A DNA stretch of 63,010 nucleotides, filler included. It is 3 parts of 3 records of this genome, joined end to end, with 100 filler letters (N's around TTAATTAATTAA, not from the genome) between each part and the next. Parts side by side here need not be neighbours in the genome. Positions count along the whole stretch, not along the records: positions 49,052 to 63,010 come from SRR31156797_2787; 2 more parts are not named here. One strand, given 5' to 3'. The position numbers were made by a program, and so were the translations under genes. Positions 1 through 63,010 of this stretch are shown one piece after another. How positions within the stretch are numbered: position 1 is the stretch's first letter; each line of letters begins with the position of its first letter. A model generated the notes under the pieces. It saw only the letters and a list, made by a program, of their open reading frames with translations. It ran no database searches and was not told the DNA's origin.

Positions 1-211
1 TACCTGAAGATTCAGGTCCATAAATTTCAATAACTCTACCTTTTGGAAGTCCTCCTACACCTAGTGCTAAGTCTAGTCCTAAAGAACCTGTAGAGATAGC
101 TTCAACTGGAACTACTTCTTTGTCCCCAAGTCTGATTAGTGTACCTTTACCAAATGTTTTATCAATTTGTTTAATTGCTAAATCAAGTGATTTTTTTTGA
201 TTTTCATCCAT
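1..211 (-). CDS. recA: Recombinase RecA, 5' part (runs off the window start)
   Basis: Not in the ORF track. Manual translation from ATG at 211 gives [70 protein letters not shown], the RecA N-terminus and start of Walker A (GPESSG). Confidence 0.97.
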
Positions 212-303
212 TTTATTTCCTAAATTATTGGTGTGTTTTTTAATTATGTTGGAATTTTAGCACAATTTTTTTAAAGTACTAAATTTTATTGCATTTTGTA
301 ATG

Positions 304-513
304 TTAGTTTTCTTTATCTTTTTTTTCTTCAGTGAATTTTTCTATTGTTTCAATAGTTTTGATATGGGAAGAAACTCTTTTTTTCATATTATGTTTTTTT
401 ATATGCTTTGCAAGTATTTTAGTATATTTTTTATAATTCCTGCTACCTTTTTCAAAAGTCGCTAGTTTTTTTTGAATTTTTAAAATATCTTCTGGAATTG
501 AACTTTCTGCCAT
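304..513 (-). CDS. Small basic hypothetical protein (69 aa)
   Basis: ATG-started Lys-rich ORF filling the gap between recA and pseB; no recognisable motif. Confidence 0.65.
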   Translation of the reverse strand: MAESSIPEDILKIQKKLATFEKGSRNYKKYTKILAKHIKKHNMKKRVSSHIKTIETIEKFTEEKKDKEN

Positions 514-627
514 AAAAAAACCTGTATAATATATTTATACTAAATTATTACATATTAACTCTTAAAATTAAAGTTAAATATAATTTAGATAATATATAAA
601 ATAATTTAAATTAATCAAAGGCCATGA

Positions 628-1622
<995 letters not shown>

Positions 1623-1623
<1 letters not shown>

Positions 1624-2771
1624 TGAATTTTATACCCTATGGAAAACAAACTATAGAGCAAAGTGATATAGACTCTGTAGTGGAAGTTTTAAAATCAGAT
1701 TTTTTAACAACAGGACCAAAAGTAAAAGAGTTTGAAAATGCACTATCTTCTTATTGTGGAGCAAAGTATGTGATTGCAGTATCAAATGGTACAGCTGCTC
1801 TACATTTAGCATCATTAGTATTGTTAAATGAAGGAGATAAGGTTTTAACTACTCCTAACTCTTTTTTAGCAACTGCAAACTCTATTCTTTATGTAGGAGC
1901 AAAACCAGTTTTTGTAGATATAAAAGAAGATGGAAATATTGATTTAGATGTCTGTGAAGAAATGCTAAAAAAAGATAGTACTATAAAAGCAATATATGCT
2001 GTTGCTTTTTCTGGAAATATGATAAATCAATCAAAACTGAAATATTTAAAAGAGACATATGGAGTAACTATTTTAGAGGATTGTGCCCATGCGATTGGTG
2101 CAAAAGAAGGTGAAATAAAAGCTGGAAGCTGTACTAATAGTGATATTTCAATATTCTCTTTTCACCCAGTAAAGCATCTTACCACAGCAGAAGGTGGAGC
2201 GATTACAACTAACTCAAAAAAGCTTTATGAAAAGCTTCTTTCTTTAAGAACTCATGGTATGGTTAAAACATCTTCAATGAAACCATGGGAGTATGAAATG
2301 CATCAATTGGGATTTAACTATCGTATTACCGACCTTCAATGTGCATTAGGGATATCTCAACTTTCTAAGCTAGATAGTTTTATTCATAGACGATTTGAAA
2401 TAGCAAAAAAATATGATGAGGCTTTTCTCAAAGAGAGTGCAAAGCGCAAGGAAAATTCAATAATAAAACCTTTATATATTTTTGATGGAACATCTTCTTA
2501 TCATTTATATGTTGTTCTTGTAGATTTTACAAAACTAAATATTTCAAAAGAAGAACTATTTTTAAAAATGAAAGAAAAAAATGTAGGTTTACAACTTCAT
2601 TATATACCAATAAATAAACAACCATATTATAGACAATTAGGTTATGGAAGTGAAAATACTCCTGTAATGAATAGATATTATGAGGAGTGTTTCTCTCTTC
2701 CAATATATCCTTTGTTAAGTAATGAAGAGCAAGAGTACGTAATTAATACATTATTTGAGGTATTGAAGTAA
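1623..2771 (+). CDS. pseC: UDP-4-amino-4,6-dideoxy-N-acetyl-beta-L-altrosamine transaminase
   Basis: DegT family: IPYGKQ start, EDCAHAIG, SFHPVKHLTTAEGG (PLP lysine), GFNYRITD; coupled to pseB. Confidence 0.93.
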
Positions 2772-3485
2772 ATGAAAAAAAATGCTATAGCAATAATTCC
2801 AGCAAGGGGTGGAAGTAAAAGAATTCCAAGGAAAAATATAAAAGATTTTCATGGAAAACCTTTGATTGCTTATAGTATAGAGGTTGCATTAAGATCAAAA
2901 CTTTTTGATAAGGTAATTGTTTCTACTGATGATGAAGAAATAGCAAGTATTGCAAAAGAGTATGGGGCAGAAGTCCCGTTCTTAAGGCCTGAAGAGTTAA
3001 GTGATGATTTTACAGGCACAGCTGATGTTGTAAATCATGCCATAGGTTATCTTGAGTCTAAAGACGAATATTATGAGTATATATGTACTATTTATGCAAC
3101 AGCACCTTTTTTACAGAAGAAGTATATAATAGAAGGATATGAGAGCTTAAAAAATAGTGATGCCATAAATAGCTTTAGTTCTACATCCATGCCTTTTCCT
3201 ATTCAGAGAACTTTTAAACTCAATAAAGATGGAAGATGTGAAATGTTCATGCCAGAACATTATATGACAAGGTCTCAAGATTTAGAAGAGGCTTACCAGG
3301 ATGCAGGACAATTTTATTGGACAAATAGAATACGACAAAAAAAGAGTATAAATACAATGATTTTTAGTGATATTAGTATTCCTCTTATCCTTCCAAGATA
3401 TTTGGTACAAGATATAGATACTTTAGAAGACTGGACAAGAGCTGAGTATATGTATACTGCATTAAAACAAAATGGGGAACTTTAA
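2772..3485 (+). CDS. pseF: Pseudaminic acid cytidylyltransferase
   Basis: IIPARGGSKRIPRKNIK, RSQDLEEAYQDAGQFYW and DIDTLED motifs. Confidence 0.93.
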   Translation: MKKNAIAIIPARGGSKRIPRKNIKDFHGKPLIAYSIEVALRSKLFDKVIVSTDDEEIASIAKEYGAEVPFLRPEELSDDFTGTADVVNHAIGYLESKDEYYEYICTIYATAPFLQKKYIIEGYESLKNSDAINSFSSTSMPFPIQRTFKLNKDGRCEMFMPEHYMTRSQDLEEAYQDAGQFYWTNRIRQKKSINTMIFSDISIPLILPRYLVQDIDTLEDWTRAEYMYTALKQNGEL

Positions 3486-3486
3486 A

Positions 3487-4392
3487 ATGAATATACTTTT
3501 TAGGGCAGACTCTTCATCTCAAATTGGTACTGGGCATATAATGAGGGATTTGGTTTTAGCAAAAAAGTATGAGAAAAAAAAACATAACATAATATTTGCA
3601 AGTAGAGAATTAGAAGGAAATATTAATTCTAAAATTGATGAAGCTCAATATAAAAGGTTGGTTCTTAAGACGGAGAATATCAAAGAATTAAATAGAATTA
3701 TAAAAGAACAAAATATTGATATGATAGTGATTGATCATTATGGTATTGATTTTAGTTTTGAAAAAAAGTTAAAAAAAGCTAATCCAAGTTTAAAAATATT
3801 TGTACTTGATGATACTTATGAAAGACATTACTGTGATACTCTTTTAAATCATAATATAAGTGCTGATAAAAAGAGATATAAAGGATTAGTTCCTAATAGT
3901 TGTAAGTTGAAATGTGGAAAGAAATATACTCTTTTAAGAGAAGAATTCATTAAAGAAAAAAAGAAAAAAAGAAAAAGAAATGATACAAAAATAAAAACTA
4001 TTTTTATTGCAATGGGTGGAGCTGATCATAGTAATATAAATATTGATATTCTCAAAGTATTAAGCAAATTTAAAAATATAAAAGTAAATTTAGTAACAAC
4101 AAGAGCAAATAAAAATTTAAAAGAGTTAGAAACTTATTGTCAAAATAAAAAGTGGATTACTCTTCATATAAATTCAAATAAAATAGCAAAACTTATGGCA
4201 AAGAGTGATTTTGCAATTGTTACACCAAGTGTAACTATAAACGAAGTTTATTATCTAGGGTTACCAATGATAGCAGTAAAGACAGCTGATAATCAACTGG
4301 ACATGTATAAATATCTTAAGAAGAAAAAAATTTCAGTTCTAAAAAAGTTTGATAGAAATAAGTTAAGGACATATATAAATAAGATAGTATGA
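3487..4392 (+). CDS. pseG: UDP-2,4-diacetamido-2,4,6-trideoxy-beta-L-altropyranose hydrolase
   Basis: FRADSSSQIGTGHIMR, IDHYG and MGGAD motifs; start moved to the ATG at 3487. Confidence 0.92.
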   Translation: MNILFRADSSSQIGTGHIMRDLVLAKKYEKKKHNIIFASRELEGNINSKIDEAQYKRLVLKTENIKELNRIIKEQNIDMIVIDHYGIDFSFEKKLKKANPSLKIFVLDDTYERHYCDTLLNHNISADKKRYKGLVPNSCKLKCGKKYTLLREEFIKEKKKKRKRNDTKIKTIFIAMGGADHSNINIDILKVLSKFKNIKVNLVTTRANKNLKELETYCQNKKWITLHINSNKIAKLMAKSDFAIVTPSVTINEVYYLGLPMIAVKTADNQLDMYKYLKKKKISVLKKFDRNKLRTYINKIV

Positions 4393-4402
4393 GAAAAATT
4401 TT

Positions 4403-4882
4403 ATGAAAAAGATTAAACTAATAAATTTTACTAAATTATCATTAGATGAAAAAAAATTAATTCTTCAATGGAGAAATAATCCTCTTATAAAAAAGTGGAT
4501 GTATACAGAGGAAGATATTAGTTTAGAAGATCATTTATCTTTTATTGATAGTTTACTTTTATCTGAGGATAAGTTATACTTTTTAGTTAAAGAGAATATG
4601 GAATATATAGGTGTCATTGATTTTGTTAATATTTCACCTGACTCTTTAAATATGGGAATATATGCTAACCCTTTTTTAAAAAATAAAGGAATGATTTTAT
4701 TAGAAGAAATAATCAAGTACTCCTTTGATATTCTAAAAGTTAAAAAAATAAAAGCAGAAGTTTTTAAAGAAAATGATAAAGCCTGTAATTTATATAAAAA
4801 ATATAACTTTACTACAGTCAATGAAAAGAATATAAATAATAGAGAAGTAGCTTGTATGGAGTTAATAAATGAAAATAGGTAA
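4403..4882 (+). CDS. pseH: UDP-4-amino-4,6-dideoxy-N-acetyl-beta-L-altrosamine N-acetyltransferase (GNAT)
   Basis: LINF...WRN...I..WMY N-terminus and a C-terminal N..A..LY.K..F GNAT motif; lies between pseG and pseI. Confidence 0.9.
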   Translation: MKKIKLINFTKLSLDEKKLILQWRNNPLIKKWMYTEEDISLEDHLSFIDSLLLSEDKLYFLVKENMEYIGVIDFVNISPDSLNMGIYANPFLKNKGMILLEEIIKYSFDILKVKKIKAEVFKENDKACNLYKKYNFTTVNEKNINNREVACMELINENR

Positions 4883-5894
4883 CTTTGATTTAAAAAAAGA
4901 TGGAACTTATATAATATCAGAACTTAGTGCAAATCATGGTAGAGATATTAATATTGTTAAAAAAACTATAAAAGCAGCCAAAGAAATAGGAGCAAATGCA
5001 GTAAAACTTCAAACTTATACTGCAGATACTTTAACATTAAATTCAGATAAAGAGGACTTTATTATTAAAGGTGGAACTCTTTGGGATGATAAAAAACTTT
5101 ATGAATTATATAAAGAAGCGTACCTTCCTTGGGAATGGCACAAGGAGTTATTTGAATATGCTAGAAGTATTGATATTGATATTTTCTCGAGTCCTTTTGA
5201 TAAAAGTGCAGTTGATTTTCTAGAACAGTTTAACCCAAGTACATATAAAATTGCTTCTTTTGAAATAACTGACTATGATCTTATCAAATATACAGCATCA
5301 AAAGGAAAGCCTATTATTATTAGTACTGGAATAGCTACAATAGATGAAATACAAGATGCAGTCGATATATGTAGAAGTGTAGGAAATGAAAATATTATAC
5401 TTTTAAAATGTACAAGCTCTTATCCTGCACCACTAGAGGATGCAAATTTAGCAACTATCCCAAATTTAGCACAAACATTTGGTGTAATAAGTGGTTTTTC
5501 TGATCATACATTAGGAACTACAGCCCCTGTTGTTGCAGTTACTCTTGGTGCAAAAGTTATCGAAAAACATTTTATTTTAGATAAATCAATAGGTGGTCCT
5601 GATGCAGATTTTTCTTTAGATAAACAAGAGTTTTCTGATATGATAAAGGCAGTAAGAGATACTGAAGGATTACTTGGTAAAGTTGATTATACTTTAACTG
5701 CTAAAAAGAAAAAGTCAAGACAGTTTGCAAGAAGTCTTTATGTTAGTAAAGATATAAAAAAAGGTGAACTCTTTACGGAAAAAAATATAAGAAGTGTAAG
5801 ACCTGGATATGGGTTACATCCAAAGTATTTAAATGATATTTTAGGAAAAGAAGCTAAAAAGAGTTATACCATTGGAGATAGAGTAAGCTTTTAA
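4869..5894 (+). CDS. pseI: Pseudaminic acid synthase
   Basis: ELSANH, KLQTYTADT, KIASFE, CTSSYPAP, SDHTLG, IEKHF and a C-terminal SAF domain (VRPGYG). Confidence 0.95.
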   Translation: MKIGNFDLKKDGTYIISELSANHGRDINIVKKTIKAAKEIGANAVKLQTYTADTLTLNSDKEDFIIKGGTLWDDKKLYELYKEAYLPWEWHKELFEYARSIDIDIFSSPFDKSAVDFLEQFNPSTYKIASFEITDYDLIKYTASKGKPIIISTGIATIDEIQDAVDICRSVGNENIILLKCTSSYPAPLEDANLATIPNLAQTFGVISGFSDHTLGTTAPVVAVTLGAKVIEKHFILDKSIGGPDADFSLDKQEFSDMIKAVRDTEGLLGKVDYTLTAKKKKSRQFARSLYVSKDIKKGELFTEKNIRSVRPGYGLHPKYLNDILGKEAKKSYTIGDRVSF

Positions 5895-5916
5895 AAGAAG
5901 TTTTATAAGGGAACAA

Positions 5917-7845
5917 TTGGAAGATTTAAATAATATAGCAGAAGAGATATTTGACTCGTGTATTGAAAATATAGAAAATGAAAATATAGAAGATGAAGTA
6001 GTTATTGGACTATATTATATTTCTAAATATATTGAAGAGGGGCATACTCTCTCAGTAAATAGTCATAATCAGCTAAATAAAATAATATTATTATTAAATA
6101 AAAAAAGTCATGAAAACTTAAAATTAATAAATAATATTAGAACTTTTATTTTAAAATATATTTTAGATATTATTGAAAACAAAAAAAGCCTAAATAAAAT
6201 TAAAGAAGAGTTCTTTAAAACTTATTATGATTTTAATGATTTTCAAAATATTATAGATAATAAAGACTTTATTTTATTGATTTTTCCACAAGAAAAAATG
6301 AGTGAATATTTAGAATGTTTAAATGCAGAATTTAAAAAAGATAGAGAGTTTTGGGATAAAACATTTATTGAAAAACAACAGGTTATTTTTAAATTTCACT
6401 ATATAACTATGTTAATTTATGAAAAGAAGAGAGAAAATTTTCAAAAGATGTTTGAATATTTATTTAAAATATTCAATATGGCTATAAGTAAAGAAGAAGA
6501 TGAACTTATTTTTTATCTATATACTCCATTGTATTATTCTAATAATATTGTCTCAACAGACTTTGATGATTACCTACGGTTCAATAATTTAGTAGAGAAA
6601 AAATTTGAATACTATATAAAAACTAGTTTTATTAAGAGATATCAAATAATGCCTAATACTAATAAAGGGAAAAAGGGAAAAGTGAAGATTGCTTTTGTTC
6701 CAGAAAGATTAATAGAGTACTCTGTTTATAAGGTCTTATATACATTATTAAATTATCTAAAAAACCTTGAAGTAGAGATTATTACCTTTGATTTAAATTT
6801 TAAAGAGTTAGGGGGTTCCTTGACTGAAAAACAGAATGAATTGGTTCTTTTAGGACATAATCTGATAGATTGCAATAAAAAATTTGCTACAAATAATTCT
6901 GTATTTTATTCAACAGTAGAAAAGGCTTTAAAACTTCGTGAATATATAATATCTAATGAAATTGACATTTTAATAGGAATGAGTGGTAGACCTGAATATA
7001 ACTTTTTATTTACAACAAGAACAGCACCTTTACAAGTTTATTGGAGTCATGGAAATAGTGAGTATCATATTGATGGTATAGATAAAAAAATATCTCATTT
7101 TGACCAAAGAACAAAAAACAATGAGTATCAAATATTTCACCTCCCTATAAATTTAAAAGACTATCAAGTAGAAATTGATTATAGTACGGTTCAAACAATA
7201 AGAGATATATATCCTAAAAATAGTTTTATCTTAGGTTATATAGGACGTTTATTAAAAATAGAAGATGATGATTACCTAGATTGTATTGCAAGTATAATGA
7301 AAGAAAATCCAAATACTATATTTCTAGCATGTGGAAGTGGTAATCAAGATACTATTAGAACAAAGGTAAATAATCTAGGAATAGGAGATAGATTTTTCTT
7401 TACGGGACACATTGACCCTAATATATATGCATATGTCATAGATTTATTTTTAGCTTCTTTTGTTAATGGTGGTGCAGCACTAGATGAGTATAGAAACAAA
7501 GGGAGACCATATGTTTCTTTGCATTCTAAAGACTGGTTTAAAAACTATAATAAAATAAATTTTATAAAAGTTTATAATGAAAATAATAAAGGGTATTTAA
7601 AAAAAGATTTATATAGTAAAGAAGATATATCTTCTATAAAAAAGAATAATTATTTGAATATAGCAAATAGACATTCATCTTTTTTTTATACTTTAGGACA
7701 TGTAAAAAATATTCAAGACTATATAAAAGTATCAAAACTATTAATAAATGATAAAGAACTATGTCATAAAATAGTAGAAGAAAGGTTATTTATTTTAAAC
7801 TATAGAAATCAAGAGTTTGATTTTTTAGAAACCTTAAATAATTAA
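5917..7845 (+). CDS. Putative protein O-glycosyltransferase (helical N-terminus plus GT41/OGT-like GT-B domain)
   Basis: EIDILI...RTAPLQVYWSHG resembles the GT41 R.APvQv.w.G motif; LGYIGRLLKI and DRFFFTG...IDLFL fit a second Rossmann domain; directly after pseI. Confidence 0.65.
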   Translation: MEDLNNIAEEIFDSCIENIENENIEDEVVIGLYYISKYIEEGHTLSVNSHNQLNKIILLLNKKSHENLKLINNIRTFILKYILDIIENKKSLNKIKEEFFKTYYDFNDFQNIIDNKDFILLIFPQEKMSEYLECLNAEFKKDREFWDKTFIEKQQVIFKFHYITMLIYEKKRENFQKMFEYLFKIFNMAISKEEDELIFYLYTPLYYSNNIVSTDFDDYLRFNNLVEKKFEYYIKTSFIKRYQIMPNTNKGKKGKVKIAFVPERLIEYSVYKVLYTLLNYLKNLEVEIITFDLNFKELGGSLTEKQNELVLLGHNLIDCNKKFATNNSVFYSTVEKALKLREYIISNEIDILIGMSGRPEYNFLFTTRTAPLQVYWSHGNSEYHIDGIDKKISHFDQRTKNNEYQIFHLPINLKDYQVEIDYSTVQTIRDIYPKNSFILGYIGRLLKIEDDDYLDCIASIMKENPNTIFLACGSGNQDTIRTKVNNLGIGDRFFFTGHIDPNIYAYVIDLFLASFVNGGAALDEYRNKGRPYVSLHSKDWFKNYNKINFIKVYNENNKGYLKKDLYSKEDISSIKKNNYLNIANRHSSFFYTLGHVKNIQDYIKVSKLLINDKELCHKIVEERLFILNYRNQEFDFLETLNN

Positions 7846-7925
7846 GACTATTAATAATAAAGATTTTAAAAATAAGTTTATCAGGAATTGAATGAAAATA
7901 AACACTAAAAAAAGAATTTTTTAAT

Positions 7926-8630
7926 ATGAGCAAAGTTGCTATATTACAATCTAACTATATACCTTGGAAAGGTTATTTTGATTTAATAAATAGTGTTGAT
8001 TATTTTGTAATATATGATAGTATGCAATATACAAGAAGAGACTGGAGAAATAGAAATAAAATACAAACAACTACTGGATTAAAGTGGTTAAGTATTCCTG
8101 TTGTTACTAAAAATAAATTTCATCAATCTATTTTTAATACAAAAGTTGAAAATAAAAACTGGGCACAAATTCATTGGGAAACAATAAAAAGAAATTATAC
8201 TAAAGCTACTTATTTTAAAGAGTATAAAGAGTTATTTGAAGAACTTTATTTAAATTCAAATGAAGATTTTTTAAGTGATATAAATTATAAATTTTTAAAA
8301 GCTATAAATGATATTTTAGGAATAAAAACCAAAATACTTTTCTCCAATGAGTTTAAATTAGTTGAAGGGAAAAGTGAAAGATTATTAGGAATATGTAAGG
8401 AATTAAATGCTGCAACTTATTTTTCCGGACCAGCTGCTAAAGATTATTTAAATGAAAATCTTTTTAAAGAAGAAAAAATTGAAGTTAACTGGATGGATTA
8501 CTCAAACTATAAACCCTATCCTCAAGTTTTTACTCCTTTTAATCACTTTGTTTCTATTTTAGATCTTATTTTTAATATGGGAGAAAATAGTAGCTTATAT
8601 ATGAAAAGTTTTAAGGCTAAAAATGAATAA
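7926..8630 (+). CDS. WbqC family protein (putative aminoacyl/glycyl transferase for a sugar amine)
   Basis: ILQSNYIPWKGYFDLI, QYTRRDWRNRN, YFSGPAAKDYL and SILDLIFN signatures. Confidence 0.9.
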   Translation: MSKVAILQSNYIPWKGYFDLINSVDYFVIYDSMQYTRRDWRNRNKIQTTTGLKWLSIPVVTKNKFHQSIFNTKVENKNWAQIHWETIKRNYTKATYFKEYKELFEELYLNSNEDFLSDINYKFLKAINDILGIKTKILFSNEFKLVEGKSERLLGICKELNAATYFSGPAAKDYLNENLFKEEKIEVNWMDYSNYKPYPQVFTPFNHFVSILDLIFNMGENSSLYMKSFKAKNE

Positions 8631-9606
8631 TATAAAATATGGTTTTCAAAAACATCTTTCAAAAGAGTATCCCTCTCAAATAATCATAGATTTAACGCAA
8701 TTTTGTAATCTTGCTTGTATTCACTGTCCTCATCCTATATTTAAAAAATCAGAATATTTTACGGGCTCACATTTAGACCTAAATTTGCATAAAAAATTAA
8801 TTGATGATATTGCAGAAAATAGTAATAATATTTGTCAGTATATAAGATATACGGCAAATGGAGAGACTTTATTACATCCTAATTTTGATGAAATAATCTT
8901 ATATTCAGGGAAATATAGTAATACAAGAATAAATGTTACAACAAATGGAAACTTACTAACTAACTCAAAAATTAATGTTCTATTAGAAGCAAAAGTAGAT
9001 GTAATTGATATAAGTATTGATGCTTATTTAGAAGAGACTTATTCAAAAATTAGAATAAATGGTAATTTAGAAATAGTAAAGCAAAATATTAAAAATTTAA
9101 TAAAAAAAATAAAAGAGACTAATAGTCAAACAAAAATAGTTGTAAGTTTTGTTAATCAACCTAAAAATATTCAAGAAGCTGAAAGTTTTAAAAAATACTG
9201 GGAAGAGCAAGGAGCTAATTTTGTAGTAATTAGAAATTTACACTCTTCTGCTGGCTCTAAAAAAAATATTTCAAAAAAAATGAAAGATTTAACTCAAACA
9301 ACTTTTAGAAAACCTTGCTTATATCCTTGGGAAAGACTTACTTTAACACCTGATGGAAAATTAGCTTTTTGTCCTGCTGATTGGGTACATGGTTCACATT
9401 TTATTGATTTTAAAACTACTTCAATAAAAGAAGTATGGCAAAGTAAATTTATGGAAGAGTTAAGAGAAGCTCATTTAAAAAATGATTTTAAAAATTTCTC
9501 TTTTTGCGAAAATTGTCCTGACTGGGTTAATACAAAATGGCCAGAAGAAGGAACTTCTTATATGAATGTGATGAAAGATCTAATTCCTAATGATTTATTG
9601 GATTAA
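8623..9606 (+). CDS. Radical SAM protein with SPASM/twitch-like domain
   Basis: CNLACIHC (CX3CX2C), TTNG, and C-terminal CLYPWERL...C...CENC. Confidence 0.9.
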   Translation: MNNIKYGFQKHLSKEYPSQIIIDLTQFCNLACIHCPHPIFKKSEYFTGSHLDLNLHKKLIDDIAENSNNICQYIRYTANGETLLHPNFDEIILYSGKYSNTRINVTTNGNLLTNSKINVLLEAKVDVIDISIDAYLEETYSKIRINGNLEIVKQNIKNLIKKIKETNSQTKIVVSFVNQPKNIQEAESFKKYWEEQGANFVVIRNLHSSAGSKKNISKKMKDLTQTTFRKPCLYPWERLTLTPDGKLAFCPADWVHGSHFIDFKTTSIKEVWQSKFMEELREAHLKNDFKNFSFCENCPDWVNTKWPEEGTSYMNVMKDLIPNDLLD

Positions 9607-9608
9607 AA

Positions 9609-10871
9609 ATGAAACAAACAATACAAAATGAAAGCTCTTTTACAATTACTAGTAATTTTGATGCACCAACAAATATAAAAAATGAATTTTTATATTATGT
9701 AAAAAGAGTTTTTATTGATATTTTTATTGGGATACCTGTACTAATCTTAGCCTTTTTTCTATTATTATTTAAAAAACAAATAAAAAAAAGAAGTTCTAAA
9801 AAGATTATCTTAGGAACTGTTCCTATAATTATATTTAAAACTTATAATGATGTATTAAAAAAAGAATTTAATACAACACTTTTTGTTTTAAAAGATTGGT
9901 CAGAGGGTAATTTTCATAATGGAATAACATTAAATGATATTTCTACTTCTTTTATAGCAAAAAGACCTTTTACTCTTGGAACTTATTTTGCTTTTATTTG
10001 GAGCATTTTAAATTTTGAACTATTTTTATTGTATTTTAACAGTGGCTTTTTAGAAAGAACTATCTGGTGGAGATTAGAACCTATTATTTATCAGTTATTT
10101 GATAAAAAAGTAGTTTTATTTCCATATGGAAGTGATGTTTGGACAGTTGATAAAATGTCAAATTTAAAAAAGAAATATGCACTAACTCTTTTTGATAAAA
10201 AATATTTTGATATGGATTTTAAAAGAATTAAAAGAAATATATGGTGGAGTAAATATGTAAATGCAATATTTACTTTAGTTGATTTTATAAAATTTTTACC
10301 TAGATTTGATATTTTAACTCTTCATGGGCATATCTTATTAGATATTGAAGAGAAACCAACTTTTATTAAAAAAGATACAATAAAAATTGTACATTTTGCA
10401 AATGATGAATTTAGAAAAGGCACAAAAAATATTAGCTTGATTTTAGAAAATTTATCAAAAGAAAGAGATGATTTTGAGTATGAAATATTAGTTTCTATTT
10501 CAAGGGATACTCTTTTAAAAAAATGTAAAGAAGCTGATATTATAATAGATACTTTTATTGATGGATTTTTGCAATATACAACTTTAGAAGCAGCAATAAA
10601 AGGAAAAGTAGTTTTAGCAAATTTGGATAATGAATTGAATGACTTTTTTAAATATATAAATAATGAATATTATGAAAAACATTTTAAGCAAATGCCAATT
10701 ATAAATTATAATATATATAATTTAGAAGAAAAACTTTTAGAACTACTAAATAATAAAGAAGAAATTGTTGAAATTAGTAAAAATACTTATGACTTTACAC
10801 TTAATATTATAGAAGAAAATAAAAAATTTATTTTAAATTTTACAAATAAATTATTAGAGAAAAGGTACTAA
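9609..10871 (+). CDS. Glycosyltransferase (GT-B, GT4-like) with N-terminal hydrophobic segment
   Basis: PYGSDV, KIVHFAN...KGT and ADIIID...TLEAAIKGKVV motifs. Confidence 0.7.
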   Translation: MKQTIQNESSFTITSNFDAPTNIKNEFLYYVKRVFIDIFIGIPVLILAFFLLLFKKQIKKRSSKKIILGTVPIIIFKTYNDVLKKEFNTTLFVLKDWSEGNFHNGITLNDISTSFIAKRPFTLGTYFAFIWSILNFELFLLYFNSGFLERTIWWRLEPIIYQLFDKKVVLFPYGSDVWTVDKMSNLKKKYALTLFDKKYFDMDFKRIKRNIWWSKYVNAIFTLVDFIKFLPRFDILTLHGHILLDIEEKPTFIKKDTIKIVHFANDEFRKGTKNISLILENLSKERDDFEYEILVSISRDTLLKKCKEADIIIDTFIDGFLQYTTLEAAIKGKVVLANLDNELNDFFKYINNEYYEKHFKQMPIINYNIYNLEEKLLELLNNKEEIVEISKNTYDFTLNIIEENKKFILNFTNKLLEKRY

Positions 10872-10872
10872 A

Positions 10873-11910
10873 ATGGGGAATACTTATCTTATTACTGGTG
10901 GAGCTGGTTTTATAGGTTCTAATTTTGCAACATATATTTACAATAAATATAGAGATTCAAAAATTATAGTTTTAGATTTATTAACATATGCAGGAAATAT
11001 AGAAAACTTCCCTGTAAATATAAATAATATCAATGAAAGATTTGAGTTTTGGTATGGAGATGTAAAAAATAGTGCATTAGTTGAAGAACTAGTAGCTAAA
11101 TCAGATTATGTTGTACATTTTGCTGCTGAAACTCATGTAACAAGGTCAATTTTTGATAATAGAAATTTTTTTGAAACGGATGTTATAGGTACTCAAACTA
11201 TTGCAAATGCAGTATTACAAAATAAACATAAAATAAAAAAATTTATTCATATTTCTACTTCTGAGGTTTATGGTTCAGCACATCAATGTGAATATATGAA
11301 TGAAGACCACCCTTTAAACCCAGCATCACCTTATGCTGCAGCAAAAGCTGGTGCAGATAGACTGGTATATTCTTATGTTAATACTTATGATATTCCAGCC
11401 GTGATTGTGAGACCTTTTAATAATTATGGCCCAAAACAGCATTTAGAAAAGGCGATTCCAAGATTTATTACAAATGCACTTATGGAAGAAAAACTTCATA
11501 TTCATGGAGAAGGAATTGCTTCAAGAGATTGGGTTTATGTTGAAGATACGTGCAATGGCTTAGATATTATTTTAAATGCCCCTTTAAATAAAGTACAAGG
11601 AGAAGTTTTCAATCTTGGAACAGGAAAATCAATTTCTATAAAAGAAGTAGCATTAAAAGTGATTAAACAGTTAAATATTGATAGTTCATTTATTCAATAT
11701 ATTGAAGATAGACCAGGTCAAGTGGACTGCCACAGAGCAGATATAAATAAAATGAAAGAAGTATTAAACTGGACAGCTAAAGTTGAATTTGAAGAGGGCT
11801 TAGAAAAAACTATAAGTTGGTATAAAAATAATTCTCAAACTTGGGAAAAACAAATTTGGATGAGACAAATACCAATTATTTTAAAAGATGGGCAAAAAGT
11901 GATTCACTAA
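10873..11910 (+). CDS. dTDP-glucose 4,6-dehydratase-like (RmlB family)
   Basis: TGGAGFIGS, DLLTYAG, HFAAETHV, STSEVYG, YAAAK, NNYGP and DRPG motifs. Confidence 0.88.
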   Translation: MGNTYLITGGAGFIGSNFATYIYNKYRDSKIIVLDLLTYAGNIENFPVNINNINERFEFWYGDVKNSALVEELVAKSDYVVHFAAETHVTRSIFDNRNFFETDVIGTQTIANAVLQNKHKIKKFIHISTSEVYGSAHQCEYMNEDHPLNPASPYAAAKAGADRLVYSYVNTYDIPAVIVRPFNNYGPKQHLEKAIPRFITNALMEEKLHIHGEGIASRDWVYVEDTCNGLDIILNAPLNKVQGEVFNLGTGKSISIKEVALKVIKQLNIDSSFIQYIEDRPGQVDCHRADINKMKEVLNWTAKVEFEEGLEKTISWYKNNSQTWEKQIWMRQIPIILKDGQKVIH

Positions 11911-13037
11911 TGAAAGTAGATTTTTTTAAACATAATATTAATAAAGAAGATATAAAAAGAGTTAATAAAGTATTAAAATCAATATTTTTAACAAATGCCA
12001 ATGTTACTAAAGAGTTTGAAAATAACTTTTGTGAATACTTAGATTCTAAATATTGTATTGCTGTTAATTCTTGCACCGCAGCACTTCACTTATCTTTATT
12101 AGCATTAGATATAAAAGAAGGTGATGAAGTTATTACAACTCCTATGAGTTTTGTAGCAACCTCAAATGCTATTTTACATGTGGGAGCAAAACCTATTTTT
12201 GTAGATATAGAAAAAGAGACTGGAAATATAAATGCAGATTTAATTGAAAGTGCTATTACTGAGAAAACAAAAGCTATTATTCCTGTTCATTTATTTGGAA
12301 ATATGTGTGATATGAAAAAGATTAAACAAATTGCAAATAAACATAAACTTTTTATCATAGAAGATGCTGCACATTGTATAGAAGGACAAAGAGATGGAGT
12401 AAAAGTTGGTCAATTATCTAATGCAGCTTGTTTTTCTTTTTATGCCACAAAAAATATTACAAGTGGAGAGGGTGGAGCAATAACAACAAATGATGAAGAA
12501 CTTGCAAAAAAACTTTATAAATTAAGACTTCATGGAATTAATAAAGATGCCGCCTCAAGATATACAAATGGCTTTCAACATTGGGATATGGAACTTTTAG
12601 GCTGGAAATATAATATTAGTGATATACAAGCAGCTTTACTTATAGGGCAATTAGAAAAAATAGAAAAAAGGTTAGAAAAAAGAGAGAAACTTGCAAAGTA
12701 TTATGAAAAAAGTCTTAAAAAAGCACAAATAAAATTTATTACTATCCCAGAAAAAACTAAAAGTGCAAGGCATCTTTTTATTATACTTACTAAAAATAGA
12801 GATAATATAATAAAAAAGTTACAAGAAAAAAATATTCAAGTAGCTGTAAATTATAGAGCTATTCATAATTTAACTTATTATAAACAAATATTTAATTATA
12901 AACCTGAAGATTTTCCAATTGCAAATGAGTTTGGAAATAATGTTATTTCTATTCCTTTATATCCTAAACTAAAAAATAAAGAGGCCAAATATATAGTTAA
13001 TACAATTAAGAAGGTATTATTAAATAATGAAAGTTAA
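11910..13037 (+). CDS. DegT/DnrJ/EryC1/StrS sugar aminotransferase
   Basis: NSCTAALHL, EDAAH and SFYATKNITSGEGG; true start is the ATG at 11910 overlapping the upstream TAA. Confidence 0.92.
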   Translation: MKVDFFKHNINKEDIKRVNKVLKSIFLTNANVTKEFENNFCEYLDSKYCIAVNSCTAALHLSLLALDIKEGDEVITTPMSFVATSNAILHVGAKPIFVDIEKETGNINADLIESAITEKTKAIIPVHLFGNMCDMKKIKQIANKHKLFIIEDAAHCIEGQRDGVKVGQLSNAACFSFYATKNITSGEGGAITTNDEELAKKLYKLRLHGINKDAASRYTNGFQHWDMELLGWKYNISDIQAALLIGQLEKIEKRLEKREKLAKYYEKSLKKAQIKFITIPEKTKSARHLFIILTKNRDNIIKKLQEKNIQVAVNYRAIHNLTYYKQIFNYKPEDFPIANEFGNNVISIPLYPKLKNKEAKYIVNTIKKVLLNNES

Positions 13038-14583
13038 AAATATTCTTTGGTTTATCCCGGATGGAGTACGTACCGTAAAATATAATGATCCTTTTGGAAG
13101 ATTTGAGTTTTTTAAAACATTAAAGAGTGAGGGTTTTTGTGAATTTAAAAATATGTATACTGCTCATCCTAGTACATATATGTCTTTTTCTTCTTTTTTG
13201 AGAGGGACATATGCTACAAAAATTTCAAAAACTTATGGTAGTTTAAAATCATTACGTTATGAGCTAGAAACGGTAGATAAAAAACTATCTAAGTTGGGTA
13301 TGAATATATACTTTTTAACTTTTTATCCAGATGACTTAAAAGATCAAATTAATAGTAAAATTATAGATTTAGTTGAAAATAAAGAAAAGGCATTATCTGC
13401 TTATTATCAATATAAAAATGGAACAATTTTTGATGAAGAGTATGTTGAGGAATATAATAACTATATTAAATATTTTTTAGAAAATGAAGAGTTAAAGGAA
13501 CCTTTTTTTCTTTTGATACATGTAAATGTACCTTTATTTAAAGATCCAGTTAAATATTTTAACTATGATTATAATAAATATTTTGAAGAGATTTATACTT
13601 CAGCAATTTCTAAAATTGATGAAAATTCAACTGCAATAATTGTGAATTCAGACCATGGTTATCCCTTTTATAGAGAAGGTAAAGAATATAATTTTTCTCA
13701 TGATGAATTAATGTCCCAAGAGAATATAAAGGCTTCTTTTTTTATAAAACATCCTGATATAAAGGTAAAAGAGGTAGAACATAATACCTCATTAGTAGAT
13801 ATCCTTCCTACAATATATGATATTTTTAGTCTAGAATATCCAAAGTACTTAGATGGAATTAGTCTTTTTAAAACCATAGAAGAAGGTTCTTTTAATAGAG
13901 TACTTAGAGTTGAGAATAAATTCCCATTACAGAAAAAAGCAAAAGTTGTTTTAATTAAAGATGACTATAAAATAGAATATGATAGAGATAGGAAAGACTT
14001 TAAATTATTTAAAATTCAAAAGAATAGTATAAAAGAGACTTTTGTTACAGATAAAATAATGCTTACTAAATATATTTCTCTTTTTAATAAATATGAAAAA
14101 AGATTTGAAGAAGAAAGAGAAATGATTTTAAAAGAAAGTAGAAGAAATAAAGAAAAAAAAATAAAACTACTAATGAAGAAAAGAAGAAGTTTAATTATTA
14201 AGTCTAGTGATAATCCATATATAGAGGAATTTATTGAAAATTATACAAATTCAAAAAATATAATTATAGATTTAAAAAATATAAATGAATATATTAATAA
14301 AGAATTTGAACGAATTATTTTCTTAGTTAGTGAAGTATTACAAATTGATTCCTCTATTTTAGGGGAAGAATTACATTTATTAAGTTTATTTAATAATACA
14401 CCTTTATATGTTATTGATTCATATCACAATATAGAGTATTGCAATGAAATGATTGATGAATTTCTTGAAAAAAAACATAAAATATTTACTTTGAGAAGTA
14501 AAAAAAAGAATCGTTCTGAAGCTGAAAGAAATAAGATAAGAGAAGCTTTTCAAATTATTTATAAAAAGAAAGTAGAAAAGTAA
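13027..14583 (+). CDS. Sulfatase-like / alkaline-phosphatase-superfamily hydrolase or transferase
   Basis: IPDGVR (first metal Asp), TAHPSTYMS (Thr at the expected nucleophile position), NSDHG, LVDILPTI and LDGISL. Confidence 0.75.
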   Translation: MKVKNILWFIPDGVRTVKYNDPFGRFEFFKTLKSEGFCEFKNMYTAHPSTYMSFSSFLRGTYATKISKTYGSLKSLRYELETVDKKLSKLGMNIYFLTFYPDDLKDQINSKIIDLVENKEKALSAYYQYKNGTIFDEEYVEEYNNYIKYFLENEELKEPFFLLIHVNVPLFKDPVKYFNYDYNKYFEEIYTSAISKIDENSTAIIVNSDHGYPFYREGKEYNFSHDELMSQENIKASFFIKHPDIKVKEVEHNTSLVDILPTIYDIFSLEYPKYLDGISLFKTIEEGSFNRVLRVENKFPLQKKAKVVLIKDDYKIEYDRDRKDFKLFKIQKNSIKETFVTDKIMLTKYISLFNKYEKRFEEEREMILKESRRNKEKKIKLLMKKRRSLIIKSSDNPYIEEFIENYTNSKNIIIDLKNINEYINKEFERIIFLVSEVLQIDSSILGEELHLLSLFNNTPLYVIDSYHNIEYCNEMIDEFLEKKHKIFTLRSKKKNRSEAERNKIREAFQIIYKKKVEK

Positions 14584-14584
14584 T

Positions 14585-15067
14585 ATGGTTATTTGGATAA
14601 TTGGTTTACCTGGATCAGGCAAAACTACTTTGGCTAAAAAACTTCAAAAAGAAGATTCTTCTTTAAAAATACTTCATATTGATGGTGATGATATGCGAAC
14701 GATTTGGGGAGAAGATATAGGATATACTCTTGAAGATAGAAAAAAGAATTCTTTAAGGATACAAAAATTATCAAAGATATTTGAACAACAGGGTTTTACA
14801 GTCGTTGTATCGATAATGTCGATTTTTGAAGAACATAGAATAGAGAATAGAAGTTATTATGATAAATATCTAGAAATATTTTTAGATGTACCAATTAATA
14901 TTCTAAAAACAAGAAGAACTATTTATCAAGATGCAATTGAAAAAAAGATTACAAATGTTGTTGGGATAGATATTCCTTATGATAAACCCAAAACATCTGA
15001 TATAGTTTTTAAAAATAATACTTTAGAGGATATTGTTTTACAAATTAAAAAGGTAATAAATGTATAA
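14585..15067 (+). CDS. APS-kinase-like protein; probable cytidine diphosphoramidate kinase (Cj1415-like)
   Basis: GLPGSGKTT P-loop, IDGDDMR and NVVGIDIPYDKP; clustered with Cj1416-Cj1418 homologs. Confidence 0.8.
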   Translation: MVIWIIGLPGSGKTTLAKKLQKEDSSLKILHIDGDDMRTIWGEDIGYTLEDRKKNSLRIQKLSKIFEQQGFTVVVSIMSIFEEHRIENRSYYDKYLEIFLDVPINILKTRRTIYQDAIEKKITNVVGIDIPYDKPKTSDIVFKNNTLEDIVLQIKKVINV

Positions 15068-15515
15068 ATATACTCAAAATAACTTAATTAAAAACCCTAT
15101 TAAATATCAGTATAGTGATGTATCTGATACTAATTTTATAGAAGATTATATTGTACAAAGAAAAACATTTTTAAAACAAATATTGAATAGGATAACTTCA
15201 AAATTTCATATTTTTTTATCTACTATTCAACCTTTAAAGCACTCTGAAGTTCTAGAACTTCAAAAAAAATTTGAAGTAAAAAAAGTTTTTTTTGAAAATG
15301 AAAAAGAGAATATTAGTTTTTTGACATTATTTGCATTTTATTTAGTATTGGACTTAGAACAAGAATTTTGTTTTTCTTTATTTAGTACTTTATTAAAAGT
15401 CAATGATAGTCTAACTTCTATTGATATTAAAAACTTTAGTGTCTTTGAATTATCTGTACTTGAACGTTCTTTAAAAGCTGAAGAGTATTATTTTGAAAGG
15501 ATTTATTATGTATGA
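15060..15515 (+). CDS. Hypothetical protein (151 aa)
   Basis: Overlaps both neighbours in the operon; no recognised motif. Confidence 0.7.
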   Translation: MYKYTQNNLIKNPIKYQYSDVSDTNFIEDYIVQRKTFLKQILNRITSKFHIFLSTIQPLKHSEVLELQKKFEVKKVFFENEKENISFLTLFAFYLVLDLEQEFCFSLFSTLLKVNDSLTSIDIKNFSVFELSVLERSLKAEEYYFERIYYV

Positions 15516-16200
15516 TATTTCCTTTGTAGGTACATCAAATTATAGAGCTTATTTTTATCTTAAGGCAATTAAAGAGGCTAAGATAAAACTAAATAGCGTA
15601 AAAATATATAATTATAAAAAGCTAGATATATCATCTTTTAAAAATAAAAAAATTGAATATATGAATTTTAGTATAACAATTGATGAGTCATTTGAAAATT
15701 TATTGAAATATTTTGAAACTGAATTTATAGAAAAAACTTCAATAAATGATTTTACAGATGAATTAGATGAAAGTAGTAACCATATATATATTTTTTGTGG
15801 GAATGGTGGTGAAATTGTTAATAAAAATATACTAAAAAAAACAAGATTACTTCATGTTCATCCAGGGAAACTTCCTGAGTATAGAGGAAGTACAACTATA
15901 TACTATTCACTATTAAAAGAGTCTATTTGTTATGCTACAGCTTTTTTCTTAGATTCAAAAATTGATACTGGGGATATAATTAAGGAAATGAGTTTTGAAA
16001 TATTAGATGTAGATTTCGATTATCTATATGATCCATTTATTAGAACATATTTATTAATTAATATTTTAACTTTAAAAAATTTTAATACAAGAAAACAAAA
16101 AAGAGATAATAAAAAAGAGTACTATATAATTCATCCAGTTTTAAAAAAATTGGCATTAAATAAAAAAGAGATAATAGTAAAAAATGAGAAAAGTCTATAG
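15508..16200 (+). CDS. Formyltransferase-family protein
   Basis: HVHPGKLPEYRG and IDTGDII match the formyl transferase HP.lLP.yRG and D.G.I motifs; ATG at 15508 preferred. Confidence 0.8.
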   Translation: MYDISFVGTSNYRAYFYLKAIKEAKIKLNSVKIYNYKKLDISSFKNKKIEYMNFSITIDESFENLLKYFETEFIEKTSINDFTDELDESSNHIYIFCGNGGEIVNKNILKKTRLLHVHPGKLPEYRGSTTIYYSLLKESICYATAFFLDSKIDTGDIIKEMSFEILDVDFDYLYDPFIRTYLLINILTLKNFNTRKQKRDNKKEYYIIHPVLKKLALNKKEIIVKNEKSL

Positions 16201-16987
16201 ATATACAGATAATAGTAATTATTGGAATGAAAGATGGGAAAGTTCTGGTGTTGATATTACCGGATTTAAAAGTACAAATTTTTATCCTATAAAACAAGCA
16301 GAAGAGTTTTTAAAAGATTATACAGATACACAAACTATATTAGAATTAGGTTGTGGAGCAGGAAGACTATATTTTCATTATAAAAATAAAAAATATAATA
16401 TTAAAGGAATTGAATATAGTCAAGTGGCTGTAAATAATATTAAAAATGTTATAGATAATAAAGATGATGTTATTCAAGGAAATGTATTAAATCTTCCTTA
16501 TGATAATCACTTTTTTGATTATATTATTGCTTTTGGATTATTTCATAATTTAGAAGATGTTAATGATGTACAAAAAGCTTTTGATGAAACAGCCAGAGTA
16601 TTAAAAAAGAAAGGAACCTTACTCTTTTCTGTAAGATATGATTCTTTTGAAAATAATTTAATTGAAAAAATAATAAAAAGTAGAAATAAAGAAAAAAGAT
16701 TTGATAAGTTTCATAGGTTGCATTTTGATTTGGAATCAACTATTGAAATACTTAGAAAAGCTGGGTTTAAAATAAAAAATATTCAATATGAAAGAAATGT
16801 ATCTTTTTTATTTAAATATGATTTTTTTAGAATAAAAAATATGAAAGATAAAATGTTTGTAGAGTCAAAAGCACGTTCTGAAGGCTTTAAGTTGAATAAA
16901 CTCGGAGAGATTATAGATAATTTCTTACATAAGTATTTTTCTAAACATTTTTCAAATCTACTAATAGTTACTGTGGAAAAAGAATGA
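16184..16987 (+). CDS. Class I SAM-dependent methyltransferase
   Basis: ILELGCGAG motif I, LPY...FD and RVLKKKG. Confidence 0.88.
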   Translation: MRKVYRYTDNSNYWNERWESSGVDITGFKSTNFYPIKQAEEFLKDYTDTQTILELGCGAGRLYFHYKNKKYNIKGIEYSQVAVNNIKNVIDNKDDVIQGNVLNLPYDNHFFDYIIAFGLFHNLEDVNDVQKAFDETARVLKKKGTLLFSVRYDSFENNLIEKIIKSRNKEKRFDKFHRLHFDLESTIEILRKAGFKIKNIQYERNVSFLFKYDFFRIKNMKDKMFVESKARSEGFKLNKLGEIIDNFLHKYFSKHFSNLLIVTVEKE

Positions 16988-19290
16988 TGAGGCTCTCAAA
17001 AGCACAAGCTTTGCTATTTTTGAAAGATAAAGTACAAAAATCAAAAATTTTACCACCTTTAGTTTTTAAAGCTAGTAGTTTTATCCCTGAAGTAATTAAC
17101 GATATAAAAGCTTTCTTTAAAAATAATGTTATAGTTAGGTCTTCTTCTTTTGACGAAGATACTGAATACTTTTCTAATGCTGGACATTATAAGTCAATCT
17201 TAGATGTAAATATTAATAATGATGATGAAATAAGTAATGCTATAAAAGAGGTGATTTTATCTTATGGTGGACAAAACTTAGACAAAAATGAAATTTTAAT
17301 TCAACCAATGTTGAAAAATGTAGTTTATAGTGGTGTGGTTTTTACTAGTGATCTTGATTCTTTAAGCTCATATTATATAGTTAATTATGATACTAAAGGG
17401 AGTACTTCAAGTGTTACCGATGGAACAGGGAAGAATCTTAAAACATATATTGAATATAAAAATGCTTTTAATATTCAAAGAGATAGTCCTTTTCTTGATC
17501 AATTAATAAAAGCTGTTAAAGAGTTGGAGCTGATATTAGATAACTCTTTTTTAGATATTGAGTTTGGTTATGATGGAAAAGATATTTACATTTTTCAAGT
17601 AAGACCAATTGTAAAAGAGAATAAACATGATCTATCTGAAATTGATTATGAAAAAGCCCTTTATAAACTGCATAAAAAAATAAAAAAACTTAATTGTCCA
17701 CATCCAAATTTATTAGGTAATTATACTATGTATGGAGTTATGCCTGATTGGAATCCTGCAGAGATCATAGGCAAGAAACCTAAAAAACTATCTTTATCTT
17801 TATACAAAGAATTAATTACTGATTCTATTTGGGCAAATCAACGTAGTAATTATGGTTATAGAGATCTTCGCACTCATCCTTTATTAGTAAGCTTTCTTGG
17901 CGTAGCATACATAGATATTCGTGTAAGTTTTAATTCTTTTATTCCTAATTCCCTAAACAAAGAGACAGCAGAAAAGTTAGTTGAGTTTTATTTAGAGTAC
18001 TTAAAGAATAATCCATTTAAACATGATAAAGTTGAATTTGACATAATCCTTTCTTGTTATGATTTTTCAACTAACAGTAGATTGGAAAATCTTTATGCTC
18101 ATAATTTTTCAAAAGATGAGATTAATTCTATAAAAGTTAGTTTAATAGAGTTAACAAATAACGTGTTCTCTTTATATAAGGATGATTTGAATAAGATTGA
18201 AGTTTTAAAAGAAAAATATGAACTAATAATGAAATCTAATTTGTCTTTGATTGATAAAATTTATTGGCTTACAGAAGATTGTAAAAGATATGGAACTTTA
18301 CCTTTTGCTGGACTAGCAAGATGTGCTTTTATTGCTGTATCCTTTTTAAAATCATTTATTGATAAGAATATAATTTCAAATAATGAATATGTAAGCTTTA
18401 TGAATTCATTACAGACAGTATCAAAGAAGTTATCAAAAGAGTATAATGAATTAGAAATTGATTCTTTTCTAGAAAAATATGGACATTTAAGACCTGGTAC
18501 ATATGAGATAACTTCAAAACGTTATGATGAAAGTTTTCATTTGTACTTTTCTAAGACTAAAGTTAAAAGTGAAGAAAAAGAGCATTTTAGTTTTACTAAT
18601 CACCAGTTATCCCAAATAGATAATTATTTAAAAAAGTCTAAACTTAAAATTACGGCTATAGAGTTAGTAGAGTTTATTAAAAAGTCAATAGAAGCAAGAG
18701 AATATGGAAAATTTATCTTTACTAAATCATTAAGTGAAATTTTAGTTTTAATAGAAGAACTAGCTAAAAGACATAATATAAAAAAAGAAGATATGGCATA
18801 TTTAGATTTTAAAACTATTTTATCACTTTATTCTGATTTGAGTTTTGAAGATATAAAATCTTTATTTGAAAAACAAATAAAAACAAATAAGAAGCTTTAT
18901 AAAATAACACAAGGCATTAACCTTCCTGATTTATTAAAAAATGAGTTTGAAATATATAGTTTTTATAATTTGGATAGTAGTGCAAACTTTGTTACATTAA
19001 GTAGTGTTGAAGCAGAAATAGTATCAGAAGAACAACTCTATATTGAAGACTTAAAAAATAAGATTATTTGTATTAGGTCTGCAGATCCGGGATATGATTT
19101 TTTATTTACTAAAAAAATAGCAGGATTAGTCACATGTTATGGAGGTGCAAACTCACATATGGCAATTCGTTGTGCAGAATTAAATATTCCAGCGGTGATT
19201 GGTGTAGGAGAAAAGTCTTATTCAGATATAATCAAATATAATTATATTGGTATAGATTGTAATATCCAAAAGATTAAGAGAATAGGATGA
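16984..19290 (+). CDS. PEP-synthase/PPDK-like enzyme; probable L-glutamine kinase (Cj1418-like)
   Basis: IVRSSS..ED...SNAG ATP-grasp, DIEF, FQVRP, MPDWNPAEIIG, YGHLRPGTY and the phosphohistidine motif GGANSHMAIR. Confidence 0.88.
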   Translation: MMRLSKAQALLFLKDKVQKSKILPPLVFKASSFIPEVINDIKAFFKNNVIVRSSSFDEDTEYFSNAGHYKSILDVNINNDDEISNAIKEVILSYGGQNLDKNEILIQPMLKNVVYSGVVFTSDLDSLSSYYIVNYDTKGSTSSVTDGTGKNLKTYIEYKNAFNIQRDSPFLDQLIKAVKELELILDNSFLDIEFGYDGKDIYIFQVRPIVKENKHDLSEIDYEKALYKLHKKIKKLNCPHPNLLGNYTMYGVMPDWNPAEIIGKKPKKLSLSLYKELITDSIWANQRSNYGYRDLRTHPLLVSFLGVAYIDIRVSFNSFIPNSLNKETAEKLVEFYLEYLKNNPFKHDKVEFDIILSCYDFSTNSRLENLYAHNFSKDEINSIKVSLIELTNNVFSLYKDDLNKIEVLKEKYELIMKSNLSLIDKIYWLTEDCKRYGTLPFAGLARCAFIAVSFLKSFIDKNIISNNEYVSFMNSLQTVSKKLSKEYNELEIDSFLEKYGHLRPGTYEITSKRYDESFHLYFSKTKVKSEEKEHFSFTNHQLSQIDNYLKKSKLKITAIELVEFIKKSIEAREYGKFIFTKSLSEILVLIEELAKRHNIKKEDMAYLDFKTILSLYSDLSFEDIKSLFEKQIKTNKKLYKITQGINLPDLLKNEFEIYSFYNLDSSANFVTLSSVEAEIVSEEQLYIEDLKNKIICIRSADPGYDFLFTKKIAGLVTCYGGANSHMAIRCAELNIPAVIGVGEKSYSDIIKYNYIGIDCNIQKIKRIG

Positions 19291-19916
19291 AGAAAATAAT
19301 TGTTATAACTCAAAGAATTGAGTATATTGATAAATATTCAGAAATACGTGAATCATTGGATAGTAGTTATTTAATTTTATTAAGAGCCTGCGGGTATATA
19401 CCTATTGTAATATCTTACACAAGTAACATTGCTGAGGTTATGAATAAATTTAAAGTAGATGGAGTTGTTCTAAGTGGTGGGAATGATTTGAATACTTGTA
19501 ATAAAAATAAATCCTCTGCATTAAGAGATAATTTTGAAGATAAGCTTATTAGTTATTGTATAGATAATGGTATTCCAATATTAGGAATTTGTAGAGGATT
19601 ACAGGTTATTGCTAATTATTTTGGTAGTACATTTACTTCTGTAAAAAATCAGGTTGCAATTAAACATCAATTATTAGTAAATCCAAAATCATATTATTAT
19701 GAGAACTTAGTAAAATTGAAAAAAGTAAACTCTTACCATAATTATGGTGTAAAAGAGTTGTCTGTTGACTTATTTTCTAGTGCATATTCAGAGGAAGGTA
19801 TTATTAAAGCAATTGAGCATAGAAAATATAAAATATTTGCTCAGATGTGGCACCCTGAGAGGGAAGTGCCTTTAAAAAAATCTCAAATAAATATAATAAA
19901 ATCTTTTTTTGGATGA
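19287..19916 (+). CDS. Class I glutamine amidotransferase / peptidase C26; probable gamma-glutamyl-CDP-amidate hydrolase (Cj1417-like)
   Basis: LSGGND, GICRG (catalytic Cys), NSYH and MWHPER. Confidence 0.87.
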   Translation: MKKIIVITQRIEYIDKYSEIRESLDSSYLILLRACGYIPIVISYTSNIAEVMNKFKVDGVVLSGGNDLNTCNKNKSSALRDNFEDKLISYCIDNGIPILGICRGLQVIANYFGSTFTSVKNQVAIKHQLLVNPKSYYYENLVKLKKVNSYHNYGVKELSVDLFSSAYSEEGIIKAIEHRKYKIFAQMWHPEREVPLKKSQINIIKSFFG

Positions 19917-19920
19917 TAGA

Positions 19921-20652
19921 ATGAAATTAATTATACTTGCAGCAGGACAAGGTACAAGATTGCGACCTTTAACAAATAATATTCCTAAATGTATGGTAAA
20001 GTATCAAGATAAACCTTTAATTGATTATATTTTAGAAGTTACTAAAGATATTGAAAAACGATATATAGTTACAGGATATAAAAGTGAAGTTTTAAAAGAG
20101 TATCTAAAAGAACAAAACCTTACTTTTATTTATAATAAAAATTATAATAAAACTAATATGGTAACAAGTTTATTTTGTGCTAAAGAGTTTATGAATGATG
20201 ATTTAATTATTTCATACTCTGATATTATATATAAAAAAGAAGTTATTGAAAAGCTAATTAAATCGAAGTATGATATTAGTGTGGTTGTAGATAAACAATG
20301 GAAAAAATTATGGCTTCAAAGAATGCAAAATCCTCTTGATGATGCTGAGACACTGAAAATTAAAGATAATAAAATTATTGAACTAGGTAAAAAAACAAAA
20401 GATTATAGTGAGATAGAGGGTCAATATATTGGACTTATAAAGATTTCAAAAAATACAATACAAAAAATTTTAGCTTTTTATAATAATCTATCTAAAGATA
20501 GATATTACGATAATAAAGACTTTGATAATATGTATCTGACTTCTTTTATTCAACTAATAATTGATAACTTGTATGATGTAAATCCTATTTTTATAAATGG
20601 GTCTTGGTTAGAAGTTGATTGTATTGAAGATTTAAATACAAAAATGATTTAA
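19921..20652 (+). CDS. LicC-like cytidylyltransferase; probable phosphoglutamine cytidylyltransferase (Cj1416-like)
   Basis: ILAAGQGTRL.P...PKC, TNMVTSL, YSDI, DAETLK and WLEVD. Confidence 0.87.
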   Translation: MKLIILAAGQGTRLRPLTNNIPKCMVKYQDKPLIDYILEVTKDIEKRYIVTGYKSEVLKEYLKEQNLTFIYNKNYNKTNMVTSLFCAKEFMNDDLIISYSDIIYKKEVIEKLIKSKYDISVVVDKQWKKLWLQRMQNPLDDAETLKIKDNKIIELGKKTKDYSEIEGQYIGLIKISKNTIQKILAFYNNLSKDRYYDNKDFDNMYLTSFIQLIIDNLYDVNPIFINGSWLEVDCIEDLNTKMI

Positions 20653-20660
20653 GGATAATA

Positions 20661-21410
20661 ATGAATATAATGGATTTTATTTCTTTCAAACTTCTTCCTA
20701 AATTAACAGGTGAAAATAAAAAACCAAATGTGTATATAACACATTTAAATTATTTGAACTGGTTTCAACTTAAGAAATCTATAAAAAAAAGTACTCCTTA
20801 TATAAAGGGAAAATGTATAGATATTGGTTCTGGGAATTCACCTTATAAAAAATATATTATTAATAATGTTGATGAGTATATTTGTGTAGATAAAAGTAAT
20901 GTTCATCAGCATTTATTCTCTAACTCAAAAGAAAAATTCATTGATGCAGATATAAAAAACCTTCCTTTTGAGAATAATAGTTTTGATACAGTGATATTAA
21001 CTCAAGTATTAGAACATATTGATGAACCATTTAAAGCCTTAAGTGAAATAAAAAGAGTTCTTAAAAAAGATGGGATATTAATTCTATCAGTACCTTTTAT
21101 TTATCAAGCTCATGCAATACCATATGATTATTTTAGGTTTAGTGAATATGGATTGAAAAAAATATGTCAAGATTACAATTTTCACATACTTGAGTTTCAT
21201 CGACAAGGGTATTTAGGTACAACTATTTTTTCTATTTTAAATGGAGCTATATGGAATTTAATAAGTAGGAAAAAGTATTTAAGAAATACAATAGCTTTAC
21301 CTTTTTTATTATTGATTTTTAGTATAAATAATATATTAGGATTACTTCTAGATAAGATTGAACTAAAGGAATATTCTCCTAATTTTTGGCTTATTTTAAA
21401 AAGTAATTAA
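20661..21410 (+). CDS. Class I SAM-dependent methyltransferase
   Basis: DIGSGNSPY, LPF..NSFD, QVLEH and H..PYDYFRF. Confidence 0.88.
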   Translation: MNIMDFISFKLLPKLTGENKKPNVYITHLNYLNWFQLKKSIKKSTPYIKGKCIDIGSGNSPYKKYIINNVDEYICVDKSNVHQHLFSNSKEKFIDADIKNLPFENNSFDTVILTQVLEHIDEPFKALSEIKRVLKKDGILILSVPFIYQAHAIPYDYFRFSEYGLKKICQDYNFHILEFHRQGYLGTTIFSILNGAIWNLISRKKYLRNTIALPFLLLIFSINNILGLLLDKIELKEYSPNFWLILKSN

Positions 21411-21411
21411 T

Positions 21412-22506
21412 ATGAAAAAAATTGTTTTTTTTACACAAAGCCTAGAGTGTGGAGGGGTTCAAAAGTCTGTATCAACTCTTGCAAACTCTTTGAAATATAG
21501 ATTTAAAGTATCAATCATTCTTGCAGAAGATCATAAAGATTTTTTTTATAAAGTTGATAATATAGATGTTTTTAAAATCAAAACTTTAAAAATTAATACA
21601 AAAGAAAAAAATGTTGGATTAAAACTATTTGATTATAGAAAAAAAGAATTAGAGGCTCTGCTAGAAAAAATTTCACCAGAGATTGTGATTAGCTATGAAG
21701 ATTATCATAATTTAATATTATTAAATACAAATTATAAATGTAAAAAAATTATTTCTATTAGAAACTCTATTTATAATTTATATAAAAAAGAAGAAAGAAT
21801 ACATTTACTTGATAGTAACTTTTATTTTGAAAATATAAAACTCTTCTATCCTAAAGCAGATAAAATTATAACTGTTAGTAATCATATCAATAATGAACTC
21901 AAAGAATTATGTGATTTAAGTAATATTGTAACTATTTATAATGGTATTTCAGAAAATAATTCTAATGAACTTTTTAATTATCATAAACCTTTTATTTTAA
22001 ATGTAGCGAGATTAAATAAAAGGAAAGGGCAATGTGATCTTATAGAAGCATTCAACTTAATAAAAGATAATATTGAACATGATCTATTTATTATTGGAGA
22101 TGGTGTAGAAAAAGAAAAATTGCAAACTTTGATAAAAAATTTAAATATTAGTGATAGAGTAAAATTGCTTGGAAGAAAAAGACCAAGTTCTTATATTAAA
22201 TCATGTGATTTATTTGTTTTCCCTTCAAAATCAGAAGGCTTCTCTAATGTTATTCTTGAAGTAATATCTTGTAAAAAAAATATTTTGGCCTATAATTATA
22301 AAGGTAGCAATGAAATACTCCCCTCTCAGAACACTATAGAAATAGGAGAGATTAGATTGCTTGCAAATAAAATTTTGTATTTTCTTCAAAATGAAAAAAT
22401 AAATGAACAATATGCAGATAATTTATTTAATATTTCAAAGAAGTTTACTTTAGAAAAAACTTTACAAAATTATAAGAAGGAAATACTCTCGTTATGTGTG
22501 GAATAG
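21412..22506 (+). CDS. Glycosyltransferase family 4
   Basis: GGVQK, IYNGI, VARL..RKG and FVFPSKSEGFSNVILE. Confidence 0.9.
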   Translation: MKKIVFFTQSLECGGVQKSVSTLANSLKYRFKVSIILAEDHKDFFYKVDNIDVFKIKTLKINTKEKNVGLKLFDYRKKELEALLEKISPEIVISYEDYHNLILLNTNYKCKKIISIRNSIYNLYKKEERIHLLDSNFYFENIKLFYPKADKIITVSNHINNELKELCDLSNIVTIYNGISENNSNELFNYHKPFILNVARLNKRKGQCDLIEAFNLIKDNIEHDLFIIGDGVEKEKLQTLIKNLNISDRVKLLGRKRPSSYIKSCDLFVFPSKSEGFSNVILEVISCKKNILAYNYKGSNEILPSQNTIEIGEIRLLANKILYFLQNEKINEQYADNLFNISKKFTLEKTLQNYKKEILSLCVE

Positions 22507-24236
22507 TAGGTTGTAATTTTTATTCACAGAATTTTTATAAATCAATTGAACTACTTAGCCATAGAGGGCCTGATAATTTAGGATATTATGAATATCATAA
22601 TAATTACTTTGGGCATACTCGTTTATCTATTATTGACCTAAATGACGAAGCAAATCAACCAATGGTGTTTGATGATATTATTATTACTTTTAATGGAGAA
22701 ATATATAATTATAAGAAGTTAATAAAAGAAGAAAGTTTAAGTTGTATTACAAAATCAGATACAGAAGTTATTATTAGACTCTATCAAAAATATGATATAA
22801 GCTTTTTAAATTTATTGGAAGGTATGTTTTCTTTTTGTATTTATGATAAAAGAAAAAAAAGATATTTTGCGGCAAGGGATAAATTTGGTGAAAAACCATT
22901 TTACTATTATTTTAAAAATAATAAATTTATCTATGCAAGTGAAATAAAATCAATTTTAAAATTACTTGACTATAAGCCTGAAGTAAATAAAGAAGCATTG
23001 TATGAATATATGTCATATAATACACCTATAAATGGAAACACTTTTTATAAAGATATTTTTAAATTAGATAGTAGCTCATATTTATTGTTAGAAGAAGATT
23101 TGAAAATTCAACAATATTTTTCTTTAGAGAATATTGAAACTTATTTTTATGATGAAAAAACAATTTTAAATGATTTAGAAAATCTACTTTTTAGTAGTAT
23201 TGAGAAAAGACTAGTTTCGGATGTAAATGTAGGGACTTTTTTATCTGGAGGTATAGACTCTTCTTTTATTTCTTCAATATATACTCGGATCACAAATAAT
23301 AAAATCAATACTTTTAGTCTAGGTTTTAAAGAATTCAATGAATATAATGAATTACCATATGCAAAACAAGTCTCAAACTATATTAATTCAAATCACAATG
23401 AAATACTAGTAAGTAGAAATGACTTTATCGAAAACATAGATAATATGCTACTTTATACAGATGAACCTTTTGCTGATACTGCTTCTATACCTACTTTTAT
23501 ACTGTCAAACTTTGTTCAAAAGCAAGGAATAAAAGCAGTTTTATCCGGAGAAGGAGGAGATGAGTGTTTTTTAGGATATGGACTTTATAAAAAAGCCTTG
23601 CAATATCCTACAATATCAGAACTAGGAGATTGGAATTTAACAAAGGAATGGGAATATAATAATAGAGCTTTAAATCATCAAAGAGTTTATCAGTCATATG
23701 GAGAATGCTTTACAGAATATCAGAAAAAAGAGTTATTTAAAACATACAAAATAAAAAATAGATTGAAAGAGTATGAAAATAGTTATGAAGATATTAAATG
23801 GATGTCCTATATAGACTTTAGAATTTGGATAAGTGATGTGCTTATGACAAAAGTTGATAGAATGTCTATGGCTAACTCCTTAGAAGTAAGAGCCCCTTTT
23901 TTAGATTCAAATCTTGTTGAATACCTTTTTAAAGTTGATTCAAAAATTAAAAAAGGAGAGTATTCAAAATATTTATTAAAACAGATATCTCAAAAGTATT
24001 TACCTAAAGATATAGTTTTTAGAGAAAAAAAAGGATTTAGTTCTCCTTTTATTGAGTGGGTATTAGATTTCTATAAAAATAAATGTTTAGATATTATTCT
24101 TGAAACTAATGCAAGTTTAAATTTGTTTAATGAAGATTTTATAAAATTTTTATTTAATGAAGCGAAAAACAAAAGATTTAAGCAACATTTTTGGAACCTC
24201 TTTATTTTTGCAAAATGGTTTAAAGAAAACTATTAA
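22494..24236 (+). CDS. asnB: Asparagine synthase (glutamine-hydrolysing) family; likely a glycan amidotransferase
   Basis: MCGI, HRGPD, RLSIIDL, FNGEIYN, LSGGIDSS, LSGEGGDE and KVDRMSMANSLEVRAPFLD. Confidence 0.9.
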   Translation: MCGIVGCNFYSQNFYKSIELLSHRGPDNLGYYEYHNNYFGHTRLSIIDLNDEANQPMVFDDIIITFNGEIYNYKKLIKEESLSCITKSDTEVIIRLYQKYDISFLNLLEGMFSFCIYDKRKKRYFAARDKFGEKPFYYYFKNNKFIYASEIKSILKLLDYKPEVNKEALYEYMSYNTPINGNTFYKDIFKLDSSSYLLLEEDLKIQQYFSLENIETYFYDEKTILNDLENLLFSSIEKRLVSDVNVGTFLSGGIDSSFISSIYTRITNNKINTFSLGFKEFNEYNELPYAKQVSNYINSNHNEILVSRNDFIENIDNMLLYTDEPFADTASIPTFILSNFVQKQGIKAVLSGEGGDECFLGYGLYKKALQYPTISELGDWNLTKEWEYNNRALNHQRVYQSYGECFTEYQKKELFKTYKIKNRLKEYENSYEDIKWMSYIDFRIWISDVLMTKVDRMSMANSLEVRAPFLDSNLVEYLFKVDSKIKKGEYSKYLLKQISQKYLPKDIVFREKKGFSSPFIEWVLDFYKNKCLDIILETNASLNLFNEDFIKFLFNEAKNKRFKQHFWNLFIFAKWFKENY

Positions 24237-24249
24237 GAGCTTTAATTCT

Positions 24250-24814
24250 TTATTTATTTTTTACTATAAAGATAGGTTCTTCTTCATTAATTGCATAGTC
24301 TTCTATTGTGAATTCTTTATGCTCTGTCCATTTGAACTCTTCAGCAATAAAGCCAATATTCTCTAGTCGTTTTAAATAATCGATACCATAAATACGTACA
24401 TGATCATTTTGTCCAAAATGTATTTCTCTTTCTTTTTCTGATAAAATAGTTTTATTCTCGTAAGTTTTTTCTAATAGTCTTGAAAATGGTACTTGTAAAA
24501 TAGCTATACCTTCTGGTTTTAGAATTCTTTTTAATTCTTTCATCGCTTTTTTGTCCTCAACTATATGTTCAAGAACATGGTTACAAATTATAATATCAAA
24601 ACTATTATTTTCTAAAGGGATATTACATAAGTCAAAATTTATATCTACAAAGTTCTTATATAAATCAGCTGTTGTATAATTGATATTCTTATTTAGTTCA
24701 ATTTTTTCCCTAAGTCTTTTTTCTGGAGCAATATGTAATACATCTAATGAATCTGTAAATATCTTTGTAAATTGATTAAGATACAAATAAATCAAGCGCT
24801 CTCTATCTATACTA
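24250..24814 (-). CDS. SAM-dependent methyltransferase domain protein, 5' end cut by the contig edge
   Basis: Frame open to the gap (SIDRERLIYLYL); LHIAPE, CNHVLEH, RILKPEG and FGQNDHVRIYG. Confidence 0.85.
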
Positions 24815-24914
24815 NNNNNNNNNNNNNNNNNNNNNNNNNNNNNNNNNNNNNNNNNNNNTTAATTAATTAANNNNNNNNNNNNNNNNNNNNNNNNNNNNNN
24901 NNNNNNNNNNNNNN
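24815..24914. other. Artificial contig-joining spacer
   Basis: 44 N, TTAATTAATTAA (stops in all six frames), 44 N; base composition changes abruptly across it. Confidence 0.98.
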
Positions 24915-24915
24915 G

Positions 24916-25320
24916 CAGCACGGCATGGTGGATCTGGTCATTGTGGGAACGGACCGGACCACGCGGGCCGGAGATGTGGCCAATAAGATCGGTACCTATT
25001 TAAAGGCGCTCGCCGCCAGGGACAACAAGATCCCTTTTTATGTGGCGCTTCCCTCCTCCACCTTTGACTGGGGCATCACGGATGGGATCAAAGACATCCC
25101 CATTGAGGAACGAGATCCCCATGAAATCCGCTACGTCCAGGGCCTTTGCCACGGTAAGGTGCAGACCGTGCTGGTGCCGCCTGAAACCAGTCCCGCGGCC
25201 AATCCTGCATTTGATGTGACCCCCGCCCGGTTGGTAACGGGCTTTATCACGGAAAAGGGCATCTGTAATGCCACCGAAGGGGATATCATGGCCCTGTTTC
25301 CGGAAAAACGTATGGCATGA
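24916..25320 (+). CDS. mtnA: S-methyl-5-thioribose-1-phosphate isomerase, 3' part
   Basis: VGTDR...[16 protein letters not shown] and NPAFDVTP. Confidence 0.92.
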
Positions 25321-25326
25321 TGGCGG

Positions 25327-26787
25327 GTGGTTCAGGTTGTGAAGGATTTCCTCAAAAAGATCGAACAGACCATTTCCCGCCATAATATGCTTGAATATGG
25401 TAACCGGGTTCTGGTGGCCGTATCAGGGGGACCGGATTCAGTGGTTCTGCTGGACGCTTTGGACCGGTTGAAGGAAACCTTTTCACTGGAGTTGATGGTG
25501 GCTCATTTCGACCATTCCCTGAGACCCAAGGATGATGAAAGTGAAACCCGGTTTGTGGCCTCCCTGGCGGTTTCAAAAAACCTTCCCTTTATTACCCAAA
25601 AGGCTTTGTCGTCCCCGGCCAAAAGCGGTAAATCCCTTGAAGAAGAGGCCCGGGACTGGCGGTATGCTTTCCTGGATCATGCCGGAAAGGCCCACCAGGT
25701 CCAGAAAATCGCACTGGGACATACCCTTGACGACCAGGCCGAAACCGTCATTATGAGGCTTTTGCGCGGCAGCGGACCCGCCGGGCTTTCCGGGATTCCG
25801 CCGGTTCGAAGTCACCTTTATATACGGCCTCTCATCGAGATTACCCGCCGGGAAATCCGGGATTATATTGCACGCCGGGACCTTCGGACCATTACCGATC
25901 CGTCCAACTTTGAAAAACACCATCTGAGAAACAGCATCCGCCTGGATCTGCTGCCACAGCTCAAAACCTATCAGCCCAGAATCGTGGAAATCCTGGGTCA
26001 GACAGCCGACATCATGCGGGATGAAACCCGGTGGATGGAATCGGAAGCGGAAGAATGGATAAATGGGCATGTGGGAGTTTTTGAGGCAGGGACCCATTCG
26101 GTTCCCCTGAAGGTGTTTGCGGAACTTGCGGTAGCGCTTCAAAACCAGGTCATCCGCCAAATCATCAAGCGTGTTCAGGGAGGACTTCGCCGCGTCAGTC
26201 TGCGGCACATTGAGGCCATAAAAGGCATCATAAAAGGAAAACCTCAGGCAACCCTGAACCTTCCCAATGGGGTTCTGGTCAAAAAAAGCTATGAAACCCT
26301 GTTGTTTGCAAAAAACAGAGACAAATTAGGGAATCAAGAAAACAACGGGTTTTACCATATGTTGGAGGCCCCGGGTGTTTTCAATCTGGATGCTATCTCC
26401 TGCACGGTTACCATGGAAGAAATCAGAACTGAAGAGATTTCGCCGGAGGACAGCTCGTCCCCATGGGTTGCCTGCTTCGATGCAGTCCGCATGGAGTACC
26501 CATTAATTGTTCGAAGTTTTCTGCCCGGAGACCGATTTGTCCCCCTGGGCATGAGGGGGCATAAAAAGGTCAAGGATTTCTTTGTGGATCGGAAGATTCC
26601 ATCCCATGTGAGAAAAGGCCTTCCCCTGCTGTGCCGGGGAAAAGATCCCATCTGGGTATGCGGCCTGAGAATAGACGACCGTTTCAAGGTGCGTCCTGAA
26701 ACGGAGAAGGTGGTGCGGGTTTCCCTTTCTTTCCCCGCCGAAACCCTGAACGGGTTTTGCTTCAACCATCATTCAGGATGGTCTTGA
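25327..26787 (+). CDS. tilS: tRNA(Ile)-lysidine synthetase
   Basis: [29 protein letters not shown] and the C-terminal domain (GDRF.PLG..G.KKVKD). Confidence 0.95.
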
Positions 26788-27715
26788 AAAAGGCGATGGT
26801 GTTTTGAAGCCCTTCATCCAACGCTGTACCCGGTTCCCACTGCAGTTTCTCTTTGGCCAATGAAATATCCGGTTGCCGCTGGAGGGGGTCATCCTCGGGA
26901 AGGGGGCGAAAGACGATACGCGATTTGCTCCCGGTTGCCTGAATGACCTTTTCCGCCAATTCCAAAATGGTGAACTCCGTTGGGTTGCCGAGGTTCACCG
27001 GCCCCACAAATTCATCGGTCCCATTCATCATGCGGACCATGCCGTCAATGAGATCATCCACATAACAGAAAGAGCGGGTCTGTGATCCGTCCCCGTAAAC
27101 CGTGATATCCCGGTTTTTCAATGCCTGAACAATAAAATTACTCACCACGCGGCCATCATTGGGGTGCATTCTGGGACCGTAGGTATTGAAGATGCGAACC
27201 ACCCGAATGTTCACATTGTTCTGGCGGTGGTAGTCAAAAAACAGGGTTTCGGCGCACCGTTTTCCTTCGTCGTAACAGGATCTGATTCCGATGGTATTCA
27301 CATTCCCCCAGTAGCTTTCCGTTTGGGGATGAACCGTGGGGTCCCCATAGACTTCACTGGTGGAGGCCTGCAGGATCTTGGCATGGACCCGTTTGGCCAG
27401 CCCCAGCATATGAATGGAACCCAGTACGTTGGTCTTGACGGTTTTCACCGGGTTATGCTGGTAGTGAATGGGGGACGCCGGACATGCCAGGTTATATATT
27501 TCATCCACCTCCAGGAACACGGGAAATGCCAGATCATGACGGATCAGTTCAAAGTTGGGATTATTCATGAGATGCGAAATGTTCTTTTTGGCCCCGGTAA
27601 AGAAATTATCCAGGCAGAGAACATCATGCCCCTCTTCTATCAAACGATCGCAGAGATGGGATCCTAAAAAACCGGCGCCGCCGGTCACCAATATGCGCTT
27701 TTGATGATGAAGCAT
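26762..27715 (-). CDS. UDP-glucuronate decarboxylase (UDP-xylose synthase)
   Basis: [36 protein letters not shown] and DDP.QR.PDI. Confidence 0.93.
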
Positions 27716-27731
27716 AGGTTATAACCTCCCG

Positions 27732-29126
27732 TTAATAATGGGTGAGGGGCGGTTTCCCGATGGGGAAAACATTGAACCCGATTTCATGCAGTGCATGGTG
27801 ATCCAGAATATTCCGGCCGTCAAAGACGAAGGCCGGTTTGACCATATTACGGTAGATCTTCTCGTAATCAAGTTCCTTGTAAAGTGCCCATTCGGTCATG
27901 AGGGCGATGGCGCAGCAGCCGGCAGTTGCCTCATAGGGATCTTCAACATATGAAACGTTTCCGTTTACCCCTTCCAGGTCATCTTTTGCGTTATCAATGG
28001 CCTTGGGATCCGTAATCACCAGATCCGCTTTCTCTTCCATGAGCCGCTTGGCGATCCGGATGGCAGGGCTCTCCCGGGTGTCCCCCGTATCCGCTTTGAA
28101 GGCAAATCCGAACAGACAGATTTTTTTTCCGGCCAGGGTATTGAACATGACCTGAAGCATGTTGAGGATGAAGCGTTCCTTTTGGTAGTCATTGATCTTG
28201 ACCACGCCTTCCCAGTAATCCGCCACTTCATTGAGATCATAATGGCGACAGATATAGACCAGGTTCAAAATATCTTTTTTGAAGCAGGATCCACCGAACC
28301 CGACGCTGGCATTGAGGAATTTCGCTCCCACCCGGCTGTCCATGCCCACGGCCCGGGTCACTTCCTGAATATCCGCGTCGGCCTTTTCACAAAGGGCGGA
28401 AATGGCGTTCACCGAAGAAATCCGCTGGGCCAGAAAAGCGTTGGCCACCAGCTTACTGAGCTCACTGCTCCAGATATTGGAGGTGATAATCTTATCTCTG
28501 GAGATCCAGTTGGCATAAATCTCCACGAGCACGTCCCGGGCCAGAAGCCCTTCGGCGGTCTGGGCGGAACCGATGAGCACCCGGTCCGGGTTTTCAAGGT
28601 CCTGAATGGCGGTGCCTTCCGCCAGAAATTCCGGATTTGACAGGACATCAAAGCAGACACCGTTCTCCCCGCAGGTCAAGATCCGTTCCATGGCCTGGGC
28701 GGTCTTTACCGGCAGGGTGCTTTTTTCAACAATAATTTTTCTGGATCGGGAATATTTTCGGATCTCCCTGGCGGTTTTGTCCCAATATTGGAGGTCGGCC
28801 GCCATGCCGGCGCCGGCCCCAAAGGTTTTGGTGGGGGTATTGACGCTCACAAAAATCACGTCCGATTCTTGAATCCCTTTTTCGATTTCAGTACTGAAAA
28901 AGAGGTTCCTTCCCCTGGCGGCCGTGACCACCTCGTCAAGACCGGGCTCATAAATGGGCAGGTTATGGGAATTCCACCGGGCAATCCGTTCAGGGTTGAT
29001 GTCCACCACCGTGACCTTGTATTGGGGACATTTAAAGGCAATCATGGCCATGGTGGGCCCCCCCACATAACCGGCCCCGATGCAAAGAATATTTCTTTTA
29101 AAAGGCATTTTCGGTTTCATCTCCAA
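27732..29126 (-). CDS. ugd: UDP-glucose 6-dehydrogenase
   Basis: GAGYVGG, VNTPTK, SNPEFLAEG, GFGGSCF.KD and FKADTGDTRESP. Confidence 0.95.
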   Translation of the reverse strand: MEMKPKMPFKRNILCIGAGYVGGPTMAMIAFKCPQYKVTVVDINPERIARWNSHNLPIYEPGLDEVVTAARGRNLFFSTEIEKGIQESDVIFVSVNTPTKTFGAGAGMAADLQYWDKTAREIRKYSRSRKIIVEKSTLPVKTAQAMERILTCGENGVCFDVLSNPEFLAEGTAIQDLENPDRVLIGSAQTAEGLLARDVLVEIYANWISRDKIITSNIWSSELSKLVANAFLAQRISSVNAISALCEKADADIQEVTRAVGMDSRVGAKFLNASVGFGGSCFKKDILNLVYICRHYDLNEVADYWEGVVKINDYQKERFILNMLQVMFNTLAGKKICLFGFAFKADTGDTRESPAIRIAKRLMEEKADLVITDPKAIDNAKDDLEGVNGNVSYVEDPYEATAGCCAIALMTEWALYKELDYEKIYRNMVKPAFVFDGRNILDHHALHEIGFNVFPIGKPPLTHY

Positions 29127-29334
29127 ATGCGGCAGGCCGCAGGTTTAATCTCCAAGGACATTTTGAACGGAAGTTAGCATATCAGCGCTCTTACGTCATC
29201 AAAAAATACTATTTTTACCTTCTGCGGGAACAAGGGCTCTCAAGTTTCGGATTCGGAAATGATTCTGGAAGTTTTAACCGGTTCGTGGTAGATATCCCGT
29301 CATTGGATATTCTTCAAAAGAGAGGGCATGAAAA

Positions 29335-30846
29335 ATGGGCAAATTCATCGGAGCGCTGGATCAGGGTACCACGAGTACCCGGTTTATTGTTTTTGACCAT
29401 GGGGGGCGAATCACGGGGCTGGAGCAGAAAGAACACGAGCAGATATTCCCCCAGCCGGGCTGGGTGGAACACGATCCAATGGAAATATGGAAGAACACGC
29501 AAGTTGTGATGAGGGGAGGGCTCTTAAATGCCGGGGTGAAAGGTGCGGATCTTGCTGCCATCGGCATCACCAACCAGCGGGAAACCACCGTTGTGTGGAA
29601 CCGGCACACGGGGAAACCGTACGGCAATGCCATCGTATGGCAGTGCACCCGTACGGAAAATATGTGTCGGGAGCTCATAAAGGATGGCGGGCAAAACCGT
29701 TTTCGGGAAACAACGGGCCTTCCCGTTGCCGCCTATTTTTCCGGACCCAAAATCAAATGGATACTGGACCATGTTCCCGAGAGCCGAACCGCCGCACTGA
29801 AAGGGGATGCTCTGTTCGGAACCATGGAAACCTGGGTGATCTGGTGGCTCACCGGGGGCCCCAAGGGCGGCGCCCATGTGACCGATGTCACCAATGCCAG
29901 CCGAACCCTGCTCATGGACCTCAAGACCCTTGCCTGGGACAACCATATCCTGGAAATTCTCGACATCCCGCCACAGATGCTCCCTAAAATTGTACCGTCT
30001 TCCGACCAAGAAATCTGGGGGTTTACCGACCCTGACGGCCCCCTTGAAGAAAAGATACCCGTTTGCGGAGCACTGGGGGATCAGCAGGCCGCCCTGGTGG
30101 GCCAGGCCTGTTTTAAAAAAGGGGAAGCCAAGAACACCTACGGCACCGGCTGTTTCCTGCTGCTCAATACGGGACCTGAACCCGTACCGTCCCAACATGG
30201 GCTCATTACCACGGTTGCCTACCGGGTGAGCGGGCAGGAGCCGGTCTACGCCCTTGAGGGATCCATTGCCATGGCCGGTGCCCTGGTGCAGTGGCTTCGG
30301 GACAACCTAGGACTCATCAAAACCGCCCCTGACATCGAAGCCCTCGCAGGGACGGTGGAGGACAACGGCGGCATGTTTATCGTTCCCGCCTTCTCCGGGC
30401 TGTTTGCCCCTTACTGGCGCGACGATGCCCGCGGAGTCATGGTGGGGTTGACCCGCTATATTCACAAGGGGCATATGGCGCGCGCCGTGCTGGAAGCCTG
30501 CGCATATCAAACCCGGGATATTCTGGAGGCCATGAACAAGGACGCCGGCCAGGAACTGCCCCATCTGAAAGTGGACGGGGGCATGGTGGAAAATAATTTA
30601 TTGATGCAGATCCAGGCCGATGTGTTGAATGTCCCGGTGATTCGACCCAGGATTGCTGAAACCACGGCCCTGGGGGCCGCCTATGCCGCCGGGCTGGCAG
30701 TGGGCTTCTGGTCGTCACAGGAAGAGTTGCGGCGGAACTGGTCTGAAGATCGTTCCTGGGAGCCGAACCTTCCTGAAGAGAAGAGAGCGGCCGGGTACAA
30801 AAACTGGAAAAGGGCCGTTATGAAAACCTTTGACTGGGTTCAATAG
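29335..30846 (+). CDS. glpK: Glycerol kinase
   Basis: [34 protein letters not shown] and [11 protein letters not shown]. Confidence 0.96.
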
Positions 30847-32062
30847 CGCTGTGGGCTTTCTAAAACATTTTCAGGAACGCCTGGGATTTCTGCCCGCAAA
30901 GGCGGTTAAATCCCTTTCGGGCCTCCCCAGGATCTGGATTCACGGGGCGTCCCTGGGGGAGATCCGGGTGGCGGCTGCCATTATCAAGTCGCTTAAAGCC
31001 AAACTGCCCGGTTGCGCTATCATTGTTTCCACCGTGACGGAACATGGCCGGAACCTTGCCCTTGAAATCTTTGAAAAAGATGTCCCGGTTGTCTATGCAC
31101 CCATCGATCTGCCGGGATGCGCCATCAAGGCCTTGGCCCATGTGCGGCCCGATGTGATGGTTTTTCTGGAAACGGAAATATGGCCGGCCTGGATCTTTAC
31201 GGCCCGCAAGTTGGGCATCAAACTGGCCCTGCTCAATGGTCGCATCTCCCCGCGGTCACTTAACGGTTACCTGAAATTCAGGCCCTTTTTCCGGTCGGTT
31301 CTCAAAAACTTTGACGTTTTCAGCATGATTTCAAAGACGGATGCGGACCGTATCCATGCCATGGGGGCTCCTCCAGGCAAAATCCGGGTGAACGGGAATG
31401 CCAAATACGATAACACCGTCACTTCGCCGGACCCTGCTGTGGAACGGCAAATGCGGCGCATGTTAAATCTCTCCCCGTCGGACCGGACAATTGTCGCCGG
31501 CAGCACCCGTGGGGGTGAAGAGGAGATGTTGCTGGATGCCTACGAAAAAATTTTTGCAAAATACCCGGATACCCTTCTAATATTGGCGCCCCGGCATATC
31601 AAGCGGGCTTCTGATATTTGCGCCCTGATTCGATCCCGTGGGTTCGAATGTCAACTGAGAACGGAGATGGGCCGGGGGAAAATAGAACGGACGGCCCGAA
31701 TCCTTGTCATCGATACCTTCGGTGAACTGTTTAATATTTACAGCATTGCGACCCTTGTGTTCTGCGGCGCCAGCCTGGTTCCCCTGGGAGGGCAGAACCC
31801 GTTGGAACCGGCCGTATGGGGAAAGCCCATCCTGTACGGACCCCATATGGAGGATTTTTCGGACGCCAAAGACATTCTGGAATCCGGGGGTGGGAGCTTG
31901 CGGGTGTCGGATTTCCGGGAATTGGCTGAAACTTTTTTGAAGCTTTTTGAAAATCCGCAAGAAGCCGGAACTCTCGGCAACCGTGCCAGGGAGGCAGCGT
32001 TTCAAACGCGGGCCGCCGCCCACGGGCACGCTGATGTCATCAGAATCCTTTGTGCGGAATGA
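30830..32062 (+). CDS. waaA: 3-deoxy-D-manno-octulosonic acid (Kdo) transferase; start uncertain
   Basis: [33 protein letters not shown] and GGQNPLEPA. Confidence 0.9.
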
Positions 32063-32080
32063 ACCGAATCTTTTTATGAG

Positions 32081-33316
32081 GTGTTCCCATTGATTCAAAC
32101 AAACCATAAAATAATGCCCATTGATCACGCTGCCATCCATACCCTTTATGTGTCACTTCCTGAAGAGATCCGGGCGCGGGTGGACCAGGCCGTCCATACC
32201 ATGGTGGAAACCAAAAAGAACAACGGCAGAATTGTTGCCGTGGTGGGGAGCGGCCCCAACATCCATGAAGGGGTCACCACCCTGATCGCGGAGTTGATTC
32301 ACAAAGGCCTCATTGACGGGGTGAGCACCAGTTCCGCCGTGGTCAGTCACGAGATGGCGGGGGCACTGGAAAAGGTCAAGCGGGTGGATGGCGAAGCCCT
32401 TGGGATTGATGGGGAACTCCTTCCCATGGATGGACGTCTTGAGGTCAGCCTTATCCCGTTGGAGCAGCTGAAAGCCTATGAAAGTGAAATCCCCCTGGAT
32501 ATGGATCTCTACCGCAGGATGATCGGCGCCAGGGGGGACGTAATCACCAAGGTGGCGGGGAACATGGCCTATCCCACCGGGCTTCGCACGGAGCGCTTGG
32601 CGCGGGACGTTCTCGCACTGGCCCGGCGATATGGTCTCCCCTTTGAGCAGGTGGCCGGTTTGGGAGCGGATCCTTACACCATGATCGGCGCCGGCGCTCA
32701 ACAAAATGTCCCTGTGCTGGTGACGGTCCCTCAACTGGTGGGGGGGGGAGAAGTGGGCCTGGCGGTGGGGGATTCCATCTCCATTTCACAGCGATGCCGC
32801 AGGATCGCGGATCTCATGGAGAGCGCCGATGTGATCATTGAGTCGGCCGTGGCCCTGAGCCAGGAGATACACGACGGTCCATTTGAACGTTACACGGGCC
32901 ATGGCATATGGGCCCACTGGGAAGGGGATCGAACCTATTCCCTGGCGAAGAAAAAGATCCTGCGGATCGACCTGGATCCAACCCTTGAAAATGCATGGTT
33001 CAATGAGCGGAAGGAAGGCCGGGTATCCGGAGCCGTGGACCGGGGGCTGCCCAAAACAAAGTCCATGGGACTTCCCTTTCGGATGGAAATGTCCGGGTTT
33101 GCCAGAATTCCCGGGAGCTTACCCATTGTGGGTGATATCGGGGAGATATGGCCCATTCTGGCGGCCCGGGTTTCAGAAGCACTCGATATTCGGCTGGACT
33201 TGATGAGTTATAAACAGTCCACCCCCCAGGGAGAAGCATTCAGGGAATGGATTGTTCGGAAAATTCAACCGCTGGACAGAAACCGCATGTTCAAGGCCCT
33301 CAAAGAACGTACATAA
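32081..33316 (+). CDS. Hypothetical protein, possibly DHS-like NAD/FAD-binding fold
   Basis: VVGSGPNIHEG...LI..G.IDGVSTSSAV..HE and a C-terminal VGDI pattern resemble deoxyhypusine-synthase-like folds. Confidence 0.55.
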   Translation: MFPLIQTNHKIMPIDHAAIHTLYVSLPEEIRARVDQAVHTMVETKKNNGRIVAVVGSGPNIHEGVTTLIAELIHKGLIDGVSTSSAVVSHEMAGALEKVKRVDGEALGIDGELLPMDGRLEVSLIPLEQLKAYESEIPLDMDLYRRMIGARGDVITKVAGNMAYPTGLRTERLARDVLALARRYGLPFEQVAGLGADPYTMIGAGAQQNVPVLVTVPQLVGGGEVGLAVGDSISISQRCRRIADLMESADVIIESAVALSQEIHDGPFERYTGHGIWAHWEGDRTYSLAKKKILRIDLDPTLENAWFNERKEGRVSGAVDRGLPKTKSMGLPFRMEMSGFARIPGSLPIVGDIGEIWPILAARVSEALDIRLDLMSYKQSTPQGEAFREWIVRKIQPLDRNRMFKALKERT

Positions 33317-33321
33317 GACCC

Positions 33322-33621
33322 TTATGAACCCTTTTCGGGCGGCACCCTTTTAAGCCGAACCATGGTGGCCCCCCATCCCGACGGGCCGTCGTCCAGCCGG
33401 TATTGAACCACATCCGGGTGCTTTGAAAGGCGCCCGTGCACCGTACGGCGGAGTACCCCTTTTCCCTTTCCGTGGATGATCCTCACGTCAAGGATCCCCT
33501 TCCGCATGCAGGCCCACAGGTATTCGTCTACCACTGAGGCGACATCCCGGGGGGCAAAAGCGTGAAGATCCAGAACTCCGTCTATGACAATTTCAACGGG
33601 ATCGGAATCCATTTTGGTCAT
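33322..33621 (-). CDS. Smr/MutS2 domain protein
   Basis: LDLH, IIHGKGKGVLR and GWGAT motifs. Confidence 0.92.
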   Translation of the reverse strand: MTKMDSDPVEIVIDGVLDLHAFAPRDVASVVDEYLWACMRKGILDVRIIHGKGKGVLRRTVHGRLSKHPDVVQYRLDDGPSGWGATMVRLKRVPPEKGS

Positions 33622-33956
33622 ATGCGCTCCATGTCCAGCTGATCCCCGAAGGCTTCCGACAGATCTCCGCTCAATGCTTTGAAATCTTCTTCCGATTCAA
33701 ATTCCACCACCAGTTCCCGGTCATCCAAAACTTTCAGGCGGCCTCTTTTTTTGACGATCTCGATGGCATTTTTAACATCAACGGTCACCCAGCCCTTCAT
33801 GCGCAGAACCAGTTCGTCACCTTTGAAGGCACGTTCAATGGTTAAATCAACTTTCCTTTTTTTGGCTTCCCAACCGATCACAGCGGGTTTGAGAATGGTC
33901 GGGGTGACCGGATCGTGCATGGCGGCGCATCTAAACCAGAGTTTTGCTCGAATCAT
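33618..33956 (-). CDS. Hypothetical protein (112 aa)
   Basis: ATG at 33956 preceded by AAGGA; stop overlaps the Smr start. Confidence 0.7.
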   Translation of the reverse strand: MIRAKLWFRCAAMHDPVTPTILKPAVIGWEAKKRKVDLTIERAFKGDELVLRMKGWVTVDVKNAIEIVKKRGRLKVLDDRELVVEFESEEDFKALSGDLSEAFGDQLDMERI

Positions 33957-34215
33957 TTTATTATCCTTATTTTGTCTTAAATGTTGATTTGTATGGATTA
34001 TAATGTAAAATTTTGAATTTGACTGCTTGACACACAATAACCCATTCTTTAATATCCTCAACCAGGAATTTCAAGGGACCATGGAAAGTCAACGCCTATT
34101 TGATGCCCTTGTTGTTATGAATAACCATCATGATTAAGGGGGTGGTAATCGCAAAAATTTCAGCTTTTGGTAATTGGGTTTTAAATAACCGTAACAATTA
34201 ATTCAAGGAGGAATC

Positions 34216-35163
34216 ATGAAAAATCGGATGATGATTGTTGCCATGTTTTTTATTATGCTGATGACCATGGCTGTATCACCTGCCATGGGTGAAAACACCA
34301 AACTCTGGGATGTTTACAACAATGTTCTGAAAAAGGCAAAATATGTTGATCTGACCCATGCCTTCAGCCCCGCCATTGCGGTCTGGCCCGGTTTTGGACA
34401 GGCCAAATTCAAGCCATCGGTGGCGGGGAAGAAGTATGACGGCTATTGCGAAATCGGCGAGGCTTTTGATTATAAGAAACATGGATTTATCGCCACAAGC
34501 TATGAACTGGTCACGGACCAGTACGGCACCCAGTTGGACCCGCCGGCACACTTCTATGAATACGGCGCCACCATCAGCGACCTGCCGGCCACCTACGGCA
34601 TCCGGCCCCTGGTGGTCATCGACATTCATGAAAAGGTAAAGAAGGACCCCGGCTATCACGCCACCATTTCGGACATCAAAGCCTGGGAAGCCAAATACGG
34701 AAAAATCCCCGAAGGGTCGGTCGTGGCCATCCGATCGGACTGGTACAAGAAGTGGAAAGAAACGGATCGTTTTGCTAAAAAGCCTTTTCCCGGAACAAAG
34801 CTGGATGCCCTCAAACTGCTGCATCTGGAGCGAAAAATCCTGTTTCACGGTCATGAACCGCTGGATACGGATACCACGCCCAATCTGGAAGGGGAAAATT
34901 GGTTACTGAAAAATAATTTCTGCCAAGCCGAAGGGATGATGAATCTGGATAAGGTGCCTCCGGCCGGTGCCCTGGTCATGATCGGTTTTGCCAAACCTGA
35001 AGGTGGCACGGGCGGTTATGCCCGATATATCGCGGTTTGCCCGCCGGACTGGAAATATGGAAAATCCGTTGTGGAACTCCCCGGCGCTCCCTTACCCAAA
35101 CAGCCCTACCCCAATAAGAGGGACAAAAACGGTGTGCTGAGGCCCACACCCCCTGGAAAATAA
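34216..35163 (+). CDS. Cyclase/kynurenine formamidase-family metal hydrolase with signal peptide
   Basis: AGGAGG RBS, hydrophobic signal ending AMG, VDLTH, QYGTQLDPPAHF (variant of HxGTHxDxPxH), D.DT and GGTGG.AR. Confidence 0.88.
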   Translation: MKNRMMIVAMFFIMLMTMAVSPAMGENTKLWDVYNNVLKKAKYVDLTHAFSPAIAVWPGFGQAKFKPSVAGKKYDGYCEIGEAFDYKKHGFIATSYELVTDQYGTQLDPPAHFYEYGATISDLPATYGIRPLVVIDIHEKVKKDPGYHATISDIKAWEAKYGKIPEGSVVAIRSDWYKKWKETDRFAKKPFPGTKLDALKLLHLERKILFHGHEPLDTDTTPNLEGENWLLKNNFCQAEGMMNLDKVPPAGALVMIGFAKPEGGTGGYARYIAVCPPDWKYGKSVVELPGAPLPKQPYPNKRDKNGVLRPTPPGK

Positions 35164-35168
35164 ACCGA

Positions 35169-36440
35169 TCAAACCGCTCCTTGTCCGAAGTCGGTCGGGG
35201 AGCGGTTTTCATTACCTGTTCTCCCCCTGTGCCCACGGAGCGCCTTTTTAAGAATCACCCCCGCCGCTCTTGCCATGCCGCCTTTTTCGCCCAACTGACG
35301 TTTCAGGGCCCGATAATTAGCTTTCATAAGGGACTGGCGGGCCGGATCCCGAAGAATCGCCATGGCCTCGCGGGCCAGTCCCTTTGGATCCAGATCGTAC
35401 TGAATCATTTCCGGGACAATCCGTTCCCCGGCCAACAGATTGGGCAGTCCAAGCGTCTTGGATTCAATAAAGCCTGTTGCATCCAGCATTCTCACCGCCA
35501 GCCAACTGGAACGGGAACCCTTGTAAATAATAATCATCGGCAATTCCATGAGGGTCGCCTCCAGGGTTGCCGTTCCTGAACAACAAATGGCCAGGTCAGA
35601 GGCGGCCATGGCCTCCCGGCTGTCGTAACTCAGCTGGATGATGGTTTCCAGACCGGCCCGGCATATCCAGCCTTGAATAATCTTTTCAAAATAGGGATCG
35701 GCTATGGGCAAAACAAACCGGATCGAAGCATCCGTTCTTTTCATTTCCCGAGCAGCCCCCAAAAGTACAGGCATCAGATTGTTCAACTCGTGGAGACGGC
35801 TGCCGGGCAGCAGTGTCAACAACCGGGCATTCATGCCGACCCCCAGCGAATCCCTTGCCGCCTGCCGCATTTCAGGGGAGATTGTATCGATCCGGTCCCG
35901 CAAATAGTGCCCCACGAATATTGTCCGGGCGCCGGCCTTTTTATAAACGGATTCTTCCTGACCAAAGGAGGTCAGTATCCAGTCATAGCTCCGGGCCACG
36001 ACCCGTACAATTCTTCGCCAAAGCCAAACCTGGGGCGGGAAATAAGAAACCGTGGGGATATTTCCAGCTCTGATCCAGCAACTCAATGCCAGATGAAAAA
36101 CATCGTGGCCGATCAGGACCGCCAGATCCGGCTTTTTTTTCAGTAGGTGGCGCCGGATATGGAGAAAACTGTTCAAAATTTCAGGGATGGTATCAAAGGC
36201 CTCACTGAGCCCCACGGTTCCCAGGTGGTTGCTTTTGAAAAAGACATGGACCCCCGCTTTTTCCATCTCTGCGCCACCGACACCTGTAATAACCACCCTG
36301 GGATGCGCCGATTGAAGCGCTTTGGCCAGATTTGCTCCGATCAGGTCTCCGGATACTTCTCCGGCGCTGAGAAAAATCCGGACCCTGGAACCACTGTTTT
36401 CCAGTCGATGGCCTGTATGGTGTATGCTTTTTTGTCCCAA
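35169..36440 (-). CDS. lpxB: Lipid-A-disaccharide synthase-like glycosyltransferase (GT19)
   Basis: SAGEVSGD, PPQVW.WR, FVGH, LPGSR..E, SGTATLE and LPNLLAG..IVPE.IQ. Confidence 0.85.
   Translation of the reverse strand: MGQKSIHHTGHRLENSGSRVRIFLSAGEVSGDLIGANLAKALQSAHPRVVITGVGGAEMEKAGVHVFFKSNHLGTVGLSEAFDTIPEILNSFLHIRRHLLKKKPDLAVLIGHDVFHLALSCWIRAGNIPTVSYFPPQVWLWRRIVRVVARSYDWILTSFGQEESVYKKAGARTIFVGHYLRDRIDTISPEMRQAARDSLGVGMNARLLTLLPGSRLHELNNLMPVLLGAAREMKRTDASIRFVLPIADPYFEKIIQGWICRAGLETIIQLSYDSREAMAASDLAICCSGTATLEATLMELPMIIIYKGSRSSWLAVRMLDATGFIESKTLGLPNLLAGERIVPEMIQYDLDPKGLAREAMAILRDPARQSLMKANYRALKRQLGEKGGMARAAGVILKKALRGHRGRTGNENRSPTDFGQGAV
35171..35209. terminator. Probable intrinsic terminator hairpin between convergent genes
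   Basis: AAACCGCTCC (35171-35180) pairs with GGAGCGGTTT (35199-35208); just after the cyclase stop and overlapping the last codons of the LpxB-like gene. Confidence 0.7.
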
Positions 36441-36443
36441 TGC

Positions 36444-38093
36444 CTATTTTCCCCAAATTCGAAGTAAAGGCAATTCTTTCCACTGGCGAAGCGTATTAAA
36501 CCGGGGCCCATGTGTCAAATGGAAACCCGTTCCGGTCATGTCGTTTCCGTGATATTCCGATCCTTTACACTTCCAATTAAAAAACCCCACGGCCGACAAA
36601 GTCGTGGAGAGGATCACAAGGGTGAAGGCCGCCGGGTAGAGCGGCGCCAGGGGCGGTTCCCGGGTCCAGGGGAGGCAGAGACCCATTACCAGGATGGGCG
36701 TAAGAGATGCCTCCGCCGTCCTCCCGGCCATCCCGACCGCCGGGCCGGGGCCCATGGACCGCCCCAATAGGACAAAAGCGGCGCCGAGGGCCGGCATCAT
36801 CCATGTTGTTTCCGGAACTTGGCAGTAAATCGCTGTCGCCACGCCGCAGATGAAAGCGCCCGTTCCGCAAAAAACCCGGAATGCCCTCTTGGAAATATCC
36901 CAAAATGCCCTTTTTTGAATCGCTGCCCCGAGGATTATTAATTTGAGCCCTGCCCATGCAGCGGCAATGACCGGAAAACCGGGTCCCTCCCAGAGATTTT
37001 CTGAAAAAGCGATAATGCCGAATATTGTAATCTCAAGGCATATCAGAATTAAAGATACGGACCGGTGTTTCAAAATACCGATCAAGGACCGCCGGCCCAG
37101 GTACAGTGCTTGAGCCCACCTAAGCCACGATGCCTGTATGAGAGGGATCAATGAAAAGCCTGATAGCGCCCGGACCGACACATTCCAGTGAGGGAAAAAG
37201 AGAATGCGAAGGATCAGCACGCAGGCGAAGGAGCATACGGCAAGCACCAGCCATGAACCCGGAAGTCCCATGGGCCGCAGGGGGCTTTCAAGGGGTGGGA
37301 AGGTTTTTCCCTGATCCGGATTCCGCTTCCCCGGCAGGTGGAGGGCGGCCGTGAGCAGGCAGGTGGCTGCCAGGGAAAGAGAAGTGGCAATAACCTGCTG
37401 CCATGGCCATACCGGAAATGCGTAAAGGGCGCCGTTCACGGCAAGCGCCATGGCGGCCGTAATAAAAAAAAGCTGAAACCCACCCAGGAAGAACCCGGCA
37501 AGCGGGCTTCGTGCCGAAAGAACGGCCCGGGCCTTCCCGGTAAGCGCGATGAGGGAAACCACCGCAACGCCCAGGATCGCCGTTTGCCTCAAGAGCAGGG
37601 GCCACCCTTCAGGCAGCAGATACGGCAGGTCGTTGAACCATGGTTCAACCCCGTTGGACCCCAGGAAAACCATGGACAGGGCGAAAGGCAAAATCGCCGA
37701 CCAGAGCCGGGTATCTGCGGCAAAAAGCAGTCGAATCAGAATAATCACTACCGCCAGAAGCGCCTCCATACAGGCGGTTCGGGCAATTACGCCGGTAAAA
37801 TCCGCCCCTGATTGCAACCCCCAGTACACAAAGAGCAATGCCCCTTCAGCGCACCACACAACAGCCGTCAAGGGTCGGGAAACCGCCCGGGCCCCTGCCC
37901 GAACACTCTCCCTCAGACTGAAGGCGCCCGCCACCCAGGCCAGGACCGCGGCCTGCACAAAGGGAATTACAACATGCTGGGTCACTGTTTCTAAACGGAG
38001 ATCGATTGTACGCCACACCAGCGCAAAAATCAGACCGTGGGCAACGGCATAGGAAACGGTCAACAAAAACCAGAGCCGAGCCGTAATATTCAT
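36444..38093 (-). CDS. Polytopic membrane protein of unknown function (549 aa)
   Basis: Many hydrophobic segments; stop lies 3 nt before the LpxB-like start. Confidence 0.7.
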   Translation of the reverse strand: MNITARLWFLLTVSYAVAHGLIFALVWRTIDLRLETVTQHVVIPFVQAAVLAWVAGAFSLRESVRAGARAVSRPLTAVVWCAEGALLFVYWGLQSGADFTGVIARTACMEALLAVVIILIRLLFAADTRLWSAILPFALSMVFLGSNGVEPWFNDLPYLLPEGWPLLLRQTAILGVAVVSLIALTGKARAVLSARSPLAGFFLGGFQLFFITAAMALAVNGALYAFPVWPWQQVIATSLSLAATCLLTAALHLPGKRNPDQGKTFPPLESPLRPMGLPGSWLVLAVCSFACVLILRILFFPHWNVSVRALSGFSLIPLIQASWLRWAQALYLGRRSLIGILKHRSVSLILICLEITIFGIIAFSENLWEGPGFPVIAAAWAGLKLIILGAAIQKRAFWDISKRAFRVFCGTGAFICGVATAIYCQVPETTWMMPALGAAFVLLGRSMGPGPAVGMAGRTAEASLTPILVMGLCLPWTREPPLAPLYPAAFTLVILSTTLSAVGFFNWKCKGSEYHGNDMTGTGFHLTHGPRFNTLRQWKELPLLRIWGK

Positions 38094-38174
38094 GGGCGGG
38101 GTATGGGGCTGGAAAACATTTCCGGTCGGGGCATAACGGGGCTAAAACGTGTCACTATTCTGCCCGATCCTCCG

Positions 38175-38993
38175 TCAGGAGGATAAAAGACGCCGGTTCT
38201 TTCGTAAAAAACCGAGTCCAAAAATCAACAGAATCGAGGTCAGTGCAATCAATCCCCATTGGTTCAGGGTGGGAATATCCGGCCCTATGTAGCCAGACAT
38301 GGACGCCAGTGTGGGGAAATCCGCATCCGCCACGCCATCCCCGTCGATGTCGAAAATGACCGTTGGCTGACCGTTGGCTCCAATGCCCAGCGGCAGCTGG
38401 ATCTGGGAACTGCCGTCGGCGCCGCAGCAGGGTTTGATCACCCCCAGGGATGCGATGTTGGCCACGCCGATGTTGCCGTTCTGTTCCGTGAGTGAAAGCA
38501 GCACGTTTACCGGTCCGCTCCCCGTGGAACCCTTCAGGCGCACCTGGTCGTAGGTGGCCTGGCCCGGAACCGATTTTTCCATGGTAAAGGTTCCACGGTC
38601 ATCGGGCCATCTCACCCCCCCATCGTAGGTGCCTCCGACGACGCATCCATCGGCATCAAATTGATCAAGTGTGACAGTTCGTCCTGAACTCATGAATCTA
38701 TCATATTTCCCGTCAGCGGAAAGTTTAAGAACATCGATATTAAAATCGGAGGCGGGAGCGCAAGCGGACCACGGGCTCTGAATATTGAGAACAGCCCCTG
38801 GGACTTCCCATTTCGGATAGACCTGCTGACTGCCGCCGGCCATAGCCACTGATCCGGGCCCGGTGTTTTTATGCTTACCCGGAGGGCCAAAAAAAGGGGG
38901 TTCGGGTTCTGCGGCCAGCGCGGAGGAAGACATCAATGCAACAATACCTATAATTGCGGCTGTTTTACGTAAAAATCCGCCGATCTGAATCAT
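38175..38993 (-). CDS. Secreted IPTL-CTERM sorting-domain protein
   Basis: Signal peptide ending SALA, and C-terminal DIPTLNQWG plus transmembrane helix plus RKNRR; start moved to the ATG at 38993 (GGAG upstream). Confidence 0.88.
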   Translation of the reverse strand: MIQIGGFLRKTAAIIGIVALMSSSALAAEPEPPFFGPPGKHKNTGPGSVAMAGGSQQVYPKWEVPGAVLNIQSPWSACAPASDFNIDVLKLSADGKYDRFMSSGRTVTLDQFDADGCVVGGTYDGGVRWPDDRGTFTMEKSVPGQATYDQVRLKGSTGSGPVNVLLSLTEQNGNIGVANIASLGVIKPCCGADGSSQIQLPLGIGANGQPTVIFDIDGDGVADADFPTLASMSGYIGPDIPTLNQWGLIALTSILLIFGLGFLRKNRRLLSS

Positions 38994-39251
38994 ACAACAC
39001 ACTCCATAAATCCTATGGAAATTTTTCCAAATGAACGTGCAATAGCGAAACGCATATATCAAAATGATCAAACGGCATCAAGAAAAAAGCACATCCGGGT
39101 TATCGGACATGGGCAAACCGCCTGTACACCTAACCGATCATTTTTTAAGCTGGGCATTTTCATTGACTTCAAAGAGGTGCATGTGTAAGAAAACGGGCCA
39201 TGCTTCTGGATGGGTTTAAATTTCAGCGGCCTTGCCCACGGAGAATGAAGA

Positions 39252-40409
39252 GTGATTGAAAGATCCAAAATATCAATATTATTCATAATTGGATCAACCA
39301 ATTTGGGGGGCGTGCCCACCTTTGTTTTCAATTTAATCAAGAATCTAAACAAGCGGATATTTTTTAATGTGGAGTTGATTGCTCCAAATGATGGGCAGCA
39401 TTTTGAAAAATTTTACGGGTTAATCAAGGTTCACAACAAGCGGATAAGAGGTTTTTACCCGGAGACTCTGTTTTTTATAAGGAAGCTGATCAAAGAAAAA
39501 CCTTTCAACATCGTTTATGCCAACGGCAGGGGGGCCGGTTTATACGGTCGATTGGCGGCAATGGGAACCGGCGTAAAAGTAGTATATTCATACCACGGGT
39601 TTCACTATGATCATTTTTCAGGGGTTAAAAAGATCCTCTATCTGGGATTTGAAAAGGCGTTGCTGAACCGGACCGACAAGGTCGTATGCGTATCCCAAGG
39701 GGAAAAGGAGGAAGCAATAGAGTCGGGCCTGCTGACCGAGGAAAAGGCGGTAGTGATACCTTACGGTATAGATTTTGACCGGGTGAAAGCGGACCGAACA
39801 AAAAAAACCGGGCATACCATCGGCATGTTAACCAAGATATGCGCTCAAAAGGGGATCGAATACGTGGTTCAGGCCGCAGCCCTCCTGAAGGGAAGATATC
39901 CGGATTTGCGGTGTCTCGTGGCAGGGAAGACCCTGAAAGAAGATCTTGACAGGGAGGCTGAGATTAAGAAAGCCATCAAGGTATCGGGCCTGGAACAGGT
40001 GGTGGTCTTATTGGGCGAAGTCGTTGACATAGAAAAATTTTTTCATGAAATTGACATATATGCGTCCGCGGCCCTATGGGAAGGTTTGCCCATGGCTCTT
40101 CTCGAAGCGTTTGCTTTGAGAGTACCGGTCGTGGCGACCGATGTGGTGGGAAATGGTGACCTGGTTGTTCACAAAAAAACAGGTGTGCTCGTAGAACCCG
40201 AAAGCGGCCGGTCTTTGGCTGATGGTATTGATTTTGCTTTTAGAAACAGGGATAAAATGAAAATTTATGCGGACAACGCCCACCGATTTGTCCGGCAAAA
40301 TTATTCAATGCAGACCATGGTCGAGAACCACCGGAAGCTTTACACCGGCCTTGTTGACGATTTTACCAATGACCAAAATAAATTACCGGATCCTGGCGAG
40401 GTGGGTTAG
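39252..40409 (+). CDS. Glycosyltransferase family 4
   Basis: GGVP, YHG, QKG and WEGLPMALLEA...PVVATDV.G. Confidence 0.9.
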   Translation: MIERSKISILFIIGSTNLGGVPTFVFNLIKNLNKRIFFNVELIAPNDGQHFEKFYGLIKVHNKRIRGFYPETLFFIRKLIKEKPFNIVYANGRGAGLYGRLAAMGTGVKVVYSYHGFHYDHFSGVKKILYLGFEKALLNRTDKVVCVSQGEKEEAIESGLLTEEKAVVIPYGIDFDRVKADRTKKTGHTIGMLTKICAQKGIEYVVQAAALLKGRYPDLRCLVAGKTLKEDLDREAEIKKAIKVSGLEQVVVLLGEVVDIEKFFHEIDIYASAALWEGLPMALLEAFALRVPVVATDVVGNGDLVVHKKTGVLVEPESGRSLADGIDFAFRNRDKMKIYADNAHRFVRQNYSMQTMVENHRKLYTGLVDDFTNDQNKLPDPGEVG

Positions 40410-41667
40410 CCGGTACCCGGCAATCCCTGTTGTATGGGCGCTTTTCGTAATCCATAAAATCGGATCCCTTGCCCATAAAACGGCACCGGTCCCATCAACG
40501 AACCCTGTCCGTAAAATATTGATCATTAAGCTGGTCGGCCTTGGAGATACCGTCTTGATGCTTCGACCCGTGAGGGCCTTGAGGCGCAAATACCCCGATG
40601 CATACATTGAAACCCTGGTCCCGCCATCGTCCGCGGGCCTGTTTTACCATGAACCGGCGGTTGATTGTACAAGGGTTTACGACCTTTTCGGGCGTCAAAA
40701 AGGATTGAGGCATTTCGTTGAATTACTTCTGGAATTGCGAAAGCAGAATTTTGATATGGTGTTGGATTTTGAGCAGCACATTCCCATGACAGCTGTTTTG
40801 TCATGGTTTACGGGCGCATCAGACAGAATCGGACTGGCGGGACCGGGAAACAGCCGGTCTCTGCTGCTTACAGATGTGGTTCATATGGATGGCAGTCGAC
40901 ATATGGCTGAGTACTGCCATGAGCTTGCAGTCCGTGCAGGCGCTCAAGATGTTGCAGGAGAAAACAGAGCGCTATATACGGGCGGTGATGCATGGGGAAA
41001 AATCAGACAACGGCTTTTCAAAGCGGGAATTACGGAAAAAGACATTGTCATCGGAGTTCACCCGGGCTCAGGCATCAGGGTTAAAGCAAGGAGATGGTTT
41101 CCGGACCGCTTTGCCATGCTCATAGATGAAATTCAGCACTCAACGGGCGCAAAGATCATTCTTACCGGGCGCAAAGAGGAACTTGAAGTTCTGGACCGTA
41201 TCGCCGGTCTCTGTAAATTTACGCCTGTCATCCATCGAGAAGGATTCAGCGTGGAGGAATTGGCGTGCTTAATCGGTTTTTTTGATGTCTATATCAGCAA
41301 TGATACCGGTCCCATGCACATGGGGCCGGCCATGGGAACCCCGACAATAGGGCTGTTCGGTCCGGAGAGTCCAAAGCGTTACAGACCGTTGGGTCCGAAT
41401 CACCGGGTTGTTTACAAGGGCGCCCCATGCTCTCCATGTATCCGGATTCACCTGGGGAAATCACCGGAATGTAAAATGGATGTTCCGCAGTGCATGGACG
41501 CCATAGCAGTGGATGAAGTGCTGTCCCACGTACAGGATCTGTTGCGTAAGTTTCCAAAAATATGGCGTTTTCCCCCTGTGATCCAAAATCCGTTTCAAAA
41601 ACAGGGCATTGCGGCCCGGGGGCTTGGTGGAGATGGGTTCAAAAAGATTCATATGGGATCTCGCTGA
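40369..41667 (+). CDS. Glycosyltransferase family 9 (heptosyltransferase-like)
   Basis: IKLVGLGDTVL, HPGS.....RRW, SNDTGPMH, LFGP and CSPC...C...CM; start moved to the ATG at 40369. Confidence 0.9.
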   Translation: MTKINYRILARWVSRYPAIPVVWALFVIHKIGSLAHKTAPVPSTNPVRKILIIKLVGLGDTVLMLRPVRALRRKYPDAYIETLVPPSSAGLFYHEPAVDCTRVYDLFGRQKGLRHFVELLLELRKQNFDMVLDFEQHIPMTAVLSWFTGASDRIGLAGPGNSRSLLLTDVVHMDGSRHMAEYCHELAVRAGAQDVAGENRALYTGGDAWGKIRQRLFKAGITEKDIVIGVHPGSGIRVKARRWFPDRFAMLIDEIQHSTGAKIILTGRKEELEVLDRIAGLCKFTPVIHREGFSVEELACLIGFFDVYISNDTGPMHMGPAMGTPTIGLFGPESPKRYRPLGPNHRVVYKGAPCSPCIRIHLGKSPECKMDVPQCMDAIAVDEVLSHVQDLLRKFPKIWRFPPVIQNPFQKQGIAARGLGGDGFKKIHMGSR

Positions 41668-41748
41668 ACTTTTAAGGTACATGGGGCTGTCGGTTCGAAA
41701 CGTTAATTATATGATCACTTTTTTAAATTTGACGAAGGAAAGCTTTAT

Positions 41749-44700
41749 ATGAAAAAGATATCCATCCTTTTTATTGTTATCCTTGCGCTGGGGCTTTTGA
41801 TGGCGGAAAACGGCTTTGCCCTTAACAACTGCCTCGATTTTGACGGGACCGACGATTACGTGGATGTGGGAGCGGGGCCCGGCGTAGTAAAATCTGTCGA
41901 GTTCTGGGTGAAACCCTTCAATGCAACGGATTATTTCCTGGATCTTGACGGGGGAGGGCATCTGCTGTGGGCAGATGCCGGAACCTTGACGGCCACGGGC
42001 TTTACAAGTCCCTCCATCTATATAAACGGTGTTCTAACCACCACGATCGCCGCCGGCCGGTGGCAGCATGTGGCGGTGACCATGGATACGGGGATCGATG
42101 CCGCTGATTTGAACATGGGCCGGTCCGCGGCCAACTATCTTAAGGGGAAGATGGACGAGGTTCGGTTGTGGGACGATGTTCGCACTGAAGCGGAAATCCG
42201 TTCAAACATGTACAAGGAACTGGCCGGTACGGAACCCGGCCTGGCGGCCTACTTTAAATTCAACCAGACTTCCGGTACAAACCTTCCGGACCGATCCCCC
42301 AATTCATACGATGGATCGCTTACAAACTATGATACACAGACCGGTTATTGGCAAACATCATCGGCATTTTTCGGACCCGGAAACGCCCTGGATTTTAATG
42401 GAACGGATCAATATGTGACGATTCCCGATAACGACGCACTGGATCTGACCGCAAGCTATACGGTGGAAGCCTGGATTTACGTGCGAACCTTTCAGGTTCT
42501 GGCAGGTATTGCGGGGAAATATCAAAATGAGAACACTCATGGATTCACCCTGAGGCTGGGGTATTCGGGAGCATATAAAGGCATCAGTTTCAACGATCTG
42601 GAAACCCCGGATAATATCCTCAAGCCGAATACCTGGCATCATGTGGTGGGTGTAAAGAACGGAGATACCCGAAAAGTTTATGTTGACGGCATTGAATATC
42701 CGCTTTCAGGAACTCCCTACGCCGAAAAGGCGAATGACGATCCCGTCACCATCGGTTGTGATTTTCTTATGAACCCGCGATACATGGACGGACTCATCGA
42801 TGAAGTCCGCCTCTGGAACATTGCCCGAACAGCGACCCAGATCCGCGATGACATGTACAAAACAGTGACCGGGAGTGAAGCCGGCCTTGTTGCCTGCTAC
42901 CGGTTCGACCAGCACAATGCCGCCGGCCAGACCACCCTCTACGACATCACCGCCAACAGTAATAACGGCACCCTGACAAACATGGATCCCGCCACGGACT
43001 GGGTTTCATCCACAGCCTTCAATACCTGGGTCGGGAGCGAGGGAACGGACTGGGCCGCAGGCGGCAACTGGAGCCGCAATGCCGCACCCGTTTCCACGGA
43101 CAATGTGGGCGTTTTCAGCTATACCGGCGGCAACTCGCCCTCAGCGGGCGCCGCCGCCGATGCCAACCACCTGGCCATCGCCACAAACGCCACATTGACA
43201 TTGGGCGACAGATTAACCCTTGCCGGCAACTGGATCAATAACGGCACGGCCGACATCGGTTCGGGGACAGTGGCCTTTCAAGGAGCGGAAGAGGCCTTCA
43301 TCATCGGTGAAACCACATTCAACGATCTCACCGTGGACAAGAGCGTCCACGGAGTGACCCTCAGGGACAACTCCCAGGTGGACGGTACGCTGACGCTCAC
43401 CAATGGTCAACTGAACAATGGGTCCGCCACCCTGACATTGGGCAACGGGGCCGCCATTGAACGAAGCGGCGGTTCCCTCACCCATGCGCCCTCCTTTACC
43501 ACCTCGGTGGATCTCATTTATTCAGGCGCAACAGGTATCGCCACCGGCCATGAATTGCCCGCATCCACGACGGTCCTCAACGATTTGACCGTCAACAACG
43601 CCGGGGGCGTGGCCCTCAATGCCGATGCCGTTGTGAACCACTCCCTGGCATTGACGGACGGGCGCGTTACCCTGGGAGGCAACGACCTGACTCTGGGAGC
43701 CGGCGCCCAAGTGACCGGAGATCCGTCCGCGTCGAACATGGTCGTCACCAACGGGACGGGCGTGATGAAAAAGGTGTTTTCCGGCATCGGTTCCTTCACC
43801 TTTCCGGTGGGGGACGACACGGGGACCGCGGAATACTCCCCGGCCACCCTTGACTTCACGGCGGGAACTTTCAACTCGGCCCATGCGGCCGTGGGCGTGA
43901 CCAGCGCCAAACAGCCCCGGAATGCCAGCAACGCCGATTATCTCAACCGGTACTGGACCGTTACCCAGAACGGCATAACCGGATTCACCTGCAACGCAAC
44001 CTTCAACTATCTGCAGGCCGATGTGGCGGGTGATGAAAACGGCATCTACGGAGGCCGGTATAAAGACGGAGCCTGGACCGTCTTTAAGGCGGTGGATGCC
44101 GTAAATGACACTTTCAGCGCCACGGTTTCCGGATTTTCCGATTTTACGGGCGTGGAGGGCGCGGCCCCGTCCACCCAAGCCGGCAACATCGGCTTCAGCA
44201 ACGTAAACCGGACCCGGATGCAGGTAAGCTGGACCCGGGGGAGCGGCGGAAAAGTCCTCGTTTTGGCCCGCCTGGGGAGCGCGGTGAGCAGCAACCCGGT
44301 GAACGGAACCGGTTACACGGGCAATGCCACATTCGGCGGCGGCGACGAGATCGGTACCGGCAATTATGTGGTGTATAGCGGCACAGGGACAAGTTTGACC
44401 GTGACCGGCCTGACAGCGGACACCGCCTATTATTTCCGTGCCTATGAATATAATGACACGATCAATGAAAGATATGCCACCGGTACGGTGGCGGACAACC
44501 CCAACAACAAAACAACGCTGCCCCATGCGCCCGCGGCTCCCGCGGCAACCACCGCCACCGGCGTAACCGAGACGGGCTTTACGGCCAACTGGAACGTGGC
44601 CGCTGGTGCCGCGGGATACCGGCTGGACGTTTCCCTGAAAAGCGATTTCGGCGAGTTTGTTTCGGGATACCGCGACAAGGACGTTGGCGCCGCCACCTCC

Positions 44701-45714
44701 GCTTCCGTGACCGGACTGACCGGCGGCGCCGCCTATTACTACCGGGTAAGGGCGGTAAACGCCGGGGGTACCAGCGGGAACTCCAACACCATCAGTGTCA
44801 CCACCACGGCCTCTCCGCCCATAAAAATCAGTCTGAGCGGTCCGGCCAATGTCGTTTTAGGTGCGGTTTCAACGCCCTTTACCCTCACCAGCCTAGATGC
44901 CGACGGGAATCCCTCAAATGTCACGGCGGACACAACCTTTGACCTTTCCTCGAATTCTTCAGGCACAAAACTGTTTTACGGTGACGCAGCGGGGACATCG
45001 GTTATTACCCGGGCAACCATAACCAAGGGGAGCAGTGCATCCACATTTTACTATCGGGACAGTGTTACGGGGACGCCTAACCTGACGGCTGCATGGAACA
45101 GCGGCGGCTGGGACCTGGGATCCGACTCCCTTCAGATCACGGTCTCTTTACCGACAACGACATTGGCTACCAGTACCAGCGTCGATCCATCCTTTACCTA
45201 CTTCAGGGTCAGGGTCACAAAGGTTGAAATGTATCATCAGGGGACCTCTGCCTGGAAAACGATCTTTAAGGGCGGGGAATCGGTGCTTGATCTTGTAACG
45301 GGCGGTAAGTTTCCTTCACTCTCTTATCTGCCTTTGCCCGTGGGAACCTACAACAAGATAAGAGTGACCTTCCGTAATTCATTCGATGTGTCAGGCATGC
45401 TGCGTTACAACGGAACCGACTATTACACAACGGATGCCACCTTTGGAGGGGAGACCAGCCTGGCCAGCGTTGCCGTTGCTGCTTCCGGCGGTAAGGCGGC
45501 ATATAATTTCAAAATCGTGGACTGGGGGGCGATTCTTGCGGACGTTACACAGACGGATGCCATCGCCCCCGTTACCGTCAGCGACAAAACCTTCTTTAAG
45601 CCGGCCCTGAAATTCACCATAAGCGATAAATTAAAGTTAAAAGGGGTTGCTGGCATTCCGGAAACCTACTATTTTACGCTGTCCGCTCCCACCGTGAGCA
45701 TTGTGGCGCCATGA
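41749..45714 (+). CDS. Large secreted protein: two LamG-like domains, beta-rich repeat region, two FN3-like domains and a C-terminal beta domain
   Basis: Signal peptide; two LDF.GT..YV...WxHV...G.[MI]DEVRLW units; FN3-like LTADTAYYFRAY and LTGGAAYYYRVRAVN. Confidence 0.85.
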   Translation: MKKISILFIVILALGLLMAENGFALNNCLDFDGTDDYVDVGAGPGVVKSVEFWVKPFNATDYFLDLDGGGHLLWADAGTLTATGFTSPSIYINGVLTTTIAAGRWQHVAVTMDTGIDAADLNMGRSAANYLKGKMDEVRLWDDVRTEAEIRSNMYKELAGTEPGLAAYFKFNQTSGTNLPDRSPNSYDGSLTNYDTQTGYWQTSSAFFGPGNALDFNGTDQYVTIPDNDALDLTASYTVEAWIYVRTFQVLAGIAGKYQNENTHGFTLRLGYSGAYKGISFNDLETPDNILKPNTWHHVVGVKNGDTRKVYVDGIEYPLSGTPYAEKANDDPVTIGCDFLMNPRYMDGLIDEVRLWNIARTATQIRDDMYKTVTGSEAGLVACYRFDQHNAAGQTTLYDITANSNNGTLTNMDPATDWVSSTAFNTWVGSEGTDWAAGGNWSRNAAPVSTDNVGVFSYTGGNSPSAGAAADANHLAIATNATLTLGDRLTLAGNWINNGTADIGSGTVAFQGAEEAFIIGETTFNDLTVDKSVHGVTLRDNSQVDGTLTLTNGQLNNGSATLTLGNGAAIERSGGSLTHAPSFTTSVDLIYSGATGIATGHELPASTTVLNDLTVNNAGGVALNADAVVNHSLALTDGRVTLGGNDLTLGAGAQVTGDPSASNMVVTNGTGVMKKVFSGIGSFTFPVGDDTGTAEYSPATLDFTAGTFNSAHAAVGVTSAKQPRNASNADYLNRYWTVTQNGITGFTCNATFNYLQADVAGDENGIYGGRYKDGAWTVFKAVDAVNDTFSATVSGFSDFTGVEGAAPSTQAGNIGFSNVNRTRMQVSWTRGSGGKVLVLARLGSAVSSNPVNGTGYTGNATFGGGDEIGTGNYVVYSGTGTSLTVTGLTADTAYYFRAYEYNDTINERYATGTVADNPNNKTTLPHAPAAPAATTATGVTETGFTANWNVAAGAAGYRLDVSLKSDFGEFVSGYRDKDVGAATSASVTGLTGGAAYYYRVRAVNAGGTSGNSNTISVTTTASPPIKISLSGPANVVLGAVSTPFTLTSLDADGNPSNVTADTTFDLSSNSSGTKLFYGDAAGTSVITRATITKGSSASTFYYRDSVTGTPNLTAAWNSGGWDLGSDSLQITVSLPTTTLATSTSVDPSFTYFRVRVTKVEMYHQGTSAWKTIFKGGESVLDLVTGGKFPSLSYLPLPVGTYNKIRVTFRNSFDVSGMLRYNGTDYYTTDATFGGETSLASVAVAASGGKAAYNFKIVDWGAILADVTQTDAIAPVTVSDKTFFKPALKFTISDKLKLKGVAGIPETYYFTLSAPTVSIVAP

Positions 45715-45775
45715 GGGGAGGGTTTGCTCATTATAAACATTTTTGTGAATCGTCAATCAGAGGGAGGATAAGGAC

Positions 45776-45979
45776 GTGAAAGAGAAACAGATGGCGGATG
45801 TTGTTTCCGTGAGCCGGAGAGAGTTCTGCAAAAAGGCGGTGAAGCGGACAACCATTGCGGCGGCCGCAACGGCCGTCGTTGTTTACGAAAAACCCGCATT
45901 AAAGAGTTTTTTCGGGACAAGGGACGCCTATGCGGCCAACACCCCCGGCAGATTGACCCTGCATGGCGGCTGCGATTAG
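45776..45979 (+). CDS. Small peptide with twin-arginine motif and YxxPxL motif (putative precursor peptide)
   Basis: GGAGG/AAGGA RBS before the GTG; SRREFCK, an Ala/Val stretch, YEKPAL, an AYA site and tail ANTPGRLTLHGGCD. Confidence 0.75.
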   Translation: MKEKQMADVVSVSRREFCKKAVKRTTIAAAATAVVVYEKPALKSFFGTRDAYAANTPGRLTLHGGCD

Positions 45980-46018
45980 ACCGGTCTTGTGAGATTAATT
46001 CTTTAGCGCCCGCGGCTT

Positions 46019-47482
46019 ATGTCAAGGGTGTGCCCAATGAAAAATACATGGTCGTTTGAAACAAAAACCTGGGCGTTCATTGCAGCCGTCTCGCTTCTCA
46101 AGGTCATCTACGCCTCCGGACTGGATCTCATGCCGGATGAGGCGTACTATTTTCTGTGGAGCCGGAAGCTTGCCTTCTCCTATTTCGATCATCCGCCGAT
46201 GATCGCCTATGTGCTCGCCTTGCCGGATCCACTGTCTCACAACCATGCCTTTAATGTGCGTCTGGCCACGGTCCTGCTCTCGGCCCTGACCTCGGTGTAT
46301 GCCTTTTTGCTGGCACGTGAACTGTATAACAGCCAAATCGGTTTTTACTATGTGCTGTTGAGCAGCGTGACCCTGTTGTTTACGGCAGGCTCCCTCATCG
46401 CGACGCCGGACACCCCGATGATTTTTTTCCTGACGGCGGCATGTTACTATTTTTACCTTGCCGTAAAACGCAATTCCACGACTTTCTGGGTCGTTGCAGG
46501 AGCGCTGATGGGCTTTGCCCTCCTTTCCAAATATACAAGCGTCCTTGTCTACGGGTCCTTTTTCCTCTATCTGGTGCTGCTTCAGGAAAACCGAAAATGG
46601 TTCACCCGCTTCCAGCCCTATCTGGCTTTTGTGGTTTCATGGATCATTTTTCTCCCGGTTATCCTTTGGAACGCCGCTCACAATTGGATCTCCTTTTGTT
46701 TCCAGTTCAATCACGGGTTTGGCGGATCTTTCCCCAACTGGCTGAACTTCTTTGATTATTTGGGCGGCCAGGCGGCCATTGCGGGCCCCGTTCTGTTTGT
46801 GCTGTTCCTGATGGCCATGGTTGCCGTTGTGCTTGGATGGAAAACCGCGACCCGCGAGGATAAGTTCCTCTGGTGTCTGGCAAGTGTGGTCTTCGGTTTC
46901 TTTCTGGTCTCCGCGCTTCAGAAAAAAGTTGAAGCCAACTGGCCCGCTTTTGCCTATGTTCCCGGTATTTTGCTGGTGATCCGTTATTACGAACGGATAT
47001 TGAAACATGCAACATGGGGCAAAAAACTCTGGCGCGCCAATTGGGGCTTATGCGTGACGGTTTTGCTCCTCTTGCTAACCCATATCTATGTGCCGTTCAT
47101 CCCGATCCATAAGGATCGCACCGATGAATTCTTCGGCTGGGGGCAACTGGGCGCAGAAGCGGCCCGACTGGCCGCGGAGCATCCGGATTTTTCCCTGGCG
47201 GCGAACCGTCATCAGTACGCCGGTGAACTGGCGGTTTATTCGGGCCTGCCGGTGACGTGCCTGAACATTGCCGGTCGAGCCAATCAATTCGATCTCTGGC
47301 AGGAGCAAACCGGTTTGCAGGGGAAAAATTTTCTGCTTTTTGATGGATGGCCGGAACCGAAGCAGGAGATTGTCCAGGCATTCGAACGCGTGGAGCCGGT
47401 CGAAAATATCCAAATTTTCCGGCGGAATAAAAAAATACGCACATTCCATGTATTTCGCGCCTATCATTACCGGGGGAAGTAA
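46019..47482 (+). CDS. GT-C glycosyltransferase (GT39/ArnT/PMT-like)
   Basis: DEAYY..WS...SYFDHPPM, TPD.P, LSKY, P...WN...W.SF.FQ and ANW; many transmembrane segments. Confidence 0.9.
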   Translation: MSRVCPMKNTWSFETKTWAFIAAVSLLKVIYASGLDLMPDEAYYFLWSRKLAFSYFDHPPMIAYVLALPDPLSHNHAFNVRLATVLLSALTSVYAFLLARELYNSQIGFYYVLLSSVTLLFTAGSLIATPDTPMIFFLTAACYYFYLAVKRNSTTFWVVAGALMGFALLSKYTSVLVYGSFFLYLVLLQENRKWFTRFQPYLAFVVSWIIFLPVILWNAAHNWISFCFQFNHGFGGSFPNWLNFFDYLGGQAAIAGPVLFVLFLMAMVAVVLGWKTATREDKFLWCLASVVFGFFLVSALQKKVEANWPAFAYVPGILLVIRYYERILKHATWGKKLWRANWGLCVTVLLLLLTHIYVPFIPIHKDRTDEFFGWGQLGAEAARLAAEHPDFSLAANRHQYAGELAVYSGLPVTCLNIAGRANQFDLWQEQTGLQGKNFLLFDGWPEPKQEIVQAFERVEPVENIQIFRRNKKIRTFHVFRAYHYRGK

Positions 47483-47495
47483 CAAATGGAAGTTC

Positions 47496-48803
47496 CTATC
47501 GCTTTTTTTGTGTGCTCAGAAGTTGCCGGGTGATGTTCTCTTTTGCGCCGGCCCTTTCCACCGCCGGGGAACGCTGTTTGTGGGATCGACGGTTGCAGGG
47601 AAGGTGCGCGAGCGTCAGCAGCAGGCGTTTATGGTAGAAGAGGAGGTGGCGCAGGTAATAGCGAAACGCATCGCCCGATGAGCGGATACCGCGGTATACG
47701 GCCAGGCTGCCGAGAAAGGGGAAGAGGGTCTTTACCAAAAAATAGGCAACCCTGTTTCCAAATCCCTCCCGGTTTCCCATGGCGATCCGAAAATTCCACA
47801 CCCAACCCCTTGCATTGAACAATTTTGGCTCTTCCAATAGCGCCAGCAAGTCTCGAAGGGAGGCGTCGAACTTCCGCTGACGGCGGTCTTTCGGCTCGGC
47901 CCTAAGCGCCTGGTGCACCGGCGGAAGACGCAGCATGGACGAAAGAAAGTGGGTGAGGAGAGAGAACACCTGTTCAAGACCGAAATCCCGGATCATCACT
48001 TCCATTTCATCCTGGTCCAGCCGCCCGCTAAAAAAAACCAGAAGCCCCGCAATATCCAAGTAGTGCTTCAGGGAAGCATCGAACTGGTGCTGAACCAGGT
48101 GGGCCACATTGAACAGAATCTCCATTTCGAGGCACAAAACCGGGCAATCAAAACCGTCCACCTCGATCCATTCCTTGCGATTCCAGGCCGTTTGCATGAA
48201 CCTTGCGTGGTCTCGAATAACCTCATAGGGCGTGAAATGGAATTCCAAAATAGCGCCCGAAGCCGCCTGATTCATGGTCACGTGATAGATGAACGGAGGG
48301 TTTTTGCCTGAGAAGTCCAATGTATAACCCATATCCCGGCCGATCTTGACCATCCGGGGCAAGTCTCTTCGGGAGCAAAAAATATCCAGATCGGAGAGGG
48401 TCCGGAGGGCCGGGTCCTTGTATATCCGGCCGATCAGGGCCGGACCTTTCAAAACAATAACCGGTATGCCCTCTTTTCGGCATCGGTCAAGGAGTCTTTT
48501 CAACGTATGGAAATACGCCTCGTTTCGGAGGAAATTCCCGAAATAGGCCCGCTCCCACCTCTGTTTCAGCCACCCGGGAATCGGTGCTGGAAGCCGGTTG
48601 CTTGAGAGCATCCAGTAAAGAAGCGGTTCGAGGTTGTGAAAATGGGCCAGGTCGCCCACGGCCTTCCAGTCCGCCTGGTTTTCAAAGGGGATTTCCATCG
48701 GCAGAACCCGGTCTTGAAAGAGCCAGGACCCGGCGGCGGCCAAAAGCCAATCGAGTGCCCGGGTGCGTATGTGCAGGGTTGTGTTCGGCATGGTGGGGAC
48801 CAT
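47496..48803 (-). CDS. Nucleotidyltransferase family protein (NTP_transf_5-like)
   Basis: VLKGPAL...Y.....R..SDLD, LEFH and H...H....LK.YLDI. Confidence 0.85.
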   Translation of the reverse strand: MVPTMPNTTLHIRTRALDWLLAAAGSWLFQDRVLPMEIPFENQADWKAVGDLAHFHNLEPLLYWMLSSNRLPAPIPGWLKQRWERAYFGNFLRNEAYFHTLKRLLDRCRKEGIPVIVLKGPALIGRIYKDPALRTLSDLDIFCSRRDLPRMVKIGRDMGYTLDFSGKNPPFIYHVTMNQAASGAILEFHFTPYEVIRDHARFMQTAWNRKEWIEVDGFDCPVLCLEMEILFNVAHLVQHQFDASLKHYLDIAGLLVFFSGRLDQDEMEVMIRDFGLEQVFSLLTHFLSSMLRLPPVHQALRAEPKDRRQRKFDASLRDLLALLEEPKLFNARGWVWNFRIAMGNREGFGNRVAYFLVKTLFPFLGSLAVYRGIRSSGDAFRYYLRHLLFYHKRLLLTLAHLPCNRRSHKQRSPAVERAGAKENITRQLLSTQKKR

Positions 48804-48825
48804 TTCCCTTCGGGATACTCTTTAA

Positions 48826-48951
48826 CTAACCCAGCAAAAACAGCTCTTTTAAAAGTTTTCGCATGGATTGCTGGCCGTTTGTTCGCAGCCTGAAAATCTC
48901 CACCTCATTACAGATCCGGAGAACCGAATCAAACAGGCGTTCATCATCCGT
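48826..48951 (-). CDS. 3' end of a gene cut by the contig edge
   Basis: Open frame TDDERLFDSVLRICNEVEIFRLRTNGQQSMRKLLKELFLLG-stop, ending 22 nt before the nucleotidyltransferase start. Confidence 0.6.
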   Translation of the reverse strand, partial: TDDERLFDSVLRICNEVEIFRLRTNGQQSMRKLLKELFLLG

Positions 48952-49051
48952 NNNNNNNNNNNNNNNNNNNNNNNNNNNNNNNNNNNNNNNNNNNNTTAAT
49001 TAATTAANNNNNNNNNNNNNNNNNNNNNNNNNNNNNNNNNNNNNNNNNNNN
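48952..49051. other. Artificial contig-joining spacer
   Basis: Same N44-TTAATTAATTAA-N44 layout as the first spacer. Confidence 0.98.
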
Positions 49052-50103
49052 CCTTTCACATGTTTCTTTTTCTCTTTCAGTTTTGCCATCAGGGGATTGG
49101 AAAGATCCGACCAGATTTCACTGAAAGGACGATCCAGGATATTGCCGAAACTGTAGTGCCGCCAGAACTGGTCCGCATGAACCGCGCCGTCCCAACTGAC
49201 GCACCCGATGCCCAGGCCCGAACTGTTCCCTTCATTCATCCTGAGCAACTGTAATACATCTTCCGCCCTGGGGTCCTTTTCTTTCAGCATGCGGAGGTAC
49301 ACAAAAGGTCCGTCCGCATGGTTATCCACGGTGAGCACTTCTTTGGGCTTTCCCCGTTCATGAAGGTCACGGGTGCGGTCCATGATCAGGTCCACCACTT
49401 TTCGGGTCTGGGCATGCTCCAGGTCTTCTTCCACCATGTTTGATCCGCGCCCCGCATACACCAGGTGGTAAAAACAGATTCGCGGGATCTCCATTTCCTC
49501 CACAAGATCAAAGATGCGAGGAACCTCCACTGCATTCATTCGATTGATGGTAAACCGCAGCCCCACCTTAAGCCCTACCGCCTGGCAGTTGCGGATACCT
49601 TCCATGGCTGCTTTAAATGCTCCTTTTTTGCCGCGAAAGCGGTCGTTCACTTCTTCCATGCCGTCGAGGCTGACACCCACGTAGGAAAGCCCCACTTTTT
49701 TTAATTCTTGGGCCTTTTGGGGTGTGATGAGGGTACCGTTGGTGGAAATAACCGCGCGCATCCCTTTGGATACCGCATAGTTGGCCAGGTCCACCAGATC
49801 GGGCCGCATGAGCGGTTCGCCTCCTGAAAACAGGATTACCGGAGAACCGAAGTCCGCCAGATCATCGATGAGACGCAGTCCCTGCTTATGGGTGAGTTCC
49901 CCTATGGATTTTTCTTCAACGGCCCTGGCGTAGCAATGAACGCATTTGAGGTTACAGGCTTTGGTGATGTTCCACACCACCACGGGCCGCTTGTCTTGGG
50001 AAAACTGAAGGAGATGGGATGGGAGATCCTTGGAGCGCCTTCCGTACCTGAGCGCATCGGAGGGTTCCACCGTTCCGCAATAAAGTTTTGATATACCGAT
50101 CAT
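49052..50103 (-). CDS. ahbC: 12,18-didecarboxysiroheme deacetylase (alternative heme biosynthesis radical SAM), 3' end cut
   Basis: MIGISKLYCGTVEPSDALRYG...VVVWN, CNLKCVHC, SGGEP, FYHLVYAGRG and LTVDNHADG; ATG at 50103. Confidence 0.9.
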
Positions 50104-50139
50104 TTTTATATTGATTCCAATGGTTTTTATTGTCGCGCC

Positions 50140-50220
50140 GTGGGGGCAACCCCTTGCGGGTTGCCCTGTTTTGGGTGTTTGCAACGTATGATCAGGGCAG
50201 GCACGGGGGCCTGCCCCTAC
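50140..50220. repeat. Inverted pair of REP-like palindromes (REPIN-like)
   Basis: GTGG-GGGCAACCC-cttgc-GGGTTGCCC on the plus strand and GTAG-GGGCAGGC-ccccgt-GCCTGCCC on the minus strand, facing each other between pyk and ahbC. Confidence 0.75.
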
Positions 50221-50318
50221 AAAAAAATGCCATACACGTCAGACCATATCAAAGAACCCCCCCCAACTGCAAGTTTTTCGAAGATTGCGGTTTTTTTTCA
50301 TTCCAAAATCCGCAATGG

Positions 50319-51734
50319 TTATTCCTCTCCCACCACATGCAGCTTCATCATGTTGGTTTTCCCCTGTTTTTTGAGGGGGAATCCCGCAACGATGACGATA
50401 CGATCATTTTTTCGAACCAGCCTTTTTTTCCGAAGCTGTTCTTCCATCGCCTTGATCATGATGTCCGAATTGTCCATGAGGGGCAGCAAAAGAGCCTTTA
50501 CGCCCCAACTGAGGGCAAGGGACCGTTGAACGGCTTCGGTGGGTGTCAAGGCGATAATGGGAACCGACGGCCTGTATTTTGAAATGAGCCGGGCCGTGAA
50601 ACCGGACTGGGAAAAGGGCGTAATGGCGTTAAGCCCAAGGTTTTCGGCCGCCATGCAGGCGGCCTCTGAAATGGTGTCGGAAAAATTGAACGTTTTACGT
50701 GAGAAAGGCGCGGTTGCAGGAAAGTTCTTTTCCGTGACCCTGGCGATTCGCGCCATCATTTTTACGGACTCTACCGGGTATTTTCCAACGGATGTTTCTC
50801 CGCTCAGCATAATGGCATCGGTACCGTCCACAATGGCATTGGCAACGTCGGATGCCTCTGCGCGGGTGGGCAGGGGGTGTTCCGTCATGGACTCCAGCAT
50901 CTGGGTAGCGGTAATGACCAGCTTTCGGTTTTCGTTCGCCAGAGCGATCATTTTTTTCTGTGCCACCGGCACTTTCTCAGGTGAAAGCTCAACGCCCAGG
51001 TCTCCCCGGGCCACCATGATGCCCTCACATGCATCAAGGATTTCTTCCAGTTTGTCTAGTGCTTGCGGCTTTTCAATTTTGGCAATGACCGGAATGTTGA
51101 CGCCTTTTTTCTTGAGAATACGTTTCAGTATCTGAACATCCCGGGCGCTTCTGACAAAAGAGGCTGCCACAAAATCGATCCCCATACCCAGTCCGAAATC
51201 CAGATCTTTTTTATCTTTTTCCGTGACGGCGGGGATACCGGTTGTGATTCCGGGCAGATTGATCCCCTTGTGTTCGCCGATCACTCCCCCGGTAACCACT
51301 TGGCAGAAAAGATCCGTCTTATTTTTGTTTCGCACCTTTAATTCAATTAAACCATCGTCCATGAGGATCTTATCCCCCGGCTGAAGGTCCTTGGTAATAC
51401 CACCATAGGTTGTTGAAATGATACCGGGTTCGCCTTTTAAGGCACGGGTGGTGATGGTGAAGGGGTCATGGGCCTTTACCCGCAGGATGCCTCCTTTGAT
51501 CAGGCCCGTTCGGATCTTGGGGCCCTGGAGGTCCAGCATGATGGCAATGGGTCGTTTAAGGGACCTTGAGAGGGATTTTACCGAATCCGCGACTTTTTTA
51601 TGGTCTGTATGGGTGCCGTGTGAAAAATTGAGCCTGGCCACGTTCATGCCTGCCAGAATGAGTTCTTTCAGAACTTTTCGCGAACTGGTTGCAGGTCCAA
51701 TGGTGCAGACGATTTTCGTTCTGGGCGGGATCAT
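50319..51734 (-). CDS. pyk: Pyruvate kinase
   Basis: TKIVCTIGPA, RLNFSHG, DLQGPKIR, AKIE, MVARGDLGVE, ATQMLESM and MLSGET. Confidence 0.97.
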   Translation of the reverse strand: MIPPRTKIVCTIGPATSSRKVLKELILAGMNVARLNFSHGTHTDHKKVADSVKSLSRSLKRPIAIMLDLQGPKIRTGLIKGGILRVKAHDPFTITTRALKGEPGIISTTYGGITKDLQPGDKILMDDGLIELKVRNKNKTDLFCQVVTGGVIGEHKGINLPGITTGIPAVTEKDKKDLDFGLGMGIDFVAASFVRSARDVQILKRILKKKGVNIPVIAKIEKPQALDKLEEILDACEGIMVARGDLGVELSPEKVPVAQKKMIALANENRKLVITATQMLESMTEHPLPTRAEASDVANAIVDGTDAIMLSGETSVGKYPVESVKMMARIARVTEKNFPATAPFSRKTFNFSDTISEAACMAAENLGLNAITPFSQSGFTARLISKYRPSVPIIALTPTEAVQRSLALSWGVKALLLPLMDNSDIMIKAMEEQLRKKRLVRKNDRIVIVAGFPLKKQGKTNMMKLHVVGEE

Positions 51735-51918
51735 CCTAAATCTCCTTTTAGATCATGAACATCTGCTCTGCCGTAAAAAATATCCGCAGTGCCCACATAG
51801 GTCAAGAACAAACAGGAGGCTTCATGGTTTTTGTTTTTTTGCTTGATGCACGAATCACTATGCTCTAAATTAATCGATTATTTTCGTTAAGTCAAAACAG
51901 TTGTGGGGAGGGAGGCGT

Positions 51919-53181
51919 ATGAAATATCGTATGAAATGGATTTTGGGTGTCCTGTTGGTGGTCAGTGTTTTTGTCATTCCGTTGTTGATGGCATCCGTTG
52001 TTTCGGCGGACAGCCTTTCGGAGGCTATTTCACAGGGGATCAGCGATGGGAAAATTACCAAAGATGCGGAACCCGGTTTCTTGGGGATTCCCGGCGCACC
52101 AAAAGTTAATTTTATACTCGGCTTTCTATGGGCCATATGGGTGGGTTGGATTTTTTCCACAGTGGGCGCATTCGGCGGTATCATGGCCGGTGTGGGACAT
52201 ATCACCATATTCGGCTTGGGGGATTATGCCAAGGGTTTTGGTAAGGGTTATCCCATGAACAAGCTGTTGACCGATTCCATCCGCGTGTCCAACCAGTGGC
52301 TTGTGGGCCTGAGCGGTTTGATTTCCAGTACTAATTATTACCGAATGGGTCGTTTGGTGGCGCCTTTGGGCATGTGCCTTGCCATTGGCGGGGTCGGGGG
52401 GTCCTGGCTTATTCCGGATCTGACGGCCGGTAAAATCAGTTTGAAGTCTTATATCGGCTACTTCGGCATCGCAGTGCTTGCACTGGGTGTAATCCTCTTC
52501 CGTGAAACGACCAAAGCCGGCCAGGCCAAGCGTAAGAAAGCCAAGGAGGCGGCCTCCGCCTTTGAAAAAGAGGCCAAGAAGGGTGGGGACAGCCAGCAGG
52601 GGGTCAAGGTGCTTCAGGGCAGCTGGACCATGATGTTCGTGGCGCTGGGAGTGGTGGTGGCCAGTGCACTCTGGGCCAACCTGGCCGGCGGCGCCAAATG
52701 GGTGGCCTACATCCTGGCCCTGGTGGGCTGGGCATTGACATTTTTCGTGGGAACCATCCGATTTACCTTTTACGGGGTGGAATTTAAATTCAAAGCCTTT
52801 ATCCCCATGCTGGGCGGTATTTTCATTGCTGCGCTGGCATCGTTTCTAGGGGTCGGCGGCGGGTTTCTGTATGTCCCCTTTCTCACATCGGTGGCGGGTT
52901 TGCCCATGTTCCTGGTGGCCGGTACCAGCGGCCTGGTGGTTCTGGTGGGCATGATCGTCTCCATCTTCAGCTATATGGTGGGAAAAGGTGTTCCGGTCCA
53001 GTGGGGTTTTATCGGTGCGGAACTGGTGGGTATTTTTATCGGCAGCATGATCGGACCCCGTACCTCCAAATATATTCCGGATATCTGGCTCAAACGGCTT
53101 TTTGTGGTGCTCGCTTTTTACGTGGGCCTCCGGTACATTACCAAAGGTTTCTTGGGCTACAGCATCGTTCCTCCCTTCTGA
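51919..53181 (+). CDS. TauE/SafE-family sulfite exporter-like membrane protein
   Basis: GWIFSTVGAFGG, LGVGGGFLYVP and VAGTS; GGAGG RBS before the ATG at 51919. Confidence 0.88.
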   Translation: MKYRMKWILGVLLVVSVFVIPLLMASVVSADSLSEAISQGISDGKITKDAEPGFLGIPGAPKVNFILGFLWAIWVGWIFSTVGAFGGIMAGVGHITIFGLGDYAKGFGKGYPMNKLLTDSIRVSNQWLVGLSGLISSTNYYRMGRLVAPLGMCLAIGGVGGSWLIPDLTAGKISLKSYIGYFGIAVLALGVILFRETTKAGQAKRKKAKEAASAFEKEAKKGGDSQQGVKVLQGSWTMMFVALGVVVASALWANLAGGAKWVAYILALVGWALTFFVGTIRFTFYGVEFKFKAFIPMLGGIFIAALASFLGVGGGFLYVPFLTSVAGLPMFLVAGTSGLVVLVGMIVSIFSYMVGKGVPVQWGFIGAELVGIFIGSMIGPRTSKYIPDIWLKRLFVVLAFYVGLRYITKGFLGYSIVPPF

Positions 53182-53200
53182 TGCACTGATCCGTTCCATT

Positions 53201-53229
53201 GCGCCCCGGCCCGGCCGGGGCGCCCTTTT
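53201..53229 (+). terminator. GC-rich hairpin with short T tail
   Basis: GCGCCCCGGC-ccg-GCCGGGGCGC followed by CCTTTT. Confidence 0.55.
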
Positions 53230-53241
53230 CGGCCTTGTCAG

Positions 53242-53748
53242 ATGGATTTTGTAACCGGTCTCATAAACGGCATCGATCAAGTGCTCATCACCCCCTACCG
53301 GTGGCCTGATAGCCCCATGGCAGGCTGGTGGCTGGGCACATCCATTTTGGCTCTGTGGTCCACACTTCTGGGCAGATTGACCATGGCCCTGGTGATGCGT
53401 GTGAATCTGCGTCACGTGCGTGATGGACTGGAAGAAACCGGCCTGCGGCACACCCAGAGTATGAATGCCCTTAAGGCGGGGGACAAAGATGCCTATAAAG
53501 CCATCAATAAACTGGCCAACGAAGCCTATGGTAAAACCTTCTTTCTGCAGGTGGCCATGGCGGCGGCAACCCTCTGGCCCATCCCCCTGGCCCTCGGCTG
53601 GTTACAATTACGCTTTTCAGAGGTCATGTTTCCCCTTCCGCTGATGAGTAACAGTGTGGGTTACGCGTTTGTCTTTATTCCTCTGTATATCCTGGTGCGG
53701 ATTCTGGTGGCAAAGGTGGTGAACCGGATGTCACGTCATATGCATTGA
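53242..53748 (+). CDS. Hypothetical membrane protein following the TauE-family gene
   Basis: Three hydrophobic segments and a GDK.AYKA.NK.ANEA.GK.FF block. Confidence 0.8.
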   Translation: MDFVTGLINGIDQVLITPYRWPDSPMAGWWLGTSILALWSTLLGRLTMALVMRVNLRHVRDGLEETGLRHTQSMNALKAGDKDAYKAINKLANEAYGKTFFLQVAMAAATLWPIPLALGWLQLRFSEVMFPLPLMSNSVGYAFVFIPLYILVRILVAKVVNRMSRHMH

Positions 53749-53852
53749 CGAAATAATCAAATTACTTTATCGTGTTATCAACTTCCGGAAATTCGCTCCC
53801 TTGACTGTTTTTCTGTAAATCGTTGTTTTGACCGTGAAAGGGGAAGCATCGA

Positions 53853-54935
53853 ATGAGCCCTGCGCTTGTGTCCCGCAGAATTGAAGTTGAAAATGTCGAG
53901 CAGGTGGTGGAAACCTTTTATCAAAAGGGTTGGACAGACGGCCTTCCCGTGGTTCCGCCCACGGAAGAAAAGGTGCTGGCATTCCTTAGCGCTGCAGGGT
54001 TACCCCCCGATGAGATCCTGGGGGCCATTCCGGAGCGGAACCGGGTTTTCACCGCTGAAAAAGTGGCCGTCAACGCCGTCATGGCCGGGTGTCTCCCTGA
54101 ATATTTTCCGGTTGTTGCAGCTGCCGTTAGGGGAATATCCCGACCGGAATTCGGTCTTCACGGTGTTTGTGCCAGCACTGCGGGGTCGGGTATCCTGATG
54201 GTGGTCAACGGTCCCGTGGCGGAGGCCTGCGGTTTGAACAGCGGCCAGAACCTCATGGGGCCCGGAAATCGTGCCAATGCCACCATCGGGAGGGCATTGA
54301 GGCTCGTCTTATACAATCTGGCGGGAAGGGAGTTCGACCGGTCAACCCTGGGGCATCCCGGGAAATATAGCTATTGTATCAGTGAGGATGAAACCGGTTC
54401 CTGGAAACCCCTCCATGTGATGAGGGGATTTCAAAAGGAGATGAGTGCCGTTACCCTTTTTGCAGCTGAAGGGCCCAACCAGGTGCAGAATCACGTGGCC
54501 CTGAAACCGGAAAATATTTTGAACACCATTTCCGATCGCATGCGGGCCCTGGGAAGCTTCAATATGGGCGGGGACTGCGAATGTGCGGTGATCATCTGCC
54601 CGGAACATTATGATGCTTTGAGTAAAGGTGGATGGACAAAGGAGGGGGTTCGGGACTTTCTGTACGAGAACGCCTGCCGGTCTTTGGCGGACCTGAAAAG
54701 GGGAGGGCTCAACGAATCGTCCCTTGAACCGGAGGATGAAGAAGAAATGGTCCGGGCCGTTTCATCACCTGATCATATTCTGCTGATCATGGCCGGAGGG
54801 GAGGCCGGCCGATTTTCGGCTTATCTGCCCGGATGGTTCAGCCGTCACATGTCAAAGGCGGTGACCGAGCCCATCGGGGTGACCTGTGTCGGGGGAACAT
54901 GAGCCGTCACCGGGGTTCCGTTGGAATCCCTTTAG
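53853..54935 (+). CDS. UGSC-associated protein (DGLPVVPPT type), probably extended through UGA to a C-terminal CVGGTU tail (360 aa; 349 aa if UGA is a stop)
   Basis: GWTDGLPVVPPT, AVMAGC.PEY and GNRANATIGRA motifs; TGA at 54900-54902 follows CVGGT and precedes a SECIS-like hairpin, AVTGVPLESL and TAG at 54933-54935. Confidence 0.75.
54912..54930 (+). promoter_or_regulatory. Putative bacterial SECIS element 1
   Basis: GGGGTTCC-GTT-GGAATCCC: 8-bp stem with one G-U, G-first loop, 17 nt between the UGA and the loop. Confidence 0.65.
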
Positions 54936-54956
54936 TTGAGAAGGAAGGAAATTATC

Positions 54957-55481
54957 ATGACCTTTACCGTGCTGGATCCTACGAATGAGCCCGTTAAAAC
55001 AACCTTTAGAAAGGCCCCACGGCCGGAAACCCTGAAAGGGCTCAGGCTCGGACTCATTGATAATGGAAAGAAGAATTCCGATTATCTTGTCAAGAAAATC
55101 GCTGAAAGATTGCGGACCCTTTACGGCCTCAGTGGAGACATTCTTGTGAAAAAGCCTTCCCCTTCACATGCCATCCCTGGGGATATGGCTCAAGCCCTTG
55201 TTGGAAAGGTCGATGTGGTGGTCGCCGGTATCGGGGATTGAGGTTCTTGCAGCTCGGGCAGTGTGCTCGATGGCATCGTCATGGAAAAACTGGGTGTCCC
55301 CGCGTCCGTGGTCTGCACGGAACCTTTTGTGAGTTCAGGGAAAGCCATGGCTGTGGCCCACGGTTTCCCCGACTATCCCTTTGCCGTCATGCCCCATCCC
55401 ATCAATGCCACAACCTATGAAATGTTGGATTCGTGGGTGGAAGATGCCCTTCCTGAAATTGCACGCTTGCTGCTTGCATGA
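54957..55481 (+). CDS. UGSC-family selenoprotein (174 aa, Sec at codon 95)
   Basis: Track ORFs 54936..55241 and 55263..55481 share a frame and are split by one TGA (55239-55241), giving AGIGD-U-GSCSSGSVLDG; AAGGAAGGA RBS before the ATG at 54957. Confidence 0.92.
55248..55275 (+). promoter_or_regulatory. Putative bacterial SECIS element 2
   Basis: TCGGGCA-GTG-TGCTCGA (55254-55270): 7-bp stem, G-first loop 19 nt after the UGA, with lower TGC/GCA pairing. Confidence 0.8.
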
Positions 55482-55556
55482 AGAGTCCGTTTCTTTCTGC
55501 AGGAACCTTTGAAATGCGACTGATTTTGTTATTGATCATTATGGAGAAGAGTTATT

Positions 55557-56615
55557 ATGTTTGAACAAGGTGTTATCAGGCCGCCCAGTGAAGCCAACAG
55601 CCTTCTGGTCCGTGTGACGAGAAACTGTCCGTGGAACCGCTGCCTGTTCTGTCCCGCCTATAAGGGAACGACTTTTTCCAGGCGGTCCGTTGCGGAAATA
55701 AAAAAAGATATCGATGAAATGGTGCAATATTATGGACCTAATGGTTCACAATTCACCACGGCGTTTTTCCAGGATGCCGATTCCATGATCCTTCCCACTG
55801 AAGAGCTTCTGGAGATCTTAAAATACCTCGGGAAGGCCTTTCCATCCTTGACCCGGATCACTTCCTATGCCCGCGCCAAAAGCCTTAAGCGGAAAAGCGT
55901 TAAATCCCTGAAAACGCTTAAAGCGGCAGGATTAACGCGGATCCATACGGGACTTGAAAGCGGGTCCGTGAAGGTTTTGAAATTGATTCAAAAAGGAGAG
56001 AGCCCCGGGGAAATGATTGAAGGGGGGCAGCGGGTCATGGCGGCCGGCATAGAGCTTTCTGAATATATCATGCCGGGTGTGGGCGGCAGGGAATTGAGCC
56101 GTGAGAATGCCCTCGGGACGGCGGATGTCTTAAACCGCATCCGCCCGGATTTTATCCGGGTTCGCACATTTGCCCTGCCGCCTGCTTCCCCCATGGAGGC
56201 CATGGCCCGGGAAGGTCGTTTTTCTCCCATGAATGAACTGGAAATCGTCGCTGAAATCCGGGATTTGATGCGCCATTTGGAGGAAATGCCGTCACATTTC
56301 CGTTGCGCGGATTTCAGCCTGAACCTGCTGATGCATGTGGATGGGTATCTGGACCGGGATCGACCCCGCATGCTTGAAGATCTGGATTCATTCCTGTCCC
56401 TTTCCGAATTGGACCAAAAGAGTTATGTTCTGCTTCAGCGATCCGGTCATTTTGGTGTGCATCCATCGGAGATGCTCAAGCATCAGGATCTAATGCGTGA
56501 GCTTCACAACAAGATTGAAGAACTGGATGGTGGTAACGGAGGCGGTTTTGACGGGTATATTCGTGCCATGATGGCCGGCCAGTTGCCTCGCCCTCAGACC
56601 GGTACTTGGACATAA
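55557..56615 (+). CDS. Radical SAM protein
   Basis: IRPPSEA.S, CPWNRCLFC (CX4CX2C variant), FFQDAD, GLESG and SEYIMPG.GG. Confidence 0.9.
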   Translation: MFEQGVIRPPSEANSLLVRVTRNCPWNRCLFCPAYKGTTFSRRSVAEIKKDIDEMVQYYGPNGSQFTTAFFQDADSMILPTEELLEILKYLGKAFPSLTRITSYARAKSLKRKSVKSLKTLKAAGLTRIHTGLESGSVKVLKLIQKGESPGEMIEGGQRVMAAGIELSEYIMPGVGGRELSRENALGTADVLNRIRPDFIRVRTFALPPASPMEAMAREGRFSPMNELEIVAEIRDLMRHLEEMPSHFRCADFSLNLLMHVDGYLDRDRPRMLEDLDSFLSLSELDQKSYVLLQRSGHFGVHPSEMLKHQDLMRELHNKIEELDGGNGGGFDGYIRAMMAGQLPRPQTGTWT

Positions 56616-56624
56616 GGAGTGTTT

Positions 56625-57365
56625 ATGGATGTTCACAAGGAAAGAATTGCAGTATTTATTGATGCGGATAATGCACCGGCAAAAAAAATTGATATGATTT
56701 TGTCTGAACTGGCAAAATATGGTGTTGTCAGTATCCGGAAGGCTTATGGAAACTGGAAGAAACCTTCCATTAAAGGCTGGGAGGATGTCCTTCATGAATA
56801 TTCCATTCAGCCGGTTCAGCAGTTTGACATTGTTAAAGGGAAGAATGCCACGGATATGGCCATGACCATTGATGTGATGGACATTCTTTATACGAAGAAT
56901 ATCGACGCCTTCTGTATTGTATCGTCGGATAGTGATTTTACGCCTCTGGTTCTAAGGGTCCTATCAGAGGGCAAATCGGTCATCGGTTTTGGTGAGCGTA
57001 AGGCACCGTCACCATTTGTCAACGCTTGTTCCCGTTTTCTGTATCTGGATGAACCCGCAAAACCTGATACCAATGGTGTGCAAGGGGTGAAACAGATGGG
57101 TAAAGCGCTTAAATCGGATACCAAACTCATGAATCTCTTGCGAAACGCCATCGATTCGGAGCAGGATGATGACGGCTGGGCCTATCTGGGACGTATCGGC
57201 GCCCATATTTCCAATCAGGCCTCCTTTGACTCCAGAAATTACGGTTACAAAAAGCTGGGTGATCTCATACGGGCAATCGATATTTTTGAAACAAAACTGG
57301 TGGGTGGCGGCCAGTTATACGTCAGGGACAAGCGAAGGGTGAAACCGACCGCCAAAACGGAATGA
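56625..57365 (+). CDS. NYN-domain protein with C-terminal OST-HTH/LOTUS domain
   Basis: IDADN, GKNATD, SSDSDF and FDSRNYGYKKL; AAGGAG RBS before the ATG at 56625. Confidence 0.92.
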   Translation: MDVHKERIAVFIDADNAPAKKIDMILSELAKYGVVSIRKAYGNWKKPSIKGWEDVLHEYSIQPVQQFDIVKGKNATDMAMTIDVMDILYTKNIDAFCIVSSDSDFTPLVLRVLSEGKSVIGFGERKAPSPFVNACSRFLYLDEPAKPDTNGVQGVKQMGKALKSDTKLMNLLRNAIDSEQDDDGWAYLGRIGAHISNQASFDSRNYGYKKLGDLIRAIDIFETKLVGGGQLYVRDKRRVKPTAKTE

Positions 57366-57383
57366 TCCTGACGGCATCGATAT

Positions 57384-58259
57384 ATGGCAGGAGTTGTATT
57401 GAATATGAAGTGTACTGAAGAAAATATGTTGCACCAGCTGAAACCGTACGAAAATCAATTACCCGATTACCATATGCACACCGCTTTGTGCAGGCACGCC
57501 AAAGGAACGGTTGCCGACTACCGGAGGGCGGCCGGTGCCCTCGGAATTCCTGAAATCTGCTTTGTGGATCACGCCCCAAATCCGGATGGGTACGATCCGA
57601 AACACCGTATGAACCTCAATGAGTTTTCCGACTATCAGGAGATGGTGGGTGCCGAGATGGACCATCAGGCGCCACATGTCCTCTTCGGCATAGAGGCGGA
57701 TTATTACAGGGGGTGTGAGACGTTCCTGGAAAAATGGCTGGAGACCCAGGATTTTGATCTTGTGCTCGGCTCGGTGCATTTTATTGAGGACTGGGGGTTT
57801 GATAACCCGGATGTGAAGCAGGTCTGGAATTCGGTGGATGTTACGGATACCTGGGCAACCTATTTTAAACTGGTAATGAAATTGGTGGATACCCGGCTTT
57901 TTGATGTGGTCAGCCACCTGGATATCCCCAAAAAATTCGGGCACCGTCCATCCCAAAAAGATCTTAAGGAGATGGTGCAGCCGGTCCTGGACCGGGTGGC
58001 GGCAGCAGGGATGGGCATGGAGTTAAATACTTCGGGGCTTCGTAAACCGGTTGGGGAAATTTATCCATCGGTCTTGATCGTAACACTAGCCCGGGAAAGG
58101 GATATCCCCATCTGTTTCGGTTCGGATGCGCACAATCCGCAAGAAGTGGGCAAAGATTTTCCCGCTGCCCTTAAGCTGGCCCGAGATGCGGGGTATACAG
58201 ACTATTTCAGGATCAAGAAACGGAAAAAAACCCTGATAACGCTTCCGGAAGTGCTTTAA
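57384..58259 (+). CDS. PHP-family histidinol-phosphatase (HisJ/HisK type); start uncertain
   Basis: DYHMHT.LC.HA.G, DHAP, GIE.D, GSVH, HLD..K, ELNTSG and GSDAH. Confidence 0.9.
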   Translation: MAGVVLNMKCTEENMLHQLKPYENQLPDYHMHTALCRHAKGTVADYRRAAGALGIPEICFVDHAPNPDGYDPKHRMNLNEFSDYQEMVGAEMDHQAPHVLFGIEADYYRGCETFLEKWLETQDFDLVLGSVHFIEDWGFDNPDVKQVWNSVDVTDTWATYFKLVMKLVDTRLFDVVSHLDIPKKFGHRPSQKDLKEMVQPVLDRVAAAGMGMELNTSGLRKPVGEIYPSVLIVTLARERDIPICFGSDAHNPQEVGKDFPAALKLARDAGYTDYFRIKKRKKTLITLPEVL

Positions 58260-58400
58260 AAACGACCGCATTACCATTGAGTTGCTCATTTACCATAGAA
58301 CCATTATTCTCGTTTATAGGGGCACCCATGGCGAGGTTTAAAGATACATCACTCGTCAGGGGGTGAGATAGGCTTTAAACTTCATAATGATGATGAGGGG

Positions 58401-58892
58401 GTGGCGATGGATCGGAAAGCATTTTGGCGCGTGTTGTCTCTGTCCGTATTTACGGTGTTGGTTTTTGCCGGATGGCAAATAACGATGGTTGAAGCTAATC
58501 AGGCTGAAGGAATGTCACCCGGTGGTACTGGAGGAAGTAAGGTAGGTTCAAGAAATCTCAATCTGATCCTGCTCAATAACCAGGGGTATAAAAAGAAACG
58601 AAAGGGGCCGGTGGAATTCACCCATAAAAAGCATGTGTACCAATACAGACTGTTCTGCTGGGATTGTCATCACGACTACAAAGATGGACAGGATGTCTGG
58701 GTGCCGTGGGGAAAGACCCAGCGATGCCGTGAATGCCACAATCCAAAGGATAAAAAACACAATAAGATCATGCTCCAGAAAGCGTTTCATTATCAATGCA
58801 AAGGGTGTCACAAGAAGCTGGCGAAACAAAAGAAGAAGACCGGCGCCTATCGAAAATGCGGGGGGTGCCATCTGAAGAAAGAGGCCAAGTAG
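58401..58892 (+). CDS. Tetraheme class III cytochrome c (c3 family), very basic
   Basis: Signal or anchor segment, VEFTHKKH, and CWDCH, CRECH, CKGCH and CGGCH. Confidence 0.92.
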   Translation: MAMDRKAFWRVLSLSVFTVLVFAGWQITMVEANQAEGMSPGGTGGSKVGSRNLNLILLNNQGYKKKRKGPVEFTHKKHVYQYRLFCWDCHHDYKDGQDVWVPWGKTQRCRECHNPKDKKHNKIMLQKAFHYQCKGCHKKLAKQKKKTGAYRKCGGCHLKKEAK

Positions 58893-59229
58893 ACTGGTTT
58901 CGGGTTATATGAACAATGATTCCAGATATATGCTAAGGAAGTGCCGTGCCACAAACAGAAACGGATTTAAAACCATGTTTTTATTTGCTGAGTCAGAGGG
59001 TTCGTATGACAACTTTTGCTTTGGTCCTGTATGGGAAACTTATGGGAAAAGATGCTGGTTGCAAACGGGATAATTTTTGTTTTTCAAGAGAAATTCGGTA
59101 GTACAGGCCATTTCAGAGCCCGATTTTTTTCAGACCAGACACCATATATTGTGGCCGTCTAATTATCGACTAAATTTCAGATATATAGTTAGTACAGGTT
59201 CACCAAGACCCAATGTGCGTTTGGATATT

Positions 59230-59612
59230 CAAACTATCTGTAAGGGCACCGAGATGGATCGAACAAGGCGCTATGGAAGGTAGATCCGTACTCACGAAAA
59301 AGCCCGCATTCTGAGTCTGATACATGAGCCTTTCATCGAGATTTCCGGTGGGGTGGACAACGCGCATGTGAGTGGTCGAGGCAACCGGTTGCATGTAGAC
59401 ATCGACACCGGCCGTTTTCAAAGGTTCAAGAATAAACGCGTCCTTTTCAGCCATCCTTGTAACAAAACGGCAATTTTTTTTTCAGTCCGGCAACAGGCGG
59501 CCAATGCCCCGAAAAACGGTGCGCCTCCTGGTGCGCGGCGGGCGGATCCTTCCCTCGCCTCTATTTCATCGATGGTCACATGGCCCATAAATACCAGATC
59601 GTACCGATTCAT
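59230..59612 (-). pseudogene. PfkB/ribokinase-family kinase remnant (frameshifted and truncated)
   Basis: GHVTID...PGGA...A N-terminus; the frame shifts near 59465 into TRMAEKD...HLGALTD and similarity ends long before the ATP-binding motifs. Confidence 0.7.
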
Positions 59613-59742
59613 TCCGGCTCCTTTTTCTCAACTCCGGCCAAACAACCGGGATTAAAAATTCTTATTATTACAAAACCCAACACAAAAAGACAGCCTTTGG
59701 TTTATCGGAATTTATGAATTTAAATACCAGCAATAAAGGGTT

Positions 59743-59952
59743 TTATTTAGCAAGCACCACGCCCCCTATGACCATGGCGACGCCTAGAACTCGCAGGGGC
59801 GTAATGGGCTGTATTTGGTATCCCAGGCAACCAAAATGGTCAAAGAGTATTGAGGTGATCATCTGGCCGGCGACCACCAGAGAAAACAGGGTTGTCGCTC
59901 CCAACCTGGGGGCAGCGATTATGGCGGATGTTACGAAAACGGCGCCCACAAT
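59743..59952 (-). pseudogene. C-terminal fragment of a DMT/YdcZ-type transporter
   Basis: GAVFV.....PRLGA.......GQ...S...DHFG..G....P....R..G; no N-terminal half is present upstream. Confidence 0.7.
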
Positions 59953-60044
59953 CTTCTTCCAAAGACCGTGGAGTTGATAACCCTTTACATTGAGCGGTAT
60001 CGTCTGACACCAAGACCCATTTACCGGAACTGCCTATTCATCTA

Positions 60045-60177
60045 TTATGTTGCGAAATACTCTCAGGAAAAGCTATTGTATGGGTTAACACGCTGATATT
60101 GCAAAGACTTCATCAGCTCCTGAGCAAATCCCGGAAATGTCAATATATTTAGACAGTTAGGGAAACTCGCAACATAA
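60045..60177. repeat. 133-bp segment bounded by a perfect 11-bp inverted repeat
   Basis: TTATGTTGCGA (60045-60055) and TCGCAACATAA (60167-60177). Confidence 0.55.
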
Positions 60178-60275
60178 GGGTCACACCTATTTATTTATTA
60201 TTTTTATCATTGTGCCCCCTTTTTTTGTCGTTTTTTTGACGATGGTGCAACCTAATGGTATCATCCGATTCACGG

Positions 60276-60313
60276 TTGACATGACCAACATGATGTCCTA
60301 GAATAAGGTCATG
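60276..60313 (+). promoter_or_regulatory. Sigma70 promoter and probable operator of the vapBC-type pair
   Basis: TTGACA (60276-60281), 17 nt, TAGAAT (60299-60304); inverted repeat CATGACC (60280-60286) and GGTCATG (60307-60313). Confidence 0.78.
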
Positions 60314-60565
60314 ATAAGTTCAAATATAAATGAAATCAAAACGCATTTTTCGAGTTTCCTTGCAAAAGTCAGCAATGGAGAAACCGTGGTCGTCTGTAAA
60401 CGGAATGTACCGATTGCTGAAATAAAACCGATTGCGGCACTCCCAAACAAAAAGCGTCCAATTGGTTTGGCCGGAAAAGAATATCCGGACTTTGAAATAG
60501 GCGACGCTTTTTTTGAGCCTCTCCCGGAGGATATTCTTGCTGCCTTTAGTGGCGAAGAGGCATGA
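60311..60565 (+). CDS. Phd/YefM-family antitoxin
   Basis: NINEIKTHFS..L..V..GE.VVV...N.PIAEI.P; overlaps the toxin start (ATGA). Confidence 0.9.
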   Translation: MISSNINEIKTHFSSFLAKVSNGETVVVCKRNVPIAEIKPIAALPNKKRPIGLAGKEYPDFEIGDAFFEPLPEDILAAFSGEEA

Positions 60566-60948
60566 AACTTTTACTGGATACGTGCACGTTTCTCTGGTTG
60601 ATCCAGGGTAGTGAAACGCTGTCGTCTAATGCAATTGAAGCGTTTACCGATCCGAAAAATGAAGTTTATCTAAGTTCTGTTTCCGCCTGGGAAATCAATG
60701 TTAAATTTGGCTTGGGCAAATTGCCTCTTCCACTTTCACCTGATAAATTTATTCCCAAAGAGCGAAAAAGACATATGATTACCCCGCTGGATTTGTCAGA
60801 GCAGGATACATCTCACCTTCTTAAGCTGCCCAACCCCCACAAAGATCCTTTTGACCGTATGCTTGTATGTCAGGCCATTGAGCATTCTCTGACAATCCTT
60901 ACCCCTGATCCACTTGTTACACAGTACCCAATTCGTTCTATCTGGTAG
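60562..60948 (+). CDS. vapC: PIN-domain VapC toxin
   Basis: LLLDT..FLW, S.VS.WEI, HKDPFDRMLV.QA and LT.D. Confidence 0.93.
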   Translation: MKLLLDTCTFLWLIQGSETLSSNAIEAFTDPKNEVYLSSVSAWEINVKFGLGKLPLPLSPDKFIPKERKRHMITPLDLSEQDTSHLLKLPNPHKDPFDRMLVCQAIEHSLTILTPDPLVTQYPIRSIW

Positions 60949-61039
60949 TGGGCCGTCATGGCGTCGCCCATTAAAGGGCTAGTCAAATGAAAACACGCTC
61001 CACCGGCCCCCAATCGCAACCCTGGATCATCGAGACGGC

Positions 61040-61309
61040 TCAAAATTGATCGTAATGTCCAGCAATTGCAAAAAAGTAAATGTCGTTGTCATCGAATTGA
61101 TAAGCGACGCGGTCTTTTTGGCTCAACCTGCGTGACCAAAAACCGGAAAGGTTATGGCCAAGGGCTTCGGGTTTTCCCGTTCCGATTGCCGGGTCCCCCC
61201 GAAGCATCTCTTTTAAAATTGAAGAAAGGGCTTTATGCAAACGCTTGTCTTTGGTTCTGAATTTTTCGTAAGTCGTCCACGTGCTGTCCTCAAACACCAA
61301 GGATCTCAT
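61040..61309 (-). CDS. yoeB: Txe/YoeB-family toxin
   Basis: GTGKPEAL.HNLSGFWSRR and C-terminal GHY; ATG at 61309. Confidence 0.88.
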   Translation of the reverse strand: MRSLVFEDSTWTTYEKFRTKDKRLHKALSSILKEMLRGDPAIGTGKPEALGHNLSGFWSRRLSQKDRVAYQFDDNDIYFFAIAGHYDQF

Positions 61310-61481
61310 GTATTTCTCCATCCGTTGGTGTGTAATCGGAACGTTCCCAATCTTCCGCACTCATGACAATAAAATCTCCCCCACTACGGCGGGTTACTTT
61401 GAGCGGCACATGCGCACTGGCCGCCTGTTCGACAAAATTCTTCATCTTTGAGCGAAACTGGTTTACGCTGACGGTTTCCAT
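61290..61481 (-). CDS. yefM: YefM-family antitoxin, unusually short (63 aa)
   Basis: SVNQFR..MK.FVE......P.KVTRR.G.DFIVMSAEDW; GGAGG RBS; overlaps the yoeB start. Confidence 0.75.
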   Translation of the reverse strand: METVSVNQFRSKMKNFVEQAASAHVPLKVTRRSGGDFIVMSAEDWERSDYTPTDGEIHEILGV

Positions 61482-61729
61482 GGGCACCTCCCAATACGTA
61501 CTGCTTTACGGTACATGCTGACGCACCCAAACAGATTAATCAAATAGAGAAAAAGGAATGATGTTAATGATTGTCTAAATATGATTTAAACTTAAATCTC
61601 ATTCACCATTAAAAATGATCGCCGGGAGCTGGGTGCGTTTCGGAAAATAATTGATTGATCCGGGTCGGGAAGAGAGAAAAAAATAAAAAGTGAATATCCA
61701 ATGTCGAACAAATAATTTCCAATAATCAG

Positions 61730-61754
61730 GTAGGGGCGAAAAAACTTTCGCCCT
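61730..61754 (+). repeat. Single REP-like palindrome
   Basis: GTAG-GGGCGAAA-aaac-TTTCGCCC. Confidence 0.65.
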
Positions 61755-61949
61755 GAGATATGCCTTGTTCCATATTCCGCGGTTCAAGATTTTTCAAATC
61801 GCCACCCCAACATCTTGTGGCCAAAAGACATTTTATTCTGGTTGCAGTGTGCTTATTTCTTCTTTGCATGTGCTATACAAACAATTCGATTTAATCCCGC
61901 CTGGGTGAGATATTTCGAATTTTCCTAAATTGGCATTCCATCGAGACTT

Positions 61950-63010
61950 TCATACCAATTTCCTCAAATCCGTGTGCATTTTTTTAAAAACCCATTTTTC
62001 GAGTATTTCGAAAACAAGCTCTCTTTTGATCGGTTTTGTGATATAATCATCCATACCGGCTTCAAGACACTTTTCCCTGTCTCCTTTCATGGCATGGGCA
62101 GTCATGGCAATGATCGGTATGGTGTCAAATCCGTTCTCCCTGATGGCCCTGGTTGCTTCCAGTCCGTCCATCCCCGGCATCTGAACATCCATAAATATTA
62201 AGTCGAAATCCTTCGGTGATGCCATGTATCTTAAAACCGCCTCTTTGCCGTTATCGGCAACCTTCACCTGATAACCGGCTTTGGTGAGCATTATCTTTGC
62301 CAGCTTTTGATTGACAGGGTTATCCTCGGCCAAAAGTATACAAATTGAGTGTTTTGCCTCTTCCAGAAGGGAATATTGGGTGATGATCCTTTTTCTCATG
62401 CCTTCAGTGCATTGATGTTTGGCCTTAACCTCCCCGATCAATCTCCCCACCATTTGAAATAGCTTCTCCCTTTGAATCGGTTTGCTCAAAAACCCGTCGA
62501 AGCCGACCTCTTTACACAATTTGGCATCACGTTCCATGAGGGAAGAAAGGGCAATCATGGGGAGATCTCTAATGGGCGTTTTATGGTCGCGAACCCTTTT
62601 TGCCACCTCATACCCATTTATAACCGGCATTTGGATATCACTGATGCACAGGTCGAAGGGGTTTCCGGTTTCCAGTGTCTCGTTGAGAATGGGCACAACA
62701 TCTTCACCATTTCTTGCGGCAACCACTTCCATGCCCGCGGATACTAAAATATGAGTCAATATCTCCAAATTCCTCAGATTATCATCAACAATAAGAATCT
62801 TCCTGCCTCGGAGAGTCAGAGGCTTCAGTTTTCCCGAAGACTCCAACTTTTCTGTTTTTCCGAGCCATGAGGTAAAATGAAAAATACTACCCGTATGAAC
62901 CTCGCTTTCAACCCAAATGTCACCGTCCATGAGATGGGATATCTGCTTACATATGGGGAGGCCCAAACCGGTACCACCATACTTTCGGGTCATTGAACCG
63001 TCAGCCTGCC
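61950..63010 (-). CDS. Hybrid sensor histidine kinase, 3' part (end of HATPase plus two receiver domains)
   Basis: TRKYGGTGLGL G2 box; receivers LIVDDN...DIQMP...KP and LLAEDN...MDVQMP...KP. Confidence 0.93.
   Translation of the reverse strand, partial: QADGSMTRKYGGTGLGLPICKQISHLMDGDIWVESEVHTGSIFHFTSWLGKTEKLESSGKLKPLTLRGRKILIVDDNLRNLEILTHILVSAGMEVVAARNGEDVVPILNETLETGNPFDLCISDIQMPVINGYEVAKRVRDHKTPIRDLPMIALSSLMERDAKLCKEVGFDGFLSKPIQREKLFQMVGRLIGEVKAKHQCTEGMRKRIITQYSLLEEAKHSICILLAEDNPVNQKLAKIMLTKAGYQVKVADNGKEAVLRYMASPKDFDLIFMDVQMPGMDGLEATRAIRENGFDTIPIIAMTAHAMKGDREKCLEAGMDDYITKPIKRELVFEILEKWVFKKMHTDLRKLV

Follow-up and report, generated by a model that had tools for sequence, protein, structure and literature searches.

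Two adjacent genes with in-frame TGA codons probably encode a conserved selenoprotein pair: a UGSC family member and a partner with a C-terminal Cys/Sec tail

The window, the whole 63,010-nt stretch of DNA that was analysed, was taken as two contigs with a linker of N between them, and the gene pair described here lies within contig B (window 24916-63010). ORF calling with translation table 11 gives three ORFs at this locus, 53853-54902 and 54936-55241, each ending at a TGA, and 55263-55481. When TGA is read as selenocysteine (Sec, U), the three ORFs become two genes, 53853-54935 and 54957-55481. A sequence-only reading of this DNA had described the same split, together with two adjoining genes that each contain an in-frame TGA and, 17-19 nt beyond it, a short hairpin whose loop starts with G; we observed all of these elements, with the TGAs at 54900-54902 and 55239-55241 and the hairpins at 17 and 19 nt, respectively. 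The locus contains the following features.

53836..53844, + strand: Shine-Dalgarno-like GAAAGGGGA 5' of the gene 1 start, a candidate identified by eye from the sequence
53853..54935, + strand: gene 1, putative selenoprotein of the UGSC-partner family, 360 codons by translation, stop TAG at 54933-54935
54885..54887, + strand: Cys345 codon of gene 1, 5 residues N-terminal of Sec350, from C-x-G-G-x-U conservation
54900..54902, + strand: probable Sec350, in-frame TGA of gene 1, from Cys-aligned homologues and 8 conserved downstream residues
54912..54930, + strand: SECIS-like hairpin after the gene 1 TGA, with a stem of 8 bp and the loop GUU at 54920-54922, from folding and comparative pairing
54940..54950, + strand: Shine-Dalgarno-like GAAGGAAGGAA 5' of gene 2, a candidate identified by eye from the sequence
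54957..55481, + strand: gene 2, UGSC family selenoprotein by PF24696 and NF041046, 174 residues, stop TGA at 55479-55481
55239..55241, + strand: probable Sec95, in-frame TGA of gene 2 in the motif GD-U-G-S-C, from TGA across loci and downstream protein conservation
55254..55270, + strand: SECIS-like hairpin after the gene 2 TGA, with a stem of 7 bp and the loop GUG at 55261-55263, from folding and covariation

Gene 2 scores above the cut-offs of both family HMMs, PF24696 (177.6 bits, cut-off 25) and, narrowly, NF041046 (127.4 bits, cut-off 125), which bears out its earlier assignment as a UGSC-motif selenoprotein, known yet functionally uncharacterised. PF24696 is also matched by 33/33 aligned gene 2 homologues. 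The family, the 'UGSC-containing protein' of Zhang and Gladyshev, has U(or C)-G-S-C ~95-100 residues into a protein of ~170; gene 2, with ~174 residues and the motif ~95 residues in, does not differ from it. The available part of PMC2398784 (GOS) ranks UGSC with the selenoprotein families that are most abundant in the sea, with 255 Sec and 21 Cys forms, suggests a Trx-like fold for it and describes its fusion to a conserved domain, 'Unknown_1'. We infer that this 'Unknown_1' corresponds to the family of gene 1.

The motif of gene 2 reads GD-U95-G-S-C98. Its U position is TGA in 145/145 related loci, and in 72/73 and 19/19 loci of further sets that overlap with these; Cys takes its place in Natrialba (L268, TGC) and in the fusion protein P0150 (CGSC). 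Across 33 UGSC sequences, D94, U95, G96, and C98 do not vary, nor, past the TGA, do D105, T121, F124, G136, H147, and P148. TGA or Cys at the U position and conservation that runs on past the TGA form the pattern that the sequence-only reading had proposed to look for, and it is present in both genes.

Gene 1 is the less familiar member of the pair. The family comprises at least 7987 homologues, and 7783 clusters at 50% identity were counted, and neither Pfam nor NCBIfam has a match for gene 1, including NCBIfam at E up to 0.01 with the protein read through the TGA. None of 59 family members matches Pfam, and weak-match scans reveal nothing consistent. A PDB profile search returned no sequence match better than E 0.36. 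A protein-cluster search with P0028, a natural Cys homologue, found unnamed clusters only, plus one cluster of which 41% bears UGSC. L155 and L186, which contain a stop codon, were left out of the alignment; in it C80 is invariant, C175 is at least 90% conserved, and the invariant polar residues include R140, N142, R147, and E178.

On readthrough, the C-terminal tail of gene 1 is ...C345-V-G-G-T-U350-AVTGVPLESL, followed by TAG. The motif C-x-G-G-x-U occurs at every one of the 17 distinct loci in the window's clade and at L190, and recurs in 24 database proteins (P0004-P0027), which end at the TGA. Cys occupies the Sec350 position in P0028, P0029, P0040/L018, L046, L093, L160, L195, L243, and L259; P0028 and P0029 read on in frame and retain a similar C-terminal extension. 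Past the TGA, A-V-T-G-V-P-L-E is retained, and codons 351-352, located between TGA and hairpin, vary synonymously (GCC/GCG; GTC/GTG/GTT). Three further tail types, each with its own hairpin, occur in relatives: C-x2-U-G-W-stop (C-G-x-U-G-W-stop) in 9 loci, C-x4-U-Q-L-stop in L190, and U-x-[ED]-C-stop in 11/12 Bacillaceae loci (10 distinct proteins); a DNA pattern search found 22 Bacillus loci. In four separate clades a Cys lies close to the TGA, at 5 or 3 residues on its N-terminal side or at 3 on its C-terminal side, and residues are conserved up to differing true stops. Together, these alignments indicate that both TGAs of the window are very probably Sec codons, and that the gene 1 family, unlike the known family of gene 2, appears to include unrecognised selenoproteins from at least four lineages.

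The tail is not general. About 192/242 distinct gene 1 homologues with DNA examined have no Cys/Sec tail, yet adjoin a Sec-containing UGSC gene. Most family members lack the arm, so it would be dispensable for the core function; as tail-less homologues still adjoin a Sec-containing UGSC gene, contact with UGSC cannot in general be made through the tail. Judged from this distribution, Cys345-x4-Sec350 is a lineage-specific addition.

Taken individually, the stems, 54912-54919/54923-54930 in gene 1 and 55254-55260/55264-55270 in gene 2, fold no better than their shuffled counterparts (z 0.28 and -0.07, respectively), so the case beyond chance is comparative. The region 53700-55600 has no Rfam match at E up to 1. 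Covariation is strong for gene 2; for gene 1 it is strong in Bacillaceae and weak in the window's clade. In gene 2, pairing extends to 93.6% of 784 hairpin cells, compared with 87.0 +/- 0.5 in shuffles (0/500 reach this value) and 12.8-68.2% in slid controls; three pairs are changed on both sides, and the loop Ser codon is AGT in 112/112 sequences. The Bacillaceae gene 1 hairpin has 96.6% of cells paired and four two-sided changes, and 0/500 shuffles reach its covariation score. Pairing is complete in the C-x2-U-G-W-stop clade (100% of 54 cells, 9 loci) and in the window's clade (100% of 112 cells, 14 distinct sequences), the latter with only one compensatory pair and a score reached by 35/500 shuffles.

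The near-invariance of the gene 1 hairpin matters for a rival view, in which the gene 1 TGA is a real stop, the hairpin serves as a terminator, attenuator or coupling structure, the downstream stretch is conserved as RNA, and gene 2 is the sole selenoprotein. With a hairpin nearly invariant in nucleotides, RNA constraint alone could account for residues 353-358; in the window the hairpin together with TTTAGTTG is flagged as terminator-like, and public gene calls stop at the TGA. However, the terminator-like flag applies to the window only, the T-run is absent in the 17 relatives (columns 32-36 vary), the two codons between TGA and hairpin change synonymously, and natural homologues with Cys at the TGA position continue in frame. 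A Cys near the TGA in four separate clades, conserved to differing true stops, and Sec machinery in all ten genomes examined also speak against a real stop, which we consider very improbable.

All ten genomes belong to relatives with both genes, and selB (above cut-off) together with tRNA-Sec (above the gathering score) is present in 5/5 Desulfobacterota and 5/5 Bacillaceae. Sec machinery genes were not found among the scanned ORFs of contig B (window 24916-63010). Genome G001, considered as a stand-in for the source genome, has matches of 99-100% over window 1-24814 and none in 46000-60000. Since it matches only the other contig, its selB and tRNA-Sec have no bearing on the pair, and a search of 61 relatives centred on it (0/61) says nothing on the finding.

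Other selenoproteins carry Sec in a C-terminal tail. Table 1 of PMC13188914 lists UXX-star (NF041114/NF041211), KCU-star (NF033934), and the Cys-Cys-COOH protein SaoC, all of which resemble gene 1 in having Sec near the C-terminus beside Cys or Gly and an annotation that stops at the TGA. The U-x-x-stop arrangement of UXX-star is found literally in gene 1 relatives (C-G-x-U-G-W-stop, C-x4-U-Q-L-stop). However, neither the UXX-star nor the KCU-star HMM matches gene 1, Sec is followed by 10 residues rather than 2 in the window, and the body of ~345 residues is unrelated. The gene 1 tail does not appear among the 119 selenoprotein families in the available part of the 2026 inventory (PMC13188914). 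Public (RefSeq-type) gene 1 records, including those of cultured Bacillus relatives, likewise stop at the TGA; because the truncated protein looks complete, C-terminal Sec tails vanish silently in annotation.

Genomic context argues for a partnership of the two proteins. A UGSC gene adjoins gene 1 in 74/80 genome loci from many phyla, whereas no further flanking gene is conserved across phyla in the loci compared. Radical SAM and HisJ genes downstream of the pair are shared only with L016. Fusions join the two families in both orders, UGSC-gene 1 in P0150, P0274, P0278, and P0307 and gene 1-UGSC in P0249 and P0260, whose records end at the Sec codon. Gene 1 is also fused to a thioredoxin reductase (TrxR)-like domain with a CAIC/CATC motif (P0124, P0140), to Prx-like domains that precede it (P0285, P0310) and to an AhpD/Trx-like domain, again N-terminal (P0169). 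Another fusion, P0177, bears an aconitase-X swivel domain. Conserved adjacency and fusion support the view that gene 1 and gene 2 form a conserved functional pair, and the repeated fusions of gene 1 to TrxR-like, Prx/AhpD/Trx-like, and UGSC modules fit a thiol/selenol redox role. We are highly confident that both TGAs encode Sec and that the two proteins act together. Of the two-component selenium redox system that the sequence-only reading had proposed, the conserved pair and the redox role are supported, and contact through the Cys/Sec tail as a general feature is not.

The fusions also place the pair downstream of TrxR-type and redoxin-type modules, which suggests a testable pathway. A TrxR-like gene was found in the flanks of split pairs at 0/161 and 0/22 loci, with one partial match in 80, so the fusions alone point to the electron donor. 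A scan for TrxR fusions based on P0140 yielded 80 ordinary TrxR loci, of which 0/80 had gene 1 or gene 2. A comparable case of selenoproteins encoded in one operon is GrdA (CxxU)/GrdB (UxxC) of glycine reductase, along with PrdB of proline reductase, which hand electrons of the thioredoxin system on to a substrate and share U-x-x-C(-x-x-C) with UGSC, according to the available part of PMC13188914. A relationship in sequence was not seen: Grd/Prd Pfam models match 0/33 UGSC members (E up to 10) and 0/59 gene 1 members (E up to 1).

Structure models provide a view of both proteins. The gene 2 model (pLDDT 91.6) comprises five beta-alpha units in DSSP order, and Foldseek relates it weakly to flavodoxin, WrbA, TIR, and receiver domains (TM 0.36-0.58); no Trx-fold entry is among the matches listed for this prediction. 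In the model, the fold is doubly wound alpha/beta and flavodoxin/Rossmann-like, with flavodoxin/WrbA-like matches at TM 0.4-0.58; PMC2398784 had suggested a Trx-like fold. Sec95-x-x-Cys98 lies between a beta strand and a helix start, a placement shared with redox-active CxxC proteins. Gene 1 is predicted to form two domains of ~345 residues in all (pLDDT 91.8) with a fold without a clear solved relative, and its tail residues 345-360 are disordered in the model, with pLDDT below 50. Searches with this model returned nothing above TM 0.29 or Z 6.2. The best Foldseek matches, class I (Fe-S) fumarate hydratases, are weak (E 2.5e-4, TM 0.27, rmsd ~16 Å), and VIA-align to 7xky_A (Z 5.8) covers residues 206-331 only.

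These fumarate hydratase matches are one reason to consider a heterodimeric metallo-enzyme, in which Sec95/Cys98 and Cys80/Cys175 would ligate a metal or Fe-S cluster at the interface and gene 1 would be hydro-lyase-like. The swivel domain of P0177 and the U-x-x-C-x-x-C...H motif of many UGSC proteins are in line with such an enzyme, and metal coordination by Sec is known from formate dehydrogenase and [NiFeSe] hydrogenase (PMC13188914, available part). However, the structural similarity involves one subdomain only, with VIA-align Z at or below 6.2, the UGSC protein of the window lacks the third Cys and the His (SSGSVLD), and fusions to TrxR-like, Prx-like, and AhpD/Trx-like modules suggest thiol chemistry. 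We regard a metallo-enzyme as unlikely.

Our preferred model is a conserved two-gene selenoprotein module that would act as an electron-relay reductase, with UGA recoding by hairpins, and we consider it likely to be correct. The two genes would be co-transcribed, and each UGA would be recoded by the hairpin that begins 9-12 nt downstream. A thioredoxin-reductase-type flavoprotein would supply reducing equivalents to the Sec/Cys pair of UGSC, and UGSC would pass them on to the gene 1 protein, in the window's lineage via a selenenylsulfide carried by that protein's mobile C-terminal arm. The end point may be the Cys80/Cys175 site of gene 1, where a substrate would be reduced. A relay in this direction, from UGSC to gene 1, is a tentative proposal that may prove wrong as readily as right. 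In animal thioredoxin reductase, a C-terminal Sec arm shuttles electrons. Like the Gly-Cys-Sec-Gly arm of this high-Mr enzyme, a flexible Cys/Sec arm of gene 1 could carry electrons from a partner to a buried site; however, gene 1 contains no FAD/NAD(P) domain (no Pfam match) and has C-x4-U instead of C-U. In some relatives (P0124), a low-Mr TrxR-like domain follows the gene 1 domain in place of the arm.

The roles might also be reversed, with UGSC as the catalytic protein and gene 1 as a recycling or maturation partner that, for example, delivers or removes S/Se species. UGSC is stricter in its Sec dependence, with TGA in nearly all loci, and the fold of gene 1, being without a clear relative, leaves its role open. 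Yet gene 1 stays constant while the small redox modules joined to it vary (UGSC, Prx-like, AhpD/Trx-like, TrxR-like), as would be expected of a client enzyme whose reductants are exchangeable, and it is the larger protein, with many invariant polar residues (R140, N142, R147, E178). Reversed roles therefore appear quite improbable to us.

An extension of the relay model is more speculative, and we rate it as rather doubtful: the gene 1 family might provide the catalytic subunit of a new reductase, widespread and dependent on the TrxR system, with UGSC its dedicated seleno-redoxin, and the tails (C-x4-U, C-x2-U, U-x-x-C, C-x4-C, CxxC) electron shuttles convergent with the arm of animal TrxR. 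If so, this would be a reductase without a solved relative, with clusters at 50% identity that number in the thousands and range from Chloroflexota of the ocean to Bacillaceae of soil, and it would give a role to UGSC, an abundant ocean selenoprotein that has lacked a known function for two decades.

In cultured aerobic Bacillaceae, namely Mesobacillus, Neobacillus, Bacillus pinisoli, and B. dakarensis, the two selenoprotein genes occur together with the Sec machinery. These carriers make genetics and 75Se labelling feasible beyond the uncultured sulfate reducers.

Translation with table 11 divides the region of the gene pair into three ORFs, two of which end at TGA codons. When each in-frame TGA is translated as selenocysteine (Sec, U), two genes result, each with a hairpin 3′ of its TGA.

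53853–54902, + strand: table-11 ORF, ends at TGA
54936–55241, + strand: table-11 ORF, ends at TGA
55263–55481, + strand: third of the three table-11 ORFs
53853–54935, + strand: gene 1, TGA read as Sec; 360 codons, stop TAG
54957–55481, + strand: gene 2, TGA read as Sec; 174 residues, final TGA as stop
54912–54919/54923–54930, + strand: stem of the gene 1 hairpin, loop GUU, 17 nt after TGA
55254–55260/55264–55270, + strand: stem of the gene 2 hairpin, loop GUG, 19 nt after TGA

In this translation gene 1 has the tail ...C345-V-G-G-T-U350-A-V-T-G-V-P-L-E-S-L and gene 2, which follows after a gap of 21 nt, the motif ...A-G-I-G-D-U95-G-S-C98.... The feature is real and was correctly spotted by the sequence-only reading: the ORF list reproduces the three-way split with two ends at TGAs, and the hairpins with a G-first loop lie where it had placed them, 17–19 nt past each TGA. 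By itself, neither window hairpin is more stable than its shuffled versions (z 0.28 for gene 1, −0.07 for gene 2). Single-sequence folding being uninformative, the case for the hairpins is made wholly by comparison with relatives.

Gene 2 matches Pfam PF24696 with 177.6 bits (cut-off 25) and NCBIfam NF041046, 'UGSC family (seleno)protein', with 127.4 bits (cut-off 125). The family is known as 'UGSC-containing protein', with 255 Sec and 21 Cys forms in GOS data and function unknown (PMC2398784), and is still uncharacterised in the accessible text of reviews from 2022 (PMC9312934) and 2026 (PMC13188914), in accord with the first assignment of gene 2 as a known but uncharacterised UGSC selenoprotein. 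We checked the U-position codon in loci fetched via gene 1 relatives, in three sets that share some contigs, so that the counts are not additive: TGA is found in 145/145 locatable loci among the window, 80 genome and 80 metagenome loci (16 have no or a partial UGSC match), in 72/73 of a second set (80 loci, 7 without a match), and in 19/19 of a third (22 loci, 2 without a match and 1 partial). The sole non-TGA codon of the second set is TGC, in the archaeon Natrialba. Past U95, the 33 UGSC sequences all share residues D105, T121, F124, G136, H147, and P148. Across 112 distinct sequences, 93.6% of 784 cells (base-pair positions × sequences) of the gene 2 hairpin are paired, vs 87.0 ± 0.5 in shuffled sets, 0/500 of which reach this value, and 12.8–68.2% when the partner is slid sideways as a control; both-side changes occur in 3 pairs. 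All these sequences share loop bases G23 and U24, and the loop Ser codon is AGT in 112/112 despite six possible codons.

Two versions of the UGSC motif, with linked substitutions, are found: the window has U-G-S-C-S-S-G-S-V-L-D, and the alternative reads U-G-S-C-S-A-C-S-V-H-D (UGSC alignments A2/A3). The Gly/Leu to Cys/His switch falls on one SECIS pair, columns 19 and 29 (G-U vs U-A; window 55248–55259, residues 98–104), so the effect of RNA pairing cannot be separated from that of a possible additional Cys/His ligand. In the UGSC model (pLDDT 91.6), which has five β-α units, U95 lies between strand 87–93 and helix 96–111. Structure searches match it to flavodoxin, WrbA, TIR, and receiver domains (TM 0.36–0.58); as modeled, the protein appears to differ from the Trx fold put forward in 2008 (PMC2398784).

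The clade of the window's gene 1 comprises 17 distinct loci with 74–90% protein identity, all encoding C-x-G-G-[TA]-U followed by [AVS]-V-[TN]-G-[VI]-P-L-E, and every one of the 24 closest database proteins ends right before TGA, past C-x-G-[GDE]-x. The two codons between TGA and hairpin vary synonymously (GCC/GCG; GTC/GTG/GTT), and the hairpin bases are fixed or compensating (G-C to A-U once; G-U to G-C or A-U). Cys occupies the window's Sec position in the homologous proteins P0028 and P0029 (C-S-G-D-[IV]-C-[AE]-[LI]-P-G-[LF]-Q-L-E-P, a comparable in-frame extension), in P0040, from locus L018 (C-S-D-G-T-C-D-V-stop), and in loci L046, L093, L160, L195, L243, and L259 (C-x-D-G-T-C). The original proposal of tandem selenoproteins agrees with homologues that carry Cys or TGA at both positions (Cys forms and a TGA clade for gene 1; TGA, with one TGC, for gene 2), and with conservation past the TGAs, seen in the six invariant gene 2 residues and in a gene 1 extension kept with synonymous changes. 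Together with TTTAGTTG, the window's gene 1 hairpin also fits the pattern of a terminator; however, the T-run is kept in 0/17 relatives. As to decoding of the TGA as Sec, 5/5 Desulfobacterota genomes with the closest pairs and 5/5 Bacillaceae genomes contain both selB (above cut-off) and tRNA-Sec (above gathering score). We conclude that gene 1 is very probably a selenoprotein.

Three further clades have Sec near the gene 1 C-terminus in other arrangements.

Candidate Sec-containing gene 1 tails outside the window's clade
9 Desulfobacterales-type loci: C-[GD]-x-U-G-W then TAA/TAG; 6-bp stem just past the stop
Bacillales MAG L190: C-T-G-G-G-U-Q-L-stop; 8-bp stem, loop GGU
11/12 Bacillaceae loci: T-G-F-T-U-x-[ED]-C then TAA/TAG/TGA; stem of 7–8 bp

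The Desulfobacterales-type hairpin is paired in 100% of 54 cells, with one both-side change, in two near-identical sequences. Its Bacillaceae counterpart is paired in 96.6% of 88 cells with both-side changes in 4 pairs; its covariation score is reached by 0/500 shuffles, and slid controls give 20–46%. The Bacillaceae loci are mostly cultured isolates (per record titles), and the twelfth, L290, is without the tail. RefSeq-type records of L272–L289 (Neobacillus, Mesobacillus, Bacillus) end in T-G-F-T and the DNA continues via TGA to x-[ED]-C-stop; these protein records appear to lack the last 4–5 residues, a Sec and a Cys among them. Public Bacillus pinisoli, Mesobacillus harenae, Neobacillus, and other records are 345–346-residue 'hypothetical proteins' stopping at TGA. 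A candidate Sec tail is present in 37 and a Cys-only tail (C-x4-C or C-x-x-C) in 13 of 242 distinct gene 1 proteins with DNA, and about 192 have neither, in a sample biased by its queries (Sec-tail proteins and a motif of theirs) and classified by an automatic call with six rows hand-corrected (L018, L093, L243, L259, L244, L254).

The gene 1 family matches at least 7987 proteins and, at 50% identity, forms 7783 clusters (E up to 0.001) or 2438 (1e-30). Gene 1 has no match in Pfam and NCBIfam at E up to 0.01, 59 aligned members have no consistent Pfam match at E up to 1, and the profile finds no PDB sequence below E 0.36. Residues C80 (in N-A-V-M-A-G-C-L-P), R140, N142, R147, and E178 are invariant in the 59 sequences, at least 90% of which also have C175. 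AlphaFold yields a high-confidence model (pLDDT 91.8, pTM 0.91) apart from a disordered stretch, residues 345–360. Its matches are weak, to class I fumarate hydratases (E 2.5e-4, TM 0.27, rmsd ~16 Å) and by VIA-align (Z ≤6.2, residues 206–333 only), and we treat the predicted fold as one without a clear solved relative. In six homologues of ~710–740 residues (P0244, P0245, P0246, P0250, P0251, P0256), none with a Pfam domain, the gene 1 profile matches twice, owing either to tandem domain duplication or to two adjacent genes having been read as one.

Gene 1 and UGSC are partners in a conserved two-gene module. A UGSC gene flanks gene 1 in 74/80 genome loci, downstream on the same strand in 71 and upstream in 3; in the metagenome set, with its many short contigs, the flanking U codon was located in 70/80 loci, with partial matches in two more. 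According to record titles, the pair occurs in Desulfobacterota, Chloroflexota, Methylomirabilota, Binatia, Nitrospinota, Actinomycetota, and Pseudomonadota. In L016, L110, L111, and other loci the TGA that closes the gene 1 frame overlaps the UGSC ATG (ATGA), which suggests translational coupling. Flank clustering revealed no other flanking gene conserved across clades. The segment 51901–53748, just upstream in the window and on the same strand, encodes a TauE/SafE-type permease of 426 residues, extended far at its N-terminus, and a small, hydrophobic membrane protein of 168 residues that matches no family; neither has a counterpart in the 80 genome loci with clustered flanks. A radical SAM gene directly downstream (55557–56615) has weak NCBIfam matches below cut-off, including the CUAEP/CCAEP-tail radical SAM (seleno)protein model (18 bits vs 500). 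Downstream radical SAM and HisJ genes are common to the window and L016, its closest genome locus, only, among the 80 genome loci.

Both domains also occur in one polypeptide. The order is UGSC to gene 1 in P0150 (CGSC), P0274, P0278, and P0307, and in P0261, P0262, and P0266, whose gene calls begin right past the Sec codon; it is gene 1 to UGSC in P0249 and P0260, whose calls end right before it. These proteins agree with the 'UGSC/Unknown_1 fusion' mentioned in 2008 (PMC2398784). In many ~700-residue proteins gene 1 is C-terminally fused to a low-Mr thioredoxin reductase (TrxR)-like domain, as in P0124 (58% identical to gene 1, with C-A-I-C) and P0140 (C-A-T-C). AhpC/TSA-type redoxin domains are fused to it in P0285 and P0310, and an AhpD-like and a C-P-V-C segment in P0169. 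Thus, gene 1 is the constant element and the small thiol/selenol module is exchangeable, as expected of a client enzyme served by reductants of its own. The flanks of split pairs contain no TrxR-like gene, and the ultimate donor is therefore deduced from the fusions only.

Two recoded UGAs, the conserved two-gene module, the redox fusions, and a disordered tail with Cys345 and Sec350 form the observed basis for the most likely mechanism. NAD(P)H electrons would reach the Sec95/Cys98 pair of UGSC by way of a TrxR-type flavoprotein and then move on to gene 1, in the window's lineage via a selenenylsulfide on the mobile C-terminal arm, and would end at the Cys80/Cys175 site, reducing a substrate. 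A metal-binding reading of the pair and one with the roles reversed are less likely alternatives. Within the electron-transfer scheme, the Cys/Sec tail had at first been cast as the core contact of the pair. This was not borne out: most family members lack the arm, which is therefore accessory rather than the core interface, and may speed or insulate electron transfer.

The gene 2 family was already known, as was an association between UGSC and another conserved domain, noted in 2008 (PMC2398784); the accessible text of the Olavius symbiont paper names UGSC, not its neighbour. In the accessible part of the 2026 review (PMC13188914), no entry of Table 1 (119 families, each with a domain accession) fits gene 1, and gene 1 matches none of the Pfam/NCBIfam models among these accessions. 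As far as checked in openly accessible main texts, the new elements are the probable selenoprotein nature of the partner itself and its several C-terminal Sec architectures. UGSC is the known half of the pair; the other half, a further selenoprotein family whose Sec sits on a C-terminal arm, is new. The pair brings a testable pathway context and cultured hosts for testing.

The window is two joined contigs. An N run at 24816–24915 encloses the stop-in-all-frames spacer ttaattaattaa; the left part (1–24815, GC ~25%) is 99–100% identical to genome G001, and the right part (24916–63010, GC ~52%), which carries both genes, gave no match to G001 when searched over 46000–60000. If both contigs were in one bin, that bin would be mixed. 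The Sec machinery of G001 was rejected as evidence for the gene pair because G001 matches the left contig only, and an empty search among its relatives is likewise uninformative on the pair. The right contig holds AhbC (658.5 bits vs cut-off 650) and class III cytochrome c, genes typical of sulfate reducers. The nearest relatives of both genes are in Desulfatiglandales and Desulfobacteraceae MAGs (names per record titles). One Desulfatiglandales MAG (loci L016/L270 and L291) has two gene 1–UGSC pairs, on contig_4 and contig_2, each with a C-x4-U tail.

Follow-up and report, generated by a model that had tools for sequence, protein, structure and literature searches.

A candidate C-terminal selenocysteine in an uncharacterized protein family encoded beside UGSC selenoprotein genes

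The locus and its features

The DNA analyzed here, referred to as the window, is a stretch of 63,010 nucleotides (filler included), in which positions 49,052 to 63,010 come from record SRR31156797_2787. Within this record lies a gene, designated gene A, that ends at a TGA codon when read with translation table 11. If the TGA is read as selenocysteine (Sec), the same frame continues for ten more codons, and a gene for a UGSC family selenoprotein follows. The features are:

53853-54902, + strand: gene A as read with table 11, 349 amino acids, ending CVGGT-TGA
53853-54935, + strand: gene A with the TGA read as Sec, a 360-amino-acid protein (open reading frame and translation)
54885-54887, + strand: TGT, Cys345, candidate partner of Sec350 in a C-x4-U motif (sequence and translation)
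54900-54902, + strand: in-frame TGA, candidate Sec350 (comparison with homologs)
54903-54932, + strand: codons of the ten-residue extension AVTGVPLESL, with the second stop, TAG, at 54933-54935
54912-54930, + strand: SECIS-like hairpin of 19 nt, GGGGTTCCGTTGGAATCCC, with 8 pairs and the loop GTT at 54920-54922
54957-55481, + strand: UGSC family selenoprotein gene, about 175 amino acids (127.4 bits with NF041046, whose cut-off is 125)
55239-55241, + strand: in-frame TGA of UGSC (U95) in the motif GIGD-U-GSC (translation)
55254-55270, + strand: hairpin 12 nt downstream of the UGSC TGA, with 7 pairs and the loop GTG

An initial annotation of this DNA had described the CVGGT-TGA tail, its in-frame extension and the hairpin, and all three are present in the sequence. 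The placement of the tail needs a small correction: its start was put at 54882, which is an ACC codon (T344), and the TGT lies one codon further on. The hairpin begins 9 nt past the TGA and is directly followed by TTT and the ribosome-binding site of the next gene, as had also been pointed out, and then by the ATG of that gene (54957).

Assignment of this next gene to the UGSC family is based on its score above the NF041046 cut-off and on a TGA at the U of the U-G-S-C motif, and its hairpin was used as an internal positive control for the shape of a Sec insertion sequence (SECIS) element. UGSC (NF041046 / PF24696) and gene A are different proteins that co-occur or are fused. In the GOS paper (PMC2398784), UGSC appears as a known selenoprotein that ranks among the most abundant ones in ocean metagenomes and whose function is not known, and it is reported there in fusion with a domain named 'Unknown_1'. 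Judged by title, none of the papers found to mention UGSC concerns a Sec-containing neighbor, and the term 'CxxxxU' was not found in the literature.

The adjoining UGSC gene needs Sec decoding, which implies that the organism of the window uses Sec. No tRNA genes occur within the window. In related genomes carrying the gene, tRNA-Sec was detected in 5 of 5 (69.5-75.1 bits, cut-off 47), and selB scored above its cut-off in 4 of 5. A tRNA-Sec match in one other genome (G001) was set aside because this genome lacks gene A, which occurs in 0 of the 401 genomes of its phylum, and has no DNA in common with positions 49100-63010 of the window.

The TGA codon and the hairpin among homologs

Nine close copies of gene A, i.e., the window and eight metagenome loci with 74-90% identity, were aligned. 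Each of them has the tail C-x-G-G-[TA], the TGA and then in-frame AVTG[VI]PLE, and in each the frame is open to the second stop. Upstream of the TGA, synonymous differences occur freely among the copies; in the two codons that separate it from the hairpin, only third positions vary. The hairpin itself is identical in 8 of the 9. In L125, a G-C pair has become A-U through changes on both sides, and two other pairs differ on one side; none is broken, although the encoded peptide is altered (V to I, S to F). Loss of the downstream codons and of the hairpin in relatives, an outcome that the initial annotation regarded as contrary to its proposal, was thus not observed: both are kept in 9/9 close copies.

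We further surveyed 172 loci of the family, comprising 20 that stop after Cys-x4 or Cys-x2 and 152 others. TGA is the stop in 13/13 Cys-x4 loci and in 7/7 Cys-x2 loci. The stops of the other 152 are TGA (74), TAA (41) and TAG (37), and among the 20 candidates the second stop also varies (TAG 9, TAA 7, TGA 4). Since all TGA-tail members fall in one clade of the tree, the 20/20 count reflects a single origin maintained across about 57-90% identity and not 20 independent events. The partner Cys is kept in all 13 Cx4-TGA loci; locus L127 also has a TGA, but with Gly in place of this Cys.

Cys forms of the tail provide a second line of evidence. BLASTP places CVGGT(U)AV opposite CSSGTCSL, so that the U350 position is Cys in homologs. 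C-x4-C tails aligned with C345/U350 were found in 25 loci (23 of them C-x-x-G-x-C), C-x-x-C tails in six, and no Cys tail in 121 of the 172 (approximately 70%). The initial annotation had suggested counting CxGGxC against CxGGx-TGA endings; among the 172 loci, CxxxxC tails number 25 and Cx4-TGA tails 13, and its concern that no homolog might have Cys at this position is answered by the same 25 loci. One of the Cys forms, L090 (69% identity), branches within the TGA clade, which comprises 20 members and has an SH-aLRT support of 100 (99 for the subclade). It has TGT at the TGA codon of the window, followed by codons that are homologous to those of the window and are read as protein, ALPGLQLEPFKLT; its hairpin has decayed.

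The Cys-x2 group differs in what follows the TGA. In 6 of its 7 loci the TGA is directly followed by GW and a stop. The hairpin of this GW subgroup lies past the TAA or TAG and shows one pair changed on both sides. Frame conservation beyond the UGA, by which bacterial selenoproteins are recognized, was therefore found both in the close copies and in the Cx2 group.

Bacterial SECIS elements are stem-loops that follow the UGA at a short distance and have G/U in their apical loop. The gene A hairpin has these properties, including a conserved structure, and the hairpin loops of the sister groups contain GT. Counting as a hairpin any stem of 6 bp or more that begins 6-16 nt past the stop, we found one in 18/20 TGA-tail candidates versus 6/152 other family stops; two of these six controls are likely Sec sites themselves (L127, and the UGSC TGA in the fusion L099). 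Taken alone, the gene A hairpin is thermodynamically unremarkable: the stretch of 56 nt has a fold energy of -12.2 kcal/mol (z = 0.55), which 144 of 200 shuffled sequences equal or surpass in stability. It is its conservation, in 9/9 copies and in 18/20 versus 6/152 loci, that places it beyond chance. An Rfam search of positions 54700-55500 at E <= 10 returned two chance matches and no SECIS family, and it likewise missed the accepted UGSC site.

These data also bear on the possibility of ordinary termination at the TGA. In that case the hairpin would serve as an intercistronic RNA element, acting as a weak terminator or attenuator, as a stabilizer or in translational coupling of the UGSC gene, and conservation of this RNA would account for the 'peptide' as a by-product. 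A simple terminator scan does flag 54912-54930 as terminator-like with a T-rich tail, TTTAGTTGAG, yet the T tail is missing in all eight close relatives, and an intrinsic terminator was rejected on this basis. The unexceptional fold energy fits an ordinary stop, as does the large overlap between the conserved part of the extension peptide and the hairpin; however, the two codons ahead of the hairpin change at third positions only, the GW subgroup has Gly (with synonymous variation), Trp and a second stop between TGA and hairpin, and L090 translates the same codons. Similarly, all public entries examined for close homologs are called as 349-amino-acid hypothetical proteins, but the TGA is kept at 20/20 whereas true stops vary, and Cys is aligned with it in 25 homologs. 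We consider an ordinary stop very unlikely.

Production of both proteins may be envisaged as well, because in bacterial Sec decoding UGA read-through competes with termination. Sec insertion would in this case be inefficient and selenium-dependent, giving a tail-less 349-residue protein when selenium is scarce and an armed 360-residue protein when it is plentiful. Tail-less relatives are common in the family (121/172), so a shortened form may still fold and act. But such a form would keep Cys345 and lose its partner, and UGSC would be halved under the same low-selenium conditions; a regulated pair of products appears highly improbable.

Because aligned Cys homologs exist and the downstream codons and the hairpin are conserved, the Sec reading put forward in the initial annotation is well supported, and we conclude that the TGA of gene A is very probably decoded as Sec.

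The protein family, its core and its redox partners

Gene A belongs to a large family (7987 homologs; 8049 representatives at 50% clustering) that is poorly captured by existing resources. The protein matched 0 Pfam and NCBIfam families at E <= 1, and 0 PDB sequences were found with the family profile at E <= 10. In a protein atlas, only unnamed or automatically named clusters were hit, apart from one, at 0.88, in which 16% of the members have UGSC. Among the models of the 119 prokaryotic selenoprotein families in Table 1 of a 2026 review (PMC13188914), gene A matched none; this comparison covered the families with a Pfam or NCBIfam model, not the few that have just a cd or PTHR identifier. 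As judged from that table, gene A likely represents a new selenoprotein family.

The AlphaFold2 model of gene A has a pLDDT of 90.7, with residues 344-360 below 50, indicating a disordered tail. Among aligned members, Cys80 is invariant (74/74) and Cys175 nearly so (70/74). Foldseek gave no match in the PDB at E <= 0.001 (best E 2.4e-3, TM 0.27). The best VIA-align matches have Z of 6.1-6.3 over about 90 residues, to a chorismate-mutase/Rid-like beta-alpha-beta unit, and class I fumarate hydratase was matched with Z of 5.8-5.9 over 168-175 residues; both are below the noise guide of 7-8. Because no known fold was recognized, the catalytic centre is a conjecture.

The initial annotation compared the tail with the swinging arm of ribonucleotide reductases (RNRs) and suggested a comparison of the core with RNR-type barrels. 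The resemblance of the tail stands, in that it is disordered, has Cys forms ending C-x-x-G-x-C plus two residues and occurs in a family with redox fusions. An RNR core found no support: no RNR, with its ten-stranded alpha/beta barrel, is among the listed Foldseek and VIA-align fold matches (best TM 0.27, Z 6.1-6.3), there were no Pfam or NCBIfam matches at E <= 1, and gene A is most probably not an RNR.

The genomic context is dominated by UGSC, the sole conserved neighbor of gene A and, in most loci, the gene that comes right after it. Other neighbors are variable; adjoining TauE-like and radical SAM genes are common to the closest copies only. A natural pair of gene A and UGSC with Cys throughout occurs at L068, and an Alcaligenaceae strain carries the Cys pair beside CoA-transferase and TctC genes. 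A Pfam scan of 14 longer relatives found another Pfam domain in 9 and none in 5. The fusion partners are UGSC in seven (one also with FeThRed_B), AhpC/TSA in one and Pyr_redox_2 in one (P0347). Sequence comparison, then, shows that the TGA is recoded, that the hairpin is conserved, that homologs have Cys at this position, and that gene A is paired with UGSC and in some relatives fused to it.

A proposed selenium-containing redox arm

We propose the following sequence of events. The hairpin at 54912-54930 would recruit SelB, Sec would be inserted at 54900-54902, and a 360-residue protein would be made whose last 17 residues or so form a flexible tail containing Cys345 and Sec350 (C-x4-U). This tail probably cycles between a selenenylsulfide and a selenol/thiol form. 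As a mobile arm, it would take reducing equivalents from the UGSC protein encoded downstream (U95-x-x-C98) and deliver them to a catalytic centre around Cys80 and Cys175 in the core, the core being a member of a large uncharacterized family without a recognizable fold. A redox 'swinging arm' is the best mechanism we can infer, because the fusion partners seen in relatives comprise UGSC, domains resembling peroxiredoxin and thioredoxin reductase, and ferredoxin-thioredoxin reductase. Which cysteines form the active site and in which direction the electrons move are likewise inferred. Taken by itself, an electron-shuttling role of the tail with UGSC is a reading that we moderately favor; Sec decoding combined with a redox-arm tail that works with UGSC is, as a whole, the explanation we regard as likely.

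Alternatively, Sec may be inserted into a tail that is no electron shuttle. C-x4-U would then be a catalytic nucleophile, a carrier or a ligand, possibly binding a metal, carrying a persulfide or selenide, or holding part of a substrate covalently (cf. selenoprotein A of glycine reductase), with UGSC as an acceptor or co-catalyst. Sec without a partner Cys in L127 is consistent with this, and so are the TG[FG]x ends without Cys in 32 of the 120 nearest database homologs; however, matched dithiol or selenol-thiol tails (CxxxxC, CxxxxU, CxxC, CxxU) are the usual signature of a redox pair. The absence of a Cys tail in 121/172 loci suggests that the core is able to work without an arm; against this alternative stands the core's own invariant Cys80. 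The model of UGSC is flavodoxin-like and does not have a thioredoxin fold, whereas fusions of the family to AhpC/TSA, Pyr_redox_2 and FeThRed_B involve thiol-disulfide redox domains. On balance, a tail without a shuttle function seems unlikely.

The redox-arm proposal can be taken further, tentatively and with considerable doubt, to a relay of two selenoproteins. Here, Sec350 would attack Sec95 to give a transient diselenide (or Se-S) bond, and the relay would feed a hitherto unrecognized, new-fold reductase superfamily (>8000 sequence clusters) whose paralogs reduce different small substrates, with thioredoxin-reductase-like or ferredoxin-thioredoxin-reductase-like modules as donors.

Several known systems offer parallels. 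Mammalian thioredoxin reductase uses a flexible C-terminal selenenylsulfide to connect a buried redox centre with a protein partner for electron transfer. In that enzyme, a pyridine-nucleotide disulfide flavoprotein, Cys directly neighbors Sec. Gene A differs in its spacing (x4, and x2 in the sister group) and in having no such flavoprotein domain, although one relative, P0347, is fused to Pyr_redox_2. A bioRxiv report on E. coli class Ia RNR (10.1101/2021.07.31.454598) describes an alpha subunit of 761 residues with C754/C759 and 24 disordered tail residues, in which C754/C759 receives its electrons from thioredoxin and re-reduces a pair in the active site. The RNR alpha tail, with two residues after its second Cys, resembles that of gene A, whose Cys forms end in C-x-x-G-x-C plus two residues and whose tail is disordered in the model. 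Unlike RNR, however, gene A has a core that matches no RNR model, Sec where RNR has its second Cys and, instead of general thioredoxin, a putative dedicated partner, UGSC.

Placement of Sec a few residues from the end is shared with UXX-star, KCU-star and radical SAM proteins with CUAEP/CCAEP tails (names as given in Table 1 of PMC13188914 and in the NF040546 row). Gene A matches none of the NCBIfam models of these families and differs from them in its motif (C-x4-U), protein family and partner. A gene with Sec so near its end will readily be annotated as if the TGA were its stop. Since 71 of the 120 nearest database homologs end exactly at the would-be TGA position, many database records are probably truncated, and the gene A family, which has neither a Pfam nor an NCBIfam model, would be missed by current annotation.

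For UGSC, these findings supply a constant partner and a plausible role as the reductant of the gene A family, and the fusions suggest upstream donors of UGSC that can be tested. Finally, the interchangeable CxxC, CxxU, CxxxxC and CxxxxU tails of this family may serve as a natural system in which to ask what selenium adds to a redox arm.

The gene A reading frame and its hairpin

Gene A lies in the third part of the window, and its annotated product ends in T-C-V-G-G-T at a TGA codon. The features discussed here are as follows.

53853–54902, plus strand: gene A, from ATG 53853 to TGA 54900–54902, 349 aa by table 11 (360 aa with the TGA as Sec350)
Downstream of the gene A TGA, in frame: extension of ten codons, AVTGVPLESL by translation, then TAG at 54933–54935
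54912–54930: perfect hairpin of 8 pairs, GTT in the loop, beginning 9 nt past the gene A TGA
54957–55481: downstream neighbor, a UGSC gene, whose frame has a TGA at 55239 within G-I-G-D-U-G-S-C
55254–55270: 7-pair hairpin with a GTG loop, 12 nt past the UGSC TGA

The initial annotation had pointed out the TGA, the open frame and the hairpin, and this observation is confirmed; its description of the sequence is accurate except that position 54882 is ACC, one codon before the TGT at 54885.

The neighboring gene scores 127.4 bits (cut-off 125) on NF041046, the "UGSC family (seleno)protein" model, and contains an in-frame TGA; the organism therefore probably decodes Sec. By table 11 this gene is split into two ORFs (54936–55241 and 55263–55481). 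Its hairpin is close to that of gene A in size and in spacing from the TGA. We also searched for Sec machinery in five Thermodesulfobacteriota genomes carrying the gene A family, four with TGA forms and one with a Cys form. tRNASec was found in all five (69.5–75.1 bits, cut-off 47), and selB exceeded its cut-off in four, the fifth being a fragmented assembly. Genome G001, which shares 39% of sampled words with the window, has neither gene A nor any DNA match to window 49100–63010, and was rejected as a relative of this region; gene A was absent from all 401 genomes examined of its phylum.

A metagenome scan yielded eight close copies (L119–L126; 74–90% protein identity to gene A). The order C-x-G-G-[T/A], TGA, in-frame AVTG[V/I]PLE and second stop is kept in 9/9 sequences, window included. 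Codons upstream of the TGA vary freely at synonymous positions, and in the two codons that separate the TGA from the hairpin variation is confined to third positions.

By itself, the gene A hairpin is not remarkable. After it come TTT, a purine-rich ribosome-binding site and the start codon of the UGSC gene (ATG, 54957). If the TGA were an ordinary stop, two results would agree with that: a consensus scan scored the hairpin as terminator-like, and 144 of 200 shuffles of a 56-nt stretch containing it folded equally well or better. However, the T-rich tail past the stem is conserved in none of the eight relatives, which argues against an intrinsic terminator. The stem is identical in eight of the nine sequences, and the three pairs altered in L125 all remain paired: in one pair both sides changed (G-C to A-U), in each of the other two a single side. 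These changes alter the encoded peptide, and the stem is therefore selected as RNA.

C-termini and phylogeny of the wider family

We collected 172 genomic and metagenomic loci and sorted their C-termini into classes.

C-terminal classes of gene A family loci
Stop right after Cys-x4: 13 loci, TGA in 13/13
Stop right after Cys-x2: 7 loci, TGA in 7/7
C-x4-C tail: 25 loci, 23 of them C-x-x-G-x-C
C-x-x-C tail: 6 loci
Other or no tail: 121 loci

Stops in the last three classes together are mixed (TGA 74, TAA 41, TAG 37), and the 20 TGA-tail loci likewise vary in their second stop (TAG 9, TAA 7, TGA 4). Thus the first stop is always TGA, whereas ordinary stops drift. Six of the seven Cys-x2 loci have G-W codons right after the TGA, with TAA or TAG next. 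When the window protein was aligned by BLASTP with a C-x4-C form, CVGGT(U)AV fell over CSSGTCSL. Of the TGA-tail loci, 18/20 had a hairpin (6 pairs or more) with its start 6–16 nt past the stop, versus 6/152 others. These six include L127, a member of the same subgroup with TGA and Gly replacing Cys, and the UGSC TGA of the fused gene L099. The G-W group has its hairpin past the true stop, with one pair altered on both sides.

Trees were computed without the tail columns, leaving out the too fragmentary L088 and L098. All 19 TGA-tail rows fall within one clade of 20 (SH-aLRT 100); accordingly, "20 of 20" TGA represents one retained ancestral state and not 20 independent events. The twentieth row, L090, is a Cys form nested in the Cx4 subclade (support 99), with TGT at the codon where the window has TGA and with one pair of the hairpin lost. 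Its subsequent codons are DNA-level homologs of the window extension and are necessarily translated, as ALPGLQLEPFKLT. L090 is the clearest single evidence that the ten codons of the window are, in all probability, coding. Together with the fixed TGA and the unconserved T-rich tail, it makes an ordinary stop very improbable.

Comparison within the family thus shows the gene A TGA to be a conserved, Cys-equivalent codon, followed by a hairpin, in a predicted Sec-using organism. We are highly confident that it is read as Sec, as initially proposed, and the tally of Cys versus TGA tails suggested at that time bears the proposal out.

Two further groups of C-termini were observed. A subgroup ending in G-V-C-[I/L]-D-C (L015, L018, L077, L084, L148, L188; C-x-x-C tail) corresponds, in all-Cys form, to the C-x2-TGA-GW group, and its UGSC partners are TGA forms without exception. 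Among the 120 nearest database homologs, 32 (P0063–P0103 and others, as protein sequences only) end in T-G-[F/G]-x without Cys, exactly at the would-be TGA position; many come from named Bacillaceae isolates. These may be further Sec forms without the partner Cys, or true ends.

Association with UGSC

UGSC is the sole neighbor conserved beyond the closest copies. Most loci (102/121 "other" loci, all with TGA) have a U/C-G-S/T-C motif no more than 1.2 kb downstream. We scanned 14 longer family representatives for extra domains. Two consist of gene A then UGSC, cut at the UGSC TGA; three of a complete Cys-type UGSC then gene A; and two of the C-terminal half of UGSC then gene A, one of them with a ferredoxin-thioredoxin-reductase catalytic domain at its end. 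An AhpC/TSA domain precedes gene A in another, a pyridine-nucleotide disulfide oxidoreductase domain comes after gene A in one more, and five have no further domain. Judged by domain content, the fusions tie gene A to probable thiol-disulfide electron transfer. The UGSC model (pLDDT 88) has a flavodoxin-like three-layer fold with Sec/Cys where a strand ends and a helix starts.

Fusion proteins P0347, P0262, P0328, P0274 and P0246 carry Pyr_redox_2, AhpC/TSA, FeThRed_B and UGSC domains (UGSC in either order), and the ~710-aa representatives P0244, P0247 and P0248 have two gene A domain copies. In L099 (a Thermodesulfobacteriota genome), gene A and UGSC share a single reading frame; the first stop past gene A is the UGSC TGA, and 11 nt beyond this TGA lies a hairpin of 8 pairs with a GTG loop.

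Genes for a TauE/SafE-like and a 168-aa membrane protein lie upstream of gene A (51901–53748), and those for a radical SAM and an NYN/LOTUS protein downstream (55557–57365). They are common only to the closest copies (TauE and 168-aa with L122; radical SAM with L119 and L121; NYN with L119). Window 631–48803 holds a long sugar-nucleotide, nonulosonic-acid and glycan synthesis cluster (Polysacc_synt_2, DegT, NeuB, cytidylyltransferase, WbqC, glycosyltransferases, LpxB, Kdo transferase, heptosyltransferase) and a 1321-aa Laminin_G_3/fn3 protein. Segments 24815–24914 and 48952–49051 contain four N runs of 44 bases each (176 total), one of which truncates the 3' end of a radical SAM ORF (49000–50184, minus strand).

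Predicted structure and putative function

Gene A had no match at E≤1 among Pfam and NCBIfam models, and its family profile none at E≤10 among PDB sequences. The family comprises at least 7987 clusters at E≤0.001 in a word-indexed search, and 8049 representatives at 50% identity in an exhaustive search (2525 at E≤1e-30). It occurs in 49/401 sampled genomes of the phylum of genome G402, often in several copies each. In public databases, close homologs are entered as 349-aa "hypothetical proteins", with one under the name "M15 family metallopeptidase".

An AlphaFold2 model from 74 sequences reached pLDDT 90.7 and pTM 0.90; residues 344–360 are below pLDDT 50, so the tail is predicted to be flexible. 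Cys80 is present in 74/74 family sequences and Cys175 in 70/74. We found no convincing solved-fold match. The initial annotation had suggested a comparison with RNR-type barrels, and no RNR is among the fold matches listed. Gene A is not an RNR family member; the tail layout is alike, and the tails may work alike. According to passages of a preprint (bioRxiv 10.1101/2021.07.31.454598), C754 and C759 of the 761-residue E. coli RNR alpha chain lie on a disordered, thioredoxin-reduced tail; in gene A Cys forms, a disordered tail similarly carries C-x-x-G-x-C followed by two residues.

A redox-arm mechanism involving UGSC seems moderately likely. The disordered C-x4-U tail (Cys345 and Sec350) would be the arm, UGSC would reduce it, and the reduced arm would re-reduce a Cys80/Cys175 center. 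Against this model, some members keep Sec without Cys, and most are tail-less.

Gene A matches none of the Pfam/NCBIfam models for the 119 families in Table 1 of a 2026 prokaryotic selenoproteome review, each listed with a domain identifier, and the papers searched hold no match for a "CxxxxU" motif. Passages of the GOS paper describe UGSC fused to an "Unknown_1" domain, which may be the gene A family; these passages name no Sec in Unknown_1. We conclude that gene A probably represents a selenoprotein family that is new but familiar in kind, with a redox-motif Sec near the C-terminus. Such findings have ample precedent, and this one is useful and fairly solid: it supplies a partner for UGSC and opens up a large unknown enzyme family.
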